DNA from: a virus
Length of the DNA stretch: 49,763 nucleotides
Strand: one strand, 5' to 3'
IMG/VR virus record: IMGVR_UViG_3300045988_172460
A model generated the notes under the pieces. That model was not told the origin of the DNA and did no database searches. It was given only the letters and a program-made list of their open reading frames with translations. Shown one piece after another: positions 1 through 49,763 of the stretch. How positions within the stretch are numbered: position 1 is the stretch's first letter; each line of letters begins with the position of its first letter. The translations under genes and the position numbers were made by a program.

Positions 1-141
1 ATTAGCACCTAATTCATCTAATCCTTTCCCTCGTGCTTCATCTATCGATCGCCAGTTTGCTACTTTGTTCAGCAAATCAGTCAAGTCTTTAATTTCAAAC
101 TCAATAATTTCAAGAAGTTTTGAAATATTTGAATTTTCGCG
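1..141. repeat. Terminal direct repeat, copy 1 (identical to 49623..49763)
   Basis: Base-by-base comparison shows both copies read attagcacctaattcatc...gaattttcgcg. This fits a circular assembly overlap. Confidence 0.97.
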
Positions 142-183
142 ATTGAATAGATCTGGTAAATAATCTTTAAGCTTTTTGGTCAC
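1..183 (-). CDS. 5' part (start codon and N-terminus) of the XkdU/YmfQ-like tail-baseplate gene; the rest is 49176..49622
   Basis: The frame of ORF 49176..49706 stays open through the repeat into 142..183. GTG at 183..181 follows an in-frame TGA and a GGTGA SD-like box. This adds VTKKLKDYLPDLFNRENSNISKLLEIIEFEIKD upstream of the TTG chosen by the ORF track. Confidence 0.6.
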   Translation of the reverse strand, partial: MTKKLKDYLPDLFNRENSNISKLLEIIEFEIKDLTDLLNKVANWRSIDEARGKGLDELGAN

Positions 184-1321
184 TAGTAATCACCACATTT
201 TCTGTTTTACATTCAGCTGACTCATTTGGATTCAGATTAATGTCTTTGGCTTCGGTAGTTTCAGTAGATAATCCAATTTTTACATCAGCGACAACAACGC
301 CTGGTATTTGATAAATTAATGGATAAATATAAGAAAATCTGACTACTTCACCCATAGTCAGATTGTTAATGTAATTATTTACTATAACTTTTATTTCTTC
401 TTGTCCGTTTTTTTCAAATTTTGAATCTACTTGAATAGAAATATTCACAAAAATAGGAACAGATTTTGCATAATCAAATTTAACAATATGACTAAATCCT
501 CCTAAGTCTTTTACTTCAACTTCCTGATTACCAACAGTGTCAATCCCAGCGGCAACACTTTTAAAAATTGCCTGCCCAATATCGTCTTTCACTCCACCTA
601 AAATATGCACATGTACCGACTTGGGTGGATTACCATACGAATCAGTTTCCATTGTTTTATTTTCAACAACACTAGCGGTCCGTACTCCACTAACTTCTAG
701 CAAAGCAGTTAGAATTCCGTTTATTGGCGGCCCAGGATTCCCACGAACAGAAATACCAATTCGGTCGCGATAGGCTTTATCTGTTTCACGTTCTGCCCCA
801 CCCTCAGCCCTAGCAGGGTTATTAACAGATGATATTTCTTCAGTAGGTTCCACTTGTACTATAATAGTATTAGCTGGTACGTTTGAACTAGCATTCTCTT
901 CTAAAGAAATTGCGCGGCCTTTCCCAAATCCATTATCATCAATTTTGACTATATCAATCATCTGAAACATAACTTTATTTTCTGTTGAAAAACGTACGCC
1001 TTCATTAATGATGTAACCAGGTTTTCCTGAGAACTCCAGCTCAACCATTGCAACTGTAGCTGGATTTCTATAGATACCACTATTCGCACCTAAACGATCC
1101 AATGAAACCCCTGTAGCTTGACTTATGAAGCCACTATAATAAACTCTTTCAGTTAGTTCATGAGATATAGATAAAAACCATGCAACGATACGAATAATGA
1201 TACCCAGAACAGAATGTCCTGAAACATTAACATCCGAACCAAACAAGGCTTTTGCCTTTTCAGACATATCATAGAGTATTTCATCATATGTTTTTCTTTT
1301 AAATCCATTTTCATCAAGCAC
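167..1321 (-). CDS. Baseplate J-like protein (XkdT-like)
   Basis: 384 aa. GTG start with a GGAGGTGG SD. Sits after the XkdQ/R/S-like genes in PBSX order, and its size and profile are typical of the Baseplate_J family. Confidence 0.7.
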   Translation of the reverse strand: MLDENGFKRKTYDEILYDMSEKAKALFGSDVNVSGHSVLGIIIRIVAWFLSISHELTERVYYSGFISQATGVSLDRLGANSGIYRNPATVAMVELEFSGKPGYIINEGVRFSTENKVMFQMIDIVKIDDNGFGKGRAISLEENASSNVPANTIIVQVEPTEEISSVNNPARAEGGAERETDKAYRDRIGISVRGNPGPPINGILTALLEVSGVRTASVVENKTMETDSYGNPPKSVHVHILGGVKDDIGQAIFKSVAAGIDTVGNQEVEVKDLGGFSHIVKFDYAKSVPIFVNISIQVDSKFEKNGQEEIKVIVNNYINNLTMGEVVRFSYIYPLIYQIPGVVVADVKIGLSTETTEAKDINLNPNESAECKTENVVITSDQKA

Positions 1322-1661
1322 GTATTACCACCTCCACTTCATCACCTAATGTTGATAGCATCTCCACTGTAATATTCAACTGTCTATTGTTTCTTACAAT
1401 TTCTATATTTTCAATACTATTAATTCTAGGTTCTTGATCTAAAATCGCTTCTGTAATATCTTGTTTCAAGTAATCTTCATTGTAATTTTTTCCAAACATA
1501 TTATCACTTTCTAAACCAACGGATGTATCTAATTTAAATTCTTCTAGTCGTATTGATAAGATCATGAATACACTTTGTGCAAGTTCTAAATCTCCTTCAA
1601 CTAGTAAAATTCCATAGTCAATAAATGATAAGTCTCCATTGACTATTTTCAAATCCCTCAT
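1314..1661 (-). CDS. Small baseplate wedge protein (XkdS / gp25-W-like)
   Basis: 115 aa, SD present, overlaps the next gene. Position between the XkdR-like and baseplate J-like genes. Confidence 0.55.
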   Translation of the reverse strand: MRDLKIVNGDLSFIDYGILLVEGDLELAQSVFMILSIRLEEFKLDTSVGLESDNMFGKNYNEDYLKQDITEAILDQEPRINSIENIEIVRNNRQLNITVEMLSTLGDEVEVVIRA

Positions 1662-1993
1662 TAAGCAATCACCCCCATAATAACAGCGTCATTTTGACTA
1701 TGCATTCTATCAGATGATAATGAATAATCAGCTGAACTTCTATAATTATCTATGTCACGATCACAAAAAACTACTACTACAACCGCTCCCTGTGAGATAT
1801 CAGACTGACAATGCTTAGTGATCAACGCGTTTAGTATTAATGCTCTTTTGCCTCCATCTGATTTTAATGCCATTGGCTGAACATCAGCTCTTGCACCTTT
1901 TACAGTCACAACTCGACATAGTTGCATAACATTAATTTCTTTTAAAATTCTATTTTTAAATGATCGAAAAAAAGCTAAGTCAGTTTCTTTCAT
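1661..1993 (-). CDS. Baseplate protein (XkdR-like)
   Basis: 110 aa, SD present, TAATG-type coupling with neighbours, PBSX-like order. Confidence 0.5.
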   Translation of the reverse strand: MKETDLAFFRSFKNRILKEINVMQLCRVVTVKGARADVQPMALKSDGGKRALILNALITKHCQSDISQGAVVVVVFCDRDIDNYRSSADYSLSSDRMHSQNDAVIMGVIA

Positions 1994-2823
1994 TAGGTTA
2001 CCACCTCACACGTTGTAACAAATCGACTACCATCATAGGAGTGCTGGCCATTTTTTACATAAAAATTTCCTTTTACATTTTTTGAATCGATATAGACTGC
2101 TGTACCTGTAGTGATTTTATGTTGCAAAAGACACTCAACAGACCAACCAGTATAATCATGACTTTCAACTTTTGTCGGTTGGTTAATAAGTCCCGTTTCA
2201 GGACTTAATCTGTATCTCTCTTTATTTCCATCTCGAAAATTTTTAATTACAAGTTGACCTCTTTTAAAATATAGTGATGTGTCACAAGCTTTGGAAATCT
2301 CTTCTAAAACCATCATTGCTTGGCCATCAGCTGTGTAGCCAGACCCATATATTTTATTATTTTTTAACTTAATTTCTGACAAAGGAATATTTGCTTCCCT
2401 AGCAACTCGATTTATAATAGTATGAGCATCCGTTCCATTATTAAAAGTAATATTTACTTCTTTTTGTTCCGAGTAATCTTTACCTTCTAAAAAAGTAAAT
2501 GTTGTTGCTCTATCTACTCCGTTTAGAACAGAGGGTTTTACTTCTGCTATCGTTCCTGACGTAATCACTCCATTTGAAGTACCTGCATATCCTGCGTGGA
2601 TATAGACTGGATTTCCTTTCTTAATAAAATCAATACTTTTTTTATTTAAATTGTATATTGTCACACTCACTTCAGATGGATTAGGTGAATCAGAAAAAGG
2701 TGCTGTAAAGTGAATTTCTAACCGATCCAACCTGCCTGAATCAGCTCTTAGTAGAACTCGATTCTTCCCATTCTTGTCGTGTATTTCAATTTGTAATAAT
2801 CGTTGCCATTGCGTATTTCCCAT
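1993..2823 (-). CDS. Baseplate hub / late-control-D-like protein (XkdQ-like)
   Basis: 276 aa, SD present. Position follows the LysM tail protein as in PBSX xkdP-xkdQ. Confidence 0.55.
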   Translation of the reverse strand: MGNTQWQRLLQIEIHDKNGKNRVLLRADSGRLDRLEIHFTAPFSDSPNPSEVSVTIYNLNKKSIDFIKKGNPVYIHAGYAGTSNGVITSGTIAEVKPSVLNGVDRATTFTFLEGKDYSEQKEVNITFNNGTDAHTIINRVAREANIPLSEIKLKNNKIYGSGYTADGQAMMVLEEISKACDTSLYFKRGQLVIKNFRDGNKERYRLSPETGLINQPTKVESHDYTGWSVECLLQHKITTGTAVYIDSKNVKGNFYVKNGQHSYDGSRFVTTCEVVT

Positions 2824-3186
2824 TTAATTATCTTCCCTTTCCAAACTTGGAACATTATAATTCGGAGGTAAATCATCTATATAAAGGAAAACCTGAATAC
2901 CAAAATTTTCAAAAGTTATTTCTTTTGAAGCTCCCGACTCATCCATCGGCACCAAATCTGCTGAAGGTAAACGAGTATCTACAATGTCTTGCCAAAGTCT
3001 TTCATCGATTACCATACGCTCACCAATAGCTATCGGTGTATGATCTATGTCATATAGATCTACAGTAAAAAATTTTTCTGTTTGATTATAGTCCACCTCA
3101 AAAATGTAATTTGTATTACCTAAAGGTATTTCGAATTTTTCAGGTAATGAATATTTATCAATAGGAATATATGCTCTTAAAGACAT
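2824..3186 (-). CDS. Hypothetical tail-module protein
   Basis: 120 aa with SD (GAGGTG), tightly packed between tail genes. No motif recognised. Confidence 0.6.
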   Translation of the reverse strand: MSLRAYIPIDKYSLPEKFEIPLGNTNYIFEVDYNQTEKFFTVDLYDIDHTPIAIGERMVIDERLWQDIVDTRLPSADLVPMDESGASKEITFENFGIQVFLYIDDLPPNYNVPSLEREDN

Positions 3187-3195
3187 TTAGTCACC

Positions 3196-3753
3196 TCATT
3201 TCACACGCGCACGAGCGCCTATGGGTATAAATCTATCTGGCCACTTGTTCCAATCTCTTAATTGCTGAATAGACGTACCATATTGTTGCCACCAACCCCA
3301 ATAAGTATTTCCTGGCTGCACTGTCACATATACAGCGTTACTTGGTTTCGAAGGTTGTTTTGCAACTGGCGGTTGTGGAATCTTCTCCCAAATAGTCTTA
3401 GCTACACGTATGGGCTGTAACGTAATTGTTATAGTGAAACCATTTTCCACTGTGTCATACCCTTTACTGATATCTTGTATAACTGCATTTTTAAAATATG
3501 ATCTGCCTCGATAAACAATCCAACGAACATCTTTCTGCCATGCAACTAATGTATTGTAAGCTTGCTCTGCAGCGTTACCATTTTTAGCGAGAATCCAGCC
3601 ACTAATTGTGACTGGACCGCCTGTATACATCATATTGTCAGTGATTGGCGCTCCTGATTCAACAGGATATTGAGATACATTAGCAGCACTGGTTACAGTC
3701 TCACTGACGTTTACAATCTCAACTTTAGATTTACCACTCTGAATATATCCCAT
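3196..3753 (-). CDS. Tail protein with C-terminal LysM-like domain (XkdP-like)
   Basis: 185 aa. The C-terminus YVTVQPGNTYWGWWQQYGTSIQQLRDWNKW..IPIGARARV fits the LysM pattern. Lies directly after the tape measure gene. Confidence 0.6.
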   Translation of the reverse strand: MGYIQSGKSKVEIVNVSETVTSAANVSQYPVESGAPITDNMMYTGGPVTISGWILAKNGNAAEQAYNTLVAWQKDVRWIVYRGRSYFKNAVIQDISKGYDTVENGFTITITLQPIRVAKTIWEKIPQPPVAKQPSKPSNAVYVTVQPGNTYWGWWQQYGTSIQQLRDWNKWPDRFIPIGARARVK

Positions 3754-6700
3754 TAAACAACCTCTCCTGTTCCTAGAATGTTAAGTAATTTTGCATACTC
3801 ATCTTCTAATGCTTGTCTTACAGCCTCTTTAATATCTCCAACAACAGATTTATCAGAATTATTCCCAACGTTGATAGTAATATTAGGACTAAAATTAACA
3901 GATGGAGATCCTTGATTAAAGAGCGCTTTAGTTTTTTCATGAGGATGTACAGTTCCAGCTGTATCTGCTTCGAACAATTCTGGTCCATTCTCTCCTACTA
4001 AAACTGTTTCACCTTTTGAAGGGCGGCCTCCCTTTGCATAAGCCCTTAATCTATGACCTGTTGGTCCCCATCCAGAATGTCCATATGGCAAATCTGTTCT
4101 CCAATTTGAATTATTGAAAAATGCCATTAGCTGATGGAATCCATTCAAAATGTTCTCATAACCACGAACTTTATACGCATTAAAAGTTTGAGGAATGTAC
4201 TGAAGCAATCCTCGAGCTGGGTTTCCACTAGCTGTATTTACATCCCAAACAGCAGAACTTTGAATAATACTTTGGTTACCACTAGACTCCCTCTGGATTT
4301 GAGCTAAAATGCCGTTTACTTCTGCATCACTTACTTGTTGATTCATTTGTTTTGCAGCTTTTCTAACTTGAGGACCCCATCCTGCAGCACCTACCGCCAC
4401 ACCACCAGCAGCTCCGCCATAAGTATCAGGATTTACGTGTTGGCCATTTGGTCCACCTTTTCTAAGTTCATAATGAACATGAGGACCAGTTGACCAACCA
4501 GAAGAGCCTACATCACCGACGATTTGACCTGCTTTAACTTTATCGCCCATCTTAGCTCTTATGCGGCTCATATGTCCATACATAGCCCATAGATTATCAG
4601 CAACTTTAATTCCTACGTGCTCACCTAATCCTATGGAAGAAGATTGAACCCAATCAACCAAACCAGGATATTGAGCTGGAATAGGCGTTCCAGTTGGAGC
4701 AGCATAATCAATACCCGTGTGAAAATCCCCATAAAGACCTGGTCGCTTACCATAATCAGAAGTACGAACAAATGGTGATCCAAAATGTGGAGCAAAAGCA
4801 CCTGAACCAAAAGCGCCACCATCTTCGGAATCAAAAAAGCCTTTGAAAGCCTCAAGTTTATTTTTTACCCATTCGGCACTGGTGTCTTTTAGTTTGTTCA
4901 TGACACCATGTCCCAAACCTTGGATATTTTTACCCTTTTTATAAGTGTTATGCTTATTAAATAAGCCAGTCACTTTTCCAATCGGGTCTGATAGCCAATC
5001 TTTTGCTGTTTCAGCTATATCTTTAGTTTTTTCTATAGCTTTCGTTCCTACTTCTTTTGCTTTATCTACTGCATTAGATCCAAAGTCTTTTAATTTATCA
5101 ACAGTATTTGCACCGAAATCCTTAGCACTATCAACAAAATCAGAAAGCCCATTTCCTTTACCTTTATGGAAACCTGGTAAAACTGTTCCTTGCCCCATAC
5201 CACCATTTAGTACAGCTTTTGTATCTGAATGGTTTAAGATCCGTTCACCCGATGTTATATTAGTAACTTCTGGACCATTTGATCCTAATAAACGCATTGA
5301 AGAAGTGCTCTTGTTATATGCTAATTCAACACCTTCTTCTCCAACCAAAGATGGACCACTATACGAAGCACCTCGAGAACCAGCAGCATGCATTTTGCCG
5401 CCTTTACCTTGTTTATATCCTGAGACATCCGCTTTGCTATCGGCTGTTGGAGTCCATGGTGGAATCTCATCTAATCCAAAAAACTTTAGAACCACATTAA
5501 TTCCGCTAGTAACAGCATTAATTTTTCGTGCTAAACCTGTTTTAAAATCTTCCCAAATCTTCAGAGCGCCATCTACAGTATTACTAATAGTTTTACTGAA
5601 ACCTTCTCCAAAACTTTTAGCGCCTTCAACTGTTCCGTCCCAAATCTCTTTAAATTTCTTTTTGGAATCCTTTTTAAAGACTTCCCATTTAGATAATGTT
5701 TGTCCAGTTTCCCAGTCCACTTGTTCAAGATGACCTTCCGCTTGCTTTTTAGCCTGTGTTACAACATCTTCATGTTGTTTTTCTGCTTCTTTGACTACAC
5801 CGTCTCTTTGTTCTTGGGCTTTTTTTAATGCATCATCATATTGTTGTTGAGTAATCGTACCATTGACATATCTTTCTTCATCTAAAATGCGCTTTGTTTC
5901 TTCATATTTTTCATTTGCAGATTTAATTGTACCTTCTTTTGCTTTATATGAAGCTGCTACAGCATCAGCAGCCTGTTGCGCGCTAATCTCACCTGATGCA
6001 TTTTTCAAATTACCCATAATGATTTTTTGCTCTTTAGCTGAATCTGATAATGCAACAACAGCTTGATTTTTCATATCTTCATGAATCGACTTATTAGCAG
6101 CAGCATGTTTTTCTTCAACAGCACGTACTGCAGCAGCTGAGGTTTTTTCTAACGACTCAATTTCTTTTTTATCGTTTTCTGATAGTTCTCGATTTTCTAA
6201 TCTTGCTTTTTCTTTGATTTCATTGATACGATTTGTGTAATACTCTGTAGCAGTAATAGATTCATCATATTCTTGTTTTTCTAATTTCTTGAAATCTTGA
6301 ACTTTTTCAGAGAACATATTTGTTCGTACTTTTGCTAATTCATCAGCAGCTGCCTTGGCTCCTTGTGCATCCTTTTCATTAAGAATTCCCATACCAGCTA
6401 ATTTATCAAGATTGCTATTAGATTTATCTTTCTTTTTATTCAGCTGTTTAGTAACTTGATTCTGCATGTCTTCTAAAGCTTTATATCGCTTAGTAACTTC
6501 TTCATTGGTAAGAACTCGTCCTTCAATTTTACCTGTAGTGTCTTGATCAACAAGAAGCTCATAGTTTTTCATAAAAGAGTTCATCCGCTTAGCAGTAGCT
6601 TTAGATACACCATTACCAGATTTAGTAGTATTATCAAACGGCTTTTCGAATAAATCCTTTGCTGAAGCTTTGATTTCTTTTATTCCTGATTTGCTTTTTT

Positions 6701-8936
6701 TAACTGCTTTATCAATACCTTGAACTAAAGGACCCAATAAAAAATTATCCTTTGATGATTCCCATAATTCACTAATTTTTTTAGAGATATCGGGCCATTT
6801 TTCTTGCAATTTCTTTCCAAATTTACTTCCAAAAATTGATCCTGCCGTTGTCCCTAATATACCTCCAATCACAGTACCAATTGGACCAAACGTTGTTCCG
6901 GCTACGGCACCTAATTTTGCGCCAGCTAATGTTGCTGCTTTAGCGCCTAATACTCCACCAACGATAGAACCTAACGAATCACCAATTTTTTCAAACTTAT
7001 TATTTTTATTAATTTGAGTTAAAGTTAAACCTGCCGAAATATAAGACAATAAAGGAACCGATTTGGCAAACCTTCTCACTCCGCCAAAAAGTTTAGTACC
7101 TTTTCCTATTTTGCCAACAGATCCAACCGGTAAGGATTCCTGTATATTTGGACTAGCAGTAGTATGCGTTGGTGCGCTAGCTTTTTGAGCTGCAGAATCA
7201 ACATCTTCTAAAGCCTTTCTTGTTTTAAAAGCTTCTCTCTGAGCAGTGTTCCCAAGCTTTTCTAGTTTAGCAATAATACCTAAAATTCCCTTTGAGACTC
7301 CCAAGAGCGGTTTTCCTACTAGCTTAAACCCTAGCAAACCGCCAATACCATACGTGGCCCATTTGCCAACTTGTTTCATAGCGACAGGGTTTTCATCAGT
7401 AAATTCTTTGAGTATACGAATGCTTGGCTTAATAATATATTTAAACCCTTTATCCATTATGTTAAACATATTTTTAGCACCTTCTGCAATGCCAGGTCCT
7501 ATAGCTTTGCCTACCTTTTTAGCTGTAGGAATTATTTCATCAACAAAATAATCTTTTGCCTGTCCAAAGTGTTTCATTACCTGTTTTGCTGTTGGCTCAA
7601 CTTTTGCGCCAACATTTTCTAACATATCTGGTATTTCTTCACCTTTTTTTACAAAATCTGTCGCTTTGATAATTAGTGGCGTGAATATTGGTAACAAACC
7701 TTGCCCTAACTTCGCCGATGTTTCTTTTATTGATTCTGTAAAAACACGGGTGGCATTTGCAGCTTGATCACTTGTTCTTGCAAAATCGCCTTGGGAGTTC
7801 TTAGTTTTAGACATTACGTAGTTATAACGTAAGCGTACTAATTCTTCCTGACTTAGAGAATCTAATTTTGCTTGTTGAACCTCTTCACCTTTAGATTCTG
7901 CTTCTGTTAATTTTAACTGCGCATCTCTAGCTTCAATTGAATTTTCACCATGTTTTTTAATGGCTTTATTTAAACGATCTTGAGCTTTTTCTCTTGCCAT
8001 GGCATTCTTTGCAGCCTTAGAATTATCTACTGACGACTGCAACGCTCCACTGGCCATCGCAAACTGTTCCAAGTTGGTTTGAGTCATAACAATACCCAAA
8101 CCTTTTAACGCCTCAGTTTCACCAGTAAACACACCATTTAATGCTGTATTTACACGGTCAATTCCTATATTTTTAAATGAAGCAAGATCTCCTGCCAAGT
8201 CAACTAATGAAGTAGACATTTTTGCAGCTTCTTCTGTGCCAATACCCATTGAAGTTGACATATCTCCATATGTAGCTGCTAAGTCTAACGCTGTACCTTG
8301 TGCCAAACCAATATTAGTCAGTGTGGACTTCGACCAATCTTCCACAACTTTATTGTTATCACCAAAAGCTACTTCTACTTTGTTTAAAGCTTCATTAGTA
8401 TCAGATGCATAGTCAAAGGCCTTTTTGCCTGCTCCTGCGATTGCTGCACCAGCTATCATTGCACCATTTCTTATCTTTGTAAAAGCATTCCAAGCAACAT
8501 CTGAAGCCTTTGTTGCAACAGTTCCTATATGGCCAATACTTGTTTGTACACCCTTCGCAGCTTTTCCAACTACTTTTAGAGATGTTGCACTAGATTGAGC
8601 GAAAACACTTGCAGAATTTTTACTTTTATCAAACTGATTTCCAACATCTTTTACTTGTTTTTCAGTTTGTTTAGCAGAGTTTGTTGTCTTTTGCATAGAA
8701 TCTTTTGCTCGATTTCCGAACTGGACAACTTTATCTGTATTTTGTTTTAAACCTTCACTATTTCTTTTTAAAGAGGTTGTGGCGCCATCTATGGATTTTG
8801 CTGAATTTTGATAAGTACCTTCCATTCGTGCAGCTTTAGCAAGAATTTTATCAGTTTCTTCATTAGCACGCTCTAACGATCTATTATTTATTTTCCAATC
8901 GAGTTCGATTACTGAACTACGTAACGCATCTGCCAT
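3753..8936 (-). CDS. Tail tape measure protein with C-terminal M23 peptidase and lytic transglycosylase domains
   Basis: 1727 aa, Ala/Gly/Lys-rich with coiled and hydrophobic segments. Follows the chaperone pair. Motifs HTGIDY...GPHVHYEL and QIQRESSGN...GLLQY. Confidence 0.9.
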   Translation of the reverse strand: MADALRSSVIELDWKINNRSLERANEETDKILAKAARMEGTYQNSAKSIDGATTSLKRNSEGLKQNTDKVVQFGNRAKDSMQKTTNSAKQTEKQVKDVGNQFDKSKNSASVFAQSSATSLKVVGKAAKGVQTSIGHIGTVATKASDVAWNAFTKIRNGAMIAGAAIAGAGKKAFDYASDTNEALNKVEVAFGDNNKVVEDWSKSTLTNIGLAQGTALDLAATYGDMSTSMGIGTEEAAKMSTSLVDLAGDLASFKNIGIDRVNTALNGVFTGETEALKGLGIVMTQTNLEQFAMASGALQSSVDNSKAAKNAMAREKAQDRLNKAIKKHGENSIEARDAQLKLTEAESKGEEVQQAKLDSLSQEELVRLRYNYVMSKTKNSQGDFARTSDQAANATRVFTESIKETSAKLGQGLLPIFTPLIIKATDFVKKGEEIPDMLENVGAKVEPTAKQVMKHFGQAKDYFVDEIIPTAKKVGKAIGPGIAEGAKNMFNIMDKGFKYIIKPSIRILKEFTDENPVAMKQVGKWATYGIGGLLGFKLVGKPLLGVSKGILGIIAKLEKLGNTAQREAFKTRKALEDVDSAAQKASAPTHTTASPNIQESLPVGSVGKIGKGTKLFGGVRRFAKSVPLLSYISAGLTLTQINKNNKFEKIGDSLGSIVGGVLGAKAATLAGAKLGAVAGTTFGPIGTVIGGILGTTAGSIFGSKFGKKLQEKWPDISKKISELWESSKDNFLLGPLVQGIDKAVKKSKSGIKEIKASAKDLFEKPFDNTTKSGNGVSKATAKRMNSFMKNYELLVDQDTTGKIEGRVLTNEEVTKRYKALEDMQNQVTKQLNKKKDKSNSNLDKLAGMGILNEKDAQGAKAAADELAKVRTNMFSEKVQDFKKLEKQEYDESITATEYYTNRINEIKEKARLENRELSENDKKEIESLEKTSAAAVRAVEEKHAAANKSIHEDMKNQAVVALSDSAKEQKIIMGNLKNASGEISAQQAADAVAASYKAKEGTIKSANEKYEETKRILDEERYVNGTITQQQYDDALKKAQEQRDGVVKEAEKQHEDVVTQAKKQAEGHLEQVDWETGQTLSKWEVFKKDSKKKFKEIWDGTVEGAKSFGEGFSKTISNTVDGALKIWEDFKTGLARKINAVTSGINVVLKFFGLDEIPPWTPTADSKADVSGYKQGKGGKMHAAGSRGASYSGPSLVGEEGVELAYNKSTSSMRLLGSNGPEVTNITSGERILNHSDTKAVLNGGMGQGTVLPGFHKGKGNGLSDFVDSAKDFGANTVDKLKDFGSNAVDKAKEVGTKAIEKTKDIAETAKDWLSDPIGKVTGLFNKHNTYKKGKNIQGLGHGVMNKLKDTSAEWVKNKLEAFKGFFDSEDGGAFGSGAFAPHFGSPFVRTSDYGKRPGLYGDFHTGIDYAAPTGTPIPAQYPGLVDWVQSSSIGLGEHVGIKVADNLWAMYGHMSRIRAKMGDKVKAGQIVGDVGSSGWSTGPHVHYELRKGGPNGQHVNPDTYGGAAGGVAVGAAGWGPQVRKAAKQMNQQVSDAEVNGILAQIQRESSGNQSIIQSSAVWDVNTASGNPARGLLQYIPQTFNAYKVRGYENILNGFHQLMAFFNNSNWRTDLPYGHSGWGPTGHRLRAYAKGGRPSKGETVLVGENGPELFEADTAGTVHPHEKTKALFNQGSPSVNFSPNITINVGNNSDKSVVGDIKEAVRQALEDEYAKLLNILGTGEVV
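4090..4330 (-). other. SLT-type lytic transglycosylase domain inside the tape measure protein
   Basis: ILAQIQRESSGNQ (catalytic Glu codon near 4289..4287) followed by GNPARGLLQYIPQTF. Confidence 0.7.
4450..4760 (-). other. M23 (LytM-type) peptidase domain inside the tape measure protein
   Basis: HxxxD (HTGIDYAAP, His codon at 4721..4719) and HxH (HVHYEL, 4481..4473) metal-binding motifs. Confidence 0.8.
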
Positions 8937-8938
8937 TA

Positions 8939-9139
8939 TTAGATGACACCTCCTCTTGATTTAGTTAGATTTATTTTTTGATATGCTACTTCGTTCCAAA
9001 CTGCTAGCTCCTCTGCCGTGGCAATTTCGACTTCATCTTTAGTGGCAATGCCTGCTATTACAGGCAGCCACCTAAACATATCTTTTTGAACTTCTCTTTC
9101 CGTAATTCTTGGATTAGGGCTAGTTAAGCATTCGACCAA
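8939..9139 (-). CDS. Tail assembly chaperone, downstream frame (possible frameshift extension)
   Basis: 66-aa ORF overlaps the end of ORF 9120..9452 by 20 nt in the +1 frame and has no SD of its own. Classic position between tube and tape measure. Confidence 0.5.
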   Translation of the reverse strand: MVECLTSPNPRITEREVQKDMFRWLPVIAGIATKDEVEIATAEELAVWNEVAYQKINLTKSRGGVI

Positions 9140-9452
9140 GAAAGTTGTCGGCTAATGCCATAACCTCACGATATCCTTCGTGTTCATCCCAATAGTCCCA
9201 GTTCAATTTTGGTGTAACAATAACTGAGTCCATAAGTTGAGAGTGATAAGCAACGTCAGAAAAAGTATTTGATGGTCCTTTTGAGTTATCTAAAATCGCT
9301 TGAGCAGCACGTGTTCCAGGGAATTGAAATGTATATTCCACATCTTCAACAGTATGTTTTTCTTGTTTTCCGAACTTATTAAATGGTTTTTTTTCTGCCT
9401 CTGGAATGTTATTTTTCGCTTCTAATTCTTTTACTTCATCTTTTTTCGTCAT
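9120..9452 (-). CDS. Tail assembly chaperone
   Basis: 110 aa, AGGAGG SD, acidic C-terminal half, position between tube and tape measure. Confidence 0.65.
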   Translation of the reverse strand: MTKKDEVKELEAKNNIPEAEKKPFNKFGKQEKHTVEDVEYTFQFPGTRAAQAILDNSKGPSNTFSDVAYHSQLMDSVIVTPKLNWDYWDEHEGYREVMALADNFLGRMLN

Positions 9453-9472
9453 GATAAATTCCTCCTAAAGTT

Positions 9473-9504
9473 AAATAGAAAGCACTTAACAAGATGTTAA
9501 GCGC
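9473..9504 (-). terminator. Hairpin plus U-rich tract after the tube gene (attenuating terminator)
   Basis: Minus strand reads GCGCTTAACA-tct-TGTTAAGTGC (10 bp, one G-U) followed by TTTCTATTT. Confidence 0.55.
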
Positions 9505-9903
9505 TTAGTTATATTCGTGTTTGTAATCTAATGCTTTAATCGTATAAGAACGAGTCGGAACGCCTTTACCAAACGATCCATCAGGTGTTTTTTCAATATA
9601 GGCTTTTGATGCCCATGCTTTTTCAGTTGAATGTGTCACAGAAATTGCAAATTCTTTACGACCATTAGCTAAAGCCATCAGCTGTTTGTTACATGGTGAA
9701 TTTTGAGACAAGTTAATTGTAAAAGTCCCTAAATTATCGTTGTTCTTCGCAGCACTAGATTGTCCTTGGGCATCTGTTTGTACTTCAATATACGAATTAT
9801 CTTTTGAAAAAGATACCATATCGCCATCTTGAAAGCCGAATTGGACGACATTGTCAATAATAGTAGATACCTCTTTGGCATCATAAGTTGTCATGCTTTG
9901 CAT
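9505..9903 (-). CDS. Tail tube protein
   Basis: 132 aa, SD GGGGG, immediately downstream of the sheath gene. Confidence 0.65.
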   Translation of the reverse strand: MQSMTTYDAKEVSTIIDNVVQFGFQDGDMVSFSKDNSYIEVQTDAQGQSSAAKNNDNLGTFTINLSQNSPCNKQLMALANGRKEFAISVTHSTEKAWASKAYIEKTPDGSFGKGVPTRSYTIKALDYKHEYN

Positions 9904-9918
9904 TAGTTAGTTCCCCCT

Positions 9919-10956
9919 TTAGACTTCAATTGTTCCAGTAACATCAACAGTGTGAATTGCTCCAGAACGTTTGTATTTAAATGATAATCCTTTATAGTTT
10001 CGTGCTGCAATATCATCTGGATTTAAATCTTGACGCCCCAAAGCAGTCACACTATAATTTCCAACACCAGTTTCATCTACAATATCTACAATTCCGTTAT
10101 TAAATGCAGTTTCCAAAACATTTGCAACGGTTGTATCTAATAAAGCAATCCCATTAGAATCAAAAGTTAATTTATCTGTCGTTGATAACAAGCGCTGAAC
10201 ATTCGTTTCAATGTTTGATTTAACCCAGTGATCCCCATGCAGGGCATCGATAAATTCGCCACTCATTGTTTTTCCTTCTGATGTTTGGGGGATTCCCGCT
10301 TTTGATACATAAGCAATAGCATTAGCTTTCTCAATCGCTTGTAGTTGAGAGGTAGTTAATGTGTTAGGTGTAATCCCTACTAAATTATGTCGGAATTTCC
10401 AAGTAACACTTCCGACTGTTAAGCTTGCAGTATTACCAATTAATGCAGCATCTAAAAATTCTTCTAACGGATGAACTAAGCCGATAGTTAGATTGTTCCC
10501 TGTAAAAACTGTTAATTCGTCAACTGTAGCTGTCTGAATTACTAAAAACTTAAATTCGTTTTCTTCAATTAAATTTGATAGTGCCAAAGCATCTGCCTCG
10601 ACAAAGTTGGCTAATAATGCAAAATGCCAATCATTATAAAAGTAACTTGTAGCTGCGGCGATAATTCCACTTCCAGCAATTAAGCTATCTGGTTGTTCTG
10701 GACTAGTAGGGGTATCTGCTGCAAAAGTTACTACTGCAATAGTTTGTGGTTTATTTTCCTGTTTCCAAATAGTTTCAGCTTTTTTATAAACAGTAGTTGT
10801 TGTAGCAAAATCTTTTGCTAATGTTTCTAAACTTGTATATTCTTTATAGTTTTGAGTAGATCCTTGAACAAAAATTGCTGGATTTCCTAATCCAACAATG
10901 GGCTGCGGATGCATAATGTCAATTTTTACATTAACATCTGTAATTTTTTCAATCAT
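9919..10956 (-). CDS. Tail sheath protein (short sheath type)
   Basis: 345 aa, AGGAGG SD. Gene order sheath-tube-chaperones-tape measure. Confidence 0.65.
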   Translation of the reverse strand: MIEKITDVNVKIDIMHPQPIVGLGNPAIFVQGSTQNYKEYTSLETLAKDFATTTTVYKKAETIWKQENKPQTIAVVTFAADTPTSPEQPDSLIAGSGIIAAATSYFYNDWHFALLANFVEADALALSNLIEENEFKFLVIQTATVDELTVFTGNNLTIGLVHPLEEFLDAALIGNTASLTVGSVTWKFRHNLVGITPNTLTTSQLQAIEKANAIAYVSKAGIPQTSEGKTMSGEFIDALHGDHWVKSNIETNVQRLLSTTDKLTFDSNGIALLDTTVANVLETAFNNGIVDIVDETGVGNYSVTALGRQDLNPDDIAARNYKGLSFKYKRSGAIHTVDVTGTIEV

Positions 10957-11429
10957 TTGTTTTCCTCCTGTAATTCGATATTTTCGATAATTACCGCATT
11001 GTCAACATAACTGTCTTGAACTCTAAAACGAGCATCAAAACCAGCTAGACGTTCGTAATCAATGCTAATGAAATTATCCCGTTTTTTAGATTGGGTTGTT
11101 GAAACTAGGGCTATTTTAGAGTTTTGAAGGTCTACTTTTACAGAAAAACCATTTAAATGCTTTCTTAACTGCTCTGACAAATTAAGTGCCTGAATACTAG
11201 AATCAGTGTGACATTTAATAGACACTACTAATTCAAATACTTCATTATCAGTGACATCTATCGTTACTGGAATGTACGGCGAGATGACTTCATAGGAAAA
11301 AAATGGTTTGTCTGGTTGAGGTCCAGCTGTGCTACTTTCAATAAGCTGAAGTCCAGTTGATTTCTTAACAATTGCTATTAGCTCATCAGCTAATAGCTCA
11401 TAACTAAAAGTCCCATTAATTTGTGGCAT
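10953..11429 (-). CDS. Head-tail joining / tail completion protein (putative)
   Basis: 158 aa, SD present, overlaps both neighbours, sits between head and sheath genes. Confidence 0.5.
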   Translation of the reverse strand: MPQINGTFSYELLADELIAIVKKSTGLQLIESSTAGPQPDKPFFSYEVISPYIPVTIDVTDNEVFELVVSIKCHTDSSIQALNLSEQLRKHLNGFSVKVDLQNSKIALVSTTQSKKRDNFISIDYERLAGFDARFRVQDSYVDNAVIIENIELQEENK

Positions 11430-11775
11430 TATTGGTCACCGCCTTTAATCTGTAAAAGTTCACATCTGCATAGTGTTCCGCATATGGCTCTTCGCTTTCT
11501 ACTTTGTACTCTTTTCCCATGTCAATAATTTTAGAACCTAAAGGAATCGAACCAACGTAAGCAAGTTGCCTGTCGCTAGATGTGAGTGTTCCGCCACTTT
11601 GATAAATCGTCCGATTGTCGTATGGAATAATCGCCCCAGAAACAGTTTTGGGTTCTTCGTTAGTAGGAAACCATTCGCCGTGAATATATTTACCAGCACC
11701 TTCAACTGAAGGTAACACTAACTGAAAGTCAACCGCAAAAGTTTCTATAAGACTAGAAAAGTTCATTCTTTGCAT
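11416..11775 (-). CDS. Head-tail joining protein (putative)
   Basis: 119 aa, SD GGTGGTGA, TAATG coupling to the upstream gene. Confidence 0.5.
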   Translation of the reverse strand: MQRMNFSSLIETFAVDFQLVLPSVEGAGKYIHGEWFPTNEEPKTVSGAIIPYDNRTIYQSGGTLTSSDRQLAYVGSIPLGSKIIDMGKEYKVESEEPYAEHYADVNFYRLKAVTNNATN

Positions 11776-12377
11776 TAACCTTTCACCACCTTATAAGTCA
11801 CTAACTGTCTTAATTTTCCTGTATCAATTAATGGATTACTCGACTTCTTATTATTGACTGTTATTGGAGAGTTTGGCGGATAAGATAAATTTCTGATAGT
11901 TCGTTGAATATCCCTTTGCATACGAGCACCAACTTTATTTGTCAATTCTTCTGCTGTCATTTTTCCAGCAATAAGTTTTTTCACAAGGTTTAAGGCGTAA
12001 TCCGACCAAGCCTTTGCTTGCTCGTCAAATGTAGATCTAATAAAGGAACGTTCTGGAATAGTTATTTGCTCCGCTAACATGTATGCGAATTCTAACTGAT
12101 CTTTACCTTTATTTCTTACTAAAAACTTGTGATTTTCTTTAGTTTGCATAAAAAACAAATCAAATTGACGTGGGCTTTTACCTCTATACTTTTTCATAAG
12201 TGGTATAACAAGAAAACGACCTTTGGGACGAATAATCACACCAAATTCATGAACTTGGGCCAACATCGCCATAAAAGAATCATCTTCCCCAAATATTCCT
12301 ATCTGCAAAGAATATTTATTAAGCTGATTTAGTTCATCAATCAGCTTAATAATCCTGTTATTCTCAGTAACTTTCAT
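11775..12377 (-). CDS. Virion morphogenesis / neck protein (Mu gpG, P2 gpS-like C-terminal motif)
   Basis: About 200 aa. ATG at 12377 overlaps the upstream stop (TGATG). The C-terminal ...NSPITVNNKKSSNPLIDTGKLRQLV resembles the virion-morphogenesis family motif. Confidence 0.5.
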   Translation of the reverse strand: MKVTENNRIIKLIDELNQLNKYSLQIGIFGEDDSFMAMLAQVHEFGVIIRPKGRFLVIPLMKKYRGKSPRQFDLFFMQTKENHKFLVRNKGKDQLEFAYMLAEQITIPERSFIRSTFDEQAKAWSDYALNLVKKLIAGKMTAEELTNKVGARMQRDIQRTIRNLSYPPNSPITVNNKKSSNPLIDTGKLRQLVTYKVVKG

Positions 12378-12718
12378 CAAATCACAACCAAACTCAATGA
12401 ACCTTTTTTAGCGTATTCGTTGTAAAGACGTAAATACTCTTGACCATAAACGGTTCTTTTTAGGTCGGTAAAAGTTGAGTGAAAACCCGAATACTCTTTT
12501 TTTAGCGAGCCTACTTGCTCGGATTTAGTATTTTGGTTGTTCAAAACGGCTAGATGGCAAGCGAGATAGCGACACGCTTTCTCCTTAACCTCTTCTTTAA
12601 ATGGCAATGCATCTACTTCTAGCCAAGCATCATCAATAAACAACTTAATAGAATCATTGTTAACCCCTACTAGTTCTGCAGCTGTTAACCTAACATTTTC
12701 AACTGTGCTTTTTGGCAT
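12377..12718 (-). CDS. Head-tail connector protein (putative)
   Basis: 113 aa, SD present, follows the capsid genes. Confidence 0.5.
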   Translation of the reverse strand: MPKSTVENVRLTAAELVGVNNDSIKLFIDDAWLEVDALPFKEEVKEKACRYLACHLAVLNNQNTKSEQVGSLKKEYSGFHSTFTDLKRTVYGQEYLRLYNEYAKKGSLSLVVI

Positions 12719-12729
12719 AGTACCACTTC

Positions 12730-13116
12730 CTATTCTGGATTAACTACGCTGTCTTCATCAGGGTTTTTAATATCATCAATTTGATTTTCGATTGCTTTGA
12801 CTACAGTTGTGCGATTTTTGTTTGCTTGCTCTTCTTCCAACCATTTTTCCAACAATTCTAAATCGAACGTATCAGCAATGGATTCTACTGCTTTATTGGC
12901 ACTCAATTCAGTAAAACCAACTGCTTTTTTTGATTTTCCTTTTATTATATGGTCCAAAATCTCAATTTCTCCTAATCTTTCCAACGATTTATTTAATGGT
13001 AATTCCATACCTTTAATAAATGCTTCAGCATCTGAATTATCTAAATCATTTACTCCTGGAATTAATCGAATATTTCCAATATGTCTAATATATGAACCTT
13101 TATTGTGTACTAACAT
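12730..13116 (-). CDS. Hypothetical head-module protein
   Basis: ORF-track start trimmed to the ATG at 13116, which has AAGGAGG 8 nt upstream and removes the overlap with the capsid gene. 128 aa. Confidence 0.6.
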   Translation of the reverse strand: MLVHNKGSYIRHIGNIRLIPGVNDLDNSDAEAFIKGMELPLNKSLERLGEIEILDHIIKGKSKKAVGFTELSANKAVESIADTFDLELLEKWLEEEQANKNRTTVVKAIENQIDDIKNPDEDSVVNPE

Positions 13117-13135
13117 AATCTTTACCTCCTTATTT

Positions 13136-14017
13136 TTAAATACCATCCACACGAACAATTGCATATGGCGTTCTAATTAACGCACCACCACAACGTTCTA
13201 CAAATGGTACTTTCCAATTTGGAAAAGACCATTCAACTTCTAAACGGACGATGTCTTCTGGAAGTAAAATTTCACAAGTTGATGGTTTTGTATCCATGAT
13301 AATAAATGAATCAGAATTATCAGTACCTACACCTTTTAAATCATAAACTTGCTCAATAGATGAAAACCAGCCATTCTCCTGAACAACTTTCATAATTGAT
13401 CGTGCATCATATTCACCATAACGACGATTCAATTCTTCATATTGTTCTGGAGCAACCATTAATTTTAGACTAGATCCTTTAAATCCTGGAATAATAGTAA
13501 TTTTAGCTCGAGATGTACGTAATTGTTCAACAATCTCTTCACTAGTCATTTCTTTCCACTTCTTAGGTGAATTAATAACTTGAATACCTTCAGCATTCGC
13601 AACACCTTTATGGTTTACTTTAGGATCTCCCACAAAAATAAAGCTATTTTCTTTTTCAGCAATAGTACGCCGTGCCACTTCTGCTTTTGTTGCATCAATT
13701 GAAGTTCCCATCATTTGAGCTTGACGAATTTCTTGTCGACTATAACGAATACCAGCAGCAATTGTAAAAATTGGTGATTGATAACGTTTCATATCAATGT
13801 CAACTAAAGGCAGATCATCTGCGCCATTCGCGATAATTTTTGCAGCGCCACTTCTAGTCATAACATTATATGCGTATGTTTCCGCTCCTGGATTGATATC
13901 TGTTTTAACATTAAACATGGTTCGCGCCACAAGTTCCTCCTGTGGTGCTTGATAAATGACCTTATCAATTTCTTGTAGGTCACGTGCTTCTAAAGTTGCT
14001 GTTACATCATTTCCCAT
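13136..14017 (-). CDS. Major capsid protein
   Basis: 293 aa, AGGAGG SD. Follows the scaffold-like and decoration-like genes. Size and position are typical. Confidence 0.7.
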   Translation of the reverse strand: MGNDVTATLEARDLQEIDKVIYQAPQEELVARTMFNVKTDINPGAETYAYNVMTRSGAAKIIANGADDLPLVDIDMKRYQSPIFTIAAGIRYSRQEIRQAQMMGTSIDATKAEVARRTIAEKENSFIFVGDPKVNHKGVANAEGIQVINSPKKWKEMTSEEIVEQLRTSRAKITIIPGFKGSSLKLMVAPEQYEELNRRYGEYDARSIMKVVQENGWFSSIEQVYDLKGVGTDNSDSFIIMDTKPSTCEILLPEDIVRLEVEWSFPNWKVPFVERCGGALIRTPYAIVRVDGI

Positions 14018-14037
14018 TTAGTTGTCCTCCTAGTTTT

Positions 14038-14508
14038 TTAAGGTAAGTTAATTTGTAAAACTGCTAAATTACCAGCTGATGCTGTTGTTTTAAATGTACC
14101 AATCACGGTATCTGATGGTGTCGTAGCTGGATCAGAACTAATAGTTGCTTTTCCAAAATTTCCAGTTGATAAAGCTTTTGCATTTTCACCTGCTAAAACA
14201 TCTTCGTCAACTTTCACCCAAATAGCCCCTTTACGTAAGATCGGTACCATTTCGTGCTCTTTATATTTACCAACTTTTTCCACATCTCCGTAAGGGATTT
14301 CTTCTACATAATTTTTAGCATATGAAATACCATAAAATTGCCCATCTTTATATGTGGTAGCAACGTCTTCTGTTACTTGCACACCGACACCGAAACCTAA
14401 GCCACCGACACCAACGACAAGACTATCTGCTTGTACACCTTGATAATTAGCTAATTTCCCAATACCAAGTTCAGGCTTCATATACTTTTCTGGATAAGGA
14501 ATAGTCAT
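14038..14508 (-). CDS. Capsid decoration / cement-like protein (putative)
   Basis: 156 aa, GAAGGAGGG SD, Gly-rich N-terminal half, lies between the scaffold-like and capsid genes. Confidence 0.45.
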   Translation of the reverse strand: MTIPYPEKYMKPELGIGKLANYQGVQADSLVVGVGGLGFGVGVQVTEDVATTYKDGQFYGISYAKNYVEEIPYGDVEKVGKYKEHEMVPILRKGAIWVKVDEDVLAGENAKALSTGNFGKATISSDPATTPSDTVIGTFKTTASAGNLAVLQINLP

Positions 14509-14510
14509 AA

Positions 14511-15614
14511 TTATTTACCCTCCTTCTTCTTATTCATGTTTAAACGGTTATTTTTTTGTTTTTCGATATCTTCTTCTGCTTCTTTATCTTTGTCTTTAGC
14601 GTCGTTGAAAACAGCACTAGCAGTGAATCCTTTTTCAGTGGCCATCGCGGTCATAGAATCAAAATAGGCATTGATGTAATCATCTGACTTACCATCACCT
14701 TTAAAATTGCTGTTGGTTTTAGTAATTACAGCTTCTTTGATTTGACGATCTGTTTTTCCGACTAAATCAACAGAATCACCTAAGAATTTTTTAGCAGCAC
14801 TGACTAACTCAACACGCGCTTGTACTCGTTTGTCTAATGCATCACCAGTCAAAGAGTTTTCTTTCGCTGTTTGCAATTCTTTAGTTAAATTGTCAACTTG
14901 AGATTGAAGTGCATCACGTTCTCCCTCAACTTTCTCTACGTTAGAACTACGTTGTTCAGCAGCATCTAATTTTGCTTGCATAGCATCATAGTTTGCTTTA
15001 ACTACTGGATCTACTTCATACTCTTTTGAATCAATAATTAACTTTGGCATATTACTTCCTCCTGTTTGTTTATCTTTAGTATCAATCATGAAAGCGGCTG
15101 AATCACCACGAATAGCAACTTCGTGACCAGCTCTCCCTTCATCAACTATTGCAATATGATTAATTTGCATGTTTCTTTGAACAGAATCATATTGCATGCC
15201 ATTATACACGCCAGTTTCTTTTGTTACATCTGCTTGAAAGCCGATGCTCAGTTCACGTTTTCCATCGTTAATTTTTTTTATTGTCTCTGCATCTGTAATT
15301 GTGAACGAAACCAATAGCTTATTATCTAAAACGTGAGCATCATTATGAGTCATGCCTTTTGAATATTTATTGTAATTAGCTGCTGTTACTGGTTCGGTCG
15401 GATGATCATCAGTCATTGGCTTAGCATTTGCTGAAAGTACAGTTGTCTTAGAAAATAATTCATCAGGCAATTTTGCCTCCATTGATAATCCGCCATCAGT
15501 TCGACGGTAAGGGAAAACACCTGGTCGTGTAATTGGACAAGCTGTGATTGTCAAATAGCCTTCATCAGTTTCTTTAAAATCCTGAATAAAGGCTTTGTCA
15601 TATCTAATTACCAT
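14511..15614 (-). CDS. Prohead scaffolding-like protein (DUF2213-like N-terminus, coiled-coil C-terminus)
   Basis: 367 aa. N-terminal ...GYLTITACPITRPGVFPY...MTDDHP pattern. C-terminal heptad-rich acidic/basic region. Confidence 0.6.
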   Translation of the reverse strand: MVIRYDKAFIQDFKETDEGYLTITACPITRPGVFPYRRTDGGLSMEAKLPDELFSKTTVLSANAKPMTDDHPTEPVTAANYNKYSKGMTHNDAHVLDNKLLVSFTITDAETIKKINDGKRELSIGFQADVTKETGVYNGMQYDSVQRNMQINHIAIVDEGRAGHEVAIRGDSAAFMIDTKDKQTGGSNMPKLIIDSKEYEVDPVVKANYDAMQAKLDAAEQRSSNVEKVEGERDALQSQVDNLTKELQTAKENSLTGDALDKRVQARVELVSAAKKFLGDSVDLVGKTDRQIKEAVITKTNSNFKGDGKSDDYINAYFDSMTAMATEKGFTASAVFNDAKDKDKEAEEDIEKQKNNRLNMNKKKEGK

Positions 15615-15626
15615 GTCTTCACCCCA

Positions 15627-15836
15627 CTATTCGACTAATAAGCGAATGCCTTCGGTTACTTGATTAATCGACTCTAACTCATTAAGATCCAGTAATTTTC
15701 GTAGGCTCATATGATAGCGTGTCGCAATTTCACTAGCAGTTTCTCCTTCAGAAACAGTATGAGTCGTTTTTTGCGTAGTTTTTGACAACTCTTTTTTGTT
15801 TTCTTCTTTACTAGAAGCTTTTTTCTCTTTAGCCAT
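15627..15836 (-). CDS. Small LysM-domain protein
   Basis: ATG at 15836 with GAAGGAGGTG upstream. HTVSEGETASEIATRYHMSLRKLLDLN fits LysM. Confidence 0.6.
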   Translation of the reverse strand: MAKEKKASSKEENKKELSKTTQKTTHTVSEGETASEIATRYHMSLRKLLDLNELESINQVTEGIRLLVE

Positions 15837-16116
15837 TTTGATCACCTCCTTCAGTTACATCAAACCTGATATTTCTCCACTTTTTATAAGCATCGAAATA
15901 TAGTTCATTTTTATCACCGTTGAAGGTAACTTCGTAATACATACCATCAAATAGATTGGTACTTAATAATGCTTTATTATTTTGCAGGGTTTTCGCCAAC
16001 CAGACCACGTAAATATCAGACTCGCTTATTTTTTTTTGATCGGTGTAATCCAATTGACTGTTAGCAAAATCAACAACATGCTTTTTACATAAATCAATAA
16101 ATTTTTGACTATCCAT
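15829..16116 (-). CDS. Hypothetical protein downstream of the MuF-toxin gene
   Basis: 95 aa, CAGGAGGG SD. First gene after the MuF terminator. Confidence 0.65.
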   Translation of the reverse strand: MDSQKFIDLCKKHVVDFANSQLDYTDQKKISESDIYVVWLAKTLQNNKALLSTNLFDGMYYEVTFNGDKNELYFDAYKKWRNIRFDVTEGGDQNG

Positions 16117-16142
16117 TAATGTCCCTCCTGTTTTTTGAGTAT

Positions 16143-16174
16143 AAAAAATAGCCCCAACCTATAAGGTCGGTGCT
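16143..16174 (-). terminator. Rho-independent terminator after the MuF-ART gene
   Basis: Minus strand reads AGCACCGACC-ttat-AGGTTGGGGCT followed by ATTTTTTAT. Confidence 0.65.
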
Positions 16175-16337
16175 ACTCTTCTTTTTCTTTTAAAGATTTT
16201 TTCAATTGCTGCATAAAATCTTTATCTTTCTTTTTCGATGTATCTATTTCTTTTTTTGTCATTTCATCTGGGTAACCTAGACTTTTTGATTTGGGAACGT
16301 CTTCCCATCTGCGTTTGTTTTTCTCATCTTTATTCAT
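16173..16337 (-). CDS. Small Lys/Glu-rich ORF (54 aa) overlapping the MuF stop
   Basis: ATG at 16337 overlaps the MuF stop (ATGAATAA). Translates MNKDEKNKRRWEDVPKSKSLGYPDEMTKKEIDTSKKKDKDFMQQLKKSLKEKEE. Absent from the ORF track because it is under 60 aa. No clear SD. Confidence 0.35.
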   Translation of the reverse strand: MNKDEKNKRRWEDVPKSKSLGYPDEMTKKEIDTSKKKDKDFMQQLKKSLKEKEE

Positions 16338-17601
16338 GGTACTCCTCCAGTACTATAAATGGTTTTCCATCCAATAAATATCTGTCTTTAACAATAAACT
16401 TGGCCTCACGATTAAACAGAACTTCTTTTTCCGACTTGTTGTAAGAACCTAAATCTTTTCCAGTTGAGCTCATTATAACAAATCTTAACGAGTCTTGCTC
16501 TGAGTAAATGTCTTTTGTAGTCGAAATGTATTCAGGAAATTGAACAACATCATTTAAATTGTAGTTGTTAGCAAACCTCACTAGATCATCACTGCTATCA
16601 AAAAACATGGAACGTGTTACTTCACCATCATAGTTGGTCATTTTGCCTAACGCTTTGTCTAAATTGTCTATCAATTTCAAGTCGCTTTCATCTAACTGAT
16701 AACCATTTCTGAGCTTATCGTTTAATTTGTAAGCTTCAGAGCTAACATATGTCTTGACCGCATGCTCTTCTTGATTAGAAAGGCCAAGATCAATGCTTTC
16801 TTCAAGCAATTCTTCATCGTCGACTGGTTCAGCAACACAGCGACAATTATATTCTTCGCCTGGTAATAATGGATTATCAGCATAAAAGTAAATCTTCCCG
16901 TGACGTTCTCGATGAGAATCCCTAACTCGTTCATCTCCACTATCACTCCATCTAAAAGCTTGAAATCCCGCTCGTTTTTGGCGTTCACTATTCATCTGAC
17001 CTAAAATAGTACCTGTCTGATCACGAGCAATAAACGCTGCTTTGTCTGATGACATACCAGCTTGATGAACAAGCTCTTCTCTTATCTCGTTTGAAGATTT
17101 GCCTTCTGTGATTCCGCGATAAATAACCTGTTCAAACTTTTTTGAGTAATCATCACGAATATTAGTGACATAACTGATGTTTTCCGCTATTTTAGCTTGA
17201 ACATAGCTGTCTAACCATTTTTCAGTCTGTAGCGGATTTATTCCTCTAGCACTAAGTTGAGAGTTCACATTAGACTTATTAAACGCATTCACACTATTAA
17301 TATACTTACGAACTATTTTTTGTGCGGTTCTGTTTTGAAGAATACCTAAAAAGTATGTTTGCGCATTTTTGATTAGTTTCGATGCGGCATCGAATAGTCC
17401 GTCTTGAATAAACTTTGAATCATTTACTAGCTTATTTTCATCTATCATCGGTGCTAAATACTTATCAAATTCATATAACGAAACTTTTTCTATTTCTTTT
17501 ACGACCTTCTGAATGTTTTTGGCATAGCTTTCTTCTAAACGTAACGGATATCTCGTTTTTGGATTATTTTTCATTATCTCTGTCCTGTTTGTAATTTTCA
17601 T
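16330..17601 (-). CDS. MuF/SPP1 gp7-like head morphogenesis protein fused to a C-terminal ADP-ribosyltransferase toxin domain
   Basis: MuF signature ...RWSDSGDERVRDSHRERHGKIY..EEYNCRCV. C-terminal R-S-E ART triad: R330 (EVTRSMF), S360-T-T (YISTTK), E391-K-E393 (SEKEVLFNREAKF). The start may be the internal ATG at 17574. Confidence 0.8.
   Translation of the reverse strand: MKITNRTEIMKNNPKTRYPLRLEESYAKNIQKVVKEIEKVSLYEFDKYLAPMIDENKLVNDSKFIQDGLFDAASKLIKNAQTYFLGILQNRTAQKIVRKYINSVNAFNKSNVNSQLSARGINPLQTEKWLDSYVQAKIAENISYVTNIRDDYSKKFEQVIYRGITEGKSSNEIREELVHQAGMSSDKAAFIARDQTGTILGQMNSERQKRAGFQAFRWSDSGDERVRDSHRERHGKIYFYADNPLLPGEEYNCRCVAEPVDDEELLEESIDLGLSNQEEHAVKTYVSSEAYKLNDKLRNGYQLDESDLKLIDNLDKALGKMTNYDGEVTRSMFFDSSDDLVRFANNYNLNDVVQFPEYISTTKDIYSEQDSLRFVIMSSTGKDLGSYNKSEKEVLFNREAKFIVKDRYLLDGKPFIVLEEYHE
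16333..16770 (-). other. ADP-ribosyltransferase (C3/VIP2-like) domain of the MuF fusion
   Basis: YVSSEAYKLNDKLRNG helix, then the R, STT and ExE motifs with typical spacing. The EKEVLFNREAKF stretch is close to the ExE-V-L-L-N-x-G-S-K-F pattern of clostridial ARTs. Confidence 0.75.
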
Positions 17602-18958
17602 AAACTACAGCAGCCATCTTATCTAACTCATCCCTGGACAAGCTATCCGCGTTAAATTTAGAGGTTTCTGTTATGCCAAAACGACCAAAGCGAGCTTCGT
17701 GAACATCATCAGGATCAGAAACACCTGCCTCGATGTATATTTTGTCTGTCTCAGCAGTAAGTTTCCTTATTTCAGCATCAGTTTTGCTGTCCACATTCCA
17801 AAGTGGATTGAATTCAACGGACCATTCGATTGAATCAGGGTCAAGTCGACCACCACATTCGTCCTCTGCCCACATTAGACACCGCATGAGATATTCAAGG
17901 TGTGGTCTTAACTGATTTTCTTGTATAGCAGTTATACGAGAATAGTAGTTCATGACATCATATTGTGCTCCAGTAACTGTACCACCTTCTTGCCCTTTCA
18001 AGACAGTTTTGGGCATTCGAGCAGCACCTGCTAAGTAATCCCAAACAAAATCCAGTAGTTCACCGATACCTGCTACCGAAGAACTTTCTTTACCAAGACT
18101 TTCTTCCTTGTCTATGATAGCAATTGCTTCTGTTCTGAATTGATAATCCATCTTAGTTTCAATTTCTAATTTGTCTTGTGGTGTAAGACTTCTAACATCT
18201 GCTGACTTGTATACTTTAAAAATAAAATCATACAGAATTTGTCCGACTGACCAAACAGATGTGTCAGCTACAGTTAAGATATCATATAGATTCTCTAATA
18301 AAGATGATCCTTCTAATTCATCTTCAAAGCGTAAATTTTGCTGATGCAGCACTCGCGATCGATGAATTTTAGTCGCAGTACTGTATGTCGTATTATTTAA
18401 CAGCTGGATACGACTGTTGTTTGATCTGTTATTGACTTCAAAAGATTCAATCTGTCCGTAGTTTGGACTAAAAACATCTTCATCAATAATTCTATTACTA
18501 ATCTTTTTGCCTGAGAATGCATTAATATACGGAACACTTTTAATATTTTCAAAGTCTAATGGTTCACTTAGAGAGTATTCTCTTTTCTCTATTGTTCCAA
18601 TACTTACGAATCCATCTCCATATAATCGTTCATACGTGAATAATTGTTGTAATCGTTCCTTAGCTTTCAGCTGTCTCAGCTTACTTTCGTACAGAGCTTT
18701 TACTTTATCATCTTCCATTTTGAGACTCCATCCATTTCTAGTTAAGTCTTCTGCTGGAATGTCTACGATATTTTTTGCCATCGAGTTAGACGAGTAAAGC
18801 GACTCTAATTGTGAGTGTGACAATCTCTTGCTCGTACCTGGTCTTTGTCTAGATAAGTTGTCTCTAGCGTGGCCTTTGCCATTTCCAAGCATAAAGTCAC
18901 TTCGATATGCTTTACCATCCAACTTTAATAACTTAGCTTCATTAGCTATATTCCCCAT
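17564..18958 (-). CDS. Portal protein
   Basis: 464 aa, SD AAAGGCGGTG. Lies between the large terminase and MuF genes. Confidence 0.75.
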   Translation of the reverse strand: MGNIANEAKLLKLDGKAYRSDFMLGNGKGHARDNLSRQRPGTSKRLSHSQLESLYSSNSMAKNIVDIPAEDLTRNGWSLKMEDDKVKALYESKLRQLKAKERLQQLFTYERLYGDGFVSIGTIEKREYSLSEPLDFENIKSVPYINAFSGKKISNRIIDEDVFSPNYGQIESFEVNNRSNNSRIQLLNNTTYSTATKIHRSRVLHQQNLRFEDELEGSSLLENLYDILTVADTSVWSVGQILYDFIFKVYKSADVRSLTPQDKLEIETKMDYQFRTEAIAIIDKEESLGKESSSVAGIGELLDFVWDYLAGAARMPKTVLKGQEGGTVTGAQYDVMNYYSRITAIQENQLRPHLEYLMRCLMWAEDECGGRLDPDSIEWSVEFNPLWNVDSKTDAEIRKLTAETDKIYIEAGVSDPDDVHEARFGRFGITETSKFNADSLSRDELDKMAAVVYENYKQDRDNEK

Positions 18959-18980
18959 TTACTCACCGCCTTTCAATTTT

Positions 18981-20417
18981 TTAATTGTCGAGATACCTTT
19001 CTCTTAAACTTACTTTGCTGACCATTTTGTTTAACAATTGGGTCATACTGTCAACGTCGTCGTCATGTTCCGCATTTGGGAACGCTACTAGTTCATCAAT
19101 AAAGTCATTTACCCAAGGACAAATTAAAGGGTGAGGAAGATAGATATTTCCTGCTTCCCAAAGAGGAGCAACTGCGTTGGCTCTAACTTCTTTCCCACCA
19201 TCTGGAGTCACAGGAACTATTCCAGATATCTTTTTCTTTAACATCTCAATAACAGCGGTTCCGTTTGCCTTATCCTCAATGTAAATCCCTCTGGCTTTAG
19301 GCCATTTATTACACATAACTTTGATTGCTTTCATCGTTTCAACTATGCCCATACGCTCATGATGACGGTCTAATAAATAAAAATCGGCTCTCTTCTTGCC
19401 CCATACCTGACCAGATACATAGTCAGATGTTTCGGTGTCTTTGAAAGTACAGTCCCAAGACTGAGCTTGTCTATCAAAAAGACGTGGTAAAATAACCACG
19501 TCATCGCCTAAACTTAATTCAATTTTTTTGGATAATGTTGGCACATAGAACTTAATCCATGAACGTTTGAAAATGTTACCACCTGCTGGCGTCGGTCGTT
19601 GTTGGTACAAAGCAGCCCAACCACGAGAACCAGTAACTGCTTTTGTTTTAGCAGCCCACTCCTCATCTTTCCCAATTTCAGGTGCCAACGCTTCTCCTGG
19701 TTTTCTTCCTAGTAAGTCGTCATCTTCGGCTATAGCTGGTATTTTAATTTCTTCCCAAGGCAGTGTTTGTTCTTTTAACAGACGACCTGCTAAATCATCC
19801 TCATGCCATCTAGTCATGATTACAATGACACTGGCATCCGCCGTTAAACGAGAATAGAAAGTGTCTTGCCACTCATTATATATTTTATCGCGAATTGTTT
19901 TAGATTCAGCTTCTGCTCTATTTTTTATCGGATCATCGATAATTAAAAGCCTTGCTCCACGTCCTGTTGCACCACCTAAAATAGAAGTACTGTAAAGCGA
20001 GCCTAGATGACCTTCAACTCCCCATTCACTAACAGATGAAGTTTCAGAACTTATTTGTAAGCCGAATAATTGGTCCGAAAACAAGCGGAACTTTTCGCGG
20101 TTCTTTCTGCCAAACTTTTGGAATAATTCTTTTGAATAAGAAACAACCATCACCAGACTATCTGGATTCCTCATTAAATAATAAGCTGGAAATGTCTCTG
20201 TAATTACAGTAGATTTACCGTGTTGGGGAGGTATTTCAATAATATAATACTTTTGCTCCCCATCAATTATTTTTTGAAGTCGATCTGTAATGTACTTCTG
20301 ATGTCTTAATAAATCCCATTGTTTACCATGTGACAAATAGAAGAAATCCCCATAATTTCGTCTAGCTAGTTCTTCCAATGCAGCGTTAGCTAATGCATCA
20401 AGTTGCTCTTGGTCCAT
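18981..20417 (-). CDS. terL: Terminase large subunit
   Basis: 478 aa. Walker A-like PQHGKST, Walker B-like LLIIDDP, C-terminal nuclease-like acidic motifs (EHDDDVDS). Confidence 0.85.
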   Translation of the reverse strand: MDQEQLDALANAALEELARRNYGDFFYLSHGKQWDLLRHQKYITDRLQKIIDGEQKYYIIEIPPQHGKSTVITETFPAYYLMRNPDSLVMVVSYSKELFQKFGRKNREKFRLFSDQLFGLQISSETSSVSEWGVEGHLGSLYSTSILGGATGRGARLLIIDDPIKNRAEAESKTIRDKIYNEWQDTFYSRLTADASVIVIMTRWHEDDLAGRLLKEQTLPWEEIKIPAIAEDDDLLGRKPGEALAPEIGKDEEWAAKTKAVTGSRGWAALYQQRPTPAGGNIFKRSWIKFYVPTLSKKIELSLGDDVVILPRLFDRQAQSWDCTFKDTETSDYVSGQVWGKKRADFYLLDRHHERMGIVETMKAIKVMCNKWPKARGIYIEDKANGTAVIEMLKKKISGIVPVTPDGGKEVRANAVAPLWEAGNIYLPHPLICPWVNDFIDELVAFPNAEHDDDVDSMTQLLNKMVSKVSLRERYLDN

Positions 20418-21123
20418 TTGCTAATCGCCTCAATTCTTCTTCCGACAAATTCGCAAGCGGATTAACATCCACTTTTCCGCTATGCTGTATCTGGTCAATT
20501 GCTTTAAAGCCACCTCGGTCTAAAATGTCTTGGAAAATAGATTTCTTTAGACTCTGTAATTTTTCCCATTCCTTGGCATCAAGATAACGAGATTGATGCT
20601 TTGACAATTCATTTAGTAACAAAACTCTTTCAAGATTCAGTTCAAAATATTCTTTTTTTATGGAGTCAATCTGCTCTAAAAGACTTCTTTTGTGGCTTCG
20701 CATTTCTTTCTTTCGACCATCAATAGCATCTGCTTCCTTTTGTACTTTTTCTAAGTCGTTATTAGCCTTAAGCATTTCGAGCTCTAAATCGCTAAGTTCA
20801 GACTTTATTTTATCAATTGCTATCTCAGCTTCGTTGTGAGCTTGTATTTTCCCTTCAGTTTGCATTGCTATATCTAACAGCATTGAAAAACTACGCAATC
20901 CCTCGTCCTTCATACGATCGCGTAGTCTTTTCATTTCCAATTGAATTTTTTCTTTAATGTAAGCATTTGTTAATAGCTTGTGTCCTTGTTGTCTAGCTGT
21001 CTTTTGAGAATAACCCACTTTGATTGCTGATTGTGTTGCATTAAAAGTTTGCAGATAACAGTCAACAAACAAGTCATATCTCTCTTTTGTTTTATTTGAT
21101 GGCTCTTTTTCACTTCTTGCCAT
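20398..21123 (-). CDS. terS: Terminase small subunit
   Basis: ATG at 21123 with GGGGAGGTG upstream. N-terminal HTH-like YDLFVDCYLQTFNATQSAIKVGYSQKTARQQGHKLL. Overlaps the terL start. Confidence 0.7.
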   Translation of the reverse strand: MARSEKEPSNKTKERYDLFVDCYLQTFNATQSAIKVGYSQKTARQQGHKLLTNAYIKEKIQLEMKRLRDRMKDEGLRSFSMLLDIAMQTEGKIQAHNEAEIAIDKIKSELSDLELEMLKANNDLEKVQKEADAIDGRKKEMRSHKRSLLEQIDSIKKEYFELNLERVLLLNELSKHQSRYLDAKEWEKLQSLKKSIFQDILDRGGFKAIDQIQHSGKVDVNPLANLSEEELRRLANGPRAT

Positions 21124-21137
21124 TGACCGCACCTCCC

Positions 21138-21350
21138 CTAACTTCTAAGTATTTTATCAGCTTCAATAAGAGTTTTTAGATCACTAACTGAAGTTAGTTT
21201 GATTTCGCCATTTTTAAGATTTTTTAACCATTGGGCCATTGTAGCTCTTATTATTTTTCGATATTGTTCATAATCTTCGGCATCTTCAAATTCTTTCTCT
21301 AATTCCAAACCTAAAATATCAATTTTTTCATGTTCTTCTTTTGTTCCCAT
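21138..21350 (-). CDS. Small hypothetical protein, first gene of the late operon
   Basis: Start trimmed to the ATG at 21350 (MGTKEEHEK...). The longer ORF-track start would run through the nested inverted repeat. Confidence 0.5.
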   Translation of the reverse strand: MGTKEEHEKIDILGLELEKEFEDAEDYEQYRKIIRATMAQWLKNLKNGEIKLTSVSDLKTLIEADKILRS

Positions 21351-21355
21351 TGTTA

Positions 21356-21442
21356 AAACACCCCGCATTTGATAAAATGCTAAAAGACACAGAGGGTGTC
21401 GAAAATCCACGCGTGGGAATTCTCTGTGTCTTCGGGGTGTTT
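21356..21442 (-). promoter_or_regulatory. Nested inverted repeat just upstream of the late/packaging operon
   Basis: Outer 10-bp stem AAACACCCCG (21356..21365) pairs with CGGGGTGTTT (21433..21442). Inner 10-11-bp stem AGACACAGAG (21385..21394) pairs with CTCTGTGTCT (21422..21431). Apical palindrome CCACGCGTGG (21407..21416). Confidence 0.6.
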
Positions 21443-21458
21443 GTATCCTGAGGAATTA

Positions 21459-21488
21459 GTCGAGTGTTAGCTGCACTCGGCTTTTTTT
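21459..21488 (+). terminator. Hairpin followed by T7 on the plus strand
   Basis: gtCGAGTGt-tagct-gCACTCGgc then TTTTTTT on the plus strand. The minus-strand reading lacks a U tract. Confidence 0.45.
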
Positions 21489-21490
21489 AT

Positions 21491-22759
21491 TTATTCTACA
21501 AGTTCTGCAATGATACCTGTTGATTTTTCAAAGCGTTCTATGATTACATCACAGAAGAGTGGATCTAATTCAAGCGTATAACAGATACGATTTAACTGTT
21601 CACAAGTCATTAATGTACTTCCTGAACCACCAAATAGATCTAAAACAATATCTTGTCTTTTAGAGCTATTTCTAACTGGTATCGCAATAAGTGATAATGG
21701 CTTTTGTGTAGGATGATAGTAAGTTGCTACATCATCTCTTGGTACTTTCCAAATAGTAGCTGGTAAATCTTCTACTAGATCATCTTGCCAAACGGTCGTT
21801 TGTTTCCTATCACCGTACCAGGCAGGTGCCTGTTTTTTCTTATGAGCATAGAAAACTGGCTCATGTTGCCATCTATATTGACTCCACCCAAACGTAGCAT
21901 TATTTTTTACCCATATGCATTGGGAACGGACAAAAATTCCAGCAGCGTTCATGCTGTTTTCAAATTCACGTTGATAAGATGATCCGTGGAACACATAAAT
22001 CGCTGAGTCATCTCTCATTGCATGAGAATAGTTTTGAAATACTGACATCAAGAATTGGTCGAACTCTTCATCACTCATGTCATCATTCATAATTTTCTCC
22101 CGACCAGATTCGTTTAATTCTTTATTGTCAGATTTTACTGCTACGTTATAAGGTGGATCAGTCACAACTAGATTTGCTTTTTTCCCTTGTAATAACTTTT
22201 CAACATCCGAAGGCTTTGTCGCGTCGCCACACAATAGATAATGATTACCAAGTTTCCATAATTGGCCCAATTTAGTTTTAGCTTCAGGATGATTTTCTAT
22301 GAACTCATTAACTTGAAAATCATCTTCAATAATCGGTTTCTCAATATCTTCTTCATAATTGAAAGAAGCGAGCAAGCTATCTACTTCCTCAGTGTCAAAA
22401 CCAGTCAGATTAACAGCTTCATCATCTAATTCATTTAATAAAATAGAGAGTTTTTCTTCATTCCACCGACCAGAAATCTTATTGAGAGCCACGTTGAGCG
22501 CTTTTTCTTTATCGAGAGGTAAATCTACGACGGATACCTCTATTTCATTAAACAAGCCCAGTTCTTTGGCAACAGCGACACGTTGATGTCCACCAACTAA
22601 GTTACCTGTTTGAATATTGTAAATCGGAGGATCTACGAATCCAAATTCTAGGATAGATTGTTTTAGCTTCTCATACTCTTGCATTCCTGGTTTTAAATCA
22701 ACTCTTGGATTGTAGTCAGCTGCTTTCAGATCAGATAATTTCATTTTTTCTATTTGCAT
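21491..22759 (-). CDS. ParB-like domain fused to an N6/N4 DNA methyltransferase (beta class)
   Basis: 422 aa. N-terminal ParB-like ...LVGGHQRVAVAKELG. Catalytic DPPY (VVTDPPYNV) precedes the SAM motif LDLFGGSGST. Confidence 0.8.
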   Translation of the reverse strand: MQIEKMKLSDLKAADYNPRVDLKPGMQEYEKLKQSILEFGFVDPPIYNIQTGNLVGGHQRVAVAKELGLFNEIEVSVVDLPLDKEKALNVALNKISGRWNEEKLSILLNELDDEAVNLTGFDTEEVDSLLASFNYEEDIEKPIIEDDFQVNEFIENHPEAKTKLGQLWKLGNHYLLCGDATKPSDVEKLLQGKKANLVVTDPPYNVAVKSDNKELNESGREKIMNDDMSDEEFDQFLMSVFQNYSHAMRDDSAIYVFHGSSYQREFENSMNAAGIFVRSQCIWVKNNATFGWSQYRWQHEPVFYAHKKKQAPAWYGDRKQTTVWQDDLVEDLPATIWKVPRDDVATYYHPTQKPLSLIAIPVRNSSKRQDIVLDLFGGSGSTLMTCEQLNRICYTLELDPLFCDVIIERFEKSTGIIAELVE

Positions 22760-22781
22760 GTTTTTTCTCCTTTAAACAAAT

Positions 22782-22806
22782 AAAAAAGCCTAATTAGGCT
22801 TTTTTA
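22782..22806. terminator. Bidirectional terminator (A6-palindrome-T6)
   Basis: AAAAAAGCCTAATTAGGCTTTTTT is a perfect palindrome with flanking A and T runs. Overlaps the stop of ORF 22804..23073. Confidence 0.7.
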
Positions 22807-23073
22807 GATAATAGTTAATAAGTATTCTTGTTCAAGACAGTTTTTAATTTCAATCGCAGCTATTTCTGCTTCTTTATATCTTTCTAATAATTTTTGATAC
22901 TCATCTATACCCAACTCCGTATATGCTTTAGGGTTAATAGATAAAATATAAGCATTTTCTTGATTCGGCATATTAACAAAATTAATCGATACCGAATCAT
23001 TATTTTCTAAGATTACGTTAATTTCTTGTTCGTTAATCACTACTGTATAATTCTCATTTCCAAATTGTTTCAT
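22804..23073 (-). CDS. Hypothetical protein
   Basis: Start trimmed to the ATG at 23073 (MKQFGNENY...) with GGAGGGAATAAG upstream. 89 aa. Confidence 0.6.
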   Translation of the reverse strand: MKQFGNENYTVVINEQEINVILENNDSVSINFVNMPNQENAYILSINPKAYTELGIDEYQKLLERYKEAEIAAIEIKNCLEQEYLLTII

Positions 23074-23174
23074 CTTATTCCCTCCAAAAATGTAATAATC
23101 CCTCATCTAGGTGTGTCTATATAACCATAGTATTAGATACTTGTACAGTCATCATAGAACATTTATCAACTTAA

Positions 23175-23378
23175 TTATGGTATATGTGATTTGAAATTAT
23201 TCTGAATGTGATAATCCTTAAAAAAGCCATATCCAATGTAAATTAAATCTAGCTTTCTAGACATTTTTTTACTAACAGGTCGTATACATTCAACAATTGC
23301 AAAGTCACGATTTAATTTTACTTCTCGAGTTATTTTTGGTGGGTAATTTTTACTTAAACTTATGTACCAGTAATTCAT
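23175..23378 (-). CDS. Hypothetical protein
   Basis: 67 aa with an AGGGGA SD-like box. No motif recognised. Confidence 0.5.
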   Translation of the reverse strand: MNYWYISLSKNYPPKITREVKLNRDFAIVECIRPVSKKMSRKLDLIYIGYGFFKDYHIQNNFKSHIP

Positions 23379-23569
23379 AATGTATCCCCTATTTAAATTT
23401 GTGTGGAACGCCTAGCCGAATCCACACTGAATAACAATACTAGGTTGCTTGCCTTTTCCTGTTTCCGCAGGCAGGCACTTTGAAAGGAAGGAGTGAAAAT
23501 CGTGTGTCACAGTAGTAGAAACATTTATTGACATATACCGATTTTTTATTTAAGTGGTTTCCCACTTAT

Positions 23570-23653
23570 TGACGTGACAGGAGTCGAACCTGCACAAGCA
23601 ATCACACACCATTGATTAAAAATCAACTGCTCTACCTATTGAGCTACACGTCT
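23570..23653 (-). tRNA. Atypical tRNA-like gene, anticodon UUU (Lys) by position, 17-nt variable region, A1-A72 mismatch
   Basis: Minus strand: AGACGTG-TA-GCTC-AATAGGTA-GAGC-A-GTTGA-TTTTTAA-TCAAT-GGTGTGTGATTGCTTGT-GCAGG-TTCGACT-CCTGT-CACGTCA-A. The D arm and T loop are canonical. Confidence 0.55.
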
Positions 23654-23683
23654 ACCTAATTTACTCGTAATTTGTAGAAAATT

Positions 23684-23719
23684 AGAGGAGGAGGAACACC
23701 TCCTCTCTTGTTTTTTTTT
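23684..23719. other. GA/CT-rich hairpin with T9 on the plus strand and A9 on the minus strand
   Basis: GAGGAGG-aaca-CCTCCTC, then tcttg and TTTTTTTTT on the plus strand. Strand of action unclear. Confidence 0.35.
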
Positions 23720-23812
23720 ACAAGTAAATATTATTAAGCTACTCTACCAACTTAGAATAGGAGAATTTTACCTCTCACCTATAGGTGGGAATGGTTTACA
23801 AAAAAATGAAAT

Positions 23813-24397
23813 TTAAAATAATGAAATCTGATGTCCATATTCGAAATAAGCATCAATTTTATTCCTAATTCGTTGTGACATGGATTTAGCAGTCCCTACT
23901 TTAATATCCATTTTTTCAGCAGCTTCTGCATAAGTAAGTTGCTGATTATGGATATAATCAAACAAATCACGTTCTCTCTCGCTAAACGTTGATAACAACT
24001 CTTTAAGTTGAATCAACATCTCTTGTTTCTCTTCAGTAATAGGGTAATTACGTGCAGATTCATACTGGTTACAATAAATTTCGTATGATATCTTATCCAT
24101 ATTTGTAATATGTTTAGCTCTGCGATATTTAGGTATTTTTTTTGCTGCCTCCTCATCAAGAGGTCGCTCAATTCCATGTTCAAGCCAATATAACGCATAT
24201 TTGGTAGATGAAATAATTTCAGCATAAATGGACTGTTCCTTTATATCTTCTGCAGTGCGGTCATCAATTGTTTCTAATCTGCCATTTTTTTCAATTTGAT
24301 ACTTCTTCTTTGCAATTCGTCGATGCTGACGACTTGCGTCTTTTAAATCAGACTTATATTCCTGAATCAAAATCTCTCTTCCGTGTTGGTCTAACAT
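23813..24397 (-). CDS. ArpU-like late-gene transcriptional regulator (sigma region-4-like HTH)
   Basis: Start trimmed to the ATG at 24397 (MLDQHGREI...) with AAGGAG 10 nt upstream. C-terminal ERERDLFDYIHNQQLTYAEAAEKMDIKVGTAKSMSQRI. Confidence 0.65.
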   Translation of the reverse strand: MLDQHGREILIQEYKSDLKDASRQHRRIAKKKYQIEKNGRLETIDDRTAEDIKEQSIYAEIISSTKYALYWLEHGIERPLDEEAAKKIPKYRRAKHITNMDKISYEIYCNQYESARNYPITEEKQEMLIQLKELLSTFSERERDLFDYIHNQQLTYAEAAEKMDIKVGTAKSMSQRIRNKIDAYFEYGHQISLF

Positions 24398-24440
24398 CGG
24401 CGAATCGCTCCTTCTAATAAAAATACAAAAAGACACCTAA

Positions 24441-24463
24441 CCAATGTGTAAAAACACAATTGG
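24441..24463 (-). terminator. Hairpin plus U-rich tail upstream of the late regulator gene
   Basis: Minus strand CCAATTGTGT-tttt-ACACATTGG (one bulge), then TTAGGTGTCTTTTTGTATTTTT. Confidence 0.45.
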
Positions 24464-24497
24464 TCAGATGTCTTCTAGTATGTCTAGTCAGACTATA

Positions 24498-24686
24498 TTA
24501 AAATTTTTCTTTAATTTTTTGTTCAATAAACGTTACTTTACCAGCATGAGATATTACTTCAACAATTCCATGTTCAGGCAGATCGGCTACTTTTGTTTGC
24601 CCGTTGCTAACTAGTATTATAACATGCTTTCCATCAAAATTCTCTAATTCGGATAGTTTGGCTGGCTTAAAGTCCACATAATCCAC
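24498..24686 (-). CDS. Hypothetical protein
   Basis: About 60 aa. GTG start, with the exact start codon uncertain (two GTGs near the AGAGGTGG box). Confidence 0.45.
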   Translation of the reverse strand: MDYVDFKPAKLSELENFDGKHVIILVSNGQTKVADLPEHGIVEVISHAGKVTFIEQKIKEKF

Positions 24687-24777
24687 CTCTGATTATTTTT
24701 TCTTCATATTTATCGTTCCATTGGCCACTGCTTTTTCTTGCAAGCGACGCTTTTTCTTTTTAATTTTTGATTTTTTC

Positions 24778-24969
24778 TTACCAATGTTGCACCTCCAGTG
24801 TAATTGGTCTGCCATATTTTAAAATTTTCCATTCGCCATTATAGTGTTTGTTATAAAAATCTGCATTACGCTTAGCATCTGATAATGTGTAAAACGTTCT
24901 TCTCATGTATTCAACATAAATGCCATCGACTTGTCGCCCTAAAATATAAACTTCTGGATAACTTAGCAT
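24778..24969 (-). CDS. Hypothetical protein
   Basis: 63 aa with a GAAGGAG SD. Confidence 0.6.
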   Translation of the reverse strand: MLSYPEVYILGRQVDGIYVEYMRRTFYTLSDAKRNADFYNKHYNGEWKILKYGRPITLEVQHW

Positions 24970-25280
24970 TGTTGTTCTCCTTCAAGAGATATAGTCGCAC
25001 CAGTGATTTTTAAGCCAATTAGTTTACTTAAAACCATGATTGCTTCATCTACTAGCAATCCATCTCTTTGAATAGAACTGGCACATGTAAAGCGGTTCAT
25101 TCTTACAATTTCGTCCACTGTTACAGGATATGGAATAGTAACGTCTACTTTTTCGGCAATTTGTTCAATGGCTTGAACATGAGCTTTATTCGCTGCTAAA
25201 ATATACTGACCTGTTCTAGCGGATTCTTTAACTAGCTCTGTCGTCTTCCCAGTTCCTCGACCTTTAGCAATAATTTTCAT
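24963..25280 (-). CDS. Small P-loop-like protein
   Basis: 105 aa, GAGGAGG SD, Walker A-like GRGTGKTT at the N-terminus. Confidence 0.55.
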   Translation of the reverse strand: MKIIAKGRGTGKTTELVKESARTGQYILAANKAHVQAIEQIAEKVDVTIPYPVTVDEIVRMNRFTCASSIQRDGLLVDEAIMVLSKLIGLKITGATISLEGEQQC

Positions 25281-25766
25281 TTATTTGACCTCCTCACTTA
25301 ATCCCCAAAAAGGCTTTAAATTGTAAAACTTTTCAACTTCTCGATTTAAAGATCGCACCATACTTTCTAAGACAGTTGCTCGTGTTCCTAACGTGACATT
25401 TTGCTTTTTCGCTTTTTTAACACTTGTAATACCTAAGTTGTGCCTTAGTTCAGAAAAAATTAGTATTCCCTGATTGCTATATTTCCATTTTAAATCTGGA
25501 TTGGCTTGAATCTTTTCCCATAATTCGTTAGTGACAACTAAATAGTTATAATCACCTAAAAACGTCTGTTTCGCAGAACTTTTCAAGTCTGCCATTGTAA
25601 CTTTAATTTCATAGCATCTAATGGTGTTGTCAGTAGAATAAGTCATAAAGTCGACTCTTTCCTTGCCAAACCAGCCAATGGTTACCTCAAAACAGCCGAA
25701 TACTCCCATTTTGTTGGTATAGTGCCACAAGCATTTCTCAGCTTGTCTGGTTAAATCAGTTTTCAT
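25281..25766 (-). CDS. PD-(D/E)xK-type nuclease-like protein (MmcB-like)
   Basis: 161 aa. ...GKERVDFMTY...IRCYEIKVT fits a D...E-x-K core. Confidence 0.5.
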   Translation of the reverse strand: MKTDLTRQAEKCLWHYTNKMGVFGCFEVTIGWFGKERVDFMTYSTDNTIRCYEIKVTMADLKSSAKQTFLGDYNYLVVTNELWEKIQANPDLKWKYSNQGILIFSELRHNLGITSVKKAKKQNVTLGTRATVLESMVRSLNREVEKFYNLKPFWGLSEEVK

Positions 25767-25779
25767 TAGTTACCTACTT

Positions 25780-26394
25780 TCACTTAATTCCTAAGACGAC
25801 ATAACCATCTTGTTGGGCATAATCTGTAATGTAGGTTATTTCTGCGACATGGACATCACCTGTATATTGTCCGTCTTGATATTCGTTTAAGCGTAAGATA
25901 TCGCCTTTTTTATAGTTACGGTCATTCTTACGGATTTCAAAACGTTTATTACCTGAAACAACTGCTTCAAAGTATTCTGGTAAAATTTTAAGCTCGTGAA
26001 TGGTTTGCTCTTTCTCGACTTCGTAGCCGTTGTCAATGGCGCTCATTAGTTTTACTTTATTTTTTGGAACTGTAAGCCAGCTCTCTATTTTTTCAGTTAA
26101 AAACGAGTATTCTTCATCATAGTACCGCTCTAACTGTCTGCCGATGAACGTCATGAAAACAGCACCAGAATTTAACTTAACATTACTGATTTGACCTCTT
26201 AAACCATCAAGCCAATCTGCCACAAATTTCTCTTCATGTGAAAATATGACTTTTCCCTGTACTTTGAGTTCTTTTATGACCTCAATTGCTGCATTTACTC
26301 CATCGTCATAACCTCTTGACCATTCATCTTCTGCATCGCAGCCTCCGATATCATAGAGCGCTTGAATTAAATCTTCTTTTTCTTGTTTATTCAT
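25780..26394 (-). CDS. Two-domain protein with a C-terminal ASCH/PUA-like (DUF3850-like) domain
   Basis: 204 aa. C-terminus HELKILPEYFEAVVSGNKRFEIRKNDRNYKKGDILRLNEY. Confidence 0.55.
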   Translation of the reverse strand: MNKQEKEDLIQALYDIGGCDAEDEWSRGYDDGVNAAIEVIKELKVQGKVIFSHEEKFVADWLDGLRGQISNVKLNSGAVFMTFIGRQLERYYDEEYSFLTEKIESWLTVPKNKVKLMSAIDNGYEVEKEQTIHELKILPEYFEAVVSGNKRFEIRKNDRNYKKGDILRLNEYQDGQYTGDVHVAEITYITDYAQQDGYVVLGIK

Positions 26395-26603
26395 CGCTGT
26401 TCCTCCACTTCGTTAAATCCGCAAACTAATGAGTTCATGTTCCAAATGCCGCCGCCTTCAAGTGCAACTTTTCTTTTGTCTTTCTCAGGAAATTCAAGAA
26501 TCAACCCTTTTCCTAATACTGATTTCACTACTAAGAATTGATTAGTATATTCGGGAATTGCTGTACCAATATACTTCACTTTGTCACCTTGTTTAATAAC
26601 CAT
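26391..26603 (-). CDS. Hypothetical protein
   Basis: 70 aa with an AGGAGG SD. Confidence 0.6.
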   Translation of the reverse strand: MVIKQGDKVKYIGTAIPEYTNQFLVVKSVLGKGLILEFPEKDKRKVALEGGGIWNMNSLVCGFNEVEEQR

Positions 26604-26616
26604 AGCTGTTTTCCTC

Positions 26617-26865
26617 CTAAAATTTCAGACTGTCGCCGATCATTTTATTTAATTCATAAAGGACTTCGTGTGGCAACACAGCTTGTACATTGACGCCAGT
26701 TTCATCACATTTAATATCTAACGTGTAATTAATACCCGTCTCCCGATTTTTACGATAGGCTTCTTTTTCAAGATAAACCTTGTATAAATGCCTACCATTG
26801 ACAACAATATTCTTTTGTTGCACATTATTGCTGACGTTCTCGTCATACGTTACTTCATAACTCAT
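26617..26865 (-). CDS. Hypothetical protein
   Basis: Start trimmed to the ATG at 26865 (MSYEVTY...) with AGGAGGAA upstream. ATGA overlap with the upstream stop. Confidence 0.6.
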   Translation of the reverse strand: MSYEVTYDENVSNNVQQKNIVVNGRHLYKVYLEKEAYRKNRETGINYTLDIKCDETGVNVQAVLPHEVLYELNKMIGDSLKF

Positions 26866-27167
26866 TCCGCTTCCTCCTGTTCTAGCACCCAAACTTTTAA
26901 ACTATCTAACACTTGAAAGAATTCTCTGGCAGGTAACCCCCATCTTTTTTCATAATCAACTAAACTAAAGAAGATACCGTCATGCGCATTGCCAAATTTT
27001 TTATAAGCACGTTTTAATAGTTCGAGGTATTTCTGCTGATTTTCGTTGAGTTCTTGTTCATCAGATAAATCGTATATCTGTTTTCCGTAAGAAAATTGTT
27101 TGCCTGGTTCCATATATTCATGCGTTAAATCAAATGCTAAATCGTTTATTTTGCTTAATTTATTCAT
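26862..27167 (-). CDS. Hypothetical protein
   Basis: 101 aa with a GGAGG SD. Confidence 0.6.
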   Translation of the reverse strand: MNKLSKINDLAFDLTHEYMEPGKQFSYGKQIYDLSDEQELNENQQKYLELLKRAYKKFGNAHDGIFFSLVDYEKRWGLPAREFFQVLDSLKVWVLEQEEAE

Positions 27168-27556
27168 TCTGCGACCTCCAATAATTCTGGGTTTTCATGG
27201 ATGTTCCCAACAATCTCAATATCGTCGGTAGCTTCAAATAAATCCTCAGATATATTTTCCCACTCGTATTTAAATGCACCATTTTCAAAAATTACTTGTC
27301 CGTGCACTTCTTGATGGTCATCCCATCCAATATCACCCTCAAAAATTTCAACGCCGTTCTTGTCTTTCAAGCCTGTTGATTGCATGAGAACATATTTATC
27401 AATCATTCCCCACATGCCATTTTCTAGATTGATAAGAGGCGCTATAAATCCTGTATCATCATCAATAGTCCATTCTACATTTTTATCTTCATCAGGATAA
27501 TACATTATGTTTTCTTTTACTGAATATGCTCTAAACTTTGGAATCATTTTCTTCAC
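27164..27556 (-). CDS. YopX-like protein
   Basis: KFRAY...MQSTGLKDKNGVEIFEGDI...IVGNIHENPELL is the typical YopX-family pattern. Start codon uncertain (GTG at 27556 or ATG at 27547). Confidence 0.7.
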   Translation of the reverse strand: MKKMIPKFRAYSVKENIMYYPDEDKNVEWTIDDDTGFIAPLINLENGMWGMIDKYVLMQSTGLKDKNGVEIFEGDIGWDDHQEVHGQVIFENGAFKYEWENISEDLFEATDDIEIVGNIHENPELLEVAE

Positions 27557-28103
27557 TCGCTTTCAACTCTTGTTTGCTTAAATATTCTTGGAATCTCACT
27601 TTATCTTGCACATTCCAAACGTGGTTACCATAGTTTTTATACTCAGTTCTAGGCATTTTTTTATAAGGGATTTTTTCACGTTGGCAATGTGCGATTAGAG
27701 ACGACATCTTAATGTTTAATTTTGTGCATATTTGGCTGAGGTAGTAATCTTCGTCAATCAAACGTCGGATTTCTGTATCTAGCTCTTTAATCTTCTTGTG
27801 CTTTGTCAGCCCTAATTTTTTAGCCCTAAACTCAACAGCTCCAACTGTACGATTTAACCTATCAGCTATATACTTATTTTTCATAGATAAATAGTGCTTT
27901 TTTAAGAACTCATCCTCTTTTTCAGACCATAGACGGTGCATGTAGCATCTAAAATTATCTTCTTTTCGCATTTTGCACAATTTTTTTCTAATCGCATTGG
28001 TGCTTCTATTTAAGTGCTTAGAAGCTTCAATTAGCTGAGTATCGTTTTCAAAAACAAAATATTCTAAATACACTAGTTCGTCTTCTGTCCATTTTCTATA
28101 CAT
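27531..28103 (-). CDS. SANT/Myb-like repeat DNA-binding protein
   Basis: 190 aa. Two W-x-E-x-E-D/L repeats (WTEDELVYL, WSEKEDEFL) plus basic HTH-like segments. Confidence 0.5.
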   Translation of the reverse strand: MYRKWTEDELVYLEYFVFENDTQLIEASKHLNRSTNAIRKKLCKMRKEDNFRCYMHRLWSEKEDEFLKKHYLSMKNKYIADRLNRTVGAVEFRAKKLGLTKHKKIKELDTEIRRLIDEDYYLSQICTKLNIKMSSLIAHCQREKIPYKKMPRTEYKNYGNHVWNVQDKVRFQEYLSKQELKASEENDSKV

Positions 28104-28115
28104 GAAATCACCACA

Positions 28116-29060
28116 CTAGGAAAGTTGCATCAATGCACCAAGAATCTTTTCATCATCCTTACTCTGTAATTCATCAATGATATGCATATATGTTTCTTGA
28201 GTAGTAGTCACGCTTGAATGTCCTAGACGTTTAGCTATGCTATGAGTTGACACCCCGTCAGCGAGTAAAATACTTGCATGTGTATGTCTAAGTCCGTGCA
28301 TTGTGATGACAGTGATTCCTGATTCTTTGCATTTTCTGATCAGGTGGGAATTGTATGTTGAATTGAAAATTCGTTTATATTTGCCTGTCTTTTCATCTCG
28401 ATTTACAAAAATCAATTCATCTTGAGGTAAATTTTCAATGAGCGGTTTAAACTGACCAACTATTTGCCAATCGATGCTTATCGTTCTAACAGAACTTTTG
28501 TTTTTCGTATCCTGAAAAAACATTGTAGAATTTTTGTAGTTCAATGTTTTATTAATGCTGACGGTATTTCTGGTCCAATCAAAATCAGCTGGTGTTAACG
28601 CAATGGCTTCCGCAAAGCGCATTCCTGTTTTTGCAACCAGTAAAATGAACCAATCCATATTTATCCCTTCGCCAAGTTCTAGTGATCTCAACAGCTTTTG
28701 TAGTTCGCCTTTTTGCAGGAATTTTTTCTTTTTTGGTCTCGGCGGTATTCCTTTGATAATCGCTTTGTAGGTTGGATCACGTTTAATTAGTCCTTCGTGA
28801 TACATATCTCTTACACAGCTGCCAATTTGGTGATGAAAATCCATTGTTGTCTGCCGCTCATGTGTCAGAGCGTATTCATTAAGGATGCTTTGATAAGCCT
28901 TTCTATCTAATTTATCTATCGTTAAATCAGGGCAAATTTCAGTAAGGTGTTTGTGGGCTATATAATATTTACTAACTGAGATATCTCTAATTGCACCGAC
29001 TTTGTAAGTTTCAATCCATTCTAAAAAATAGCCAGCAAAAAGTCTGGGACGTTTGCTCAT
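28116..29060 (-). CDS. Second tyrosine recombinase (XerC/D / phage-integrase family) within the early region
   Basis: 314 aa. Catalytic residues R (TGMRFAEA), HxxR (HGLRHTHAS), H..Y (LGHSSVTTTQETYMH). ATGA overlap with the upstream gene. Confidence 0.85.
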   Translation of the reverse strand: MSKRPRLFAGYFLEWIETYKVGAIRDISVSKYYIAHKHLTEICPDLTIDKLDRKAYQSILNEYALTHERQTTMDFHHQIGSCVRDMYHEGLIKRDPTYKAIIKGIPPRPKKKKFLQKGELQKLLRSLELGEGINMDWFILLVAKTGMRFAEAIALTPADFDWTRNTVSINKTLNYKNSTMFFQDTKNKSSVRTISIDWQIVGQFKPLIENLPQDELIFVNRDEKTGKYKRIFNSTYNSHLIRKCKESGITVITMHGLRHTHASILLADGVSTHSIAKRLGHSSVTTTQETYMHIIDELQSKDDEKILGALMQLS

Positions 29061-29749
29061 TCGTTTTCTCCTCCTAACACGCTGGGACTTTCGATGTGAT
29101 CAATAGCTTCTTCCAGCCATTCTCTGACTTGAAACTCTCTTGTGACCACATCGCTGTGCGGCATAACATTTACATCGCTAAAAGCCAACGAATCATCTTT
29201 TGAATTTTGTAAAAAGTAAATCTGTTTTATTTTTCTGTCTAGCGAATCACCGTGGACTACGGTGGCATTCATCCCACGAATAGCAAGATTGAACAGCAGG
29301 AACGGAATGGTTCTATCAGATAACTCCTCTAAATCGTAAAAAGTCATTGATGGTTTATATTCAAAAAAACCAATAGATAGTCTGTCTGCTCGCCATTTTT
29401 GTATGATCATTCCACCTGTCCCAGAAGCTACTTCATGTGTCAACCCACTTCCAGGCCCTACGATTTTTGCAATCACTTCCCCAATTGAATTTGGCGTAAA
29501 ATCTTGCTTCTTAACTTTCCGATCAGCATGTTCGTCTTGAAAATATTCGTGAAACCAATCGAAAGTTAAATCTTTTTCTATTTCTAAAAATTTGTTAAAC
29601 ACGATTTCTCGTTTATCGCGACTTAGTAATATATTCATGAGCGCTTCTGGCGCTTTGTAGGCATCATCAACACCTAGCAATTCATTTATTTTTTCTGTTG
29701 TTAGTTTCATCGTTTTTAAAGGAGCAAAAAGCTTTTTATGCGGCCGCAA
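29057..29749 (-). CDS. N6-adenine-methyltransferase-like protein, short and lacking a canonical NPPF/Y catalytic motif
   Basis: DFTPNSIGEVIAKIV and EVASGTGGM (SAM motif I), NLAIRGMNATVVHGDSL. At the expected motif IV position only FSDVNVMPHSD is found. Start is TTG at 29749 (with AAGGAG SD) or ATG at 29710. Confidence 0.6.
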   Translation of the reverse strand: MRPHKKLFAPLKTMKLTTEKINELLGVDDAYKAPEALMNILLSRDKREIVFNKFLEIEKDLTFDWFHEYFQDEHADRKVKKQDFTPNSIGEVIAKIVGPGSGLTHEVASGTGGMIIQKWRADRLSIGFFEYKPSMTFYDLEELSDRTIPFLLFNLAIRGMNATVVHGDSLDRKIKQIYFLQNSKDDSLAFSDVNVMPHSDVVTREFQVREWLEEAIDHIESPSVLGGENE

Positions 29750-29761
29750 ACTCCACTCCTT
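29718..29761 (-). repeat. Composite palindromic leader element, copy A (5' of the N6-MTase-like gene)
   Basis: Plus strand: AAAGGAG - cAAAAAGCTTTTTat - GCGGCCGC - AAACTCCACTCCTT. Shares its architecture and a 22-nt block (20/22) with copy B. Confidence 0.8.
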
Positions 29762-29766
29762 TCTAT

Positions 29767-30507
29767 TTATTTTTTCTCTAGAACCTTTTTAAATATGTCA
29801 TCCACTAATTTTTCTGGAATATTTGATCGTTCATTATAGCTTTTGGAAAAATTCCCCCAAGCAATTTCTTGTTTAATAACTTTATTTTTCAATCCCAAAT
29901 GGATATTACTAGCAAATTTCGTGGGCTTCTGTAATGGATAATCATAATTGTTATACCTGGTTAAATTTTTAAATGGCAGTTTAAAATTCAAGACATCTTC
30001 GATATATTCCCAAATTTTGCCACTAGCGGGGTTCTCAATGATGAAATATTTTGGTTGGTACTTTTTTATAATTTTTATAGTATTAAAAACCGTTAACTCT
30101 CCATTCACTCTTTTTAAAAATTGCCTTTCATAAACATAATTAGTATCTTCGTAATCTATTGTGGTTCTTATAGTAAACGGGCTTGGTAATATCTGTGGTG
30201 CAAATAAATTATCTGTTACATCTTCTCTTTTCCAACAAGCATTACCATTTTTCATTGCACTAGCTACTGACCAGCTTTCACATGGTGGGCTTGCAATGAT
30301 TAAATCTGGCTTTGGTAATTTGTCTAAAACTTTGAATAATTTATTATCATTAAACATATAAGAATAGTCCGCTAAATTCAGATGAATAAAATGGTCATTC
30401 TTATTTTCAATATCCAAACCTATGCTGTATATTTCTATATCTTCAAACTTTTGTGCAGAACGCTTATAACATCCGTTCCCACTATCAAATAGTGCCCATA
30501 CTATCAT
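29767..30507 (-). CDS. Small C5-cytosine-methyltransferase-like protein
   Basis: 246 aa. Motif I-like LFDSGNG, motif IV SPPCESWS (Pro-Cys), motif VI IIENPASG. Very short target-recognition region. Confidence 0.6.
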   Translation of the reverse strand: MIVWALFDSGNGCYKRSAQKFEDIEIYSIGLDIENKNDHFIHLNLADYSYMFNDNKLFKVLDKLPKPDLIIASPPCESWSVASAMKNGNACWKREDVTDNLFAPQILPSPFTIRTTIDYEDTNYVYERQFLKRVNGELTVFNTIKIIKKYQPKYFIIENPASGKIWEYIEDVLNFKLPFKNLTRYNNYDYPLQKPTKFASNIHLGLKNKVIKQEIAWGNFSKSYNERSNIPEKLVDDIFKKVLEKK

Positions 30508-30513
30508 AATTTC

Positions 30514-30558
30514 AAAGGAGTAAAGAATTCTTTACTGTGGCCACAAACTCCACTCCTT
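30514..30558 (-). repeat. Composite palindromic leader element, copy B (5' of the C5-MTase-like gene)
   Basis: Plus strand: AAAGGAG - TAAAGAATTCTTTAC t - GTGGCCAC - AAACTCCACTCCTT. The 16-nt perfect palindrome is at 30520..30535. Confidence 0.8.
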
Positions 30559-30565
30559 CCGCTTT

Positions 30566-30793
30566 CTAATTAATTAACACATAGAACCCTTGTGATATAG
30601 ATACTTTACCGAAAATATCAAGTTTTATTTCAATTTCGTTAAGCGTCATGCTCGTTTTATGAGATAGTTGGTCACCTAGTCCTAGATTCCTTAGCATCAC
30701 GTATTCTTCTTTTGTAAGTTCATCAATATCAACTGATTCAATTTTTTTATCGATACCGTTTTTTGATATTAATTTCACATTTTTGAATTTCAT
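30566..30793 (-). CDS. Hypothetical protein
   Basis: 75 aa with a GAAAGGAA SD. Confidence 0.55.
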   Translation of the reverse strand: MKFKNVKLISKNGIDKKIESVDIDELTKEEYVMLRNLGLGDQLSHKTSMTLNEIEIKLDIFGKVSISQGFYVLIN

Positions 30794-30823
30794 GTTCTGT
30801 TCCTTTCACTACATTTATAAATT

Positions 30824-31018
30824 TTATAGTTTAATTATTCTCGTAATCTCTACTGGTTTAATAATCACATCACCGATTTTTACAAATTTGTATTTATATT
30901 TATCGTCATTTAGTATTGAAGTTAAATTTTTGAATGTTTCAGCAAATATTTCTGTATCAAAAGTAGCCATTGTAAAAGATCCAGTATTAATAAAAATTCT
31001 AATTTTGATTATTTTCAT
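30824..31018 (-). CDS. Hypothetical protein
   Basis: 64 aa with a GAGGGTGA SD. Confidence 0.55.
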   Translation of the reverse strand: MKIIKIRIFINTGSFTMATFDTEIFAETFKNLTSILNDDKYKYKFVKIGDVIIKPVEITRIIKL

Positions 31019-31042
31019 TTTTTCACCCTCATCAATTTATAA

Positions 31043-31792
31043 TTAATTTTTTACGGCTTTCGTTAAATCAAAACCAAGAGCAGTTGGGTAGCCTTCAACG
31101 CTTTCTGGTTCAACATGGTAACGATGATTTTCAATATCCATCTTGCTGGCTTTTGATACCTTCTCTAAAATGCTACCTGACCAGCTTTTACGATACCCTG
31201 CTTTCTTTTTTGACTTCGGATTTACACAACTTCTAGCGCCTTCGTCCGTCGCTTTACAGGGAATGACAAACAATGCTAATCTTGATTCGTCTAAATACAA
31301 TTGAACCCATTCAGGTTTGTTTAGTCGTCTCACAACTGGACCGCTCAAAGCCAACCCGCTTTTTGAAATCGTAATACACTCTTTTCCTTCTGCTCCAAAT
31401 GTTCCTGGTAATAATAAACTTGCTGTATTAATGTTAAATTTCATAAGTTTACTCTCCTCTTTCTTTTGTTTTCTATTAATTTTATTTTCTATTCCGTTAG
31501 CCTTTCGCCAATTTTGAAAGGTTGTTGTGCCTAGTCCTAAAGCTTTCTTAATATCTCCTACTTGATAACCTAAATCTAAGAAATGTTGGTACTTCTCTTT
31601 TGTTAATTTATCAGGATCTAAACTGGGTAATGGTCGCTTATCCGATATAAGATCTGACTCTAGTTGCTTAGAGAGCCTCTGGACTTCTTTCACGATTTCT
31701 GGATTCTTCATCCAAGATTCGTTTTCACCCGTCAGAAAAAGAATTTTTTGTCGTATTAATCGCTTCTTCTCTCTGAGTAAATTCTTTCCCAT
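31043..31792 (-). CDS. Hypothetical protein with a central HTH-like segment
   Basis: 249 aa, GGAGGGGGAG SD. GDIKKALGLGTTTFQNWRKANGI resembles an HTH. Confidence 0.55.
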   Translation of the reverse strand: MGKNLLREKKRLIRQKILFLTGENESWMKNPEIVKEVQRLSKQLESDLISDKRPLPSLDPDKLTKEKYQHFLDLGYQVGDIKKALGLGTTTFQNWRKANGIENKINRKQKKEESKLMKFNINTASLLLPGTFGAEGKECITISKSGLALSGPVVRRLNKPEWVQLYLDESRLALFVIPCKATDEGARSCVNPKSKKKAGYRKSWSGSILEKVSKASKMDIENHRYHVEPESVEGYPTALGFDLTKAVKN

Positions 31793-31875
31793 TGCTCCCC
31801 CTCCAAACTCATAATTTTAAAATTCATAATGACTAACCCCTTGAACCAAAAGATACGATTTGCTATTACAATTTG

Positions 31876-32196
31876 CTACTCTAAAATGGCATAGTCATAA
31901 CAGCGACCCAATCTATCTTGTTCACCAGTCTCCAAACATTTTCGCAAAGTTTCATTTCCGATTCGACACGCTGAAATTACATCAGCTCTTGTGTTAAATA
32001 CTTCTGAAGATCCATCTTTGTATATAACAATTAATGGTTTAGCATTGTCTGAAAAATCACCTGAGAATATTTCTCGCCCAATTTCGCACGCCTTTCTCCA
32101 TGCAAACAAGTCGCCATTATCCTCTGCAATTCTCAGGTAATCAAGTAACGGACCTCTTAAATGTTTTTGTTTTGGTAATGCAATACTCATTTCCAC
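31876..32196 (-). CDS. Hypothetical protein with a NUMOD1-like C-terminal HTH
   Basis: 106 aa. VFNTRADVISACRIGNETLRKCLETGE resembles the DNA-binding module of homing endonucleases. No nuclease motif. Confidence 0.45.
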   Translation of the reverse strand: MEMSIALPKQKHLRGPLLDYLRIAEDNGDLFAWRKACEIGREIFSGDFSDNAKPLIVIYKDGSSEVFNTRADVISACRIGNETLRKCLETGEQDRLGRCYDYAILE

Positions 32197-32210
32197 TCCT
32201 CCTAAATCTG

Positions 32211-32708
32211 TTATTGCCAGTAGTTTTGCTCTAACTTTTCTAAATAATGTGAATAGTATCCATGCTGTCGAACCTCAAATTCTTTTAAGTAATCTAATGG
32301 AATACTCTTACGTCCTAAGTTTTTTTGCATATTTAAATAATCATCAACATCCACTAAAAATACTTGATGACTTTTGTTGAATTGAATTAATAAAAATGCT
32401 GTTCCACCGCTTAATTTAAAATCCTTTAAAAAATTTTTTTGGTGATCTTTTAACATTGGTTTATTTCCAACATAAAATGGAAATGCGGTTTTATTTTCAG
32501 TAGATTTGCAATCAAAGGCGATTGGCCGACCCTTCAAATGTCCGATAAAATCGCATCCTGTCTTGTTAGTTGGAATCACTACAGGTTTTCCACCAACCCT
32601 TATAGTTTTAGTTCCATTAGGTATTTTTGCTACTGTGCCTTTTCTGTTACGACAATACCACTCGTTGGTTTGTTCAATCATTTTTTCAAACTGACTCCAC
32701 GCTTTCAT
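32211..32708 (-). CDS. recU: RecU-like Holliday junction resolvase
   Basis: ...GCDFIGHLKGRPIAFDCKSTENKTAFPF...LKDHQKNFLKDFKLSGGTAFLLIQF matches the RecU core pattern. ATG at 32708 after a GAGAGGTG box. Confidence 0.7.
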   Translation of the reverse strand: MKAWSQFEKMIEQTNEWYCRNRKGTVAKIPNGTKTIRVGGKPVVIPTNKTGCDFIGHLKGRPIAFDCKSTENKTAFPFYVGNKPMLKDHQKNFLKDFKLSGGTAFLLIQFNKSHQVFLVDVDDYLNMQKNLGRKSIPLDYLKEFEVRQHGYYSHYLEKLEQNYWQ

Positions 32709-32723
32709 CACAGCACCTCTCTC

Positions 32724-33488
32724 TTAATTTCCCTCTGGATTTAACCAGTTATGCATTGTAACTTTTGGTATTGAATCAACAGAAATCTCCTCTTGATCAT
32801 TTCGCATATTGTATTCACTAATTTTTTTTATAGCTTGATTTTTTGTCTTTATTCCCTTACGTTCCCAGCTTAACAATATGCGGTCCATATACTTTAGACT
32901 GAATGCCTGATTAAGAACTGCCTCTTTAAGGGCTAAATGAATAAGGTCATCTGGATAATCATCTTCTGTTTGCCACTGTTTAATCATTTCCATTTCGATA
33001 GGCGAAAGTGGTCTCCCAAAATTTTGTTCGACGGCAGCGTATATATTCAATTTATTTTTATCTGTTTCTGGTGAAAAAGAATTATTTGTGTTTATGTTTT
33101 GTTTATGTTTAATTAATGTGCCACTGTTCGTTGACTGCGTTGTACTCTTTAGTGTCACTTTATCGTTACTCTGTTGTGTACTCTCTTGCGCACTATTTAA
33201 CGTATAAAGTACGCATACCTTGTAAGAAGTAGCTTTTCGACCATTACTTTTAAAATCAATCAAGCCTAGTTGCTTTAACGCGTTTCTATTTTTATTAATT
33301 CCTGAGCGTGACAAACCTGACAAAGATTCTAATGTTGCATTAGCTGCTGTAAACCATGTAGCCCATCCTGCTTTGTTGTTTATGGACATTAATGCACGCC
33401 ATAAAGCAATCTGACCTGATGAAAGCTTTTGTTTATAAAGCAAATAATCGTCAAACGCAAGAATCTGTTGTAAATAATTCAATGTCAC
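32724..33488 (-). CDS. DnaD-domain replication initiation / replisome organiser protein
   Basis: C-terminal ...FGRPLSPIEMEMIKQWQTEDDYPDDLIHLALKEAVLNQAFSLKYMDRILLSWERKGI is the DnaD-like repeat pattern. Start codon uncertain (GTG or TTG). Confidence 0.7.
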   Translation of the reverse strand: MTLNYLQQILAFDDYLLYKQKLSSGQIALWRALMSINNKAGWATWFTAANATLESLSGLSRSGINKNRNALKQLGLIDFKSNGRKATSYKVCVLYTLNSAQESTQQSNDKVTLKSTTQSTNSGTLIKHKQNINTNNSFSPETDKNKLNIYAAVEQNFGRPLSPIEMEMIKQWQTEDDYPDDLIHLALKEAVLNQAFSLKYMDRILLSWERKGIKTKNQAIKKISEYNMRNDQEEISVDSIPKVTMHNWLNPEGN

Positions 33489-33499
33489 ACCTCCACTCT

Positions 33500-34201
33500 C
33501 TATGCAATAATTATTTTTTTATTGGTTATTTTTTCTATTTCTTCTTTAAATTTTTCTGGATCACTATTCTTGTCGCTTAAATGGATGAGATATATTTCTT
33601 CTGTTTTTGTTAAATCAGTTGACTGAAAAAACTTTTTGCAGGCATCTATGCTCATATGCGTTCTTAAAATTCGATCTTGAACACTTTTTGGCAGTTTGCT
33701 CTGTCTTACTAACTTGATATCATGATTACACTCAACGAGCCAATGAGTGACGTCTTTAAACGTTTTAGGTAAATAGTTAGTATCTGTAGCAAATACTATT
33801 TTCTTTCCACTAGGTGAAAGAATAAGAAAGCCCAGTGGTTCTCTCGCCCGTGCCTTTTTGTCATCGTGAATAGTGGCAAAAGGTTTAACTAACCAATCAC
33901 CAATTTTCTGTTGCTGGTTAGCTTTTAAAATATGTGACCGTCTATTTATACCTAATCCTTCTAAAGTTCCTTGTGAGGCCCACACATCAAATCTTCCAGC
34001 GAGTAAAATATCATTGATATACTTTGAGTGGTCACCATGTTCATGTGTTACAAGTAAACCTTGAATATTTGAAAAATTAATACCTTGTTTCATAATATCT
34101 TTAGGCTTTAATCCTGCTTCTAACATTAAGGATGAGTTTCCATCTGCAAGTAAATAATTATTACCTGCAGATGAAGATCCTTGTATATTAATTTCAATCA
34201 T
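33500..34201 (-). CDS. Metallo-beta-lactamase-fold hydrolase/nuclease
   Basis: 233 aa. HxHxDH motif (LLVTHEHGDHSKY). Translationally coupled (TAATG) to the RecT-like gene. Confidence 0.75.
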   Translation of the reverse strand: MIEINIQGSSSAGNNYLLADGNSSLMLEAGLKPKDIMKQGINFSNIQGLLVTHEHGDHSKYINDILLAGRFDVWASQGTLEGLGINRRSHILKANQQQKIGDWLVKPFATIHDDKKARAREPLGFLILSPSGKKIVFATDTNYLPKTFKDVTHWLVECNHDIKLVRQSKLPKSVQDRILRTHMSIDACKKFFQSTDLTKTEEIYLIHLSDKNSDPEKFKEEIEKITNKKIIIA

Positions 34202-35373
34202 TAAAAGCCACGTCCATCTGTTTCGCTAGCAATATTTGTGGTTAATTCATCAAAAAACGCTGTCTGGGTTGGTTCGTTTTCTGTTTCTTGATTCGTTGTT
34301 GCTTTTTGAATCGGCTCTTCTGGTTCGATGATAGTCTCATCTGCTGCAGTTTCTTTATCGCGTTTTACTGCTTCTTGTTTGACTTCTGTTGGTTCTCCAT
34401 CAAAATCGAACACTTCTTGTGCTGTTTGCTCAGTAACATCTTTTCTAACTGATTTAACTACTTCGTCGTCTTGCGACTGATATTGCATAGCGACATACGC
34501 ATTCTCGAAGTTTTTAGGAATTTTCTTAACAATGTTGTTTCTCATTTTACGAACAATCATGGATTCTCTACTTTGTGGAGATTTCCATGCGGGACTAATA
34601 TATGATTGATATTCTTGACTGTCTAAAATGTCATCTAAAGCCATTGTTTTCAAATTGTTCATGATTTCTTGCTTTTTATTATCAATTTCCTGCTTTTGCT
34701 GATAACTTGCGTCTTTTTTCTTTTTTGCTATACCAAAAGTTTCATTCATAAGGTTCTGGTTTATATGAGCAATTAAATTTTTAACAACATCCTCTCGTTC
34801 TGCAATGTGATACTCGATTGTACCGTCAGACATTTCAATAGGATAAACAACTCTAACTACTTTTCCTTTACCAGTTGGCCCCCATTCTGGATCTGTCACT
34901 GACAATCCTTTATAACCTGGGTACGAAAAATGGTCTTCTTCTCTCACTTCCCAATGACGATGAACATGTTTTACGTTCCGTCCAAATTTTGAAAGGATAG
35001 CATCGTTTCCATCTCCTTCAATACCCATTTCAATTACTTTCACCCAATTATCTGATTGACCAAACTGTTTCCTATTAACATTTCTAGTCTGAAAATAGAC
35101 TTCACGAGGAATAGCTGAAGCATTGACTTGTAATGCTGCAATTGTCATTAATGTTTCTGTCATATTTGTTGAATCTACATCATTAATTGACAAGTTTGAG
35201 TTTGTTAGCATTGTATTAATTCCTTGTATAGCGCTGATTACGCATTGCTTTTGATATTCAGTCATATTTATTCCATTACTCAATAGCTGTGATTCTACTT
35301 GTGGCATAAAGGTATCGTTAATTTTAGTTAATCTATTTCCGTAAATCTTATTTTCTGCAAGTTCATGTGTCAT
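34201..35373 (-). CDS. RecT-family single-strand annealing protein (putative), acidic C-terminal tail
   Basis: 390 aa, GGAGGG SD. Lies between the SMC-like ATPase and the MBL nuclease, as in Gram-positive phage recombination modules. Confidence 0.55.
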   Translation of the reverse strand: MTHELAENKIYGNRLTKINDTFMPQVESQLLSNGINMTEYQKQCVISAIQGINTMLTNSNLSINDVDSTNMTETLMTIAALQVNASAIPREVYFQTRNVNRKQFGQSDNWVKVIEMGIEGDGNDAILSKFGRNVKHVHRHWEVREEDHFSYPGYKGLSVTDPEWGPTGKGKVVRVVYPIEMSDGTIEYHIAEREDVVKNLIAHINQNLMNETFGIAKKKKDASYQQKQEIDNKKQEIMNNLKTMALDDILDSQEYQSYISPAWKSPQSRESMIVRKMRNNIVKKIPKNFENAYVAMQYQSQDDEVVKSVRKDVTEQTAQEVFDFDGEPTEVKQEAVKRDKETAADETIIEPEEPIQKATTNQETENEPTQTAFFDELTTNIASETDGRGF

Positions 35374-37488
35374 CTATTTTCCCTCCGTTTTGTGATTTTT
35401 GATTCGTAAAGTTTTATCATCTTCATTTACATACATAGCAATAACTTGAGTGTCTACTTGAACAGAGTCTCTATTGTGATTAGTCAAACCTTCAGCGTTA
35501 TCGATAAAAATTGGAACGATATAGCCTTCCTGTTTCATTAGAGTGTTGGATACGTCTAATCCAGCTTGCATTCTGCTTCCGTTATTTAGAGAACTGAACG
35601 GTACCCCGTCAATCATCGGCTCACATACTGCTTCATTGAGTCCTCCGTCTTCAAAGAAATCGAACAATTTCCATTTAACAACTGAGAAGTGACTATTTAT
35701 AATTTCTTGCAGCATATTTTGTTTTGTTATAAAGAATTCTTCAAATAGTACTAATTTTTGTAATACTTCGCCTTTCTTATGAGATAATTGGCGCTCTTGT
35801 TCATTGAAATCTTCAATAATCGATAACTGTCTTTCATACTCTTTTAGCAAGGCCAATTTTTCATCAATCTTTGCGATTTCTTTATCTATTTCTGTAATCT
35901 CACTTGTTTTAGCGGAAGTTTGTTCTAGAATAGCTTCGTTACTTTGAGTAATGTATTCTTGCAATTTTTTTATTTCTTTAGTGATAGTTGAATATTTTTC
36001 AGTTGCTTCAAATGGTATTTTGTCTAATTTTAATGAGGAAATCTGCTGCTCTACATCAGCTAAGTTTTCCTTCACATCTTCCAAGTGTTTTTTAGCAATG
36101 TTATATGCTTCTGTTTTAATCAATAGTTGTTCTTTTAACTCGTTGATCTCTTTTTTTAGGGCTTCGCGATCTTTGTTATTTTGAATACCTTTTTCTCGAA
36201 TTTCAGAGAGCTTGATTTGCTTATCCGCTTCAAACTGGGCTTTTATTTCTTTATTTGTTAACTCAATTTCTTCTGCACGTTTTCGCTCTTCTTCCTCATG
36301 ATGTCGTTTCATGTCATCTTGATCCTTGACATCATATGGACGATTACAGTGCTGACAAATTAAAAGATTTTCATTGAATGATAATTTGGTATAAACTAGA
36401 CCGCCTGTAAATTCTTCAGCTTCTACTTCATCATATTTGTCGTACAATTCTTCATGCTTTTTATTTAATGCAATCAGTTCATTATCTTTTATAGAAACCA
36501 AACGTTCTGTTACATTAAGACTTGATTCTTCATCTGCATACGTCTTCTGGGCCTTATTGAGATCAGCAAAGAGTTTTGACTTACCTTGCTCAATGCCGTT
36601 AATGCGAGCATTCTGTGCATTATCATGCTTCAATTTAGCAGCAGTTAATTCTTCTTGTTTTGTATTAAGACTTGCAATTAATTCTGAAATATTACCACCA
36701 TTTCTAATTGTAACGAGCTGGTTTTCGATGTCATTTTTCTTTAATGTCAACTCGTTGCGAGTGGTTAATAGTTGCTCTTTGTTGATATTTTCAATATCTG
36801 GCAATGCTGCTTGAATACCTTCGATTTTTACAGGAATATTTTTCAGCGTTTCGTTGATTCGCTTTTGGTCTTGAAGCACACGATCACGAGCTGTTTTAAT
36901 GTCATCATTGCCAATAATTTCTTTTAATTGGTGAATTGATGGCGTTTCGTTGATAATCTCTTCATCTGTCTTGCTGCCAAAGTATTCAAAAAGCTTTTGA
37001 CGTCGTTCATCTGCCACTAACTGCTCACAAAAATAAGTCACACTAGTCAGATTCTTAAATGTGTCTTGATCTAATACTTTTTCTACTTCATCGTCAAATG
37101 CTTTCTTTGTGGTGGTCTCTAATCCGTCTACGAGGTATTTTGTAAACATCTCATAAGACTTGTGTTCCGAATTTCGTTTGATAACCTCTTTGTCTCCTCG
37201 GACCTTTTCAAACTCCTTTGCCTGACCATTGATAGTCAAAACGACAGTTACTGATGTCTGTTTACCGCGAATTGGCTCGCTATTTTCATCAAGTGGACGC
37301 CACTGAATCTTAGTACGTTCTTTTGAATCTTTGTTGAACAAGCACCAGAGAAAAGCATCATAGATAGTTGTTTTGCCTGCATCGTTGTCTCCAAAAATAT
37401 CAATACTTTTACCATTTGGTTCAATCATCAGGTCCGATATACCTTTAAAATTATGAATACGGATTGACTCCAAGCTAATGTTTTTCAT
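35374..37488 (-). CDS. Rad50/SbcC-like AAA ATPase with long coiled coil and a CxxC hook-like motif
   Basis: ATG at 37488 (AAGGAG 9 nt upstream). Walker A GDNDAGKTT, about 400 aa of coiled coil with central CQHCNRPY, C-terminal PIFIDNAEGL. Confidence 0.75.
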   Translation of the reverse strand: MKNISLESIRIHNFKGISDLMIEPNGKSIDIFGDNDAGKTTIYDAFLWCLFNKDSKERTKIQWRPLDENSEPIRGKQTSVTVVLTINGQAKEFEKVRGDKEVIKRNSEHKSYEMFTKYLVDGLETTTKKAFDDEVEKVLDQDTFKNLTSVTYFCEQLVADERRQKLFEYFGSKTDEEIINETPSIHQLKEIIGNDDIKTARDRVLQDQKRINETLKNIPVKIEGIQAALPDIENINKEQLLTTRNELTLKKNDIENQLVTIRNGGNISELIASLNTKQEELTAAKLKHDNAQNARINGIEQGKSKLFADLNKAQKTYADEESSLNVTERLVSIKDNELIALNKKHEELYDKYDEVEAEEFTGGLVYTKLSFNENLLICQHCNRPYDVKDQDDMKRHHEEEERKRAEEIELTNKEIKAQFEADKQIKLSEIREKGIQNNKDREALKKEINELKEQLLIKTEAYNIAKKHLEDVKENLADVEQQISSLKLDKIPFEATEKYSTITKEIKKLQEYITQSNEAILEQTSAKTSEITEIDKEIAKIDEKLALLKEYERQLSIIEDFNEQERQLSHKKGEVLQKLVLFEEFFITKQNMLQEIINSHFSVVKWKLFDFFEDGGLNEAVCEPMIDGVPFSSLNNGSRMQAGLDVSNTLMKQEGYIVPIFIDNAEGLTNHNRDSVQVDTQVIAMYVNEDDKTLRIKNHKTEGK

Positions 37489-37492
37489 ACAA

Positions 37493-37783
37493 TTAATCTC
37501 CTTCAATTTCGATATTGTCTTCTAAGATTGCTCGTATAACTGTTTCTTTGCGTTTGTTACAAATTTCAGTAGCAACATCATACCAAGCACTACTATGATT
37601 TTGATTCAGCTCTGTTGTTAAATCATATCTATAACTTTTACTAATTATTGGATCAACTAACCAATCCATACGTGCAATTAAGGCTGTAGCGTATAATTCT
37701 CGTTCTGCGCAATTTTCAGTCGCGTTTTTAAACCATTCTTCAAACCGTTTTGACATGGTTAATTTATTTGACACATTATCCAT
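37493..37783 (-). CDS. Hypothetical early protein
   Basis: 96 aa with a GGAGGAAATGAA SD. Confidence 0.6.
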   Translation of the reverse strand: MDNVSNKLTMSKRFEEWFKNATENCAERELYATALIARMDWLVDPIISKSYRYDLTTELNQNHSSAWYDVATEICNKRKETVIRAILEDNIEIEGD

Positions 37784-37838
37784 TTCATTTCCTCCAGATT
37801 TTGTGTTATAATTCTCATGTATAATTTTTGTATGGGAC

Positions 37839-38054
37839 TTAATCGTTTGTGGACGAGTGAGTCTCTTTTTTTGTGTAAGCTAAATATTTTGCATCGTCGT
37901 ATTTCATGAACCAAACAACTGCAATTGGTCCAATAATCAAAAGTAGATAGCTCGCTGGAACACTATTTTTAATTACTAACCCTAATATAAAGACAAGAAT
38001 AAATGATCCTAAAATTCTAGCTTCGTATAAGCTTTTTGGTTTTCTTTTCTTCAT
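37839..38054 (-). CDS. Small membrane protein (2 TM)
   Basis: 71 aa. Hydrophobic segments ILGSFILVFILGLVI and YLLLIIGPIAVVWF. Confidence 0.55.
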   Translation of the reverse strand: MKKRKPKSLYEARILGSFILVFILGLVIKNSVPASYLLLIIGPIAVVWFMKYDDAKYLAYTKKETHSSTND

Positions 38055-38222
38055 TTATTTTCCACTCCTATTTACCCATAGCACTCTGATAAACATTAAA
38101 AAAAGTGCTAATATAATCGCTGTTAAAAATTGTGATTTAATCAAACATAAAATAAACACAAAGAATAAAATTCCTACGGAAAGTGTCATCATTGTTTTAA
38201 TTGCAAGTTCCTTATTCTTCAC
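38055..38222 (-). CDS. Small membrane protein (55 aa, not in the ORF track)
   Basis: GTG at 38222 after GGAGGG. VKNKELAIKTMMTLSVGILFFVFILCLIKSQFLTAIILALFLMFIRVLWVNRSGK. Its stop abuts the next ATG. Confidence 0.4.
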   Translation of the reverse strand: MKNKELAIKTMMTLSVGILFFVFILCLIKSQFLTAIILALFLMFIRVLWVNRSGK

Positions 38223-38233
38223 TAGAGACCCTC

Positions 38234-38464
38234 CTATATAAAGTTTCTTTCATACCATTCTTCTAAATCATCGACTTCTATTCTTACCAATCCACCATTT
38301 CTTTTAGCAGGTAATGGATCAATTTCTCGTTTCATCCATCTTGTAACAGTAGCAGCTGAAACATTTTTTCTTTTTGCTACTTCTATTGCTTTCAAAGGTG
38401 GAATTTTCTTTGAATTAACTTTTCGATCTTTTTTTGATTTAAAATCAATAACTTCTATTGTCAT
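38234..38464 (-). CDS. Excisionase-family / MerR-like HTH DNA-binding protein
   Basis: 76 aa. ...AIEVAKRKNVSAATVTRWMKREIDPLPAKRNGGLVRIEVDDLEEWY fits the excisionase-type winged helix. Confidence 0.55.
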   Translation of the reverse strand: MTIEVIDFKSKKDRKVNSKKIPPLKAIEVAKRKNVSAATVTRWMKREIDPLPAKRNGGLVRIEVDDLEEWYERNFI

Positions 38465-39005
38465 TTGTATTCTCCTTCCTCATGTATCCTAGTTGTTCCC
38501 AATATGGAAAACGTTGCTCACTTAAATAACGAATATCGATTGAAGCAAGATCACACAAGCTACTAAGTAGTGTGATTTCAACAATTACTTCATCTAAATA
38601 TTCATTTGCGTATGCAACTATTTTAGAAATATCTTGTTCAGATAAATATTCAGGATTTTTCAAAATAATTCTTTCTATGTCATGCTTCAATGCTTTTCTC
38701 TCATTAGATTCAATTTTCTGTAATCGGTCCAATGACGAAGGGTCTTTTCGATAAACATCTCCATCGCAAGTTTTAAACATTCCAAAAAACTGATGAATAA
38801 CTTCCATTGTGAAAGTCGAATCTCTAAAGTGATCACTAAGCCTTAGAGCATTTTCAATCGTTACTGGTTTAACATTATTCTGAGAAGTCCAATCACTCAA
38901 TGATTGTTGCGATGTACTGATTTCACGTGCGACATCTTTCTTCTTTTCATTTTTCTTATTAAGAACTTCGATTAACGACTTTCTTAATATTACTGACATT
39001 GACAT
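38445..39005 (-). CDS. Early regulatory protein with an N-terminal HTH-like region
   Basis: 186 aa. KKDVAREISTSQQSLSDWTSQNN resembles an XRE-type HTH. Confidence 0.5.
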   Translation of the reverse strand: MSMSVILRKSLIEVLNKKNEKKKDVAREISTSQQSLSDWTSQNNVKPVTIENALRLSDHFRDSTFTMEVIHQFFGMFKTCDGDVYRKDPSSLDRLQKIESNERKALKHDIERIILKNPEYLSEQDISKIVAYANEYLDEVIVEITLLSSLCDLASIDIRYLSEQRFPYWEQLGYMRKENTNDNRSY

Positions 39006-39067
39006 TTACTTTTACTTCTTCCTTTCTTAATTAACCATCTTTTTATATGATGTATTTTTTTATACAA

Positions 39068-39214
39068 TTAGATTAGATCCAATTGATAGTTCAACTTATC
39101 CTGTGCTTGTTCATACAGACGAACTAACTGGTCATCTGTTGCTAGTTCAACAATAAGCTTTACGTTTGGCATGATTTCCAAAATGAAATCAATCATTTTT
39201 TGTTTTTCTGGCAT
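39068..39214 (-). CDS. Small early ORF (48 aa, not in the ORF track)
   Basis: ATG at 39214 with GGAGGTGAAAAT upstream. MPEKQKMIDFILEIMPNVKLIVELATDDQLVRLYEQAQDKLNYQLDLI. Confidence 0.5.
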   Translation of the reverse strand: MPEKQKMIDFILEIMPNVKLIVELATDDQLVRLYEQAQDKLNYQLDLI

Positions 39215-39253
39215 ATTTTCACCTCCTATCCAAATATTAAGAGTCATAACGAG

Positions 39254-39445
39254 TCATAGTTGTTCAAAAAAAATTGTCCAATCAAAATCTAAGATTGATG
39301 CGATTCGCATAGCACTTTCCACAGACGGCCTTCTTCTTCCCTGTTCAATAGATGCATACGTGGTTCTTGAAATTTCCGCTTTAACGGCAACCTCTTCTTG
39401 AGTCATTTTATTTTTTATACGCAATTTCAATAGCCAATCTCTCAT
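39254..39445 (-). CDS. cro: Cro-like XRE-family HTH repressor
   Basis: Start trimmed to the ATG at 39445 (GAAGGAGG upstream), 63 aa. MTQEEVAVKAEISRTTYASIEQGRRRPSV. First gene of the leftward early operon. Confidence 0.7.
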   Translation of the reverse strand: MRDWLLKLRIKNKMTQEEVAVKAEISRTTYASIEQGRRRPSVESAMRIASILDFDWTIFFEQL

Positions 39446-39482
39446 TTTGTGTCCTCCTTCATGTGTCGTATTGCGTACTTTT

Positions 39483-39511
39483 ATAATACTACGCACTCTG
39501 ACACATGTCAA
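39483..39511 (-). promoter_or_regulatory. Early lytic promoter (minus strand): TTGACA-17-TATTAT
   Basis: -35 TTGACA is the reverse complement of 39506..39511. -10 TATTAT is the reverse complement of 39483..39488. Exact 17-nt spacer. Flanked by the TGCGTACT and ACTACGCA half-sites. Confidence 0.7.
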
Positions 39512-39550
39512 CAACTAATTACTCTTTTTGACACATTTAATATATTTAAC

Positions 39551-39579
39551 TTCAAACTACGCAGATTGCGTAGTATTAT
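39551..39579 (+). promoter_or_regulatory. Candidate repressor-gene promoter (plus strand): TTCAAA-17-TATTAT
   Basis: TTCAAA at 39551..39556, TATTAT at 39574..39579. The 19-nt operator palindrome fills the spacer. Confidence 0.5.
39556..39574. promoter_or_regulatory. Operator palindrome ACTACGCA-gat-TGCGTAGT
   Basis: Perfect 8+8 inverted repeat. Related half-sites TGCGTACT (39472..39479) and ACTACGCA (39488..39495). A second motif, TGACACAT, occurs at 39499 and 39529, with an inverted imperfect copy at 39461. Confidence 0.65.
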
Positions 39580-39610
39580 ATATACATAACAAATCGTAGG
39601 AGGTAACATT

Positions 39611-39934
39611 ATGTTCGGTACACGTTTAACAGAATTAAGGAAACAAAAAAAATTAACACAAACTGATGTTGCAAATGCACTTGGTGTAGCTAGAACGACT
39701 TACTCTTCCTATGAACAAGGAAGAAGAACTCCAGATATAGATATCCAAAATAAGATTGCTGACTATTTCAATGTAAGTTTAGATTATTTACATGGGAGAG
39801 AAAGTTTTGAAGATACTTCCTTATCAAAAAAACAATTAACCGTCGCTGCTCATATAGACGATGACGTTTCGGATACAGAAATGAATGAGATTCTCTCTTT
39901 CATTGATTATATTAAGAAACGCGATCACAAATAA
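39611..39934 (+). CDS. CI-like XRE-family repressor
   Basis: 107 aa, AGGAGG SD. LTQTDVANALGVARTTYSSYEQGRRTPD. Divergent from cro and followed by an ImmA-like protease. Confidence 0.75.
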   Translation: MFGTRLTELRKQKKLTQTDVANALGVARTTYSSYEQGRRTPDIDIQNKIADYFNVSLDYLHGRESFEDTSLSKKQLTVAAHIDDDVSDTEMNEILSFIDYIKKRDHK

Positions 39935-39954
39935 TTAAAGTAGTAGGTGTTTGA

Positions 39955-40419
39955 ATGGTAACTTCAGAAGAACTGATGGCTCGCTTTTCAGATTTAACGT
40001 ATAAGTTTGAACCAAACATGCCAGAAAAGCAAAAAGGATTGTATATTAACAATGTTGTGTATTTAAATCCTCAACAACATCCTAGAGAATTAACTAGTAC
40101 TGTTGCAGAGGAAATTGGGCATCACCTCACGTCGGTTGGTGATATAATAGATCAAGATACAAATGAAAAGAGAAAACAAGAACAAAAGGCTCGCGATATC
40201 GGAGCAACAATCGTAGTCACACCTCAAGATTTGATTGACTGCTATCATGAACGTTTTACATATGTTTGGGAATGCGCCGATTTCCTAGGCATTACAAAAC
40301 AAGCCTTGGAATGTGCTTTATCTGCTTATTCCAAACAGTTTCCTGAAGGACTTGTATACGGCGATTATAAACTGTTTTTTAAACCTAACGGTACATTAGG
40401 GATCGTTGAATGGTTTTAA
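39955..40419 (+). CDS. ImmA/IrrE-like metalloprotease
   Basis: 154 aa. VAEEIGHHLTSV at the position of the ImmA zinc-binding helix (a variant of the HExxH motif). Typical pairing with an XRE repressor. Confidence 0.65.
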   Translation: MVTSEELMARFSDLTYKFEPNMPEKQKGLYINNVVYLNPQQHPRELTSTVAEEIGHHLTSVGDIIDQDTNEKRKQEQKARDIGATIVVTPQDLIDCYHERFTYVWECADFLGITKQALECALSAYSKQFPEGLVYGDYKLFFKPNGTLGIVEWF

Positions 40420-40436
40420 AACAAAGGAGCTATATT

Positions 40437-41189
40437 ATGAGAAAAAGTATTTTATTCATGTTGGGAATATCTTTGTTCTCAATGACTGCTTGTTCTAATG
40501 GGGATAAAAAAGAAGTAAAATCAAAAGCATCATCCTCTACTGTTATCTCTGTCACCAAAGAATCATCTGGTAATACGAAGAAAAATGAATCAAATTCAAT
40601 AACTAAAACGTCTAACGTTGTTTCTTCTACATCTGTGGAAAAAACACAGATGGAAGTAAGTTTAGCTGATTTTATTGGTGGTTGGGGTATTCCTCAAAGT
40701 GGAAACCTTTTTTTTATTAATGAAGATGGGACATATTCAAATGGTCAAGTAGACCATTCTTCATTAATTGACCTTAAATTTAATATTTTAGCAGACGGAA
40801 GAAAATCAATGAGCTCAAATTTAGGAACTCTAATTAAAGAATCTGATGGCACCTTAACAGATGGTGAACTAGTCTTTCAACCACTTGAGTTTAGTAACAA
40901 AGAAGATTTCCTTGCAGATAAACAAAAAGAATACAAAAATTCTCCCGAAACTAATGCACCTGAGAACGAAGTTGAAATTACTAATACTACAGAAGATATC
41001 ACTAACGGAAATATCTCTACTGACACAAATACGCTCACAGGGTTCTTAAATGTGTATGGTATGAGTCCTGCAACTTATAAAGTTACTATTGAAGGAATGA
41101 GTGAAGAAGAAGCTTTAAGAAACACACCTAAAGAAATGAAAACTTCTGCTGAAATACAATTAGGTATCTCTAAATATGGTATTCAATAA
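40437..41189 (+). CDS. Prophage lipoprotein (candidate superinfection-exclusion protein)
   Basis: ATG at 40437 with AAAGGAG upstream. Signal peptide plus lipobox MRKSILFMLGISLFSMTAC-SNG. Ser/Thr-rich linker. Located in the lysogeny module. Confidence 0.7.
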   Translation: MRKSILFMLGISLFSMTACSNGDKKEVKSKASSSTVISVTKESSGNTKKNESNSITKTSNVVSSTSVEKTQMEVSLADFIGGWGIPQSGNLFFINEDGTYSNGQVDHSSLIDLKFNILADGRKSMSSNLGTLIKESDGTLTDGELVFQPLEFSNKEDFLADKQKEYKNSPETNAPENEVEITNTTEDITNGNISTDTNTLTGFLNVYGMSPATYKVTIEGMSEEEALRNTPKEMKTSAEIQLGISKYGIQ

Positions 41190-41247
41190 TTTGTCTACGA
41201 TTTATAATTAACATTAGCCATAAAAAATACACATAGGAGGCTAAAAA

Positions 41248-41841
41248 ATGAGTGCATTTTTAGGTCTATCATCTTTATTAGGATTATTCGTAACTTCTGT
41301 ATATTTTGTTTACTGTATTTTTAAGAAGAGAAATAATTTATCCTATTTTGTATGGATTTATATGATTCTTATTGGATTATTTTTCACTGCGTTAGAGTTA
41401 TTTATTCCAGGTACTATTTTTCTTACTATTTCATTGTATAAAATATTACAAGATCCAAAAACAAAGGAATTGCTACATGAGCAAGAAATAAAACGAACAG
41501 AAAAAATAATAGAAAAACAAAACCCTATTCAAGAATTCACAGAAAGTAATTCAAACGAAAAAGATCTAAATCAGAAAGTTGCTTCAACATATTCTAACGA
41601 TTATTATCCCTCGGATAAAAAAGCTGGGCTATTCCATCTTGGCGTCTATTGTCCTTATTGTAGAAGCCTTAACGTCCAATATATGCATAATAATTGTAAA
41701 GGCTTCTCTGTGGGAAAGGCTGCAGGGGGAGCACTTTTAACTGGAGGAATAGGAACACTAGCTGGTTTCGCTGGAAAAAAGGGTAAAAAAAACACATGGA
41801 GATGTAATAATTGCGGATGTACGTTTAAATCCGCTAAGTAA
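41248..41841 (+). CDS. Membrane protein with a C-terminal split zinc ribbon
   Basis: 197 aa, AGGAGG SD. Three N-terminal hydrophobic helices. CPYC...(Gly-rich hydrophobic segment)...CNNCGC. Confidence 0.65.
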   Translation: MSAFLGLSSLLGLFVTSVYFVYCIFKKRNNLSYFVWIYMILIGLFFTALELFIPGTIFLTISLYKILQDPKTKELLHEQEIKRTEKIIEKQNPIQEFTESNSNEKDLNQKVASTYSNDYYPSDKKAGLFHLGVYCPYCRSLNVQYMHNNCKGFSVGKAAGGALLTGGIGTLAGFAGKKGKKNTWRCNNCGCTFKSAK

Positions 41842-41996
41842 GATTAGCCTATGGGCTTTTCTTTTAAAACCAAAAAGAACATACGTTCTTATCCATTGAG
41901 CTGAATACTGAAAAAATAAATGATTTTTAATATAAATCTTCTATTTTATGTTACTAATTTTATTTAAACAGTAAAACTACGAAAGGATTGACTATA

Positions 41997-42278
41997 ATGA
42001 TGACACCATATGAATTGAGAGAAAGATTGAAAAGAGATGTTCCAGAAGTAACAATTTATCCAATATTAACAAACCCATATTATAGTGAAGAAGAATATCA
42101 AGATGTGCTGAAGGATCAATTAAAACCAAAAAAAGACATTGAAACTGATAATATGGTCACACTCCCCTTATTTTCATGGAAAGAAAAAGAATTAAAAATG
42201 GATAAGTTCTATGAAAAAGGCTGGTATAAACCTAAACTTTATACCCTTCCAAAATCTATGTTCAGGAGTGAAGATTAA
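41997..42278 (+). CDS. Hypothetical protein, translationally coupled to the integrase
   Basis: ATG at 41997 after GAAAGGA. 93 aa. TAATG overlap with the int start. Confidence 0.55.
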   Translation: MMTPYELRERLKRDVPEVTIYPILTNPYYSEEEYQDVLKDQLKPKKDIETDNMVTLPLFSWKEKELKMDKFYEKGWYKPKLYTLPKSMFRSED

Positions 42279-43504
42279 TGGCTTCTATAAAATCTTATAA
42301 ATTGAAAAATGGTCAAGAACGTTGGGAATACTTCGTTTCAAATGGACGTAGCAATGGTACTGGCAGGCAACAAAAAATACACAAGAGAGGTTTTAGAAGT
42401 CATAAGGAAGCTTTGAAAGCTGCAAAAATAATTGAAGGGCAAATTGCATCTGAAGAATTCGTTAAAGAAAATCCACAAAAAATGACTATTTCAAAATTTA
42501 TGAATATTTGGATAAACGAATACAAAAATAACGTTAAGGAAGGATCACGAATTGTCTATCGAGATGCTATCCGTATGTATATTGATCCCTATATAGGTAA
42601 TTATCAATTAAATAAATATAAACCTGCGGATCACCAAAAGTTTATTAATAGCTTGTTTACGAATAAAGAACTAGGAAAAAGTAAAAATGGGCTTAGTTAC
42701 AATACAGTAAAAATTGTAAATGCAGCTCTTTCCAATGCATTCAAAAAGGCGCAAAAATTAGGGTATATAAAAAGCAATCCTACCTACTTCGTTGAATTTC
42801 CTTTAGATAAGGTTAAGGAAAAAACAAATAAAGAAAAGAAACTAGAATTCTACACTTTAGAGCAGGAAAATCTATTTCTTGACACTGCTAGAAATTTTGA
42901 CGATTTTATGTGGTATGTATTTTTTTTAATCATTTTCGACTTAGGCTTGCGGAAAGGCGAAGTAATGGCCTTACGATGGTTTAACTTTGATTTTAGAGAT
43001 AATATTCTCACATTTGACAAGCAGCGTTTGTATAGAAAAGAGCAACCTGGTCAAGTAATTTTAGATGATGTTAAAACTGATGCTGGGAAGAGAAGTTTAA
43101 AAATGACAAACAGAGTGAGAAACTCCGTCTTAGAACTCTATAGTATTAATTATGATCTTACAAGTAATGTATTACCCATGACTAACTCAAACCAAGATTT
43201 TTTATTTATCAATCATAGAGGAAAAAACGTTGGCTTGCCTATTCGTCAACGATCCGTTGACACAGCTTGGCACCGTATCATTCAAAAAGCAAACTTACCA
43301 AAAATCAGAATTCATGACGGTCGCCATACTAATGCTGCTCGTTTACGACAAGCAGGAGTTCCACTTGAGGACATTAAAGACATGCTTGGTCATAAGAATG
43401 TTAAAACGACTGAGATATATGCACATGTCTCTCCTGAAGTGAAAGAACGAGCTGTAAATAAACTTGAATTATATCAAATGCAACACAAAAAATCAGGTAA
43501 CTAA
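42278..43504 (+). CDS. int: Tyrosine integrase
   Basis: 408 aa. R (LRKGEVMALRW), HxxR (IHDGRHTNAARL), H..Y (LGHKNVKTTEIYAHV). Followed by attP-like repeats. Confidence 0.9.
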   Translation: MASIKSYKLKNGQERWEYFVSNGRSNGTGRQQKIHKRGFRSHKEALKAAKIIEGQIASEEFVKENPQKMTISKFMNIWINEYKNNVKEGSRIVYRDAIRMYIDPYIGNYQLNKYKPADHQKFINSLFTNKELGKSKNGLSYNTVKIVNAALSNAFKKAQKLGYIKSNPTYFVEFPLDKVKEKTNKEKKLEFYTLEQENLFLDTARNFDDFMWYVFFLIIFDLGLRKGEVMALRWFNFDFRDNILTFDKQRLYRKEQPGQVILDDVKTDAGKRSLKMTNRVRNSVLELYSINYDLTSNVLPMTNSNQDFLFINHRGKNVGLPIRQRSVDTAWHRIIQKANLPKIRIHDGRHTNAARLRQAGVPLEDIKDMLGHKNVKTTEIYAHVSPEVKERAVNKLELYQMQHKKSGN

Positions 43505-43523
43505 AACGTTACCTGATTTTTTT
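43494..43523 (+). terminator. Rho-independent terminator of int
   Basis: CAGGTAAC-taaaac-GTTACCTG (8 bp, with the stop codon in the loop), then aTTTTTTT. Confidence 0.75.
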
Positions 43524-43526
43524 ATA

Positions 43527-43584
43527 AATGTATCACCAAATGTATCACCAAAAATATTTCAAAGCAAACATCTTTGTATCACCA
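43527..43584 (+). repeat. Arm-type repeat cluster 1: three copies of TGTATCACCA
   Basis: Copies at 43529..43538, 43541..43550 (a tandem 12-mer AATGTATCACCA) and 43575..43584, all in the same orientation. Confidence 0.75.
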
Positions 43585-43800
43585 CAAAGCTAAAAATTAA
43601 CTTAGAATACTATTCTATAGGCGTGCATTTAAGTCTTTTGCTAATTCTTCAAATCCTGGTTTACCTAATAAAGCGAACATGTTGCGTTTGTTAGTTAAAA
43701 TTTTTCCATAGATTTCATTCTTTCCGATTACTTATATATCAATGATTTATTAGTTATTGAAGTCTTTCACTATTTACATTTTTTTCATAGATATTTCAGA
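43585..43800. other. Probable attP core region
   Basis: Non-coding stretch bracketed by the TGTATCACCA clusters. Carries TTTCATAGAT(T/A)T repeats (43707, 43786, plus 43839 outside) and a 38-codon start-less open frame on the minus strand (43731..43615). Confidence 0.55.
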
Positions 43801-43822
43801 TGTATCACCAAATGTATCACCA
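43801..43822 (+). repeat. Arm-type repeat cluster 2: two copies of TGTATCACCA
   Basis: Copies at 43801..43810 and 43813..43822, same orientation and 12-nt register as cluster 1. Confidence 0.75.
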
Positions 43823-43861
43823 TTTGTTTTTATCATTTCATAGATTTACAAAATTTTTCTA

Positions 43862-43891
43862 TAGACAACACGAACATACATTCGGTATAAT
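43862..43891 (+). promoter_or_regulatory. Candidate promoter of the 82-aa ORF: TAGACA-18-TATAAT
   Basis: TAGACA at 43862..43867, TATAAT at 43886..43891. AGGAGGG SD at 43901, ATG at 43915. Confidence 0.5.
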
Positions 43892-43914
43892 TATATTACT
43901 AGGAGGGCGATAGT

Positions 43915-44163
43915 ATGAAAACTAATTATGTAGGAGTAGTTGATAAGATTAGAATGTTAAGTATGTACCCAAAAATGCTAGTTCGATTCTCATTAGTAAC
44001 ACAGGACGAAACTATAAACTGTATCGTCTCGAAAAACGAGCTGGCAAATACGCTACTAATGTTACCTGAACAATCTGAATTAGCGGTCTATGGTCATTTG
44101 AATAAACTAAATCAACTTGTAATTGAAAAAATGCTTGTAAGAAAATCTTTAGTAAATGCATAA
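43915..44163 (+). CDS. Orphan 82-aa protein (OB-fold-like beta pattern, unverified)
   Basis: Strong SD, its own promoter and its own terminator. VGVVDKIRML..MLVRFSLVTQDETINCIVS..ELAVYGHLNKLNQLVIEKM. Confidence 0.65.
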   Translation: MKTNYVGVVDKIRMLSMYPKMLVRFSLVTQDETINCIVSKNELANTLLMLPEQSELAVYGHLNKLNQLVIEKMLVRKSLVNA

Positions 44164-44170
44164 AAAATAA

Positions 44171-44196
44171 GCCTCACTCTTATCTAGGAGCGAGGC
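44171..44196. terminator. Bidirectional terminator between convergent units
   Basis: GCCTCaCTCt-tatcta-gGAGcGAGGC, followed by TTTCGTT on the plus strand and by TTATTTTTTA on the minus strand. Confidence 0.7.
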
Positions 44197-44204
44197 TTTC
44201 GTTA

Positions 44205-44278
44205 TGGACCATACAGGACTCGAACCTGTGACCTAACCGTTATGAGCGGTTGGCTCTAACCGACTGAGCTAATGGTCC
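44205..44278 (-). tRNA. tRNA with anticodon CAU (elongator Met or, more likely, Ile2/lysidine type)
   Basis: GGACCAT-TA-GCTC-AGTCGGTTA-GAGC-C-AACCG-CTCATAA-CGGTT-AGGTC-ACAGG-TTCGAGT-CCTGT-ATGGTCC-A. Perfect 74-nt cloverleaf with no encoded CCA. Has C4:G69 and C5:G68. Confidence 0.9.
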
Positions 44279-44302
44279 TGAAAACTTTACTTATTAAGTA
44301 AT

Positions 44303-44836
44303 CTATAAATTAAATGAAATAAGCTCTAAAGTTAGAATTTTTGCTCTTTTTGATTTAGTAAATGTTGGGCGACTACTCTTTGATACGTAGAAGGTGACTG
44401 GTGCATAGACACAATCGTTTACTTCACGTAATCCAAGTGTTAATATTTTATTTTTATGCGGATGGCTAAAAGCTATGTCTAGTTTCATAGATGAACCAAA
44501 CTTATCTGCTTCAGACACATATATCACTGAATCATTGTATCCCTCTAAAAATATTTCTAGAATAAATTCAAATAGCTCTACTCGATCTTTTATAGTACCA
44601 AAATTGCTGTGCCTTTGCAGATGTTTATATGTAATAACTTCATCATTCAATTTTTGACAAATTATTCTAGGTGAATCCTTATAAATTTTGTGTAAACCCA
44701 ATAAATGTGGGAGTTGTAAGATGTCAAATTTTACATAAAAACAGTCCAGTTTAACAAATGGCGTTGTTATAACAGCCATTTTGCCATCAAGATTTGATAA
44801 AAATAAGTTGTATGTTTTCTGCAAATCTTTAGGCAT
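44303..44836 (-). CDS. Orphan 177-aa protein (function unknown, possible small RNA-targeting enzyme)
   Basis: AGGAG 8 nt before the ATG. Preceded by a structured leader and followed 24 nt later by the tRNA(CAU). I cannot assign any catalytic motif. His-containing patches LPHLLGLHK and AFSHPHKNK. Confidence 0.7.
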   Translation of the reverse strand: MPKDLQKTYNLFLSNLDGKMAVITTPFVKLDCFYVKFDILQLPHLLGLHKIYKDSPRIICQKLNDEVITYKHLQRHSNFGTIKDRVELFEFILEIFLEGYNDSVIYVSEADKFGSSMKLDIAFSHPHKNKILTLGLREVNDCVYAPVTFYVSKSSRPTFTKSKRAKILTLELISFNL

Positions 44837-44865
44837 TTTTACAACTCCTCTATAATTTTAGACAT

Positions 44866-44950
44866 AAAAAAAAAGAGTGCAAATCATGGATACCGTCCCA
44901 TGCTGACCAACGCTAGGTTAACCCACCTGCTGGGGAACGTGGGTGCACTC
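44866..44950 (-). ncRNA. Structured 5' leader element: 76-nt four-way junction closed by a 7-bp helix plus U9
   Basis: Minus strand: GAGTGCA-CCCAC(12-nt loop)GTGGG-TTAACCTAGCGTTGGTCAG-CATGG(8-nt loop)CCATG-att-TGCACTC-UUUUUUUUU. Lies 30 nt upstream of the ORF177 start. Confidence 0.55.
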
Positions 44951-45026
44951 AATTCCCACTTTGCTTGTAAATAATGATCTAAAGCTAGACTAGAAAACGA
45001 GGTAATGATATCCTTTCCTCACACTT

Positions 45027-45055
45027 AATATAACATCTAAATGTATCGTATGCAA
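45027..45055 (-). promoter_or_regulatory. Candidate sigma70-type promoter of the leader-ORF177-tRNA operon: TTGCAT-17-TATATT
   Basis: -35 is the reverse complement of 45050..45055 and -10 the reverse complement of 45027..45032. Exact 17-nt spacer. Located downstream of the lysis-cassette terminator. Confidence 0.55.
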
Positions 45056-45184
45056 TAAAAATATCTCATGAAATTATTTAAAATACAGCATAAAAACAAG
45101 TTTAAGAAGATTTTTTCACTTACAAACACGTAAATGTGCCTGATCATCAGCTGGTTGCCATATTGTTAATTTTAATTAAATAAC

Positions 45185-45216
45185 AAAAAAAAGAGTCACC
45201 TTTGGGAAGGCGACTC
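45185..45216 (-). terminator. Rho-independent terminator of the lysis cassette
   Basis: Minus strand GAGTCGCC-ttcccaaa-GGTGACTC (8 bp, one G-U) followed by T8. Confidence 0.8.
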
Positions 45217-45230
45217 AAAGAAAGTTATTC

Positions 45231-46316
45231 TTAGTATCCAGTTCCCCAGGTATTCGATGGATTTCCATCATTTGGGCCAACTGGAATATAAATGCGTGTT
45301 CCGTTTACATCAGAGCCACCTAAGAAAACATAGCCATCTGCTACACGAACTGAATCATACTTAAAAGTAGAACCTTTCGGCCATACTCCGTATACAGGCG
45401 CTAACAAGCTTGGCGCACCGTTGCGAAGAACGATACCTTCACTAACACCGATAGTAAAAGTTTTTGCTGGCGTTGGTTTACTATTTTCCCATAGCTCAGC
45501 AATATCACCATCGTTTGCATAACCTAATAATTTACCACTATTTTCGATACGATACAAGTTTTTACGGCCATTTAGTTTTTGTGTAATGGTTCCAACCTGT
45601 GTCCATAAAGTATTAGCATTGATATGTTGTTCAATTGGCGCATCTGGATTTTTGTAGATTGTTGTAAAGCGAACGTGCTGCCCAACTTTGTATTTTGGTG
45701 CGTTCGGCTTGCCAGGGTTTACAATAACATCCGAGCCATCTTCTGGAAGTCCTGTTTGTAAATCTTGTGCAAACTGTGCCTTACTAATCCCCCAAGATGC
45801 CAAATAGCCATAAGGGTCTGTGTGATTTCCACCTAAATTGTTTGTCACCCACAAATGAGTTTTTATGCCGTAGCCTGTCGGATCGTCTAAATCAAACGTC
45901 ACATTAATTTGACGTGCTAAATCACGTAATAAGTTAACGTAAGCTGCATAGTCTTTCTTAAACATAGCTTTATCTGAAGTATTGGCTAATTCGACTTGTG
46001 CATAAGCATAAGGGTTTGCATCTCCTGCTCCCCAAGCTATACGACCGTTTTCCGCTACCTGAAGCACACGGCCCCCTCCACCTACAACATATTGCGTAAA
46101 CGCTTCTTGTCGTTGCCAGTTGTTAAGCATGTTATTGGCTTCGTTTTCTACACCAGCGTCCATATTTGCAGTATCATGCGCAATGATGTATCGATTAACT
46201 GTTGATGGCCAACCTGCGTTAATATTTCCGCGGGTTTCTACTTGGTAAGCATCTACATTGATTGCAGGCATAAAAAATAGAGCGACAAGCGCTCCAACTA
46301 AAATTTTCTTTTTCAT
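45231..46316 (-). CDS. Endolysin: N-acetylmuramoyl-L-alanine amidase (PGRP/Amidase_2 type) with N-terminal signal peptide and two SH3b-like repeats
   Basis: MKKKILVGALVALFFMPAINVDA-YQ signal peptide. IIAHDTAN...GGNHTDPYGY zinc-amidase motifs. C-terminal repeats KVGQHVRF...LYRI and GIVLRNG...VRVADGYVFLG. Confidence 0.8.
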   Translation of the reverse strand: MKKKILVGALVALFFMPAINVDAYQVETRGNINAGWPSTVNRYIIAHDTANMDAGVENEANNMLNNWQRQEAFTQYVVGGGGRVLQVAENGRIAWGAGDANPYAYAQVELANTSDKAMFKKDYAAYVNLLRDLARQINVTFDLDDPTGYGIKTHLWVTNNLGGNHTDPYGYLASWGISKAQFAQDLQTGLPEDGSDVIVNPGKPNAPKYKVGQHVRFTTIYKNPDAPIEQHINANTLWTQVGTITQKLNGRKNLYRIENSGKLLGYANDGDIAELWENSKPTPAKTFTIGVSEGIVLRNGAPSLLAPVYGVWPKGSTFKYDSVRVADGYVFLGGSDVNGTRIYIPVGPNDGNPSNTWGTGY

Positions 46317-46345
46317 TTAAAAACCTCTTTCTTAATTTTTTATAT

Positions 46346-46376
46346 AAAAAAAGAAGCCATTTTAGAATGACTTCTT
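46346..46376 (-). terminator. Hairpin plus U tract between the holin and endolysin genes
   Basis: Minus strand AAGAAGTCA-ttctaaaa-TGGCTTCTT (9 bp, one G-U), then TTTTT. Overlaps the holin stop codon. Confidence 0.55.
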
Positions 46377-46572
46377 AATTACCTCTATTTGAATCAACAA
46401 ATCCTTCACCAACAATATATGCAGCTAATAAGCCAATAGCTGCTACTAAAGTGACCACTTTTTCAGATGTTAAATCATCCACATTAAAAACTGCTAACAA
46501 AGCAACGATTACTCCTGTCACTGCAGCCCAAAACTTTCTGCTTGTGAATTTATGTTTCCAATTAATTTTCAT
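46375..46572 (-). CDS. Holin (phiLC3/LL-H-like, 2 TM)
   Basis: 65 aa. MKINWKHKFTSRKFW N-terminus, two hydrophobic helices, charged C-terminus. AGGAGG SD. Confidence 0.75.
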   Translation of the reverse strand: MKINWKHKFTSRKFWAAVTGVIVALLAVFNVDDLTSEKVVTLVAAIGLLAAYIVGEGFVDSNRGN

Positions 46573-46925
46573 TTGGCGCCTCCTAAAAATGTGCTTAACC
46601 AGTTAAATAAAATAGTTATTGCTCCACTAGAAACAAATATAGCTAGTATTACTTTCCATATATTTTCAGTGTTAAGTTTTTTTAGTTCATCTTTTCTTTC
46701 GTCCGCTTCACTATTTCTATTCAAAATAGCATTTAAAATTTCACTATTTTGCTCCATTTGCTTCATATTTTGTTCACGTAAGAATTTATTTGACTCATCT
46801 AATCTAACTAAATTTGCATTTAGTTGCTCTTGTAAAGTCATCGTTCGTCTATCTAAACGACCTATTTCTCTATCATGATCACCAAGACGTTTTTCATGTT
46901 CTTTTACTTTTTGCTCTAACTCCAA
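46569..46925 (-). CDS. xhlA: XhlA-like membrane protein (coiled coil plus C-terminal TM)
   Basis: 118 aa, TTG start after GAAGG. Coiled-coil N-terminal part and a C-terminal anchor IWKVILAIFVSSGAITILFNWLSTFLGG. PBSX-like order XkdX-XhlA-holin-amidase. Confidence 0.65.
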   Translation of the reverse strand: MELEQKVKEHEKRLGDHDREIGRLDRRTMTLQEQLNANLVRLDESNKFLREQNMKQMEQNSEILNAILNRNSEADERKDELKKLNTENIWKVILAIFVSSGAITILFNWLSTFLGGAK

Positions 46926-46929
46926 CTGA

Positions 46930-47058
46930 CTAACCTTCTTTCCCTACAATCTCGTTAAGCTCCTCTTCTGTAATGCATGTAGGTACAAATAGCTTTACTT
47001 CATCATCAGTATAAAGACCCCAATCATACATCAATTTAACATCATCAAAAGTAAACAT
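46930..47058 (-). CDS. XkdX-like small protein (42 aa, not in the ORF track)
   Basis: MFTFDDVKLMYDWGLYTDDEVKLFVPTCITEEELNEIVGKEG fits the XkdX-family pattern (W-G-x-Y-T...IT-EE...I-x-G). TAATG coupling with the upstream gene. Confidence 0.65.
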   Translation of the reverse strand: MFTFDDVKLMYDWGLYTDDEVKLFVPTCITEEELNEIVGKEG

Positions 47059-47492
47059 TATTTAGCACCTCCTTTAAGTTGCTCATTAATTTTTCCTATT
47101 TCTCCAGTAATTTGTACAATGGATAACATTGATTTTGCACCAATCTCAGCTAGGTCATTTGCTTTAGCTTTCAAGAGGGTATTTTCTTTTTGGATATTAA
47201 GGTCATTGAGCATTAGCTTAGAATTTAGAAGAGCAAGATTATCTGCTTTAGCTTTTAATAATTCATTATCCTTTTCAAGGTTTTTATATAATATACTTAA
47301 ATTATCCAAATTTTCCTTATCTAATTGGTTAGAAATTTCTTTCCATCTGTTCTCAGATGGAATAAAAAATTGGTCTTCTAAATTGACGGTTGGTAAAGGA
47401 GCTACATCTGTAAAAGGAACTTGCATTGGGAAATCATCAGATACCTGTAGCTCTTGCCCTCCAGTACGTCCATATTTCCAAACTTTTTTCAT
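47058..47492 (-). CDS. Tail-fibre-associated coiled-coil protein
   Basis: 144 aa, AAGGAG SD. Internal repeat LLKAKADNLA / LLKAKANDLA. Follows the fibre gene. Confidence 0.6.
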   Translation of the reverse strand: MKKVWKYGRTGGQELQVSDDFPMQVPFTDVAPLPTVNLEDQFFIPSENRWKEISNQLDKENLDNLSILYKNLEKDNELLKAKADNLALLNSKLMLNDLNIQKENTLLKAKANDLAEIGAKSMLSIVQITGEIGKINEQLKGGAK

Positions 47493-47513
47493 TTTTTGTT
47501 TTCTCCTTACTCT

Positions 47514-49163
47514 CTATAATATTTTGATTTTGCTTCTAGTTACTTCTGTTCCTGACTGATCATAACCAATCACCCATGCATTTTGAGAAACCTTATTTAT
47601 TTTAGTTCCTACCGTATACTTATAAAAACCATCAGATACTTTTAATTTTTCTCCTAACTGTCCATCAATTTCAACAGCTACATAATAAATTTCTCCTTTG
47701 TATGAACCTGAAACAAAATCCCTTCCCTCAGACAAATTATATAAGTTCACATAAAGCATATACTTAAATTTAGCATCTGGTTTTGGATCATTAGTATGCC
47801 AACTTCCGTATAGATAATGATTACCAAGACGGTCACTTCCGAATCGGATTCCTTTCACGTTCATCTCATATAATGCACCATAGTTACCTTGTGGGTAGGT
47901 GTATTGAGTTACTGTCAATGGAACATTCCAGAAACTCTCCCTCATGCTAAGATCAATTTTAAACCCATCAGGAATTTGAAAAATCGGAACAAAAGCAGTT
48001 TTTAGTTTGGTGACATCCACCACATTAACTCGTAAATAAGCATCAACTCTGTTTCCTTCTCGTGTAAGAAACATATTTGTTTCTTCCCTAAAAGAAGCTT
48101 TGTAGTCTGCTTGGACTTCATCAAGCCCAGTCTTTTGATAAAAAAATACATCTTCTTTCAAAGCTATTTCTGTACCATTTACTAATGGAATATCCGCAAA
48201 TTCTTTAGTTCCGCCTATACGTTGAGGTTCAGTTAAATTCACAACATTCGGTTTAAATGCTACTTCTTTCCAATCCGTCCACTTTGAAGGAATACCACCA
48301 AATTGACGAATAACGATAGTCCTTTCTGTTTGAAATAGTTGTCTGATTCCGCCTTGATCTTTACTAACAATCAAACTTCCAGAGTTAGGTAATGGCTTGT
48401 TTTCCACCCCCGTTGCAGGAATCGAATAAACACCTGGCTCTATAGCATTATCTAAGTCTGTTATTTCAATACTTTTTCTTACCAATAAGCCGTTTTCAGC
48501 CTCTGATTTATTGATGAATAGGCTATCTGTTTCTGTTTTGCTATATGAACCAACTTGTGCAGCAGTAACTTTATGAGGGTTTTTATAATCAATCTTATGG
48601 CTTGTCAGGTTATCATTTACAGAAGAAGCACTAGCTATTGCAGCATTAGCATTATCATTAACTTGTTTAACTGAATTTGGAGTTGCTGCTGTCAATATAT
48701 CCGTGCTCGTAACTGAGTCAGTCAGCTTCACGATCCCTTTTTTGGTAATTGTTGAATCTGGAATACCTGTAATTGTTGACCATGGTTGAGTGTGATTTTT
48801 TTCTGCTTTTCCATTCCAGCTATTTCTTTCTACATCTGTAATATGTCTAATGTTATCTTGATCATGCGCATCAAACTCAGATTTAGTTGCCTGCTTTTGA
48901 TTTAGTACATTTCCTAAACCAACCTGAGTAGCTGTTACCGCATGAGGATTACTTATATTTGATTTATGGGCATTAAAATCTTCAATATGTGTAGCACTAT
49001 CTTGCAATTCTTTTAAAGCTCCGTGGGTTCTGCTAAAGAACCAATTAAAATAATCAGCTGGTGGTTTTTGTGAAGCTTTCCAACCATCGCTAGTTAAGCT
49101 TTCGGGTGGTTTAATACCTGGTGCTAACCAAACAGGCAATTCCTTTGTAAATTTCATTTGCAT
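47514..49163 (-). CDS. Tail fibre / receptor-binding protein
   Basis: 549 aa. Repeated NPH-x-VTA-x-QVG fibre motifs (NPHAVTATQVG, NPHKVTAAQVG). Follows the baseplate genes. Confidence 0.75.
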   Translation of the reverse strand: MQMKFTKELPVWLAPGIKPPESLTSDGWKASQKPPADYFNWFFSRTHGALKELQDSATHIEDFNAHKSNISNPHAVTATQVGLGNVLNQKQATKSEFDAHDQDNIRHITDVERNSWNGKAEKNHTQPWSTITGIPDSTITKKGIVKLTDSVTSTDILTAATPNSVKQVNDNANAAIASASSVNDNLTSHKIDYKNPHKVTAAQVGSYSKTETDSLFINKSEAENGLLVRKSIEITDLDNAIEPGVYSIPATGVENKPLPNSGSLIVSKDQGGIRQLFQTERTIVIRQFGGIPSKWTDWKEVAFKPNVVNLTEPQRIGGTKEFADIPLVNGTEIALKEDVFFYQKTGLDEVQADYKASFREETNMFLTREGNRVDAYLRVNVVDVTKLKTAFVPIFQIPDGFKIDLSMRESFWNVPLTVTQYTYPQGNYGALYEMNVKGIRFGSDRLGNHYLYGSWHTNDPKPDAKFKYMLYVNLYNLSEGRDFVSGSYKGEIYYVAVEIDGQLGEKLKVSDGFYKYTVGTKINKVSQNAWVIGYDQSGTEVTRSKIKIL

Positions 49164-49175
49164 TCTCCTCTCTTT

Positions 49176-49763
49176 CTACAGCGGCAGTTTATAATCATTT
49201 TCTGGTATAAAGACTCCTCCCAAAGTTCCTCCGACATTACCATCAATATCAGCGAATCCTTCTTTACTAATCTCTATATCAGTCGTACTTGAAAATGAAA
49301 AAGTTCCCTCCAAATTAACGTAGGCTACTCTAATGCCTCCAGCACTGATACTCTCGACAATTTGTAAAAATTGACTAATACTTAGACCCGAACTATTCAA
49401 GTAGTCAAGAGGAGCTTTTTTTATGATTACACAAGCAGGTTCTTTTTCATCTACCGTCTCATTAGCTGATATAATATGGATATCACTAGGATGACAATTT
49501 AAAGATGTCGCAATTGCATGTAACATTTTGTCGATTGATCCATCGCTTGTATTTCTAGCTACCTTTCCACGAATCAATACTCTATATATTTCATCAGTCG
49601 TTTTTCCTCTCGCTTGTCCAACATTAGCACCTAATTCATCTAATCCTTTCCCTCGTGCTTCATCTATCGATCGCCAGTTTGCTACTTTGTTCAGCAAATC
49701 AGTCAAGTCTTTAATTTCAAACTCAATAATTTCAAGAAGTTTTGAAATATTTGAATTTTCGCG
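49176..49763 (-). CDS. XkdU/YmfQ-like tail-baseplate protein; its 5' end runs off the window and continues at 183..142
   Basis: The ORF is open to the window end. Joined across the circle junction it encodes about 209 aa, starting at the GTG at 183..181. Confidence 0.7.
   Translation of the reverse strand, partial: RENSNISKLLEIIEFEIKDLTDLLNKVANWRSIDEARGKGLDELGANVGQARGKTTDEIYRVLIRGKVARNTSDGSIDKMLHAIATSLNCHPSDIHIISANETVDEKEPACVIIKKAPLDYLNSSGLSISQFLQIVESISAGGIRVAYVNLEGTFSFSSTTDIEISKEGFADIDGNVGGTLGGVFIPENDYKLPL
49623..49763. repeat. Terminal direct repeat, copy 2 (identical to 1..141)
   Basis: Exact 141-nt identity with the window start. Confidence 0.97.

Follow-up and report, generated by a model that had tools for sequence, protein, structure and literature searches.

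The window, by which we mean the whole 49,763-nucleotide viral sequence analyzed here (IMG/VR record IMGVR_UViG_3300045988_172460), is that of an Enterococcus prophage and encodes a second tyrosine recombinase at some distance from its lysogeny integrase. A preliminary description of this DNA had reported the recombinase together with a 246-aa C5-methyltransferase (MTase)-like gene and, downstream of that, an N6-MTase-like gene; all three open reading frames were confirmed, all co-oriented on the minus strand. The features considered here are as follows.

27531-28103, minus strand: Myb/SANT-like triple-HTH protein, 190 aa (phrog_323)
28116-29060, minus strand: EfiA-family tyrosine recombinase, 314 aa (PF00589, phrog_1)
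29057-29749, minus strand: half-HsdM ("N6s"), 230 aa or 217 aa depending on the start (PF02384, phrog_1071)
29708-29761, minus strand: MTase leader, second copy, with palindromes TGCGGCCGCA and AAAAAGCTTTTT
29767-30507, minus strand: mini C5-cytosine-MTase-like gene, 246 aa (PF00145, phrog_2882)
30505-30558, minus strand: MTase leader, first copy, 54 nt, ahead of the C5-like gene
42278-43504, plus strand: lysogeny integrase (context), 408 aa (PF14657, PF14659, PF00589)

The start of the recombinase gene overlaps the stop of the half-HsdM gene by ATGA, as had been noticed earlier, and its Shine-Dalgarno sequence (AGGAGG) sits within that upstream gene; the Myb-like gene starts 12 nt past the recombinase stop, and no promoter or terminator above chance was found that would split the cluster. 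The recombinase is mid-operon, between the MTase-like genes and YopX genes. The idea of a recombinase coupled to a pair of methyltransferases did not hold up in the survey of related phages: what recurs is the block of half-HsdM, recombinase, and Myb-like gene, which places the edge of the conserved unit further left than previously drawn, and the C5-like gene is a variable, exchangeable neighbor outside this trio, kept in some relatives and missing or substituted in others. The lysogeny integrase is a separate enzyme, as had been stated, with arm-binding, SAM-like, and catalytic domains, and it adjoins an XRE-type HTH (repressor-like) gene and an IrrE/ImmA-like peptidase gene.

The recombinase matches PF00589 with an E value of 9.6e-25 and 87.8 bits (cut-off, 27.1), has a weak SAM-like N-domain match at its N-terminus, and belongs to the integrase family phrog_1 (PHROG profile, 2.5e-56); it is built of a core-binding and a catalytic domain, without an arm-binding domain. 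The R, HxxR, and H..Y residues of the preliminary description are all present (R148, H255-x-x-R258, H281, and Y291), and these, together with K186, which is likely the beta-hairpin lysine, are invariant or nearly so in an alignment of 31 relatives that are 54 to 63% identical to the window recombinase. The protein thus carries the superfamily pattern (R...K...H-x-x-R...H/W...Y) on a catalytic-domain fold and is predicted to be catalytically intact. Over 313 aa it is 59% identical to EfiA (E, 4e-136), the clade-4 tyrosine invertase of an "epigenetic inverton" (Huang et al., Nucleic Acids Res 2020, PMC7672463), and so lies within the published sequence limit for that clade (BLAST E <= 1e-100 to EfiA). 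The EfiA locus used for this comparison was identified because it contains the published 30-bp IR2 without a mismatch; its gene sizes agree with the publication. Relatives of the recombinase are present in 582 species, and about 70 of the best 80 genomic relatives are located among hsdS, hsdM, and hsdR genes. In the phylogeny, the window recombinase falls in a phage-only clade of 10 (SH-aLRT, 97; 87 in a second run), EfiA groups among sequences from restriction-modification (R-M)-type loci, and the ingroup joining the phage-type and R-M-type sequences has an SH-aLRT of 99. On these comparisons, we assign the recombinase firmly to the EfiA (clade 4) family of hsdS invertases, as a separate phage-only clade.

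Xer, IntI, and phage integrase had been raised as possible identities, and classification by HMM and phylogeny led to none of them. All curated models scored far below their cut-offs, including the IntI models TIGR02249 and NF011946 (48.8 versus 265 and 38.5 versus 435, over the C-terminal 75 aa only), and membership of Xer, IntI, or a curated invertase model was rejected for this reason. That the gene encodes a XerC/D-like dimer resolvase lying by chance beside plain orphan anti-restriction methyltransferases is hardly credible: weak partial matches to Xer, XerA, and IntI models do exist, but they amount to 42 to 72 bits against cut-offs of 220 to 335 (XerA, 71.8 versus 220; XerD, 44.1 versus 329.6; XerC, 41.6 versus 335; likewise XerS, 40.6 versus 267), the recombinase is most closely related to hsdS invertases and phage integrases, the N6-like protein is without its catalytic half, and the linkage of recombinase and HsdM-like genes is non-random (see below). 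The recombinase was likewise rejected as a heterobivalent lysogeny integrase of the lambda Int type, with which, as with the window's own integrase, it shares superfamily and catalytic fold; it differs in having no arm-binding domain and in lying away from the immunity region, repressor, and attP, and its accessory DNA binding may come from a separate multi-HTH protein, to which it is fused in some cases. Outside the family, short lysogeny integrases from phages of Lactococcus, Listeria, and Bacillus come closest, at 33 to 39% identity, and the nearest solved structures are prophage and transposon integrases.

The N6-MTase-like gene is degenerate, as first described. Its product matches PF02384 with 29.1 bits (cut-off, 20.4) over residues 66 to 175, which cover only profile positions 9 to 120 of 311; it belongs to phrog_1071 (PHROG profile, 8e-100), has a PADLOC Type I MTase match (9e-11), and its sequence matches in the PDB are all Type I-type (HsdM-like) methylase subunits. 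The AdoMet-binding motifs X (QDFTP) and I (ASGTGG), conserved in the family, are kept, and catalytic motif IV ([NDS]PP[YFW]), motifs V to VIII, and the C-terminal tail are absent; the protein terminates at the family motif VNVMPHS, where full-length relatives continue to NPPY/F. Its AlphaFold2 (AF2) model (pLDDT, 87.5; pTM, 0.87) shows five N-terminal helices and the first strands of the Rossmann fold of a gamma-class N6-adenine MTase, with HsdM-type proteins as best fold matches. The true start is probably ATG 29710 (M14; 217 aa) rather than TTG 29749 (230 aa), because the PHROG profile and all relatives begin there (MKLTTEKIN) and the TTG lies within the repeated leader. As judged from the missing motifs, the half-HsdM is predicted to be incapable of MTase activity alone. 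Compared with the orphan Type I-like MTase of Enterococcus phage 1_EfsPF36 (438 aa, with NPPY; see below), it shows 49% identity over that protein's first 167 aa. Pairwise similarity to host HsdM was not significant, and a recent copy or decoy of host HsdM is therefore unsupported. The family is represented in 212 phage records, and close relatives on plasmids number only 21 records by tblastn, of which 19 are non-mobilizable and several are phage-sized.

Enterococcus phage 1_EfsPF36 (CP124927) shares with the window the slot, the leader, and the upstream C5-like gene and is otherwise its opposite: it encodes a 438-aa HsdM-like protein with the NPPY half and its own 146-aa half-HsdS, and no recombinase or Myb-like protein. 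Since this half-HsdS alternates with recombinase plus Myb-like gene (in phages L118 to L121) in the slot after the MTase gene of Enterococcus phages, we considered whether the recombinase might have a role without recombination, for instance as a DNA-binding subunit replacing HsdS for the HsdM-like protein, or as a regulator. We regard this as quite improbable: the invariance of the catalytic residues over 31 sequences argues for retained chemistry, and most partners are half-MTases unable to methylate.

The C5-like protein matches PF00145 (6.1e-09; 36.2 bits; cut-off, 22) over residues 50 to 86 and profile positions 45 to 81 of 324 only, belongs to phrog_2882 (PHROG profile, 6e-128), scores 28.5 against a cut-off of 100.65 for TIGR00675, and has weak PADLOC matches to Type II and orphan MTase models; no sequence relative was found in the PDB. 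It bears motifs I-like (LFDSGNG), IV (SPPCE), VI (IIENP), and X-like (SNIP), and at 246 aa it is too small for a target-recognition domain. Neither MTase-like gene looks able to methylate alone. Each is preceded by a leader; the first copy reads, in order, AAGGAGTGGAG-TTTG, a 10-bp palindrome TGTGGCCACA, a 16-bp palindrome GTAAAGAATTCTTTAC, CTCCTTT, and ATG. Among the fetched loci, the element stands ahead of MTase-like genes in 51 of 53 occurrences and is restricted to Enterococcus phage loci, some without a recombinase. An integron-like reading of the leaders flanking the C5-like gene was rejected on these grounds, the leader being general to MTase-type genes of Enterococcus phages. The second copy marks the point where, on its upstream side, the trio borders on mosaic sequence; similarity to the window starts there, at 29766-29775, in five unrelated phage backgrounds.

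The third gene of the block encodes a protein of phrog_323 with HTH and Myb family matches across 13 homologues. Its AF2 model (pLDDT, 85) has three sets of three helices, each set an HTH domain, followed by a long helix at the C-terminus (residues 152 to 189); a fold search with the model returned weak tandem-HTH and homeodomain matches and none that was significant over the whole chain. The gene adjoins the recombinase gene in Listeria, Lacticaseibacillus, Amphibacillus, and Enterococcus phages, the two are fused in two independent cases (P0107 and L153:559-2373), and it is missing from R-M-type loci. The protein is likely a DNA-binding accessory of the recombinase. Some homologues bear excisionase-type HTH_17 domains.

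The association of recombinase and HsdM-like genes extends well beyond the window. At 19 of 26 non-redundant recombinase loci, counted after excluding R-M loci and lysogeny integrases, an HsdM-like gene lies on the same strand, at most 1.5 kb away on either side, and in most of them it overlaps the recombinase gene or is separated from it by no more than about 20 nt. This neighbor is kept in either order, short or full length, across phages of several Bacillota genera, with permuted gene order in L125, L129, L133, L134, L136, L153 to L158, and L220; the linkage is non-random. Orthologous modules of half-HsdM, recombinase, and "D5-like regulator" occur in Listeria phages B025 (gp42-gp43-gp44) and B054 (gp64-gp65, without half-HsdM) and in Lacticaseibacillus phage R9.1, where a truncated C5 MTase lies upstream as in the window; their recombinases are 49 to 59% identical to ours, and the genes are annotated merely as methyltransferase, site-specific integrase, and regulator. 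A literature search for a described phage-borne homologue or function, these modules included, found nothing. Two records labeled as phage (OR846613 and OR846726) were rejected as phage modules, being chromosomal hsdR-hsdM-hsdS-rec-hsdS' invertons. Taken together, we consider the assignment of an EfiA-family recombinase within a half-HsdM/recombinase/Myb-like module very probable.

A captured mobile cassette was among the earlier suggestions, and it proved only partly right. The trio does travel between phages as a block: in five otherwise unrelated Enterococcus phage backgrounds (L005, L007, L017, L111, and L113), nothing but the 2.25-kb block from 29775 to 27527 resembles the window. The ends of this block are sharp, and a copy is carried on a 68-kb Listeria plasmid record, all of which would fit a selfish or semi-autonomous cassette whose own recombinase lets it spread from phage to phage without much gain for the carrier. 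However, the ends fall at gene boundaries (leader and stop codon), as in ordinary phage mosaicism; no att-like ends, flanking direct or inverted repeats, or att-like duplications were found at them; the element at the upstream boundary is also present where the cassette is not; and the breakpoints of similarity differ between phages (29474, 29775, 30560, and 30589). We therefore hold such a cassette to be improbable.

The likeness to recombinase-controlled, phase-variable R-M systems noted earlier is borne out by ancestry, as the kinship with EfiA and the hsd neighborhoods of its best relatives attest, and is not supported as a switch operating inside the phage. No HsdS-like open reading frame was found in the whole window (best E, 0.13 with all filters off), nor was hsdR, a full hsdM, a silent HsdM C-terminal cassette, or a half-HsdS; the published EfiA repeats are absent from it, with 0 matches to their shared core GYGTAAGTTRG versus 2.3 expected by chance, and no inverted-repeat pair of at least 25 nt or above chance was found in or around the module. 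The recombinase thus differs in context from the EfiA family, lying outside any Type I R-M locus with at least two hsdS genes and without inverted repeats. About 35 public assembled copies are all collinear, with no inversion, which is weak negative evidence. A phase-variable methyltransferase or epigenetic switch within this phage would find some footing in the kinship to hsdS invertases and in sister phages L118 to L121 and L029, where 32- to 44-nt inverted repeats flank 154 to 173 nt beside the module, but four copies of the L118-type element share one orientation and neither MTase-like gene of the window looks competent to methylate alone; we judge it highly improbable.

A recombinase acting in cis on the phage genome, in resolution of replication dimers or concatemers or in secondary integration and excision, with the Myb-like protein as accessory and the HsdM-like protein incidental or regulatory, has more in its favor, although we still think it unlikely. 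The gene lies within the replication and recombination region, and the short lysogeny integrases, the solved integrase structures, and the HTH_17 domains mentioned above all point this way. Against it, no candidate site was found, the only repeat or palindrome near the module being the leader, which is specific to Enterococcus phages and also present where the recombinase is not; the phage already encodes a lysogeny integrase and a RecU resolvase; and the persistence of the HsdM-like gene through gene-order permutations is left unexplained.

The explanation we prefer, held at somewhat less than an even chance, is that the genes from 29749 to 27531 form one early operon, a phage-borne sister of the HsdM/invertase pair of epigenetic invertons, whose substrate lies in trans. 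The recombinase resembles EfiA of the Enterococcus faecalis Efa4125I/EfaH25I Type I R-M inverton in full-length identity, size, two-domain build, catalytic residues, and host species; EfiA itself, in contrast, is flanked by two hsdS genes in inverted orientation, has hsdM and hsdR next to it, and inverts segments with 15- to 60-bp repeats at their borders, whereas the phage recombinase is found with a half-HsdM and a Myb-like gene and without hsdS or repeats. The pneumococcal hsdS recombinases PsrA/CreX (clade 1) and TvrR (clade 2) follow the same principle, being tyrosine recombinases encoded in the locus whose Type I specificity genes they rearrange; they are chromosomal and not phage-borne, and they belong to other clades with marginal sequence similarity to clade 4 (PMC7672463). 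Several observations connect the phage module to host invertons. Clade-4 invertons are present in E. faecalis, Listeria, and Pisciglobus hosts (a handful of genomes). The recombinase of sister Enterococcus phages is partnered by a full-length MTase whose residues 171 to 411 are 57% identical, and whose last 42 aa, ATKEVFG tail included, are 64% identical, to host inverton HsdM; the same phages carry a remnant about 80% identical to the 3' end of host hsdM.

We infer that this is an active recombination module whose target is outside the prophage, most plausibly in host Type I invertons. The three proteins would cooperate, with the recombinase performing the chemistry, the Myb-like protein adding DNA binding in place of an arm-binding domain or Xis-like factor, and the half-HsdM serving as stoichiometric partner or regulator; the leading candidate substrate would be the hsdS repeat set of a host Type I inverton or of a co-resident element. 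During lytic growth, the phage would then rearrange these repeats and blunt a defense that relies on mixed specificities in the population. Such a trans-acting counter-defense step is a tentative proposal, less secure than the trans-acting operon itself. Less likely again, and speculative, is its fullest form, in which an EfiA-type invertase, a triple-HTH targeting protein, and the half-HsdM act in trans on host Type I R-M during lytic growth to hyper-switch, lock, or break the hsdS array. Flipping leaves already-made R-M enzyme in place, and any benefit would therefore arise at the level of progeny or population. As the half-HsdM has no significant pairwise similarity to host HsdM and lacks both the catalytic half and the C-terminal tail that is host-like in the full-length MTases of the sister phages, a decoy or HsdS-hijack role is unsupported for this phage. 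Site specificity may also have diverged, given that the phage clade is an old one apart from EfiA, and the absence of the Myb-like protein from R-M-type loci suggests that the site is more elaborate and perhaps not the same.

Among host-associated Bacillota, phase-variable Type I R-M is widespread; it is thought to safeguard populations in that it maintains a range of specificity states among their cells. We know of no phage answer to this mixed-specificity strategy, and a conserved phage module of invertase and HsdM, without specificity genes and with a DNA-binding partner, is an obvious candidate; the hypothesis is directly testable in laboratory strains of E. faecalis and Listeria. If it is true, either progeny DNA would receive the modifications of several specificities or restriction would be put out of action, and the "herd immunity" of mixed specificities would be defeated, which would be the first counter-defense by site-specific recombination of a host defense locus. 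The module also brings to notice phrog_1071 as a large, unstudied half-HsdM family, confidently folded and apparently not a methyltransferase by itself. It bears, too, on the origin of inverton recombinases: with lysogeny integrases as the root of the tree, the earliest branches are phage-type lineages, and R-M-type sequences are nested inside them with moderate support (SH-aLRT, 85 to 90), which makes a phage-type origin of these enzymes a lead rather than a result. The module may thus represent an undescribed route by which phages interfere with switchable restriction systems.

The prophage is of Enterococcus faecalis type, and its near-identical DNA matches are all Enterococcus phages. Nearly all genes lie on the minus strand, with the lysogeny module on the opposite strand at 39.6-43.5 kb. 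The preliminary description recognized a C5-methyltransferase (MTase)-like gene, an N6-MTase-like gene, and a second tyrosine recombinase; all three open reading frames (ORFs) proved real where it had placed them.

Features of the cluster and the lysogeny integrase
30505-30558 and 29708-29761, minus strand: 54-nt leader, two copies, one before each MTase-like gene
29767-30507, minus strand: C5-MTase-like gene, 246 aa; Pfam match to the Pro-Cys motif region only; phrog_2882 (6e-128)
29057-29749, minus strand: HsdM-type N6-MTase-like gene (half-HsdM); PF02384 profile positions 9-120 of 311; phrog_1071 (8e-100)
28116-29060, minus strand: tyrosine recombinase, 314 aa; PF00589 (9.6e-25); phrog_1
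27531-28103, minus strand: Myb-like gene; phrog_323, labeled "transcriptional regulator, D5-like"
42278-43504, plus strand: lysogeny integrase, 408 aa, with an arm-binding domain; an enzyme distinct from the second recombinase

The ATG of the recombinase and the TGA before it overlap (GAATGAGC), as had been noted, with an AGGAGG upstream of the ATG, within the preceding gene; the Myb-like gene starts 12 nt past the recombinase stop, and no promoter-like or terminator-like sites splitting the cluster were found above chance. The phage also encodes a RecU resolvase. An Anthrax-tox_M Pfam match of the Myb-like protein (18.8 bits against a cut-off of 25) coincides with its HTH repeats and is most sensibly treated as noise.

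The catalytic set reported for the second recombinase (R, HxxR, and H..Y) is indeed complete: across an alignment of 31 relatives, R148, K186, R258, H281, and Y291 never vary and H255 almost never does. Curated models for Xer, XerA, IntI, and invertases all scored far under their cut-offs (e.g., XerD, 44 bits against 330), and the rival reading as a plain Xer enzyme of the XerC/D dimer-resolution type was rejected. A protein search returned relatives in the thousands, those at 55-64% identity forming a dense group. A genomic survey using one genome per species found 582 recombinase loci; among the best 80 of these, about 70 recombinase genes sit between hsdS genes, beside hsdM and hsdR, and a Pfam check upheld this restriction-modification (R-M) setting for the Listeria grayi, Histophilus somni, Lachnospira, and Dubosiella loci. 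Such R-M loci are phase-variable Type I "epigenetic invertons." Huang et al. (2020), who set out the invertase clades and characterized EfiA of E. faecalis, retained invertase homologues inside R-M loci only; the EfiA locus is ordered hsdR-hsdM-hsdSA-efiA-hsdSB, with a 930-bp efiA, a 1593-bp hsdM, and inverton repeats of 15-60 bp (PMC7672463). We retrieved this locus by querying metagenome contigs with the exact 30-bp IR2; the loci found carry two inverted copies about 2.3 kb apart around a 309-aa recombinase gene, flanked on one side by a 398-aa hsdS preceded by a 530-aa hsdM and on the other by an inverted 383-aa hsdS. The window recombinase is 59% identical to this inverton-locus enzyme over its full length (E 4e-136) and therefore belongs to the EfiA (clade-4) family; we consider this family assignment, and that of the module, highly probable.

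The noted resemblance to phase-variable R-M systems stands as kinship, but the window gives no evidence of flipping. It contains no HsdS-like ORF, no copy of the EfiA repeats or their shared core, no silent HsdM C-terminal or half-HsdS cassette, and no inverted or direct repeats above chance except the twice-present leader, and it is collinear with about 35 public copies of near-identical sequence; the suggested invertible switch inside the phage therefore finds no support. In a rival reading the recombinase would act in cis on phage DNA, where the leader would be the one repeat on offer. It runs from an SD-like AAGGAGTGGAG-TTTG through a 10-bp perfect palindrome (TGTGGCCACA or TGCGGCCGCA; TGGTCGACCA in relatives) and a 12-16-bp perfect palindrome (GTAAAGAATTCTTTAC or AAAAAGCTTTTT) to CTCCTTT and the ATG, and the palindromes are swapped in a compensatory way that preserves palindromy. 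As the general site of the recombinase it was rejected, because it is seen only in Enterococcus phages and these include the recombinase-less EFC-1 and 1_EfsPF36. Of the 53 occurrences of the leader, 51 lie ahead of MTase-type genes, and it marks mosaic boundaries. A dimeric regulator may use it as an operator, or it may be a control region sensitive to methylation. The prophage holds no substrate for its EfiA-family recombinase. A noncatalytic role for the protein, another rival, is disfavored by the invariance of its catalytic residues.

Outside R-M loci, six phage-type loci have a neighborhood matching that of the window: Listeria phages B025 (gp42-44) and B054 (gp64-65), Lacticaseibacillus phage R9.1, and prophages of Pisciglobus, Amphibacillus, and a Lactococcus MAG. 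All six carry a short HsdM-like and/or Myb-like gene beside the recombinase, and hsdS and hsdR are absent from all six. A profile scan of viral contigs gave about 40 further diverse loci; neighbor genes of viral loci were labeled with iterated HMMs. In a linkage set of 26 nonredundant loci (at least 1.5 kb on each side, with R-M-embedded and lysogeny-type loci left out), 19 have a same-strand HsdM-like gene within 1.5 kb of the recombinase, upstream or downstream, the majority of these overlapping the recombinase gene or sitting within about 20 nt of it; a Myb-like gene is nearby in 9 of the 26. Gene orders include rec-Myb-M (loci L029 and L125), Myb-M-rec (L133), rec-M (L134, L136, L154, L155, and L158), and Myb-rec-x-M (L220), and two proteins are fusions of recombinase and Myb-like HTH repeats (P0107, 378 aa; L153:559-2373, 604 aa). 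Phage records with the short HsdM-like gene number 212, and most of them lack the recombinase, so the dependence runs from the recombinase to the HsdM-like gene, as in R-M loci. The operon encodes a recombinase of the EfiA family that is intact, an HsdM-like partner that looks obligate, and a multi-HTH partner, in some cases fused with the recombinase.

A maximum-likelihood tree with lysogeny integrases of 365-400 aa as its root unites the phage-type and R-M-type enzymes in a single ingroup (SH-aLRT 99); it places the window recombinase in a phage-only clade of 10 (support 97; 87 in a second run) and EfiA among R-M-type enzymes from Vagococcus, Listeria, and Enterococcus. The tree moderately favors phage-type lineages branching first, with the R-M type nested within them, as the supports are only 85-90. 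In several phage backgrounds, nothing but the block 29775..27527 (half-HsdM, recombinase, and Myb-like genes) resembles the window, in keeping with the earlier idea of a captured cassette and with a rival in which the trio is a selfish cassette; on the other side, the block has no flanking repeats and ends at gene boundaries. Its spread looks like ordinary exchange of a module working as a unit.

Full-length phage HsdM-like relatives (386-438 aa, with NPPY/F) occur in 1_EfsPF36, four Enterococcus phage loci (L118-L121), L029, and L137. One of these shares 49% identity over its first 167 aa with the window half-HsdM, which terminates in a family-specific VNVMPHS motif. The AF2 model of the half-HsdM (pLDDT 87.5, pTM 0.87) comprises five N-terminal helices and the first strands only of the Rossmann fold; a recent pseudogene was rejected, as the short form is a conserved family and the model is confident. 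Among solved proteins, the closest in sequence and in fold are Type I-type (HsdM-like) methylase subunits, and no significant pairwise similarity to host inverton HsdM was detected. Staphylococcus phages PP468606, MG543995, and OR844996 have ORFs matching only the C-terminal half of the phage HsdM-like MTase (residues ~170-390, NPPY onward); the family therefore seems to be split into N-halves and C-halves in different phages.

The Myb-like protein is modeled (pLDDT 85) with three HTH domains of three helices each plus a C-terminal helix of 38 residues; homologues match Sigma70_r4, Homeodomain-like, and Myb, and some match excisionase-type HTH_17, while a fold search yielded nothing beyond weak resemblance to tandem homeodomain and transposase DNA-binding domains. 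The C5-like gene is exchangeable, being present, absent, or replaced by a different MTase in relatives, so the recombinase and methyltransferase pair do not form the unit first proposed. The mini-C5 and half-HsdM pair is echoed in two Lacticaseibacillus/Lactobacillus phages. In R9.1 (L002:2454-4014), a truncated C5 MTase (PF00145 positions 1-219 of 324, without the TRD or motifs IX-X) overlaps the half-HsdM gene directly downstream, and in Lc-Nu (L189:1738-3223, ORF40/41) the 261-aa ORF40, annotated as a DNA methyltransferase, lies immediately before the half-HsdM gene and overlaps it. A two-part hybrid enzyme of mini-C5 and half-HsdM is conceivable.

In L118-L121, the recombinase is 64% identical to that of the window, and its partner is a full-length MTase. 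Compared with a host inverton HsdM (L202:5049-6641), the MTase at L119:4746-5981 is 32% identical over residues 69-170 and 57% over residues 171-411, with the last 42 aa 64% identical down to the ATKEVFG tail; it looks chimeric. The HsdM C-terminal region packs against HsdS in Type I structures, and L118-L121 encode no HsdS, which opens the possibility of this MTase docking on host HsdS. The L119-L121 MTases read through to 411 aa, and that of L118 has 386 aa owing to a one-base A-run difference (AAAAAAACTTG versus AAAAAGAACTTG; L118:1700-1760 versus L119:5880-5981), which could reflect either a genuine frameshift or a fault of the assembly. Right after the Myb-like gene (L118:3292-3552; L119-L121 ~7446-7706), 44-nt inverted repeats enclose 173 nt, in one orientation in all four copies, bearing on the opposite strand a degenerate remnant (KVEAELSYLLAVPVVREET) with about 80% DNA identity to the host E. 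faecalis inverton hsdM 3' end. In an Amphibacillus prophage (L029:11488-11705), a 32-nt inverted repeat (91% complementary) around 154 nt, between the Myb-like and full-length HsdM-like genes, matches an invertible promoter in size and position.

1_EfsPF36 (L109, CP124927; 2466-5016) holds, in the slot of the window's half-HsdM, recombinase, and Myb-like genes, a C5-like gene, a 438-aa NPPY HsdM-like MTase, and a 146-aa single-TRD half-HsdS; unlike L118-L121, it has its own half-HsdS, and its MTase tail is divergent. This set amounts to an orphan methyltransferase of Type I-like kind in a phage. E. faecalis and Listeria have invertons, either known before or found here, and Pisciglobus has both the phage-type module and a chromosomal hsdS-rec-hsdS inverton. 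Two records labeled "UNVERIFIED_ORG ... phage," OR846613.1 (22500-31500, L211) and OR846726.1 (2500-11500, L210), contain entire hsdR-hsdM-hsdS-recombinase-hsdS' invertons resembling the E. faecalis and Listeria types; these contigs look chromosomal, not phage.

We propose that the three proteins of the trio would act jointly, the Myb-like protein supplying accessory DNA binding and the half-HsdM serving as a stoichiometric partner or regulator, on a target outside the prophage, most economically the repeats of a Type I inverton, either the host's or a co-resident one, and that this would serve as counter-defense against phase-variable restriction. This trans-acting step is tentative, with the odds somewhat against it. 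The main objections are that flipping a gene leaves the existing enzyme in place, that the window half-HsdM is without the host-like C-terminal portion, that the clade of phage enzymes is old, and that R-M loci have no Myb-like partner. The individual parts of the module are of known kinds, and a literature search found no description of their arrangement: an S-less, R-less phage-borne module of invertase, half-HsdM, and Myb-like protein that is conserved across phages of Bacillota.

Follow-up and report, generated by a model that had tools for sequence, protein, structure and literature searches.

Orphan methyltransferases are a main means for phages to evade restriction by the host, and producing them in excess is costly. 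Expression of the DNA-modification gene mom of phage Mu involves the activator protein Com and Dam-dependent transcription control. SD-sequestering leaders are known from the expression platforms of translational riboswitches, among them the Enterococcus metK SAM-III (SMK) box, and from the fourU and ROSE RNA thermometers. The attC sites of integrons are imperfect inverted repeats (R''-L''...L'-R') with extrahelical bases, located at the 3' end of the cassette, and are acted on by an integron integrase (IntI) encoded together with the array. Integron cassettes are organized in promoterless tandem arrays, in which expression depends on short ORFs and on upstream translation (PMC8876359, PMC11511950). 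In T4-type phages, short conserved regulatory motifs known as PeSL, each a composite of an early promoter and a terminator stem-loop, lie beside variable genes, where they provide sites of homologous exchange for sequences that are otherwise unrelated (PMC2839356, PMC4122927). The split ribosome-binding sites of T4 genes 38 and 25 have their SD 22 and 27 nt from the AUG, with a hairpin between the free SD and the AUG that enhances initiation (PMC3014915).

Here, we analyzed two copies (A and B) of a palindromic element in a viral genome (IMG/VR record IMGVR_UViG_3300045988_172460), of which the whole stretch of 49,763 nucleotides is referred to as the window. Judging from sequence comparison, both copies belong to a family of cis-acting mRNA leaders heading orphan DNA-methyltransferase (MTase) genes in temperate Enterococcus siphophages. 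We propose, with a probability of roughly 0.55, that this portable leader gates MTase translation, probably in coupling with the upstream gene, and is additionally the 5' point at which MTase cassettes are swapped. Neither Rfam nor the literature searched contained a description of it.

Two leader copies in the window

On the plus strand, copy A (29718-29761) reads AAAGGAG-C-AAAAAGCTTTTT-AT-GCGGCCGC-AAACTCCACTCCTT and copy B (30514-30558) reads AAAGGAG-TAAAGAATTCTTTAC-T-GTGGCCAC-AAACTCCACTCCTT, so that the positions and architecture reported in the initial annotation were recovered directly from the window sequence. The 22-mer common to both copies differs only at positions 2 and 7 of its 8-mer (C..G versus T..A), and since these positions are symmetric the palindrome is preserved. 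In the mRNA sense, the 5' to 3' order of parts, constant throughout the family, comprises the upstream stop codon, a very strong SD (AGAAAGGAG), UGGAG(G), UUU, a G/C-rich palindrome (P1), an A/T-rich palindrome (P2), CUCCUUU, a spacer of 5-7 nt, and the AUG. The features are as follows.

28116..29060, minus strand: gene for an extra tyrosine recombinase (PF00589)
29057..29710, minus strand: N6_Mtase-family gene (PF02384; phrog_1071, E 7e-100), served by copy A
29711..29766, minus strand: leader copy A, from the stop TAA (29767-29769) of the C5-like gene to ATG 29710; R1 score 69.9 bits
29718..29724, minus strand: copy A 3' arm CUCCUUU, 7 nt before the AUG
29725..29738, minus strand: copy A P2, U-AAAAAGCUUUUU-G, closed by U.G (from sequence and allele comparison)
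29739..29748, minus strand: copy A P1, UGCGGCCGCA, a palindrome (from sequence and allele comparison)
29756..29764, minus strand: copy A SD1, AGAAAGGAG, with an anti-SD match of 9 nt and TTG 29749 located 6 nt downstream
29767..30507, minus strand: C5-like DNA methyltransferase gene (246 aa), served by copy B
30508..30565, minus strand: leader copy B, from the stop TAG (30566-30568) of a 75-aa gene to ATG 30507; R1 score 74.7 bits
30514..30520, minus strand: copy B 3' arm CUCCUUU, like the 16S rRNA 3' end, 6 nt before the AUG
30520..30535, minus strand: copy B P2, GUAAAGAAUUCUUUAC, with G-C to A-U covariation at the fourth pair; predicted RNA hairpin probability about 0
30536..30545, minus strand: copy B P1, UGUGGCCACA, with compensatory pair types CG/UA/AU/GC across alleles
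30548..30552, minus strand: copy B second SD-like pentamer UGGAG, pairing with the P2 3' half in the minimum-free-energy fold
30553..30558, minus strand: copy B SD1 AAGGAG, 5' arm of the closing helix H0; pairing with CUCCUU predicted at about 0.97

The R1 scores derive from a covariance model built on related copies and run across the window, in which the next-best site reached 14 bits. The two copies had been described as bracketing the C5-like gene as one cassette, a view we abandon, as each copy is the 5' leader of its own MTase gene. The element ends 6 nt (copy B) or 7 nt (copy A) before the respective MTase start and, in agreement with the initial annotation, a proximal SD is absent at both ATGs; with few exceptions, the remaining genes of the window possess a match of at least 5 nt at a distance of 5-10 nt. 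The C5-like MTase is assigned to phrog_2882 (DNA methyltransferase, E 6e-128), with its PF00145 match confined to residues 50-86, and the N6_Mtase product comprises 217 aa from the ATG or 230 aa if translation starts at TTG 29749. Several database records place the starts of these MTases at differing codons.

A leader family associated with unrelated methyltransferases

The family retrieved comprises 292 copies in 55 variants, drawn from phages and prophages of Enterococcus and from metagenomes. An MTase gene lies directly 3' of the leader in approximately 239 of 257 copies (~93%), and these MTases fall into at least 10 sequence-unrelated groups spanning five Pfam families, with representatives assigned to PF00145, PF02384, PF01555, PF02086, and Methyltransf_11/25. 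In a survey of 134 Enterococcaceae species genomes centred on a related Enterococcus genome, the leader was present in 16, and its sequence is near-invariant over these 16 genomes and Eremococcus. The gap between the preceding stop codon and the MTase AUG consists entirely of the leader (~58 nt), in which the AGAAAGGAG followed by UGGAG(G) comprises the sole SD of the MTase gene. Counted from the SD to the AUG the leader spans 44-49 nt, and the element is located 5-11 nt ahead of a start codon. The conserved parts of the leader are its 5' 18 nt and its 3' 17 nt. When scanned against Rfam 15, the leaders gave no family match at E values up to 10 except for one Fluoride hit overlapping copy A, at 15.4 bits and thus below the gathering score of 34.

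The distribution of the leaders indicates that MTase cassettes are exchanged at the element. The upstream gene, the leader allele, and the MTase family assort near-independently, with up to six MTase families found behind one upstream context. A leader identical to copy B precedes a different MTase in phage EFC-1, and one near-identical to copy A precedes a PF01555 MTase in phage AE4_2. Additionally, many phages harbor tandem leader-MTase units, a common 3' linker is found at the ends of unrelated MTase genes, and one hybrid P1 (UGUGGCCGCA) has a B-type left side joined to an A-type right side. The exchange looks homologous, taking place at the conserved linkers.

Predicted pairing and folding of the leader RNA

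In the folds predicted for 50 variants, H0 (AAGGAG of the SD with CUCCUU) forms with a mean probability of 0.95, leaving the SD unpaired at 0.03, and it is 98.7% paired over 57 distinct alignment rows. The variation within H0 consists of A to G changes at three positions, each resulting in G.U; there are only such one-sided changes and no double compensatory ones, and SD function alone could be enough to account for the conservation of this helix. In one leader copy (L293), H0 contains an A.C mismatch. Pairing reaches 97.5% in the extension helix UGGAG:YUUUR, including one pair that occurs as UA 23, UG 17, and CG 11 times, and the pairs of a three-way junction are standard in 96.6% of cases, a figure that drops to 51-63% if the partners are shifted by 1-3 columns. 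By prediction and comparison, the leader thus appears to have the hallmark of SD-sequestering leaders, a conserved pairing of the SD with a complementary leader tract. Fold energies are unremarkable (z of -1.3 to -1.7 versus shuffles).

The compensatory changes noted between copies A and B proved genuine and reach at least 12 P1 alleles and about nine P2 alleles. Across the alignment of many copies, covariation is compensatory in both P1 and P2, and limited to G.U in H0; as the sequences are closely related, these counts do not represent independent events. Single mismatches in the P1 stem are G.U on the mRNA-sense strand in five out of five cases. The hairpin of P2 has a predicted probability of about 0 in RNA over the 50 variants, and hence the palindromy of P2 requires an alternative fold or a cause at the DNA level. 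Moreover, the dyad symmetry of P1 and P2 extends through their centres, for which RNA hairpins have no need. Through-centre symmetry combined with strand-specific wobble tolerance in the stem is an unusual pattern, and it separates selection at the RNA level from a generating process at the DNA level.

A proposed translational gate and swap point

We propose that AAGGAG:CUCCUU, together with UGGAG paired to the U-rich 3' half of P2, would form a long mRNA hairpin covering the ribosome-binding sequence, and that MTase translation would thereby be held low. The 5' half of P2 may act as the alternative partner of its 3' half and, since it competes for the same sequence, the leader could alternate between two states, a hairpin (closed) and a three-way junction (open). 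In 192 of 230 copies (83%) the stop codon of the preceding gene lies 1-5 nt before AAGGAG, and in 225 of the 230 within 13 nt, a tight spacing that is common in phage genomes in general. A ribosome terminating at this stop would have to melt the helix, and translation of the MTase is therefore probably coupled to that of the preceding gene. Neither leader in the window showed a sigma-70-like promoter or a terminator-like site, and a promoter or terminator role was rejected for lack of such signals. The leader and the conserved 3'-side linker would also provide the homology for exchanging MTase cassettes among phages.

If one portable leader serves at least 10 unrelated MTase groups, safe expression after each swap would be explained. 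The leader would likewise pinpoint exactly where swaps occur in a hypervariable counter-defence locus whose phages infect an important opportunistic pathogen, and annotators would gain a simple signature by which to recognize MTase cassettes and place their starts correctly.

Alternative explanations

The initial annotation offered two readings of the element, as a translational leader with a distant SD and as an attC-like site. The former is supported in part: the element contains the only SD, is always located 5-11 nt before the start, and is predicted to pair its SD with CUCCUU at about 0.95. The latter, in which the tyrosine recombinase whose gene lies two downstream would recognize a folded single strand, agrees with the conserved inverted ends (AAAGGAG...CTCCTTT) around variable palindromes, with a recombinase close by in the window, and with the strand-specific tolerance of mismatches, which would also be expected of a folded sense DNA strand. 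Its recombinase, however, follows only 39 of the 156 leaders with enough downstream sequence, always with the N6_Mtase family; behind other MTase families it is absent unless an N6_Mtase-family gene intervenes, and hence we rejected the recombinase as a general feature of the leader. It scores 48.8 bits against the integron integrase model TIGR02249 (cut-off 265), the phage encodes a separate lysogeny integrase, the palindromes are perfect and devoid of extrahelical bases, and the element lies 5' of the gene in a constant position with respect to its start codon, all of which leaves an attC-like site highly improbable. A plain recombination linker, that is, a PeSL-like junction kept for MTase swapping and without regulatory role, would fit the near-independent assortment, the conserved 3' linker, the hybrid leaders, and the tandem units; yet it has no need of a sole SD inside the element, of a fixed distance of 5-7 nt to the AUG, of a stem pairing kept with G.U-only mismatches, or of near-invariance across the 16 species genomes and Eremococcus, and we regard it as rather improbable. 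To a similar degree, we find it hard to credit that the palindromes are duplex-DNA sites for a dimeric protein or for an enzyme of the restriction/modification type, acting for example in methylation-sensitive control or in break-stimulated cassette exchange. Every perfect allele has dyad symmetry through its centre, with a central tetramer always among nine palindromic ones (GGCC, TCGA, GCGC, CCGG, TGCA, AATT, AGCT, ACGT, and ATAT), no RNA hairpin is predicted for P2, and under DNA parameters both window copies have the three-way junction as their fold of minimum energy. These DNA folds are nevertheless weak (-5 to -6.5 kcal/mol; z of -1.5 and +0.3), the freely variable palindrome sequences argue against a sequence-specific binder, no promoter is present at the leader, and stem mismatches restricted to G.U are strand-asymmetric in a way that duplex recognition does not predict. 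The same sites are also frequent and unavoided elsewhere in the genome (GGCC 36, AAGCTT 26, and GAATTC 12 occurrences), by which we rejected unique "sentinel" restriction sites. As one leader allele occurs with up to six MTase families and the two assort independently, we likewise rejected the palindromes as cognate sites of the neighbouring enzyme.

Two further accounts remain at the level of the mRNA. The strong SD might drive initiation at the conserved UUG located 6-7 nt downstream, folding being secondary, with the MTase then produced by termination-reinitiation or, in leaders with an in-frame UUG such as copy A, with an N-terminal extension. AAGGAG followed by 6-7 nt and UUG indeed makes a canonical start, the 9-nt anti-SD match of copy A is the joint-longest in the window (tied with that at 15836), and of 259 copies, 80 have a leader ORF whose terminal AUGA overlaps the start of the MTase, while in 22 copies the leader ORF is in frame with the MTase. 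The ORFs pointed out in the initial annotation do exist (a 13-codon in-frame extension from TTG 29749 in copy A and four codons in copy B), but neither their frame nor their stop position is conserved: in about 95 copies the stop lies 24-30 nt short of the AUG, in about 28 the ORF continues out of phase for more than 30 nt of the MTase frame, and the leader length is inconstant (44-49 nt). In allele UCCUGCAGGA, UUUC replaces UUUG through a compensatory G-C to C-G change, eliminating the UUG, and the SD would be unavailable if H0 forms; initiation at the UUG thus seems unlikely. A conserved leader peptide was rejected altogether, as frames and stops vary and allele TCCTGCAGGA has no UUG. Somewhat less doubtful, though still tentative, is a two-state RNA device thrown by the ribosome terminating 1-5 nt upstream, in which UGGAG (closed state) and the P2 5' half (open state) would be alternative partners of the P2 3' half. 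The centre-perfect palindromes would here be kept by palindrome-templated mutation at the DNA level, through strand-switch or fold-back synthesis, making the hairpins self-renewing. If this is true, anti-restriction genes exchanged horizontally would come with a plug-in translational coupler that maintains itself.

Comparison with known systems

We return to the translational gate and swap point as the preferred reading. As with Mu mom and com, a phage DNA-modification gene is here predicted to be silenced by an mRNA structure occluding its start, although no partner protein is evident for the leader. The tandem leader-MTase units resemble integron arrays in being promoterless cassettes with folded palindromic elements between them and a predicted dependence on upstream translation; they differ in the absence of IntI, in an element that lies 5' of the gene and contains its SD, in perfect palindromes, and in an exchange that is apparently homologous. 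The leader shares with PeSL its position as an exchange point between unrelated genes (up to six MTase families and a shared 3' linker) but bears no promoter or terminator signal and is bound to a start codon and to genes of a single functional class.

In common with the SAM-III box and the fourU and ROSE thermometers, the leader has an SD:anti-SD helix beside the start, U-rich tracts that pair with GGAG via G.U, and a possible alternative fold. Its polarity is reversed, however, with the SD on the 5' side and the complement at the usual place of the SD, and it lacks an Rfam match. No conserved pocket for a ligand such as SAM or SAH is evident, because the junction length varies by 0-2 nt and the hairpins are free to vary.

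The split sites of T4 genes 38 and 25 likewise combine a remote SD (at 44-49 nt here) with structured RNA between SD and AUG in a phage polycistronic mRNA, and hairpin-capable palindromes do occupy this interval in the leader. The analogy with gene 38 drawn in the initial annotation is incomplete because the SD itself is paired here: it is predicted to be bound to the CUCCUU beside the AUG, remaining unpaired at only 0.03, and of the two intervening palindromes P2 is not predicted to form its hairpin. In contrast to the T4 sites, the leader is portable and serves many unrelated genes.

Two leader copies in a temperate Enterococcus phage

The initial annotation's description of two copies, A and B, of a palindromic element was borne out by reading the region on both strands. 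Each copy forms a leader of about 58 nt between the stop codon of the preceding gene and the AUG of a DNA methyltransferase (MTase) gene. On the plus strand both have the same order, AAAGGAG, an A/T-rich palindrome, a G/C-rich 8-mer palindrome and AAACTCCACTCCTT, and the differences within the 22-mer are indeed confined to two symmetric positions of the 8-mer (GCGGCCGC versus GTGGCCAC). The minus strand carries every gene of the region, and on it each copy runs from the preceding stop through (A/G)GAAAGGAG-UGGAG-UUU-[P1]-[P2]-CUCCUUU-(6 or 7 nt)-AUG, where P1 is the G/C-rich and P2 the A/T-rich palindrome.

28116-29060, minus strand: tyrosine recombinase, overlapping the N6_Mtase gene by 4 nt
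29057-29710, minus strand: N6_Mtase-family gene, headed by copy A
29718-29761, plus-strand coordinates: copy A
29767-30507, minus strand: C5-like MTase gene (246 aa), headed by copy B
30514-30558, plus-strand coordinates: copy B
42278-43504, plus strand: lysogeny integrase

The genes behind both copies were assigned as MTases by Pfam and PHROGs; since each copy heads its own MTase gene, the two do not bracket one cassette, contrary to what had been proposed. When the window was searched with a covariance model of related copies, exactly two sites came up, copies A and B (74.7 and 69.9 bits), with the next best at 14 bits. The C5-like MTase belongs to the large phage family phrog_2882; its PF00145 match is limited to residues 50-86 of only 246 aa, and it seems to be without a normal target-recognition region.

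The window represents a temperate phage of Enterococcus faecalis, a relative of phiFL1-3, whose genes include a CI-like repressor and an ImmA-like protease besides the lysogeny integrase. Bases 1-141 are identical to 49623-49763, and the assembly is therefore circular or terminally redundant, with a phage genome of 49,622 bp. Across the whole window, CCGG (2 observed versus 24-45 expected), GGATCC (0 versus 4.7) and GATC (116 versus 155-169) are short in a manner that looks like restriction-site avoidance.

Distribution of the leader and its downstream genes

Scanning viral contigs, species genomes and metagenomes for the pattern and searching Enterococcaceae species genomes with the model (16 of 134 positive, 27 copies) gathered 292 copies in total, which represent 55 sequence variants. 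Among the named carriers are phiFL1A/B/C, phiFL3A/B, EFC-1, VEsP-1, AE4_2 and EFP1; the element is also present in Eremococcus coleocola and roughly a dozen further Enterococcus species. An MTase gene stands directly behind the leader in approximately 239 of the 257 copies having a start codon, and the exceptions are mostly short ORFs overlapping a following MTase gene. Representative downstream enzymes come from several unrelated PF00145 lineages, two each of PF02384 and PF01555, and PF02086, along with a small enzyme resembling Methyltransf_11/25; the remaining C5 groups were recognized by motifs only. Phage EFC-1 carries copy B base for base ahead of a different MTase of about 150-160 aa, and AE4_2 a copy-A-type leader ahead of a PF01555 MTase.

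A divergent group of metagenomic leaders (loci L195, L201, L210, L232, L235, L246, L266 and L269) has P1 TGACCGGTCA and P2 AAA(A)GCGC(T)TTT. Here, the MTase gene lies upstream of the leader wherever the upstream sequence is long enough to read, and downstream come a protein of 171-212 aa bearing repeated CxxC pairs and, behind it, a replisome-organiser-like gene; thus, the leader is not strictly confined to MTase starts.

Annotated MTase starts fall at differing codons in NC_025453.1 (EFC-1) and MT747435.1 (AE4_2), the EFC-1 CDS beginning 36 nt inside an ORF that opens right after the leader. The leader could serve to set MTase gene starts consistently.

Covariation, palindrome symmetry and predicted folding

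The near-invariant, non-palindromic parts of the leader are GAAAGGAG(U/C)GGAG(N)UUU and (A/G)CUCCUUU. Between them, P1 is without exception G/C-rich and palindromic over 10-12 nt, of the form U-G...C-A and once U-C...G-A, and P2 is in every case an A/T-rich palindrome (AAA....UUU, 10-16 nt); at least 12 and about nine perfect alleles, respectively, were found. In a model-guided alignment of 57 distinct rows, 96.6% of the three-way-junction pairs were standard, compared with 51-63% for slid partners, and compensatory types occurred at the variable pairs both of P1 (CG 26, UA 14, AU 4, UG 2, GC 1) and of P2 (AU 36, GC 21), counts that overstate independence because the alignment was fitted to this structure and the sequences are closely related. 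All five P1 alleles with a single stem mismatch have it as G.U in the mRNA sense, which the opposite strand would show as A.C; none has A.C in the mRNA sense. Variation in the closing helix H0 (AAAGGAG:CUCCUUU) consists of A-to-G changes giving G.U at three positions, with one A.C exception in a single copy. This strand asymmetry indicates, at the level of sequence comparison, selection on the folded sense strand, whether as RNA or as sense-strand DNA.

The palindrome centres follow another pattern. The central four bases of every perfect allele form a palindromic tetramer although they are unable to pair in a hairpin; nine kinds were found (GGCC, TCGA, GCGC, CCGG, TGCA, AATT, AGCT, ACGT and ATAT) and no non-palindromic tetramer among the perfect alleles. 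Length changes are also symmetric (10 to 12 nt), and the rare single centre mismatches, unlike those of the stems, are of both kinds (three G.U, two A.C). Our reading is that the stems would be under sense-strand selection, with the centre bearing the putative mark of a DNA-level process that makes or corrects whole palindromes, for which strand-switch or fold-back templated synthesis is a candidate.

ViennaRNA folding of 50 variants in native context gave the AAGGAG:CUCCUU helix a mean probability of 0.95 (median 0.99), leaving the Shine-Dalgarno (SD) sequence unpaired at 0.03 and the AUG at about 0.6, with hairpin probabilities of 0.37 for P1 and about 0 for P2. In the favored structure, UGGAG(G) binds the U-rich 3' half of P2 through G.U pairs, making one long hairpin. 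This extension is 97.5% paired (UA 23, UG 17 and CG 11 at one pair, GU 36 and GC 21 at another) and as conserved as P2 itself, so that two conserved partners compete for the 3' half of P2, each excluding the other, the predicted layout of a two-state element. Overall fold energies were unexceptional (z -1.3 to -1.7); with DNA parameters, both window copies adopted the three-way junction at minimum energy, but this fold was weak.

Translation signals and possible upstream coupling

Nearly all window genes have an SD match of at least 5 nt located 5-10 nt ahead of the start; the C5-like gene (start 30507) has no such match at that distance. The leader's AGAAAGGAG matches the anti-SD over 9 nt, a length unsurpassed in the window and equalled by the gene starting at 15836; a conserved UUG follows after 6-7 nt, from which a leader ORF is plausible. 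The proposed ORF of 4 codons in copy B and in-frame extension of 13 codons in copy A are both present, but the ORF is not conserved across 259 copies: in 80 it ends in AUGA across the MTase start, in about 95 (copy B among them) it stops 24-30 nt early, in 22 (including copy A) it is in frame with the MTase, and otherwise it is out of frame, either stopping near the AUG or running on into the gene. The P1 allele UCCUGCAGGA turns UUUG into UUUC by a compensatory G-C to C-G swap, losing the UUG and keeping the pairing, and the UUG thus looks to be conserved as the base of P1 rather than as a start codon.

In 192 of 230 copies, 1-5 nt separate AAGGAG from the stop codon of a preceding ORF of at least 45 codons; in 225 the distance does not exceed 13 nt, and the closeness recurs across dozens of different upstream genes. 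A ribosome terminating there would sit over the helix's 5' strand, which is no more than suggestive of coupling between upstream and MTase translation, tight packing being also usual in phages. No promoter-like or terminator-like sites coincide with the leaders, which are thus presumably internal to a polycistronic mRNA.

Cassette exchange and alternative roles

One upstream gene end may be followed by up to six MTase families and several leader alleles, and one leader allele is found ahead of many MTase families. On the 3' side, unrelated MTase genes (e.g., those beginning MKFLDL, MMNSYQ and MQRETK) finish in or just before a common linker (...TTTTAGAAAGYGAGTGAAGAAGATGATTCC) located where a YopX gene starts, and some loci still contain part of the 3' end of another MTase gene; the sequences point to this linker as the 3' swap point. 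Hybrid leaders also occur, for example with a B-type left half and an A-type right half joined at the P1 centre, or with an A-type P1 combined with a B-type P2. Taken together, the pattern appears to be that of homologous exchange at conserved linkers.

The suggestion that the leaders are recombination sites for the nearby tyrosine recombinase is not supported: the recombinase is no general companion of the leader. For 156 leaders the downstream sequence extends at least 2.5 kb; the recombinase accompanies 39 of these, only together with the N6_Mtase family and never with other families alone. It is of generic tyrosine recombinase type and scores far under the cut-off for integron integrases. 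The linked N6_Mtase family varies in length (217, 411 or 438 aa), and the pair may be a recombinase-associated, perhaps switchable, MTase module. Several results argue against the palindromes functioning as duplex-DNA sites: they are not avoided elsewhere in the window genome, they do not track the adjacent enzyme, and no promoter is nearby.

Comparison with known systems

Rfam gave no match to the leader, and the literature searched held no description of the element. We class the element as a putative structured, SD-sequestering, portable leader. Among its closest known systems are SD-sequestering leaders, T4 genes 38 and 25 with their split ribosome-binding sites (PMC3014915), integron cassette expression dependent on upstream translation (PMC8876359, PMC11511950) and the PeSL motifs of T4-type phages, whose pattern of homologous exchange at conserved linkers it resembles (PMC2839356, PMC4122927).

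Follow-up and report, generated by a model that had tools for sequence, protein, structure and literature searches.

The accessory island that a temperate Enterococcus faecalis phage carries at its lysin-proximal end (43900-45060 of the window, meaning the whole 49,763-nucleotide stretch of IMG/VR record IMGVR_UViG_3300045988_172460) is best explained as a moron whose functional unit is an RNA-protein pair, formed by a pseudoknotted leader RNA and the product of the adjoining 177-amino-acid open reading frame (ORF177), a predicted PBECR4 nuclease. [quoted passage not shown] The island lies between attP and the terminator of the lysis cassette, and every element listed for it in the earlier note is present where that note placed it. 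The lysis-cassette terminator, predicted by a terminator search at 45193..45216 (minus strand), would shield the island from late transcription, and a further predicted terminator hairpin at 44169..44198, whose 11-bp stem leads into a run of T on the minus strand, stands between the tRNA/ORF177 unit and the convergent ORF82. With its own promoter and terminators and its position between the lysis genes and attP, the island resembles phage morons and prophage-end defense hotspots. The same slot is occupied by defense genes in sister phages (TIR, Abi, or DUF4231 with TIR), which bears out the earlier proposal of a cargo site; unlike the cargo of such hotspots, the RNA-nuclease pair has no PADLOC entry.

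ORF177 (44303..44836, minus strand, ATG at 44836) is preceded by the Shine-Dalgarno (SD) sequence AGAGGAG at 44851..44845. Its product matches the Pfam family PF18813 (PBECR4) with 40 bits against a cutoff of 27 (E 6.9e-10, residues 4-156), all homologues collected carry PF18813, and the protein belongs to PHROG 3446. ORF177 had been described as an orphan with no assignable motif, which is incorrect, while a weak impression, voiced at the same time, that it resembles PBECR-type nucleases proved right. Residues H44, R85, D111, D120, R137, T148, and S162 are invariant, and in the AF2 model (pLDDT 92.2) H44 lies within the helix of residues 39-45 and T148 in a C-terminal strand. PBECR domains are characterized by a helix-borne His paired with a C-terminal Thr and exist also as "solo" phage versions (Iyer et al. 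2017, PMC5512222), and ORF177, a solo phage version with the same pair, is predicted to be a metal-independent endoribonuclease of the PBECR4 family. That paper deals with injected polyvalent effectors and solo phage versions and not with any RNA partner upstream; ORF177 is a stand-alone moron gene that has a promoter to itself and a structured RNA dedicated to it. Foldseek comparison of the model with the PDB returned BrnT, HigB, ParE, and RegB as best matches at E 0.36-1.8, none of them significant; in this comparison its structural similarity to solved members of the BECR RNases (RelE, colicins D and E5, RegB) stays below significance, and no sequence homologue was found in the PDB. Against BFVD, two unnamed proteins matched at E 1.5e-4, together with weak matches to polyvalent proteins. 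PADLOC, including its Abi and toxin-antitoxin models, gave no match to ORF177, and in the literature we found no report of an experimentally tested function, target, or regulator of PBECR nucleases.

Upstream of ORF177, a predicted sigma-70-type promoter was read from sequence at 45027..45055 (minus strand), with TTGCAT (45055..45050) separated by 17 nt from an extended -10 element, TG-n-TATATT (45035..45027). A consensus promoter scanner overlooked this site because its -35 hexamer has only 3/6 matches; a TTGNNN-17-TATAAT-like element recurs at an unchanged distance from the 5' hairpin of each related locus, and the promoter would be strong and looks constitutive. The leader, of ~155 nt, opens with the 5'-terminal hairpin P0 (UGAGG...CCUCG, 44998..45021, minus strand), whose 5' arm is SD-like and whose 3' arm is anti-SD-like, followed on its 3' side by a conserved pyrimidine tail, UUUUCUAG. 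As judged by eye, P0 differs among relatives in a compensatory manner (GAGG/CCUC, GAGAGAG/CUCCCUC, AGGUGAAAAUGA/UCAUUUUUCACCU). In two relatives (L024 and L071) the 5' hairpin carries UCACCUCCUUUCU, which we take to correspond to the Firmicute 16S 3' end. A second, variable hairpin, P0b (44963..44985, minus strand), is present as a hairpin at this position in all relatives with unrelated sequences, and is followed by a conserved CAAAG (44963..44959).

The 3' part of the leader is a double-pseudoknot core of ~85 nt (44875..44959, minus strand) whose fold is supported by covariation over homologous leaders. It comprises stem A (44959-44955 with 44943-44939), the closing helix or stem B (GAGUGCA/UGCACUC, 44950-44944 with 44881-44875), hairpin H1 (44935-44922), the conserved single strand UUAACCUAGCGUUG (44921-44908), a 3-bp GUC:GAC pseudoknot (44907-44905 with 44897-44895), and hairpin H2 (44902-44885), all on the minus strand. 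Across 19 leaders from Enterococcus, Tetragenococcus, Lacticaseibacillus, Listeria phage A500, and a Staphylococcus phage (an earlier version of the set had n=16), 99.6% of cells are paired, and 19 of the 24 pairs show double, compensatory changes. None of 500 shuffles equaled the observed covariation values of the helices, and slid controls paired only 30-55% of cells. The alignment behind these values was made by hand and fitted to the structure, with N treated as a gap; a MAFFT alignment of the core was set aside, stems A and B being misaligned in it. Two interleaved helix pairs are thus backed by covariation, which gives a pseudoknot fold with an architecture unlike that of ToxI. MFE folding of leader and core gave z-scores of only -1.2 to -1.8 and is uninformative, because the predicted structures leave out pseudoknots. 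A covariance model built on the core (R1) scores 95.5 bits at 44877..44943.

Directly 3' of stem B is a tract of nine U (44866..44874, minus strand), which gives the RNA an intrinsic-terminator-like end. A run of 7-12 U is kept in the leaders of Enterococcus and Tetragenococcus and in those of L041, L072, and L129; the leaders of L024, L071, and L073 have no U run, the RNA there being simply a 5' UTR, and in A500, StauST398-5, and a clade borne by integrative elements (ICEs) the terminator is a separate canonical hairpin. A coding reading of the leader, raised by a 57-codon ORF across the L024 leader, was rejected, since linker and junction lengths vary by 1-3 nt among relatives and the helix substitutions are compensatory. 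Mimicry of 16S rRNA by the core, raised by the shared ACGUUCCC, was likewise rejected, the Rfam SSU model giving no support at E<=10.

Rfam searches of the window returned tRNAs only, both at gathering thresholds and at E<=10, with no match to rli62, Bacilli-1, known ribozymes, or ToxI-like families. The leaders of two ORF177 homologues are themselves members of Rfam families: that of Listeria phage A500 gp26 is RF01486 (rli62, 142.5 bits, the gathering score being 83), and that of the Streptococcus phage Javan155 homologue is RF02931 (Bacilli-1 RNA motif, 79.7 bits), so that both families lie upstream of PBECR4 homologues. When the rli62 and Bacilli-1 models were tried on other leaders, StauST398-5 scored 29 bits and L069 31 bits. 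Model R1 matches the A500 leader with 16.1 bits (E 0.005), and the leaders of A500 and StauST398-5 fit the five helices of the window core. Because of the shared gene context, the R1 match, and the shared helices, the window RNA appears to be a distant relative of Listeria rli62, with Bacilli-1 as the Streptococcus counterpart, a membership in a conserved RNA class that the earlier note had overlooked. The structure given for rli62 in Rfam differs from the pseudoknot model proposed here. rli62 is a detected and regulated small RNA of the A118-like prophage of Listeria; in the searchable literature we found neither an assigned function for rli62 or Bacilli-1 nor a stated link of either to PBECR4.

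The RNA and the gene travel together. The leader is kept upstream of ORF177 homologues down to 27-43% protein identity, and a PBECR4 ORF lies downstream of the core in 22/22 viral contigs and 8/10 metagenome contigs, counts that come from the two pattern scans specific enough for interpretation; a pattern scan of genome contigs, made with a single peptide pattern, yielded 6 loci only. All cores found lie upstream of a PBECR4 gene, with the sole exception of three metagenomic contigs of lytic-type Enterococcus phages. The order promoter, RNA, terminator, SD, and ORF is kept in Enterococcus, in Listeria phage A500, in Staphylococcus aureus phage StauST398-5, and in the ICE-borne clade, which has a different structured RNA at the leader position. 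A search for a conserved protein partner or protein antitoxin found no conserved neighboring ORF in any PBECR4 context examined.

On the type III toxin-antitoxin-like reading, the promoter would drive the ~155-nt leader with its two 5' hairpins and 85-nt double-pseudoknot domain. Stem B and U9 would act as an intrinsic terminator, so that most transcripts should end there as a discrete small RNA, and a minority would read through and be translated into the PBECR4 endoribonuclease. The pseudoknot domain would bind the nuclease and hold it inactive until a superinfecting phage disturbed host transcription or RNA stability, whereupon the freed enzyme would cut RNA and the infection would be aborted. 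Observed are the anatomy of the locus, its PBECR4 protein, the covariation-backed RNA fold, the exclusive link of RNA and gene, and the core copies in phages; RNA-protein binding, toxicity, a defense function, and the activity of promoter and terminator are inferred. A type III-like layout had been proposed in the earlier note, and promoter, structured RNA, terminator, and small protein do follow one another in that order. A terminator ahead of the toxin gene is among the criteria for type III systems (PMC3401426), and here stem B plus U9 (44950..44866, 14 nt 5' of the SD), recognized from consensus only, takes that place. As in ToxIN, CptIN, and TenpIN, which are likewise found on mobile elements, a constitutive promoter, a pseudoknot RNA, and a terminator precede the endoribonuclease gene (PMC3401426), although here these are predicted from sequence. 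Those systems, however, have 1.9-5.6 tandem repeats of 31-62 nt, whereas the window RNA is one double pseudoknot of ~85 nt; TRF at a minimum score of 30 found no tandem repeats in 44100..45250, the RNA is single-copy, and the locus therefore lacks one of the features that define canonical type III loci. ORF177 also differs from ToxN, CptN, and TenpN in being a PBECR4/BECR protein, for which Pfam gives PBECR4 only, and, unlike type III loci, the variants L024, L071, and L073 do not have RNA and ORF separated by a terminator. The unpaired nucleotides of the core are more conserved than the protein (near-identical RNA versus 43% protein identity), a pattern more usual for ligand-binding aptamers or ribozymes than for a coevolving antitoxin, and the 5'-terminal hairpin points to a stable, not a labile, RNA; both points count against the toxin-antitoxin reading, as do the variants with no terminator, the cis-regulatory typing of rli62 in Rfam, the lack of a PADLOC model and of a significant PDB match for the nuclease, and the hand-fitted covariation alignment.

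The three exceptional contigs (L058, L059, and L092) are metagenomic, have the layout of lytic Enterococcus faecium siphophages, and hold the inner core only (91-93 bits) with no PBECR4 ORF. Their core has a different closing helix and is embedded, between terS and terL, in a noncoding array that looks transcribed, and the conserved CAAAG stands 5' of the core in this phage scaffold just as in the leaders. In sample ERZ772879, a bare-core contig was covered 85.9x versus 7.2x for a PBECR4 prophage contig whose leader is near-identical. A search of deposited E. faecium phages for the core found none. Phage PhiTE evades ToxIN by means of a pseudo-ToxI RNA (PMC3475682), and the phage-borne copies of the core are comparable; on the toxin-antitoxin reading, lytic Enterococcus phages with the RNA domain copied into their own noncoding RNA would be natural escape variants.

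The main rival, which we consider somewhat unlikely, is that the leader acts purely in cis, either as an aptamer of the riboswitch kind or as an attenuator that senses protein or tRNA, with no antitoxin role in trans; its folded state would complete the terminator (stem B plus U9) and, depending on some cellular signal, turn expression of the nuclease gene on or off. In favor are the compact, pseudoknotted build of the domain, its single copy, and the strong conservation of its unpaired nucleotides, as well as the constant position of the RNA immediately ahead of the ORF and on its strand, the inclusion of the terminator helix in the fold, and the variants that keep the RNA as a 5' UTR with no terminator; Rfam, moreover, types rli62 as cis-regulatory. 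However, no conserved alternative (anti-terminator) pairing was found, the separate terminator hairpin of A500, StauST398-5, and the ICE clade has no evident overlap with the domain, the gene context points to no ligand, and a cis element offers no obvious benefit to lytic phages that hold the inner core with neither platform nor gene. Those phage-borne copies, together with the RNA-gene linkage, also fit an RNA that serves the nuclease as cofactor, sensor, or processing substrate rather than as inhibitor. Such an RNA could activate or target PBECR4 as a scaffold, or it could be an autoregulatory site cleaved in the manner of T4 RegB on SD-like sequences, and the phage copies would then be decoys soaking up the enzyme. 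RegB is a BECR-fold RNase acting on early phage mRNAs (PMC5512222), the 5' hairpin contains SD- and anti-SD-like sequences (with UCACCUCCUUUCU in L024 and L071), and CAAAG precedes the core in leaders and phage scaffold. We nevertheless regard this alternative as improbable, given that a constitutively active nuclease with no inhibitor would be hard for a lysogen to carry and that the leader gives no hit with the Rfam SSU rRNA model.

A third possibility involves the neighboring tRNA gene (44205..44278, minus strand, anticodon CAU; ARAGORN, and Rfam with 69.9 bits against 29), which starts 24 nt past the ORF177 stop: the nuclease would attack a host tRNA, with tRNA(CAU), made from the nuclease transcript, as a resistant substitute, or the leader would sense tRNA. 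In E. faecalis-type loci 24-27 nt separate the ORF from the tRNA downstream of it and no terminator intervenes, in E. durans-type loci a tRNA(CAU) lies within about 700 nt, and the BECR toxins colicins D and E5 cut tRNAs (PMC5512222). Against this, the phiFL phages, which have no PBECR4 gene, keep tRNA(CAU) beside the lysin gene, and EFC-1 and IME197 have other cargo inserted on either side of it. In scans of PBECR4 loci other than those of A500, StauST398-5, and Javan155, no tRNA(CAU) accompanies PBECR4 and leader in L018-23, L024-27, L051-53, L060, L064, and L069-73, and it is upstream and divergent in L030, L047, and L050. We therefore consider this explanation highly improbable. The tRNA-centered conflict module and the leader-ORF-tRNA linkage of the earlier note are not supported, as many related phages have the tRNA and ORF82 but no ORF177 and leader and PBECR4 occur with no tRNA at all in most other lineages; tRNA(CAU) and ORF82 are backbone neighbors outside the nuclease module.

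Taken further, the type III toxin-antitoxin-like reading leads to a tentative joint claim, possible rather than probable as a whole, namely that such cassettes make up a new class of toxin-antitoxin or abortive-infection system built of RNA and protein, in which a BECR-fold (PBECR4) endoribonuclease would be checked by a single-copy, double-pseudoknot RNA of an rli62/Bacilli-1 superfamily. Temperate phages and ICEs of Enterococcus, Listeria, Staphylococcus, Streptococcus, and Lactobacillaceae would have spread the system as a moron placed behind the lysin gene, and lytic phages would respond in nature by taking copies of the RNA core into noncoding arrays of their own. Were this so, two orphan Rfam families, rli62 and Bacilli-1, would gain a function, the former being expressed as a small RNA in a major pathogen. 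For the PBECR nucleases of phages and mobile elements, a dedicated and deeply conserved RNA partner makes the question of function directly testable. If the RNA is an inhibitor, type III systems reach beyond ToxN-like toxins and repeat arrays, an extension that matters because current searches demand tandem repeats. The phage-borne cores would be a rare natural case of RNA mimicry as counter-defense in Enterococcus, and an arms race at the RNA level would bear on the use of phages to treat infections by E. faecium and E. faecalis.

As to the two neighbors, tRNA(CAU) is of the elongator Met or Ile2 type and not an initiator, because positions 1 and 72 pair and the anticodon stem has no run of three G-C pairs; C4-G69 and C5-G68 presumably resemble Ile2, and changes in the anticodon stem among phages are compensatory. 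ORF82 (82 amino acids, 43915..44163, plus strand) adjoins attP and has an SD and a promoter-like site at 43862..43891 (plus strand, 11/12 consensus match). Its homologues were found only in Enterococcus and include those of EFC-1, IME197, and phiFC1, all lacking ORF177, and a single cluster of them accounts for 611 contigs. Lastly, its AF2 model (pLDDT 86.8; E2-16, E22-28, E33-38, H41-49, E55-62, E68-76) has the topology beta1-3, alpha, beta4-5, and Foldseek aligned it with the OB domains of SSB, LysRS (LysRS-N), and PolC at TM 0.6-0.8 and with the Stn1 OB fold; all 33 PDB matches at E<=1e-3 are OB domains, which confirms the OB fold suspected earlier from the pattern of its sequence.

The leader RNA and ORF177 are established as a dedicated pair of RNA and predicted nuclease, carried by a moron cassette in a defence hotspot between the integrase and attP on one side and the lysis cassette on the other. 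Each island element was re-found where the earlier note had placed it. The minus strand carries a predicted leader promoter (TTGCAT at 45055..45050, 17 nt, TG-n-TATATT at 45035..45027), a leader of ~155 nt whose 3' end is the helix GAGUGCA/UGCACUC followed by U9 (44874..44866), the ORF call for ORF177 (44303..44836, SD AGAGGAG, ATG at 44836), and a tRNA(CAU) found by tRNA search (44205..44278) that starts 24 nt past the ORF177 stop codon. ORF82 is convergent on the plus strand (43915..44163, with an 11/12 match to the promoter consensus), and a sequence scan predicts terminator hairpins at 44198..44169 and 45216..45193. The leader promoter is absent from the promoter scanner output for the window because its -35 hexamer has only three of six matches. 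A TTGNNN-17-TATAAT-like element is present in every related locus at constant spacing to the first hairpin, and we take this constant position as better evidence for the predicted promoter than its consensus score.

Among phage contigs with the ORF at 86-88% identity, the 3' two-thirds of the leader are nearly constant and the 5' hairpins change compensatorily. The ~85-nt core of the leader also precedes 60-68% identical homologues from E. durans, E. lemanii, E. pallens and Tetragenococcus, and 38-46% identical ones from Lacticaseibacillus and from metagenomic contigs. When the core was sought as a DNA pattern in public collections, a PBECR4 ORF was found downstream in all 22 viral contigs and in 8 of 10 metagenome contigs; a third, looser pattern returned one extra bare-core contig (L092) plus many chance matches. 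In its 3' arm and tail, the first leader hairpin is similar to the 16S rRNA 3' end (anti-SD) in the window (45005..44990), in loci L024 (~2825..2860) and L071 (both UCACCUCCUUUCU) and in Javan155 (UCCUCCUUUCUAA; L133 ~1240..1290). The 5' arm is SD-like, and a pyrimidine motif, CUUUC(N)UAG, follows the hairpin in most leaders.

Comparison of homologous leaders yielded five core helices. Stems A (GUGGG/CCCAC) and B (GAGUGCA/UGCACUC) are interleaved in the order A5', a 2-5-nt linker, B5', A3' without spacer, ~55 nt and B3', forming an H-type pseudoknot whose long loop holds hairpin H1 (CCCC-NGCN-GG(N)GG). The core further comprises an invariant single strand, UUANCCNAGCGUU, hairpin H2 (CAUGG...CCAUG) and a second small pseudoknot in which GUC pairs with GAC, the first three loop bases of H2. 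In an alignment hand-fitted to this structure, in which H1 varies little, 99.7% of cells were paired across 16 leaders, with both-side changes in 16 of 24 pairs; none of 500 shuffles reached the observed values, and slid controls were 29-53% paired. Adding L129, A500 and StauST398-5 (19 leaders) gave 99.6% paired cells and both-side changes in 19 of 24 pairs (0/500 shuffles; slid controls 30-55% paired). Stem A covaries by lineage (GUGAG/CUCAC, GUGGC/GCCAC, GUAGC/GCUAC, ACAAU/AUUGU, AUAGU/GCUAU), and the three-bp pseudoknot occurs as GUC:GAC, GCC:GGC and GCU:AGC. The pair counts support the predicted five-helix fold. A coding explanation of the leader is ruled out by linker and junction lengths that differ by 1-3 nt.

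Pfam assigns ORF177 to PBECR4 (40 bits; cutoff 27), bearing out what had been a weak impression of a PBECR-type protein; solo PBECR versions have been found in phages (PMC5512222). Across 18 homologues (38-99% identity), P43-H44-L45-L46-G47-L48, R85, D111, D120, R137, T148 and S162 are invariant, and in the AF2 model (pLDDT 92.2) H44 lies within helix 39-45 and T148 in a C-terminal strand. A Foldseek search of the model against the PDB gave no significant match, the weak best matches being RelE, HigB, BrnT and ParE toxins and RegB, and solved structures include no sequence homologue. This is a small family, with 300 of 1.84 billion cluster representatives at E<=1e-3, and most of its members are stand-alone proteins of 165-210 aa. 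No PADLOC model matches ORF177, which falls in PHROG 3446, annotated 'unknown function'. In Lacticaseibacillus contig L026, a DUF3800 gene (1357..2088) lies directly 3' of the PBECR4 gene; a separate set of orphan RNA motifs is associated with DUF3800 genes.

In deposited phages, tblastn found only distant homologues of ORF177 (27-29% identity): gp26 of Listeria A500, and matches in S. aureus temperate phages and in Streptococcus prophages. Each of the three examined (A500, StauST398-5 and Javan155) has a noncoding 370-640-nt gap 5' of the PBECR4-like gene, and in A500 and Javan155 this gene is directly 3' of the lysin. Rfam identifies rli62 in the A500 gap (142.5 bits) and Bacilli-1 in that of Javan155 (79.7 bits), with weak rli62 matches in the gaps of StauST398-5 (29 bits) and locus L069 (31 bits); the window's leader has no Rfam match even at E<=10. 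R1, a covariance model of the Enterococcus core, finds the A500 leader at the correct location (16.1 bits, E 0.005), and all five core helices fit A500 and StauST398-5. From these two results and the common gene context we infer that the window's leader RNA is a divergent branch of an rli62-like superfamily, undetected by Rfam. Pfam places the downstream proteins of StauST398-5, Javan155, L069 and an ICE-borne clade in PBECR4, and A500 gp26 is tied to PBECR4 homologues by tblastn only. In L. monocytogenes, rli62 is expressed as a small RNA from the A118-like prophage; it is differentially regulated, patchily distributed and light-induced independently of SigB, and the papers found to mention it give no function and no tie to the downstream gene. 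Just 3' of gp26, A500 also carries an Rfam rli34 match (L131 2319..2402, minus; 75.7 bits).

The ICE-borne PBECR4 proteins (239-244 aa) adjoin TraG/VirD4 and ArdC-N genes and are preceded by a different structured RNA of ~190 nt, with covarying hairpins of its own, followed by a separate canonical terminator and an SD. This leader type lies 5' of the PBECR4 gene in L055 (2230..2503), L094, L095 and L097 and has no Rfam match. The architecture is kept even where the RNA sequence differs.

The core also occurs without the nuclease gene. Model R1 detects the inner core at 91-93 bits in metagenome contigs L058 and L059 and viral contig L092, with no PBECR4 ORF downstream. It sits between terS and terL, in a stretch of noncoding DNA (L059 also has a DNA methyltransferase-like ORF between the two genes), and its orientation is that of phage transcription. 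The stretch is common to lytic E. faecium siphophages (BUCT630, 9184, dArtagnan, IME-EFm1/5 and others), spans 600-830 nt (L059 1460..2280; L066 1050..1680; L067 903..1544; L068 968..1574), starts with a promoter-like TGTTATACT and ends in a predicted terminator. Repeated scaffold units make up the stretch, together with hairpins whose stems covary and whose loop is conserved (GAGUUGGAAACCUUA; GAGUUGGAAACCUUARC). The stretch has no Rfam match and may be a modular phage ncRNA. The core is absent from the deposited E. faecium siphophages. The three bare-core contigs have one additional scaffold unit, with the core in place of its terminal hairpin. A new helix, GUCAC/GUGAC, closes the core there rather than stems A and B, and the captured core and the E. 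durans-type leader differ at 0-1 nt. Coverage in sample ERZ772879 is 85.9x for the bare-core phage contig and 7.2x for the PBECR4 prophage contig. One 77.5-kb viral contig, IMGVR_UViG_3300029751_000004, holds both a PBECR4 locus with leader (L048, 1-10469) and a bare-core array (L092, 21128-25057), and may be an assembly chimera joined via the common 67-nt core.

We favour a mechanism like that of type III toxin-antitoxin systems, at a confidence of about 0.45, with activity, toxicity and defence all predicted. The order of promoter, pseudoknot RNA, terminator and RNase gene fits the published criteria (PMC3401426), no conserved protein partner is present, and the bare core on lytic-type phages mirrors the pseudo-ToxI of phage PhiTE, which evades ToxIN via pseudo-ToxI RNA or hijacked ToxI (PMC3475682). 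Unlike in type III systems, however, the leader lacks tandem repeats and the fold of the putative toxin ORF177 differs; a terminator missing in three leader variants and the unusually high primary-sequence conservation of the RNA also speak against this reading. Such conservation would suit a ligand-binding cis element, a role for the leader that we regard as possible though doubtful, and would suit an RNA cofactor or substrate of the nuclease, which seems improbable.

The tRNA-centred conflict module proposed in the earlier note has become very hard to maintain, since tRNA(CAU), at 96% identity, adjoins the lysin gene in phiFL phages without ORF177, and PBECR4 with its leader lacks tRNA(CAU) in most other lineages. 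Other cargo surrounds the tRNA in EFC-1, with a TIR gene between ORF82 and the tRNA (L001 2041..2883), and in IME197, with an Abi gene on one side and DUF4231 plus TIR on the other (L002 3399..4361, 4683..5721). In E. durans-type loci a tRNA(CAU) is upstream and divergent. From these observations we infer that the linkage of tRNA and module is positional, both lying in the cargo slot beside attP. In sister phages the conserved tRNA is a fixed landmark between insertion points of the integrase-lysin slot. Its anticodon-stem changes are compensatory between phages, and it looks functional; it is not an initiator, and its C4-G69 and C5-G68 pairs presumably resemble tRNA-Ile2. The OB fold once guessed for ORF82 was recovered in its predicted structure and Foldseek matches. 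Homologues of ORF82 occur in Enterococcus only, far outnumber PBECR4 (a single cluster occurs on 611 contigs) and are present in phages without ORF177.

Most large ORFs of the window are on the minus strand, with structural genes in the ranges 0-23 kb and 47-49.7 kb and genes for replication at 25-39 kb; the plus-strand lysogeny block has a tyrosine integrase gene (42278..43504) at its end. By DNA similarity the window groups with phiFL, phiEf11, EFC-1, IME197 and other temperate phages of Enterococcus faecalis, and this grouping together with the gene layout indicates a circularly permuted phage genome. Two copies of a direct repeat, ATGTATCACCAAATGTATCACCA (43527..43553 and 43800..43826), bracket ~250 bp 3' of the integrase gene and resemble arm-type sites for integrase binding in attP. 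A second tRNA, tRNA-Lys(UUU), was found by Rfam in an intergenic gap (23568..23654, minus; 58.9 bits); it is 85-87 nt long, with an extra arm of ~14-17 nt (GGUGUGUGAUUGCUUGU) and an A1/A72 mismatch. Lys(UUU) tRNAs are anticodon nuclease targets, and an atypical copy in a phage could be noteworthy for that reason.

Follow-up and report, generated by a model that had tools for sequence, protein, structure and literature searches.

On its minus strand, a 49,763-nt stretch of viral DNA (hereafter the window) carries an RNA of approximately 155 nt, running from about 45020 to 44866, in which two 5' hairpins precede a conserved core that, by comparison of 19 distinct homologues, adopts a double-pseudoknot fold, and which is followed by ORF177, a predicted BECR-fold RNase of the PBECR4 family. 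As judged by alignment, the conservation of this core is far beyond chance. Synteny and weak reciprocal model matches (E = 0.0006-0.04) indicate that the RNA belongs, in diverged form, to the rli62 (RF01486)/Bacilli-1 (RF02931) family of temperate Firmicutes phages.

Layout of the RNA and its neighbours

The letters of 44950..44875 on the minus strand and the nine T that follow (44874..44866) match exactly those quoted in the original prediction, which had described a structured leader RNA on the minus strand, with a promoter to itself. Both elements of that description were borne out: the promoter is found in register in homologues, and the strand is indicated by the promoter, the U tract, the downstream gene, and by G-U pairs in homologues, at positions that would read A-C if the opposite strand were the transcribed one. 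Gene order in the window is lysin, RNA, ORF177, and the parts are as follows.

45231-46316: lysin gene
45027..45055, minus strand: sigma-A-type promoter, with -35 TTGCAT (45055-45050), a 17-nt spacer and extended -10 TGtTATATT (45035-45027)
44999..45020, minus strand: H1, purine-rich 5'-terminal hairpin (GAGG...CCUC) at the transcript start
44963..44985, minus strand: H2, hairpin of variable sequence, ending just 5' of a conserved CAAAG
44955..44959, minus strand: PK1 5' strand GUGGG, partner of CCCAC at 44943-44939
44944..44950, minus strand: P1 (closing helix) 5' strand GAGUGCA, partner of 44881-44875
44939..44943, minus strand: PK1 3' strand CCCAC, abutting the P1 5' strand with 0 nt between
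44922..44935, minus strand: Pa hairpin, CCCC (44935-44932) with G44926 and GGG (44924-44922), U44925 bulged, loop AGCAG
44903..44921, minus strand: highly conserved junction UUAACCUAGCGUUGGUCAG, holding the PK2 5' strand GUC (44907-44905)
44885..44902, minus strand: P3 hairpin CAUGG/CCAUG with a conserved 8-nt loop, GACGGUAU
44907-44905 with 44897-44895, minus strand: PK2, 3 bp, GUC with GAC, the first three bases of the P3 loop
44875..44881, minus strand: P1 3' strand UGCACUC, supported by covariation
44866..44874, minus strand: U9 tract directly 3' of P1, with which it forms a putative non-canonical intrinsic terminator
44303..44850, minus strand: RBS GAGGAG (44850-44845) and ORF177 (44836-44303), downstream of the RNA

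Comparative evidence for a double pseudoknot

Support for the structure was measured on an alignment of the 19 distinct homologues, as the percentage of cells that are paired and the number of compensatory double changes, with PK1 left out of the model that was used to build the alignment. Over the whole fold the paired share of cells is 99.6%, with double compensatory changes in 10 pairs; 0 of 500 shuffles reached these values, and slid controls were 29-55% paired. PK1, P1 and P3 are paired in 99-100% of cells, with eight of their pairs doubly changed. Double changes affect three of the five pairs of PK1 (98.9% of cells paired; variants GUGAG/CUCAC, GUGGC/GCCAC, GUGGU/ACCAC and GUAGC/GCUAC) and three of the five pairs of P3 (100%; UAUGG/CCAUA, CGUGG/CCACG and UGUAG/CUACA), and in P1 (99.2%) there are compensatory changes in two pairs (A-U to G-C, and U-A to C-G). 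Pa is also 100% paired, showing a single double change (C-G to A-U) and a single wobble; its bulge and loop positions vary freely. The middle pair of PK2 covaries, being U-A in 15 sequences and C-G in 4, and AGCGUU and G.C of the junction are invariant across all 19. The strand order, PK1a-L1-P1a-PK1b-...-P1b with a loop 1 of 2-5 nt, is that of a classical H-type pseudoknot, and the alignment indicates that PK1 and P1 form such a pseudoknot, both helices being conserved together; PK1 can moreover stack on P1, which it abuts.

Outside the core, a hairpin at the position of H1 was predicted in most of the 15 homologues that were folded, with differing sequences, and we infer that H1 serves as a 5' stabiliser. 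Hairpins at the H2 position, predicted in at least 12 of the 15, likewise have unrelated sequences (e.g. GACACCAGATGGTGTC, GGTCTTTAAGACC, GATCATTCGTGATC). Minimum free energy folding of the single sequence gave a structure that differs from the one originally drawn, with the closing helix alone in common (z = -2.6), and because such folds of the window and homologous sequences were mutually inconsistent and missed the pseudoknots, they were set aside. A tertiary pair between the Pa loop and the junction (alignment A5, columns 42 and 57) was considered and dropped, its support coming from one lineage only. A coding leader was also rejected, as only short TTG/ATG ORFs (21-36 aa) are present and substitutions track base-pairing, as were HDV-like, twister and other ribozymes and a T-box, which Rfam does not support and whose strands are ordered differently.

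The original prediction had drawn a four-way junction of tRNA size and proposed two mutually exclusive folds. As an explanation, this would make the RNA a cloverleaf of tRNA size, or a mimic of tRNA, switching between the two folds and possibly sensing a tRNA; the element has the 76-nt length and 7-bp closing helix of a tRNA, four helices can be drawn in the single sequence, a tRNA-Met gene lies downstream, and BECR RNases, colicins D and E5 for instance, cleave tRNAs (PMC5512222). Of the four arms, two are real and covary in the 19 homologues, namely the closing helix of 7 bp (44950-44944 with 44881-44875) and the hairpin CATGG/CCATG (44902-44898 with 44889-44885). The other two are not: the CCCAC/GTGGG hairpin (44943-44939 with 44926-44922; arm 27-31/44-48) can be drawn here but is 84.7% paired, its A-U pair being disrupted in 9 of 17 homologues; for the central arm, TAACC/GGTCA, the figure is 54% of cells, and one position is never paired. 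With two of the four arms failing these comparative tests, the cloverleaf topology does not hold. CCCAC covaries with the upstream GTGGG strand (44959-44955) and not with the downstream GTGGG, so that the check on homologous leaders supports P1, P3 and the upstream pairing. The latter had been proposed as well, as one of two mutually exclusive folds; it survives as a conserved, covarying helix and loses that role, since PK1 and P1 share no nucleotide and co-occur, and the competing downstream hairpin is unconserved. The mutually exclusive terminator and antiterminator helices that would be conserved in a riboswitch were therefore not found among the homologues, the sole proposed competitor being the unconserved hairpin, and no Rfam riboswitch family matches the window.

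Neither ARAGORN nor the Rfam tRNA model (RF00005) called the element, although both called the two true tRNAs of the window, and no tRNA or T-box match to the element was obtained; D, anticodon and T arms are absent, and pseudoknots take the place of a four-way junction. A partnership with the tRNA-Met gene was rejected because the nearby tRNA gene varies from locus to locus (Met, Cys, Glu, tmRNA or none). Such tRNA genes are markers of attachment sites, and the tRNA-Met beside the element is an attachment-site neighbour, not a partner. We consider the tRNA-mimic explanation extremely improbable.

Linkage to PBECR4 genes

Among the 34 copies matched by our model, 30 lie 18-35 nt upstream of a PBECR4 gene, and the RNA and gene together occupy a slot after the prophage lysis genes. 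The PBECR4 homologues at these copies are 38-100% identical, in hosts that include Enterococcus, Tetragenococcus and Lacticaseibacillus, and the linkage to this one protein family spans at least six genera, down to 27-28% protein identity. Between loci the core is 75-94% identical, the DNA of the adjacent gene 61-86%, and the flanks barely align. Two copies without a PBECR4 gene have changed: the one on an E. faecalis megaplasmid (L118), where PBECR4 was lost, has mutations at conserved core positions, and the other (L104) has lost the P1 3' strand. An identical 70-nt core is found within the ORF-free region after terS at three loci (L067, L087 and L089), far from any PBECR4. Leader DNA had no match among isolated phage genomes, and megablast of the region matched only the tRNA-Met/att segment.

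ORF177 itself matches Pfam PF18813 (PBECR4) with E = 6.9e-10 and 40 bits against a cut-off of 27, and by this match is a predicted BECR-fold RNase. It belongs to PHROG 3446, a group of unknown function, and its AF2 model has a pLDDT of 92.6. Homologues as distant as 24% identity retain His44 (PHLLG), Arg85 and Thr148 without change; PBECR domains have a predicted catalytic His and C-terminal Thr (PMC5512222), both of which are invariant among the ORF177 homologues. Foldseek found no significant match for the model in the PDB (best E = 0.42, BrnT), PADLOC and NCBIfam had no match, a PDB sequence search was uninformative, and no conserved protein partner was found beside PBECR4 at homologous loci.

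The RNA might instead be a cofactor or substrate of PBECR4, forming a ribonucleoprotein in which it targets, activates or is processed by the RNase, for example as a sensor-effector pair for superinfection exclusion. The strict co-occurrence and co-divergence of the RNA and PBECR4 speak for this, as does the compact conserved tertiary fold, and where the terminator is missing, RNA and gene would share a transcript that needs processing. However, the core has no evident guide-like variable segment, the variable parts being H1 and H2, and BECR-fold RNases with an RNA cofactor lack precedent (PMC5512222; bioRxiv 10.64898/2026.08.28.747851), and we regard a cofactor or substrate role as quite unlikely.

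Probable kinship with rli62 and Bacilli-1

Rfam placed no family on the window, with no match in 44100-45300 even at E <= 10 and none at gathering threshold in the whole window, and the link to rli62/Bacilli-1 was seen via distant protein homologues only. PBECR4 homologues of 27-28% identity in Listeria phage A500, Staphylococcus phage StauST398-5 and a GBS phage have RNAs in the same position, and these leaders match RF01486 (142.5 bits), RF02931 (81.8 bits) or, weakly, the model built in this analysis. The gene order in A500 is hol, ply, rli62 match, gp26, and in the GBS phage a Bacilli-1 match precedes a gene annotated as 'Lmo2277 protein'. In the reciprocal searches, all below curated thresholds, our model R1 detected the A500 rli62 locus (E = 0.0016) and locus L106 (E = 0.0006), and RF01486 detected L106 (E = 0.023) and the leader of the Staphylococcus phage (E = 0.039). 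A naive scan of the distant leaders for PK1 plus P1 recovered the helices seen by eye, but not above shuffles.

The shared features are the slot after the holin and endolysin genes, directly 5' of a PBECR4/Lmo2277-family gene, and the order of parts, i.e. promoter, purine-rich 5' hairpin, second hairpin, a PK1-type helix with the closing helix's 5' strand inside its 'loop' and, further 3', a C/G hairpin, a C.GUUGGUC junction and a hairpin with GAC in its loop. The Rfam structures differ in being nested only, with PK1 treated as a plain hairpin; the Bacilli-1 model ends before the 3' half, and P1, P3 and both pseudoknots are unannotated in the Rfam models. A function of rli62 or Bacilli-1, or a link to PBECR4, is unstated in the papers searched.

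Rfam classes rli62 as 'Cis-reg' and Bacilli-1 as 'Gene; sRNA', and rli62 was detected as a small transcript of an A118-like prophage in a Listeria lysogen (PMC3105390). The latter class and this detection, together with the element's own promoter and putative terminator, would fit an independent prophage sRNA that base-pairs with host or phage mRNAs, its position before PBECR4 reflecting a shared transcription unit. This is very unlikely in our judgement, given the linkage to a single protein family over such protein divergence, the decay of at least one gene-less copy, and the placement of the most conserved bases within the pseudoknotted fold rather than in an accessible seed.

Promoter, U tract and read-through

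The promoter motifs, TTGC.. at -35 and TGnTATATT at -10, are conserved in register in diverged homologues in which the surrounding DNA does not align, and transcription is inferred to start near 45020; a consensus scan had not listed this promoter because its -35 matches at only 3 of 6 positions. An own promoter for ORF177 (TTTGCA-17-TAAAAT, 44883-44855) was rejected, as its start would fall inside the RBS and it is unconserved in homologues, and between the terminator and the RBS no promoter-like conservation was seen in the homologues compared. With no conserved promoter to itself, ORF177 must rely on read-through for its expression.

A canonical intrinsic terminator is a G+C-rich hairpin with a 3-8 nt loop and a U tract immediately after it. 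The P1 stem has 7 bp, 4 of them G-C, and encloses 62 structured nt ahead of U9, and a terminator scan of the window passed over it on account of the 62-nt 'loop'. The closing helix and U9 do lie about 30 nt before ORF177, as in the original prediction, and are a putative terminator there, but the U tract is not universal. A T8-T12 tract is a conserved feature of the Enterococcus and Tetragenococcus copies, and also of L105 and L111; the tract is weak in L106 and absent from L018, L108 and L109 and, by lineage, from Lacticaseibacillus and two others, so termination cannot be the universal function. The Listeria and Staphylococcus phage versions have an additional classical terminator between RNA and gene.

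The RNA may alternatively be a purely cis-acting attenuator, either a riboswitch or a protein-controlled leader, in which a ligand or protein, possibly PBECR4 in feedback, would stabilise P1 and stop transcription at U9, polymerase continuing into the RNase gene when the factor is absent, with no role in trans. The near-invariant unpaired blocks, AGCGUU and the P3 loop, are typical of the binding pockets of ligand-binding aptamers, P1 would serve as closing helix and terminator stem at once, the RNA invariably lies in cis a short way from the gene, at least one gene-less copy is decaying, and the Rfam class of rli62 agrees. Yet there is no conserved antiterminator pairing, the one competing helix proposed having failed covariation; in several lineages there is no terminator at all and the RBS lies away from the domain; none of the known riboswitch classes matches; a metabolic logic is missing for a phage RNase gene; and the identical core recurs in another non-coding region, remote from PBECR4. 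A purely cis-acting role is in our view unlikely.

A candidate RNA antitoxin

The reading that we favour, to which we would give slightly less than an even chance, is that termination at P1 and U9 limits read-through into the RNase gene and that the RNA so freed may bind and neutralise PBECR4. As the domain folds, P1 followed by U9 would halt RNA polymerase, most transcripts would end as free small RNA, and the RNase gene would be carried by read-through transcripts only. More speculatively, free RNA would bind PBECR4 and keep it inactive in the lysogen, and loss or dilution of the RNA, e.g. during superinfection, would release the RNase. By analogy, this logic would be that of type III and RCd22-AbiF systems, using a non-repetitive RNA and a toxin fold that are both unrelated to theirs.

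It is also possible, though somewhat unlikely, that the rli62, Bacilli-1 and Enterococcus leaders and their PBECR4 genes constitute an unrecognised, widespread class of RNA-protein toxin-antitoxin or abortive-infection systems of temperate Firmicutes phages, in which a single-copy double-pseudoknot RNA both attenuates and neutralises a BECR-fold RNase, and in which the grafted cores after terS may be decoys. If so, the orphan Rfam families rli62 and Bacilli-1 would gain a function and a protein partner, and would be tied to a third, unannotated enterococcal group. The double-pseudoknot structure obtained here is itself a correction that is missing from the Rfam models. If the antitoxin reading holds, type III-like systems would reach a new toxin fold and non-repetitive RNAs. 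Prophages of Enterococcus, Listeria, Staphylococcus and Streptococcus would then share a common module of lysogenic conversion or superinfection exclusion, with a bearing on phage host range, both laboratory and therapeutic.

Type III loci consist of a promoter, RNA pseudoknots, a terminator and an RNase toxin, and are often phage- or plasmid-borne abortive-infection modules (PMC3401426). ToxIN, CptIN and TenpIN have a constitutive promoter, pseudoknot RNA, a terminator setting the RNA-to-toxin ratio, and an endoribonuclease gene (PMC3401426). The present locus has a similar layout, with a putative terminator and a predicted RNase, and a pseudoknotted RNA is indicated here by the covariation of PK1 and PK2. 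Their antitoxins, in contrast, are arrays of tandem 34-45-nt repeats processed by the toxin, whereas here there is a single, non-repetitive RNA of about 155 nt: no tandem repeats were found in 44250-45300 (Tandem Repeats Finder, minimum score 30), nor any relevant direct repeats, although tandem repeats occur in every established type III antitoxin. Their toxins, endoRNases that the RNA neutralises by binding them directly, belong to the ToxN, CptN and TenpN families, whereas ORF177, a predicted RNase, matches only Pfam PBECR4.

RCd22, of the C. difficile phi027 prophage (abiF motif, RF03085), has the holin gene on one side and abiF on the other; in cis it acts by termination, and in trans it binds the toxin and neutralises it (PMC12373285). 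Its short form is dominant and read-through is rare (PMC12373285). The position at the prophage end, between lysis genes and effector gene, is the same as here, and the arrangement of a SigA promoter, a structured RNA (~100-130 nt in RCd22), a Rho-independent terminator and an effector without a promoter (PMC12373285) has its counterpart here, with a terminator that is putative. The RNA motif is unrelated, with no RF03085 match in the window, and the effector there is an Abi_2/AbiD/F-family protein and here a predicted BECR fold; in the present RNA, moreover, the putative terminator stem is the domain's own closing helix.

A conserved double-pseudoknot core

Upstream of ORF177, the gene of a PBECR4-family protein, lies a conserved minus-strand RNA with its own promoter and a pseudoknotted core, which is more conserved than its neighbors. 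The minus-strand sequence quoted in the original prediction, with its nine terminal T, was correct on re-reading the window. Base pairs were tallied for the 76-nt, four-arm cloverleaf drawn there, and for an alternative structure, in two alignments, one of 17 sequences made with MAFFT and a model-based one of 20 sequences. The closing helix (P1) and one hairpin (P3) of the cloverleaf covary, but the other two arms fail the pair counts: the hairpin of CCCAC with the downstream GUGGG has its A-U pair broken in 9 of 17 sequences, and pairing in the central arm reaches 54%, one position being unpaired throughout. The proposed pairing of an upstream GTGGG with the same CCCAC stood up as a covarying pseudoknot (PK1).

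Helices supported in the RNA core
44950-44944 / 44881-44875, minus: P1, closing helix; 99.2% paired, compensatory changes in two pairs
44902-44898 / 44889-44885, minus: P3, hairpin; 100% paired, compensatory changes in three pairs
44959-44955 / 44943-44939, minus: PK1, upstream GUGGG with CCCAC; 98.9% paired, double changes in three pairs
44935-44932 / G44926 and 44924-44922, minus: Pa, hairpin of CCCC with G and GGG; 100% paired, one double change
44907-44905 / 44897-44895, minus: PK2, pseudoknot of GUC with the first three P3 loop bases; middle pair U-A (n = 15) or C-G (n = 4)

PK1 variants included GUGAG/CUCAC, GUGGC/GCCAC, GUGGU/ACCAC and GUAGC/GCUAC, and the alignment was unbiased towards this helix because PK1 is absent from the covariance model. 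Together, the supported helices have 99.6% of cells paired and double changes in 10 pairs, which none of 500 shuffles attained (slid controls were 29–55% paired). The upstream pairing had been interpreted as one of two mutually exclusive folds; PK1 and P1, however, have no nucleotide in common, and their strands follow the order of an H-type pseudoknot (PK1a, a 2–5-nt loop, P1a, 0 nt, PK1b, a long loop, P1b), so that coexisting helices are favored over exclusive folds. Loop lengths of this size are sterically adequate in H-type pseudoknots, and PK2 and P3 follow the same design. As for the tRNA-sized cloverleaf, ARAGORN and the tRNA model RF00005 call just the two true tRNAs of the window, and the element was unmatched in Rfam at gathering thresholds and at E ≤ 10. 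The minimum-free-energy fold is a long irregular hairpin, with only the 7-bp closing helix in common with the earlier drawing (z = -2.6). What remains of that drawing is the sequence, P1, P3 and the upstream pairing, without the cloverleaf arms or the exclusive folds.

Genomic setting and the ORF177 protein

We assign the window to a temperate phage or prophage of Enterococcus faecalis, from megablast, in which every match was an Enterococcus phage, and from ORFs that follow one another on the minus strand almost without a break.

Features around the leader RNA
46375-46572, minus: holin-sized ORF, 65 aa, unannotated
45231-46316, minus: endolysin (Amidase_2 + SH3_5)
45216-45193, minus: classical terminator between endolysin and leader RNA
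44866-45020, minus: leader RNA, between that terminator and ORF177
44836-44303, minus: ORF177
44278-44205, minus: tRNA-Met, with another terminator beyond
42278-43504, convergent to the minus-strand cassette: integrase

Given this gene order, the leader and ORF177 occupy a "moron" slot, from lysis cassette to attachment site. The tRNA-Met(CAT) with a few flanking bases (44197-44284) is 93–96% identical to unannotated 80–87-bp segments of Enterococcus phages, located near one end in most phage records (phiFL1-3, EFC-1) and internally in IME197, and is probably a shared attP/tRNA-Met integration site. We rejected tRNA-Met as a partner of the RNA, and regard it as an attachment-site feature, because tRNA neighbors vary among leader loci (Met, Cys, Glu, tmRNA or none) and the segment is shared with phiFL phages. 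Between integrase and tRNA-Met, an 82-aa ORF (43862-44163, plus strand; PHROG 15227, unknown function) is preceded by a strong promoter-like site (TAGACA-18-TATAAT, 11/12 matches), convergent with the PBECR4 cassette. Elsewhere, the noncoding stretch 23107-23812 carries an unusual phage-borne tRNA-Lys(UUU) (23568-23654, minus; 58.9 bits to RF00005), whose variable-loop region contains 14 inserted nucleotides and whose first acceptor pair is mismatched.

ORF177 belongs to the PBECR4 family (PF18813, E = 6.9e-10), a family of BECR-fold RNases according to the prediction of Iyer et al. (PMC5512222). Its AlphaFold model is confident (pLDDT 92.6); Foldseek against the PDB found no significant neighbor, and RNase toxins (BrnT, RegB, HigB, CdiA-CT) appeared only as insignificant matches. 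His44 (in PHLLG), Arg85 and Thr148 are invariant among homologues down to 24% identity, and fit the active site proposed for PBECR domains, a His with a C-terminal Thr/Ser (PMC5512222). No conserved protein partner was found flanking the PBECR4 gene in metagenomic and isolated-phage loci.

The transcript and its ends

Transcript features upstream of the core
45055-45050, minus: promoter -35 box TTGCAT, 17-nt spacer to the -10 box; kept in register among homologues
45035-45027, minus: promoter -10 box TGtTATATT; kept in register among homologues
45020-44999, minus: H1, hairpin with a purine-rich 5' strand
44985-44963, minus: H2, hairpin

Promoter, H1, H2 and core thus delimit a transcription unit of ~155 nt (44866-45020), within which no conserved or plausible ORF was found. 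In most of 15 homologues folded, H1 and H2 occur at the same positions with unrelated sequences. In Lacticaseibacillus versions (loci L018:~2340-2375 and L108:~1350-1385) the H1 3' strand and linker read CACCTCCTTTCT, a sequence equal to the 16S rRNA 3' terminus with its anti-Shine-Dalgarno motif; CCUC...CUUUC is what Enterococcus versions retain there. Judged by sequence, the Lacticaseibacillus motif could be an anti-SD element or a coincidence.

At the 3' end, P1 and U9 would constitute a putative terminator, non-canonical as P1 encloses 62 structured nucleotides. Expression of ORF177 would need read-through, because the gene itself lacks a conserved promoter. A TTTGCA/TAAAAT pair (44883-44855) was rejected as its promoter, being unconserved and placing the start inside the RBS. 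Staphylococcus and Listeria versions have a classical terminator inserted at the corresponding place between RNA and gene, which supports attenuation as a recurrent feature. Terminators of any sort are absent in Lacticaseibacillus and two other lineages, so something besides termination must account for the conserved fold.

Homologues and linkage to PBECR4

Loci were gathered by protein searches, degenerate-pattern scans of viral and genome collections, exact look-ups of metagenomic contigs, and matching of a DNA pattern of the RNA core against viral and metagenome contigs. The RNA is strictly linked to PBECR4: RNA alignable to 44968-44862 precedes the gene at every locus where enough upstream DNA was present, with protein identity as low as 38%. 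Contigs with the leader are named in their records as Enterococcus durans, E. lemanii, Tetragenococcus halophilus and Lacticaseibacillus suibinensis, the others being metagenomic. In close relatives the intergenic flanks have diverged, but from CAAAGTGGG to the U tract the sequence hardly varies; across 13 loci, identity to the window is 75–94% for the core, 61–86% for gene DNA and 57–74% for the 5' part of the leader. R1, the covariance model built here, found one copy in the window and 34 credible copies over 355 kb of collected loci, of which 30 lie 18–35 nt upstream of a PBECR4 gene. Among the exceptions, at L104:464-570 the P1 3' strand is lost and an MNK... small ORF replaces PBECR4. An orphan copy amid transposase fragments on E. 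faecalis megaplasmids (LR962543.1 for L118:2501-2646), also with an MNK... small ORF instead of PBECR4, has mutated invariant positions (AGCG to AGTA) and a broken P3 3' strand; this copy, at least, looks like a decaying remnant after gene loss. Two loci (L037:1-35 and L060, the contig start of IMGVR_UViG_3300045988_138840) begin with TCGTCGGCAGCGTCAGATGTGTATAAGAGACAG, presumably a Nextera transposase adapter, and hence an assembly artefact would have shortened the leader there.

Relation to rli62 and Bacilli-1

PBECR4 homologues (27–28% identity) are also found in isolated Listeria, Staphylococcus and Streptococcus phages, again after the lysis genes. Rfam matches in their upstream regions were RF01486 rli62 in Listeria phage A500 (142.5 bits), RF02931 Bacilli-1 in the GBS phage (81.8 bits) and, weakly, rli62 in the Staphylococcus phage (29 bits, E = 0.039). 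Cross-group matches were R1 to A500 (E = 0.0016), R1 to the divergent locus L106 (E = 0.0006) and rli62 to L106 (E = 0.023). By eye, all three distant leaders have the promoter, a purine-rich H1, H2, and a PK1 (TATAG/CTATA in A500, TATACAAT/ATTGTATA in the Staphylococcus phage, GTATGA/TCATAC in the GBS phage) enclosing the closing-helix 5' strand. The A500 and Staphylococcus leaders also share a C.GUUGGUC junction and a hairpin with GAC in its loop; the GBS junction is more diverged (CGUUAGCC), its loop without GAC. A superfamily of the three leader types is probable rather than proven, because a crude automated scan recovered the helices and did not beat shuffles. Unlike our structure, the Rfam models of rli62 and Bacilli-1 draw PK1 as a simple hairpin and contain no P1, P3 or pseudoknot.

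In L. monocytogenes, rli62 is expressed as a small RNA from the A118-like prophage region (PMC3105390), and its distribution among Listeria genomes suggests horizontal transfer (PMC5689173); our literature search turned up no function ascribed to either rli62 or lmo2277. The element is probably a new member, undetected by Rfam, of this catalogued but functionally orphan RNA family, and the present analysis supplies the family with a corrected double-pseudoknot structure and a consistent partner protein. In A500, just downstream of the PBECR4-like gp26, an rli34 match (RF01466, 75.7 bits; L115:2319-2402, minus) on the opposite strand is a second small RNA of the same moron region.

A possible dual role

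The RNA may be both an attenuator, terminating in cis, and an antitoxin, neutralizing the RNase. We favor this role by analogy with RCd22-AbiF, an experimentally dissected C. difficile prophage module of the same layout, whose RNA acts as a terminator in cis and neutralizes the toxin in trans (PMC12373285). As a whole we give the proposal slightly less than even credence; within it, our confidence in structure and linkage is high, that in termination moderate and that in neutralization lower. Type III toxin-antitoxin membership was rejected: whereas antitoxins of those families are tandem repeats, the locus has none, and its toxin family is different.

Core copies near terS

Three Enterococcus-type phage contigs, also exceptions to the PBECR4 linkage, carry a 70-nt core with 0–1 difference from the E. 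faecium-type PBECR4 leader, within an ORF-free, internally repetitive region of 500–840 nt downstream of terS (or of terS and a DNA methyltransferase).

Regions with a grafted core
L067:1-843, minus: ORF-free region of ~840 nt
L087:6250-6737: ORF-free region of at least 490 nt (contig end)
L089:1931-2032: grafted-core region

The region, unmatched in Rfam, contains a -10-like box and a terminator of its own, internal repeats of ~256–270 nt and recurring GAGTTGGAAACCTTA hairpins; in one repeat unit, the core occupies the place of a plain hairpin. From these sequence features, the region could correspond to a large ncRNA of the phage that carries a decoy copy of the core.
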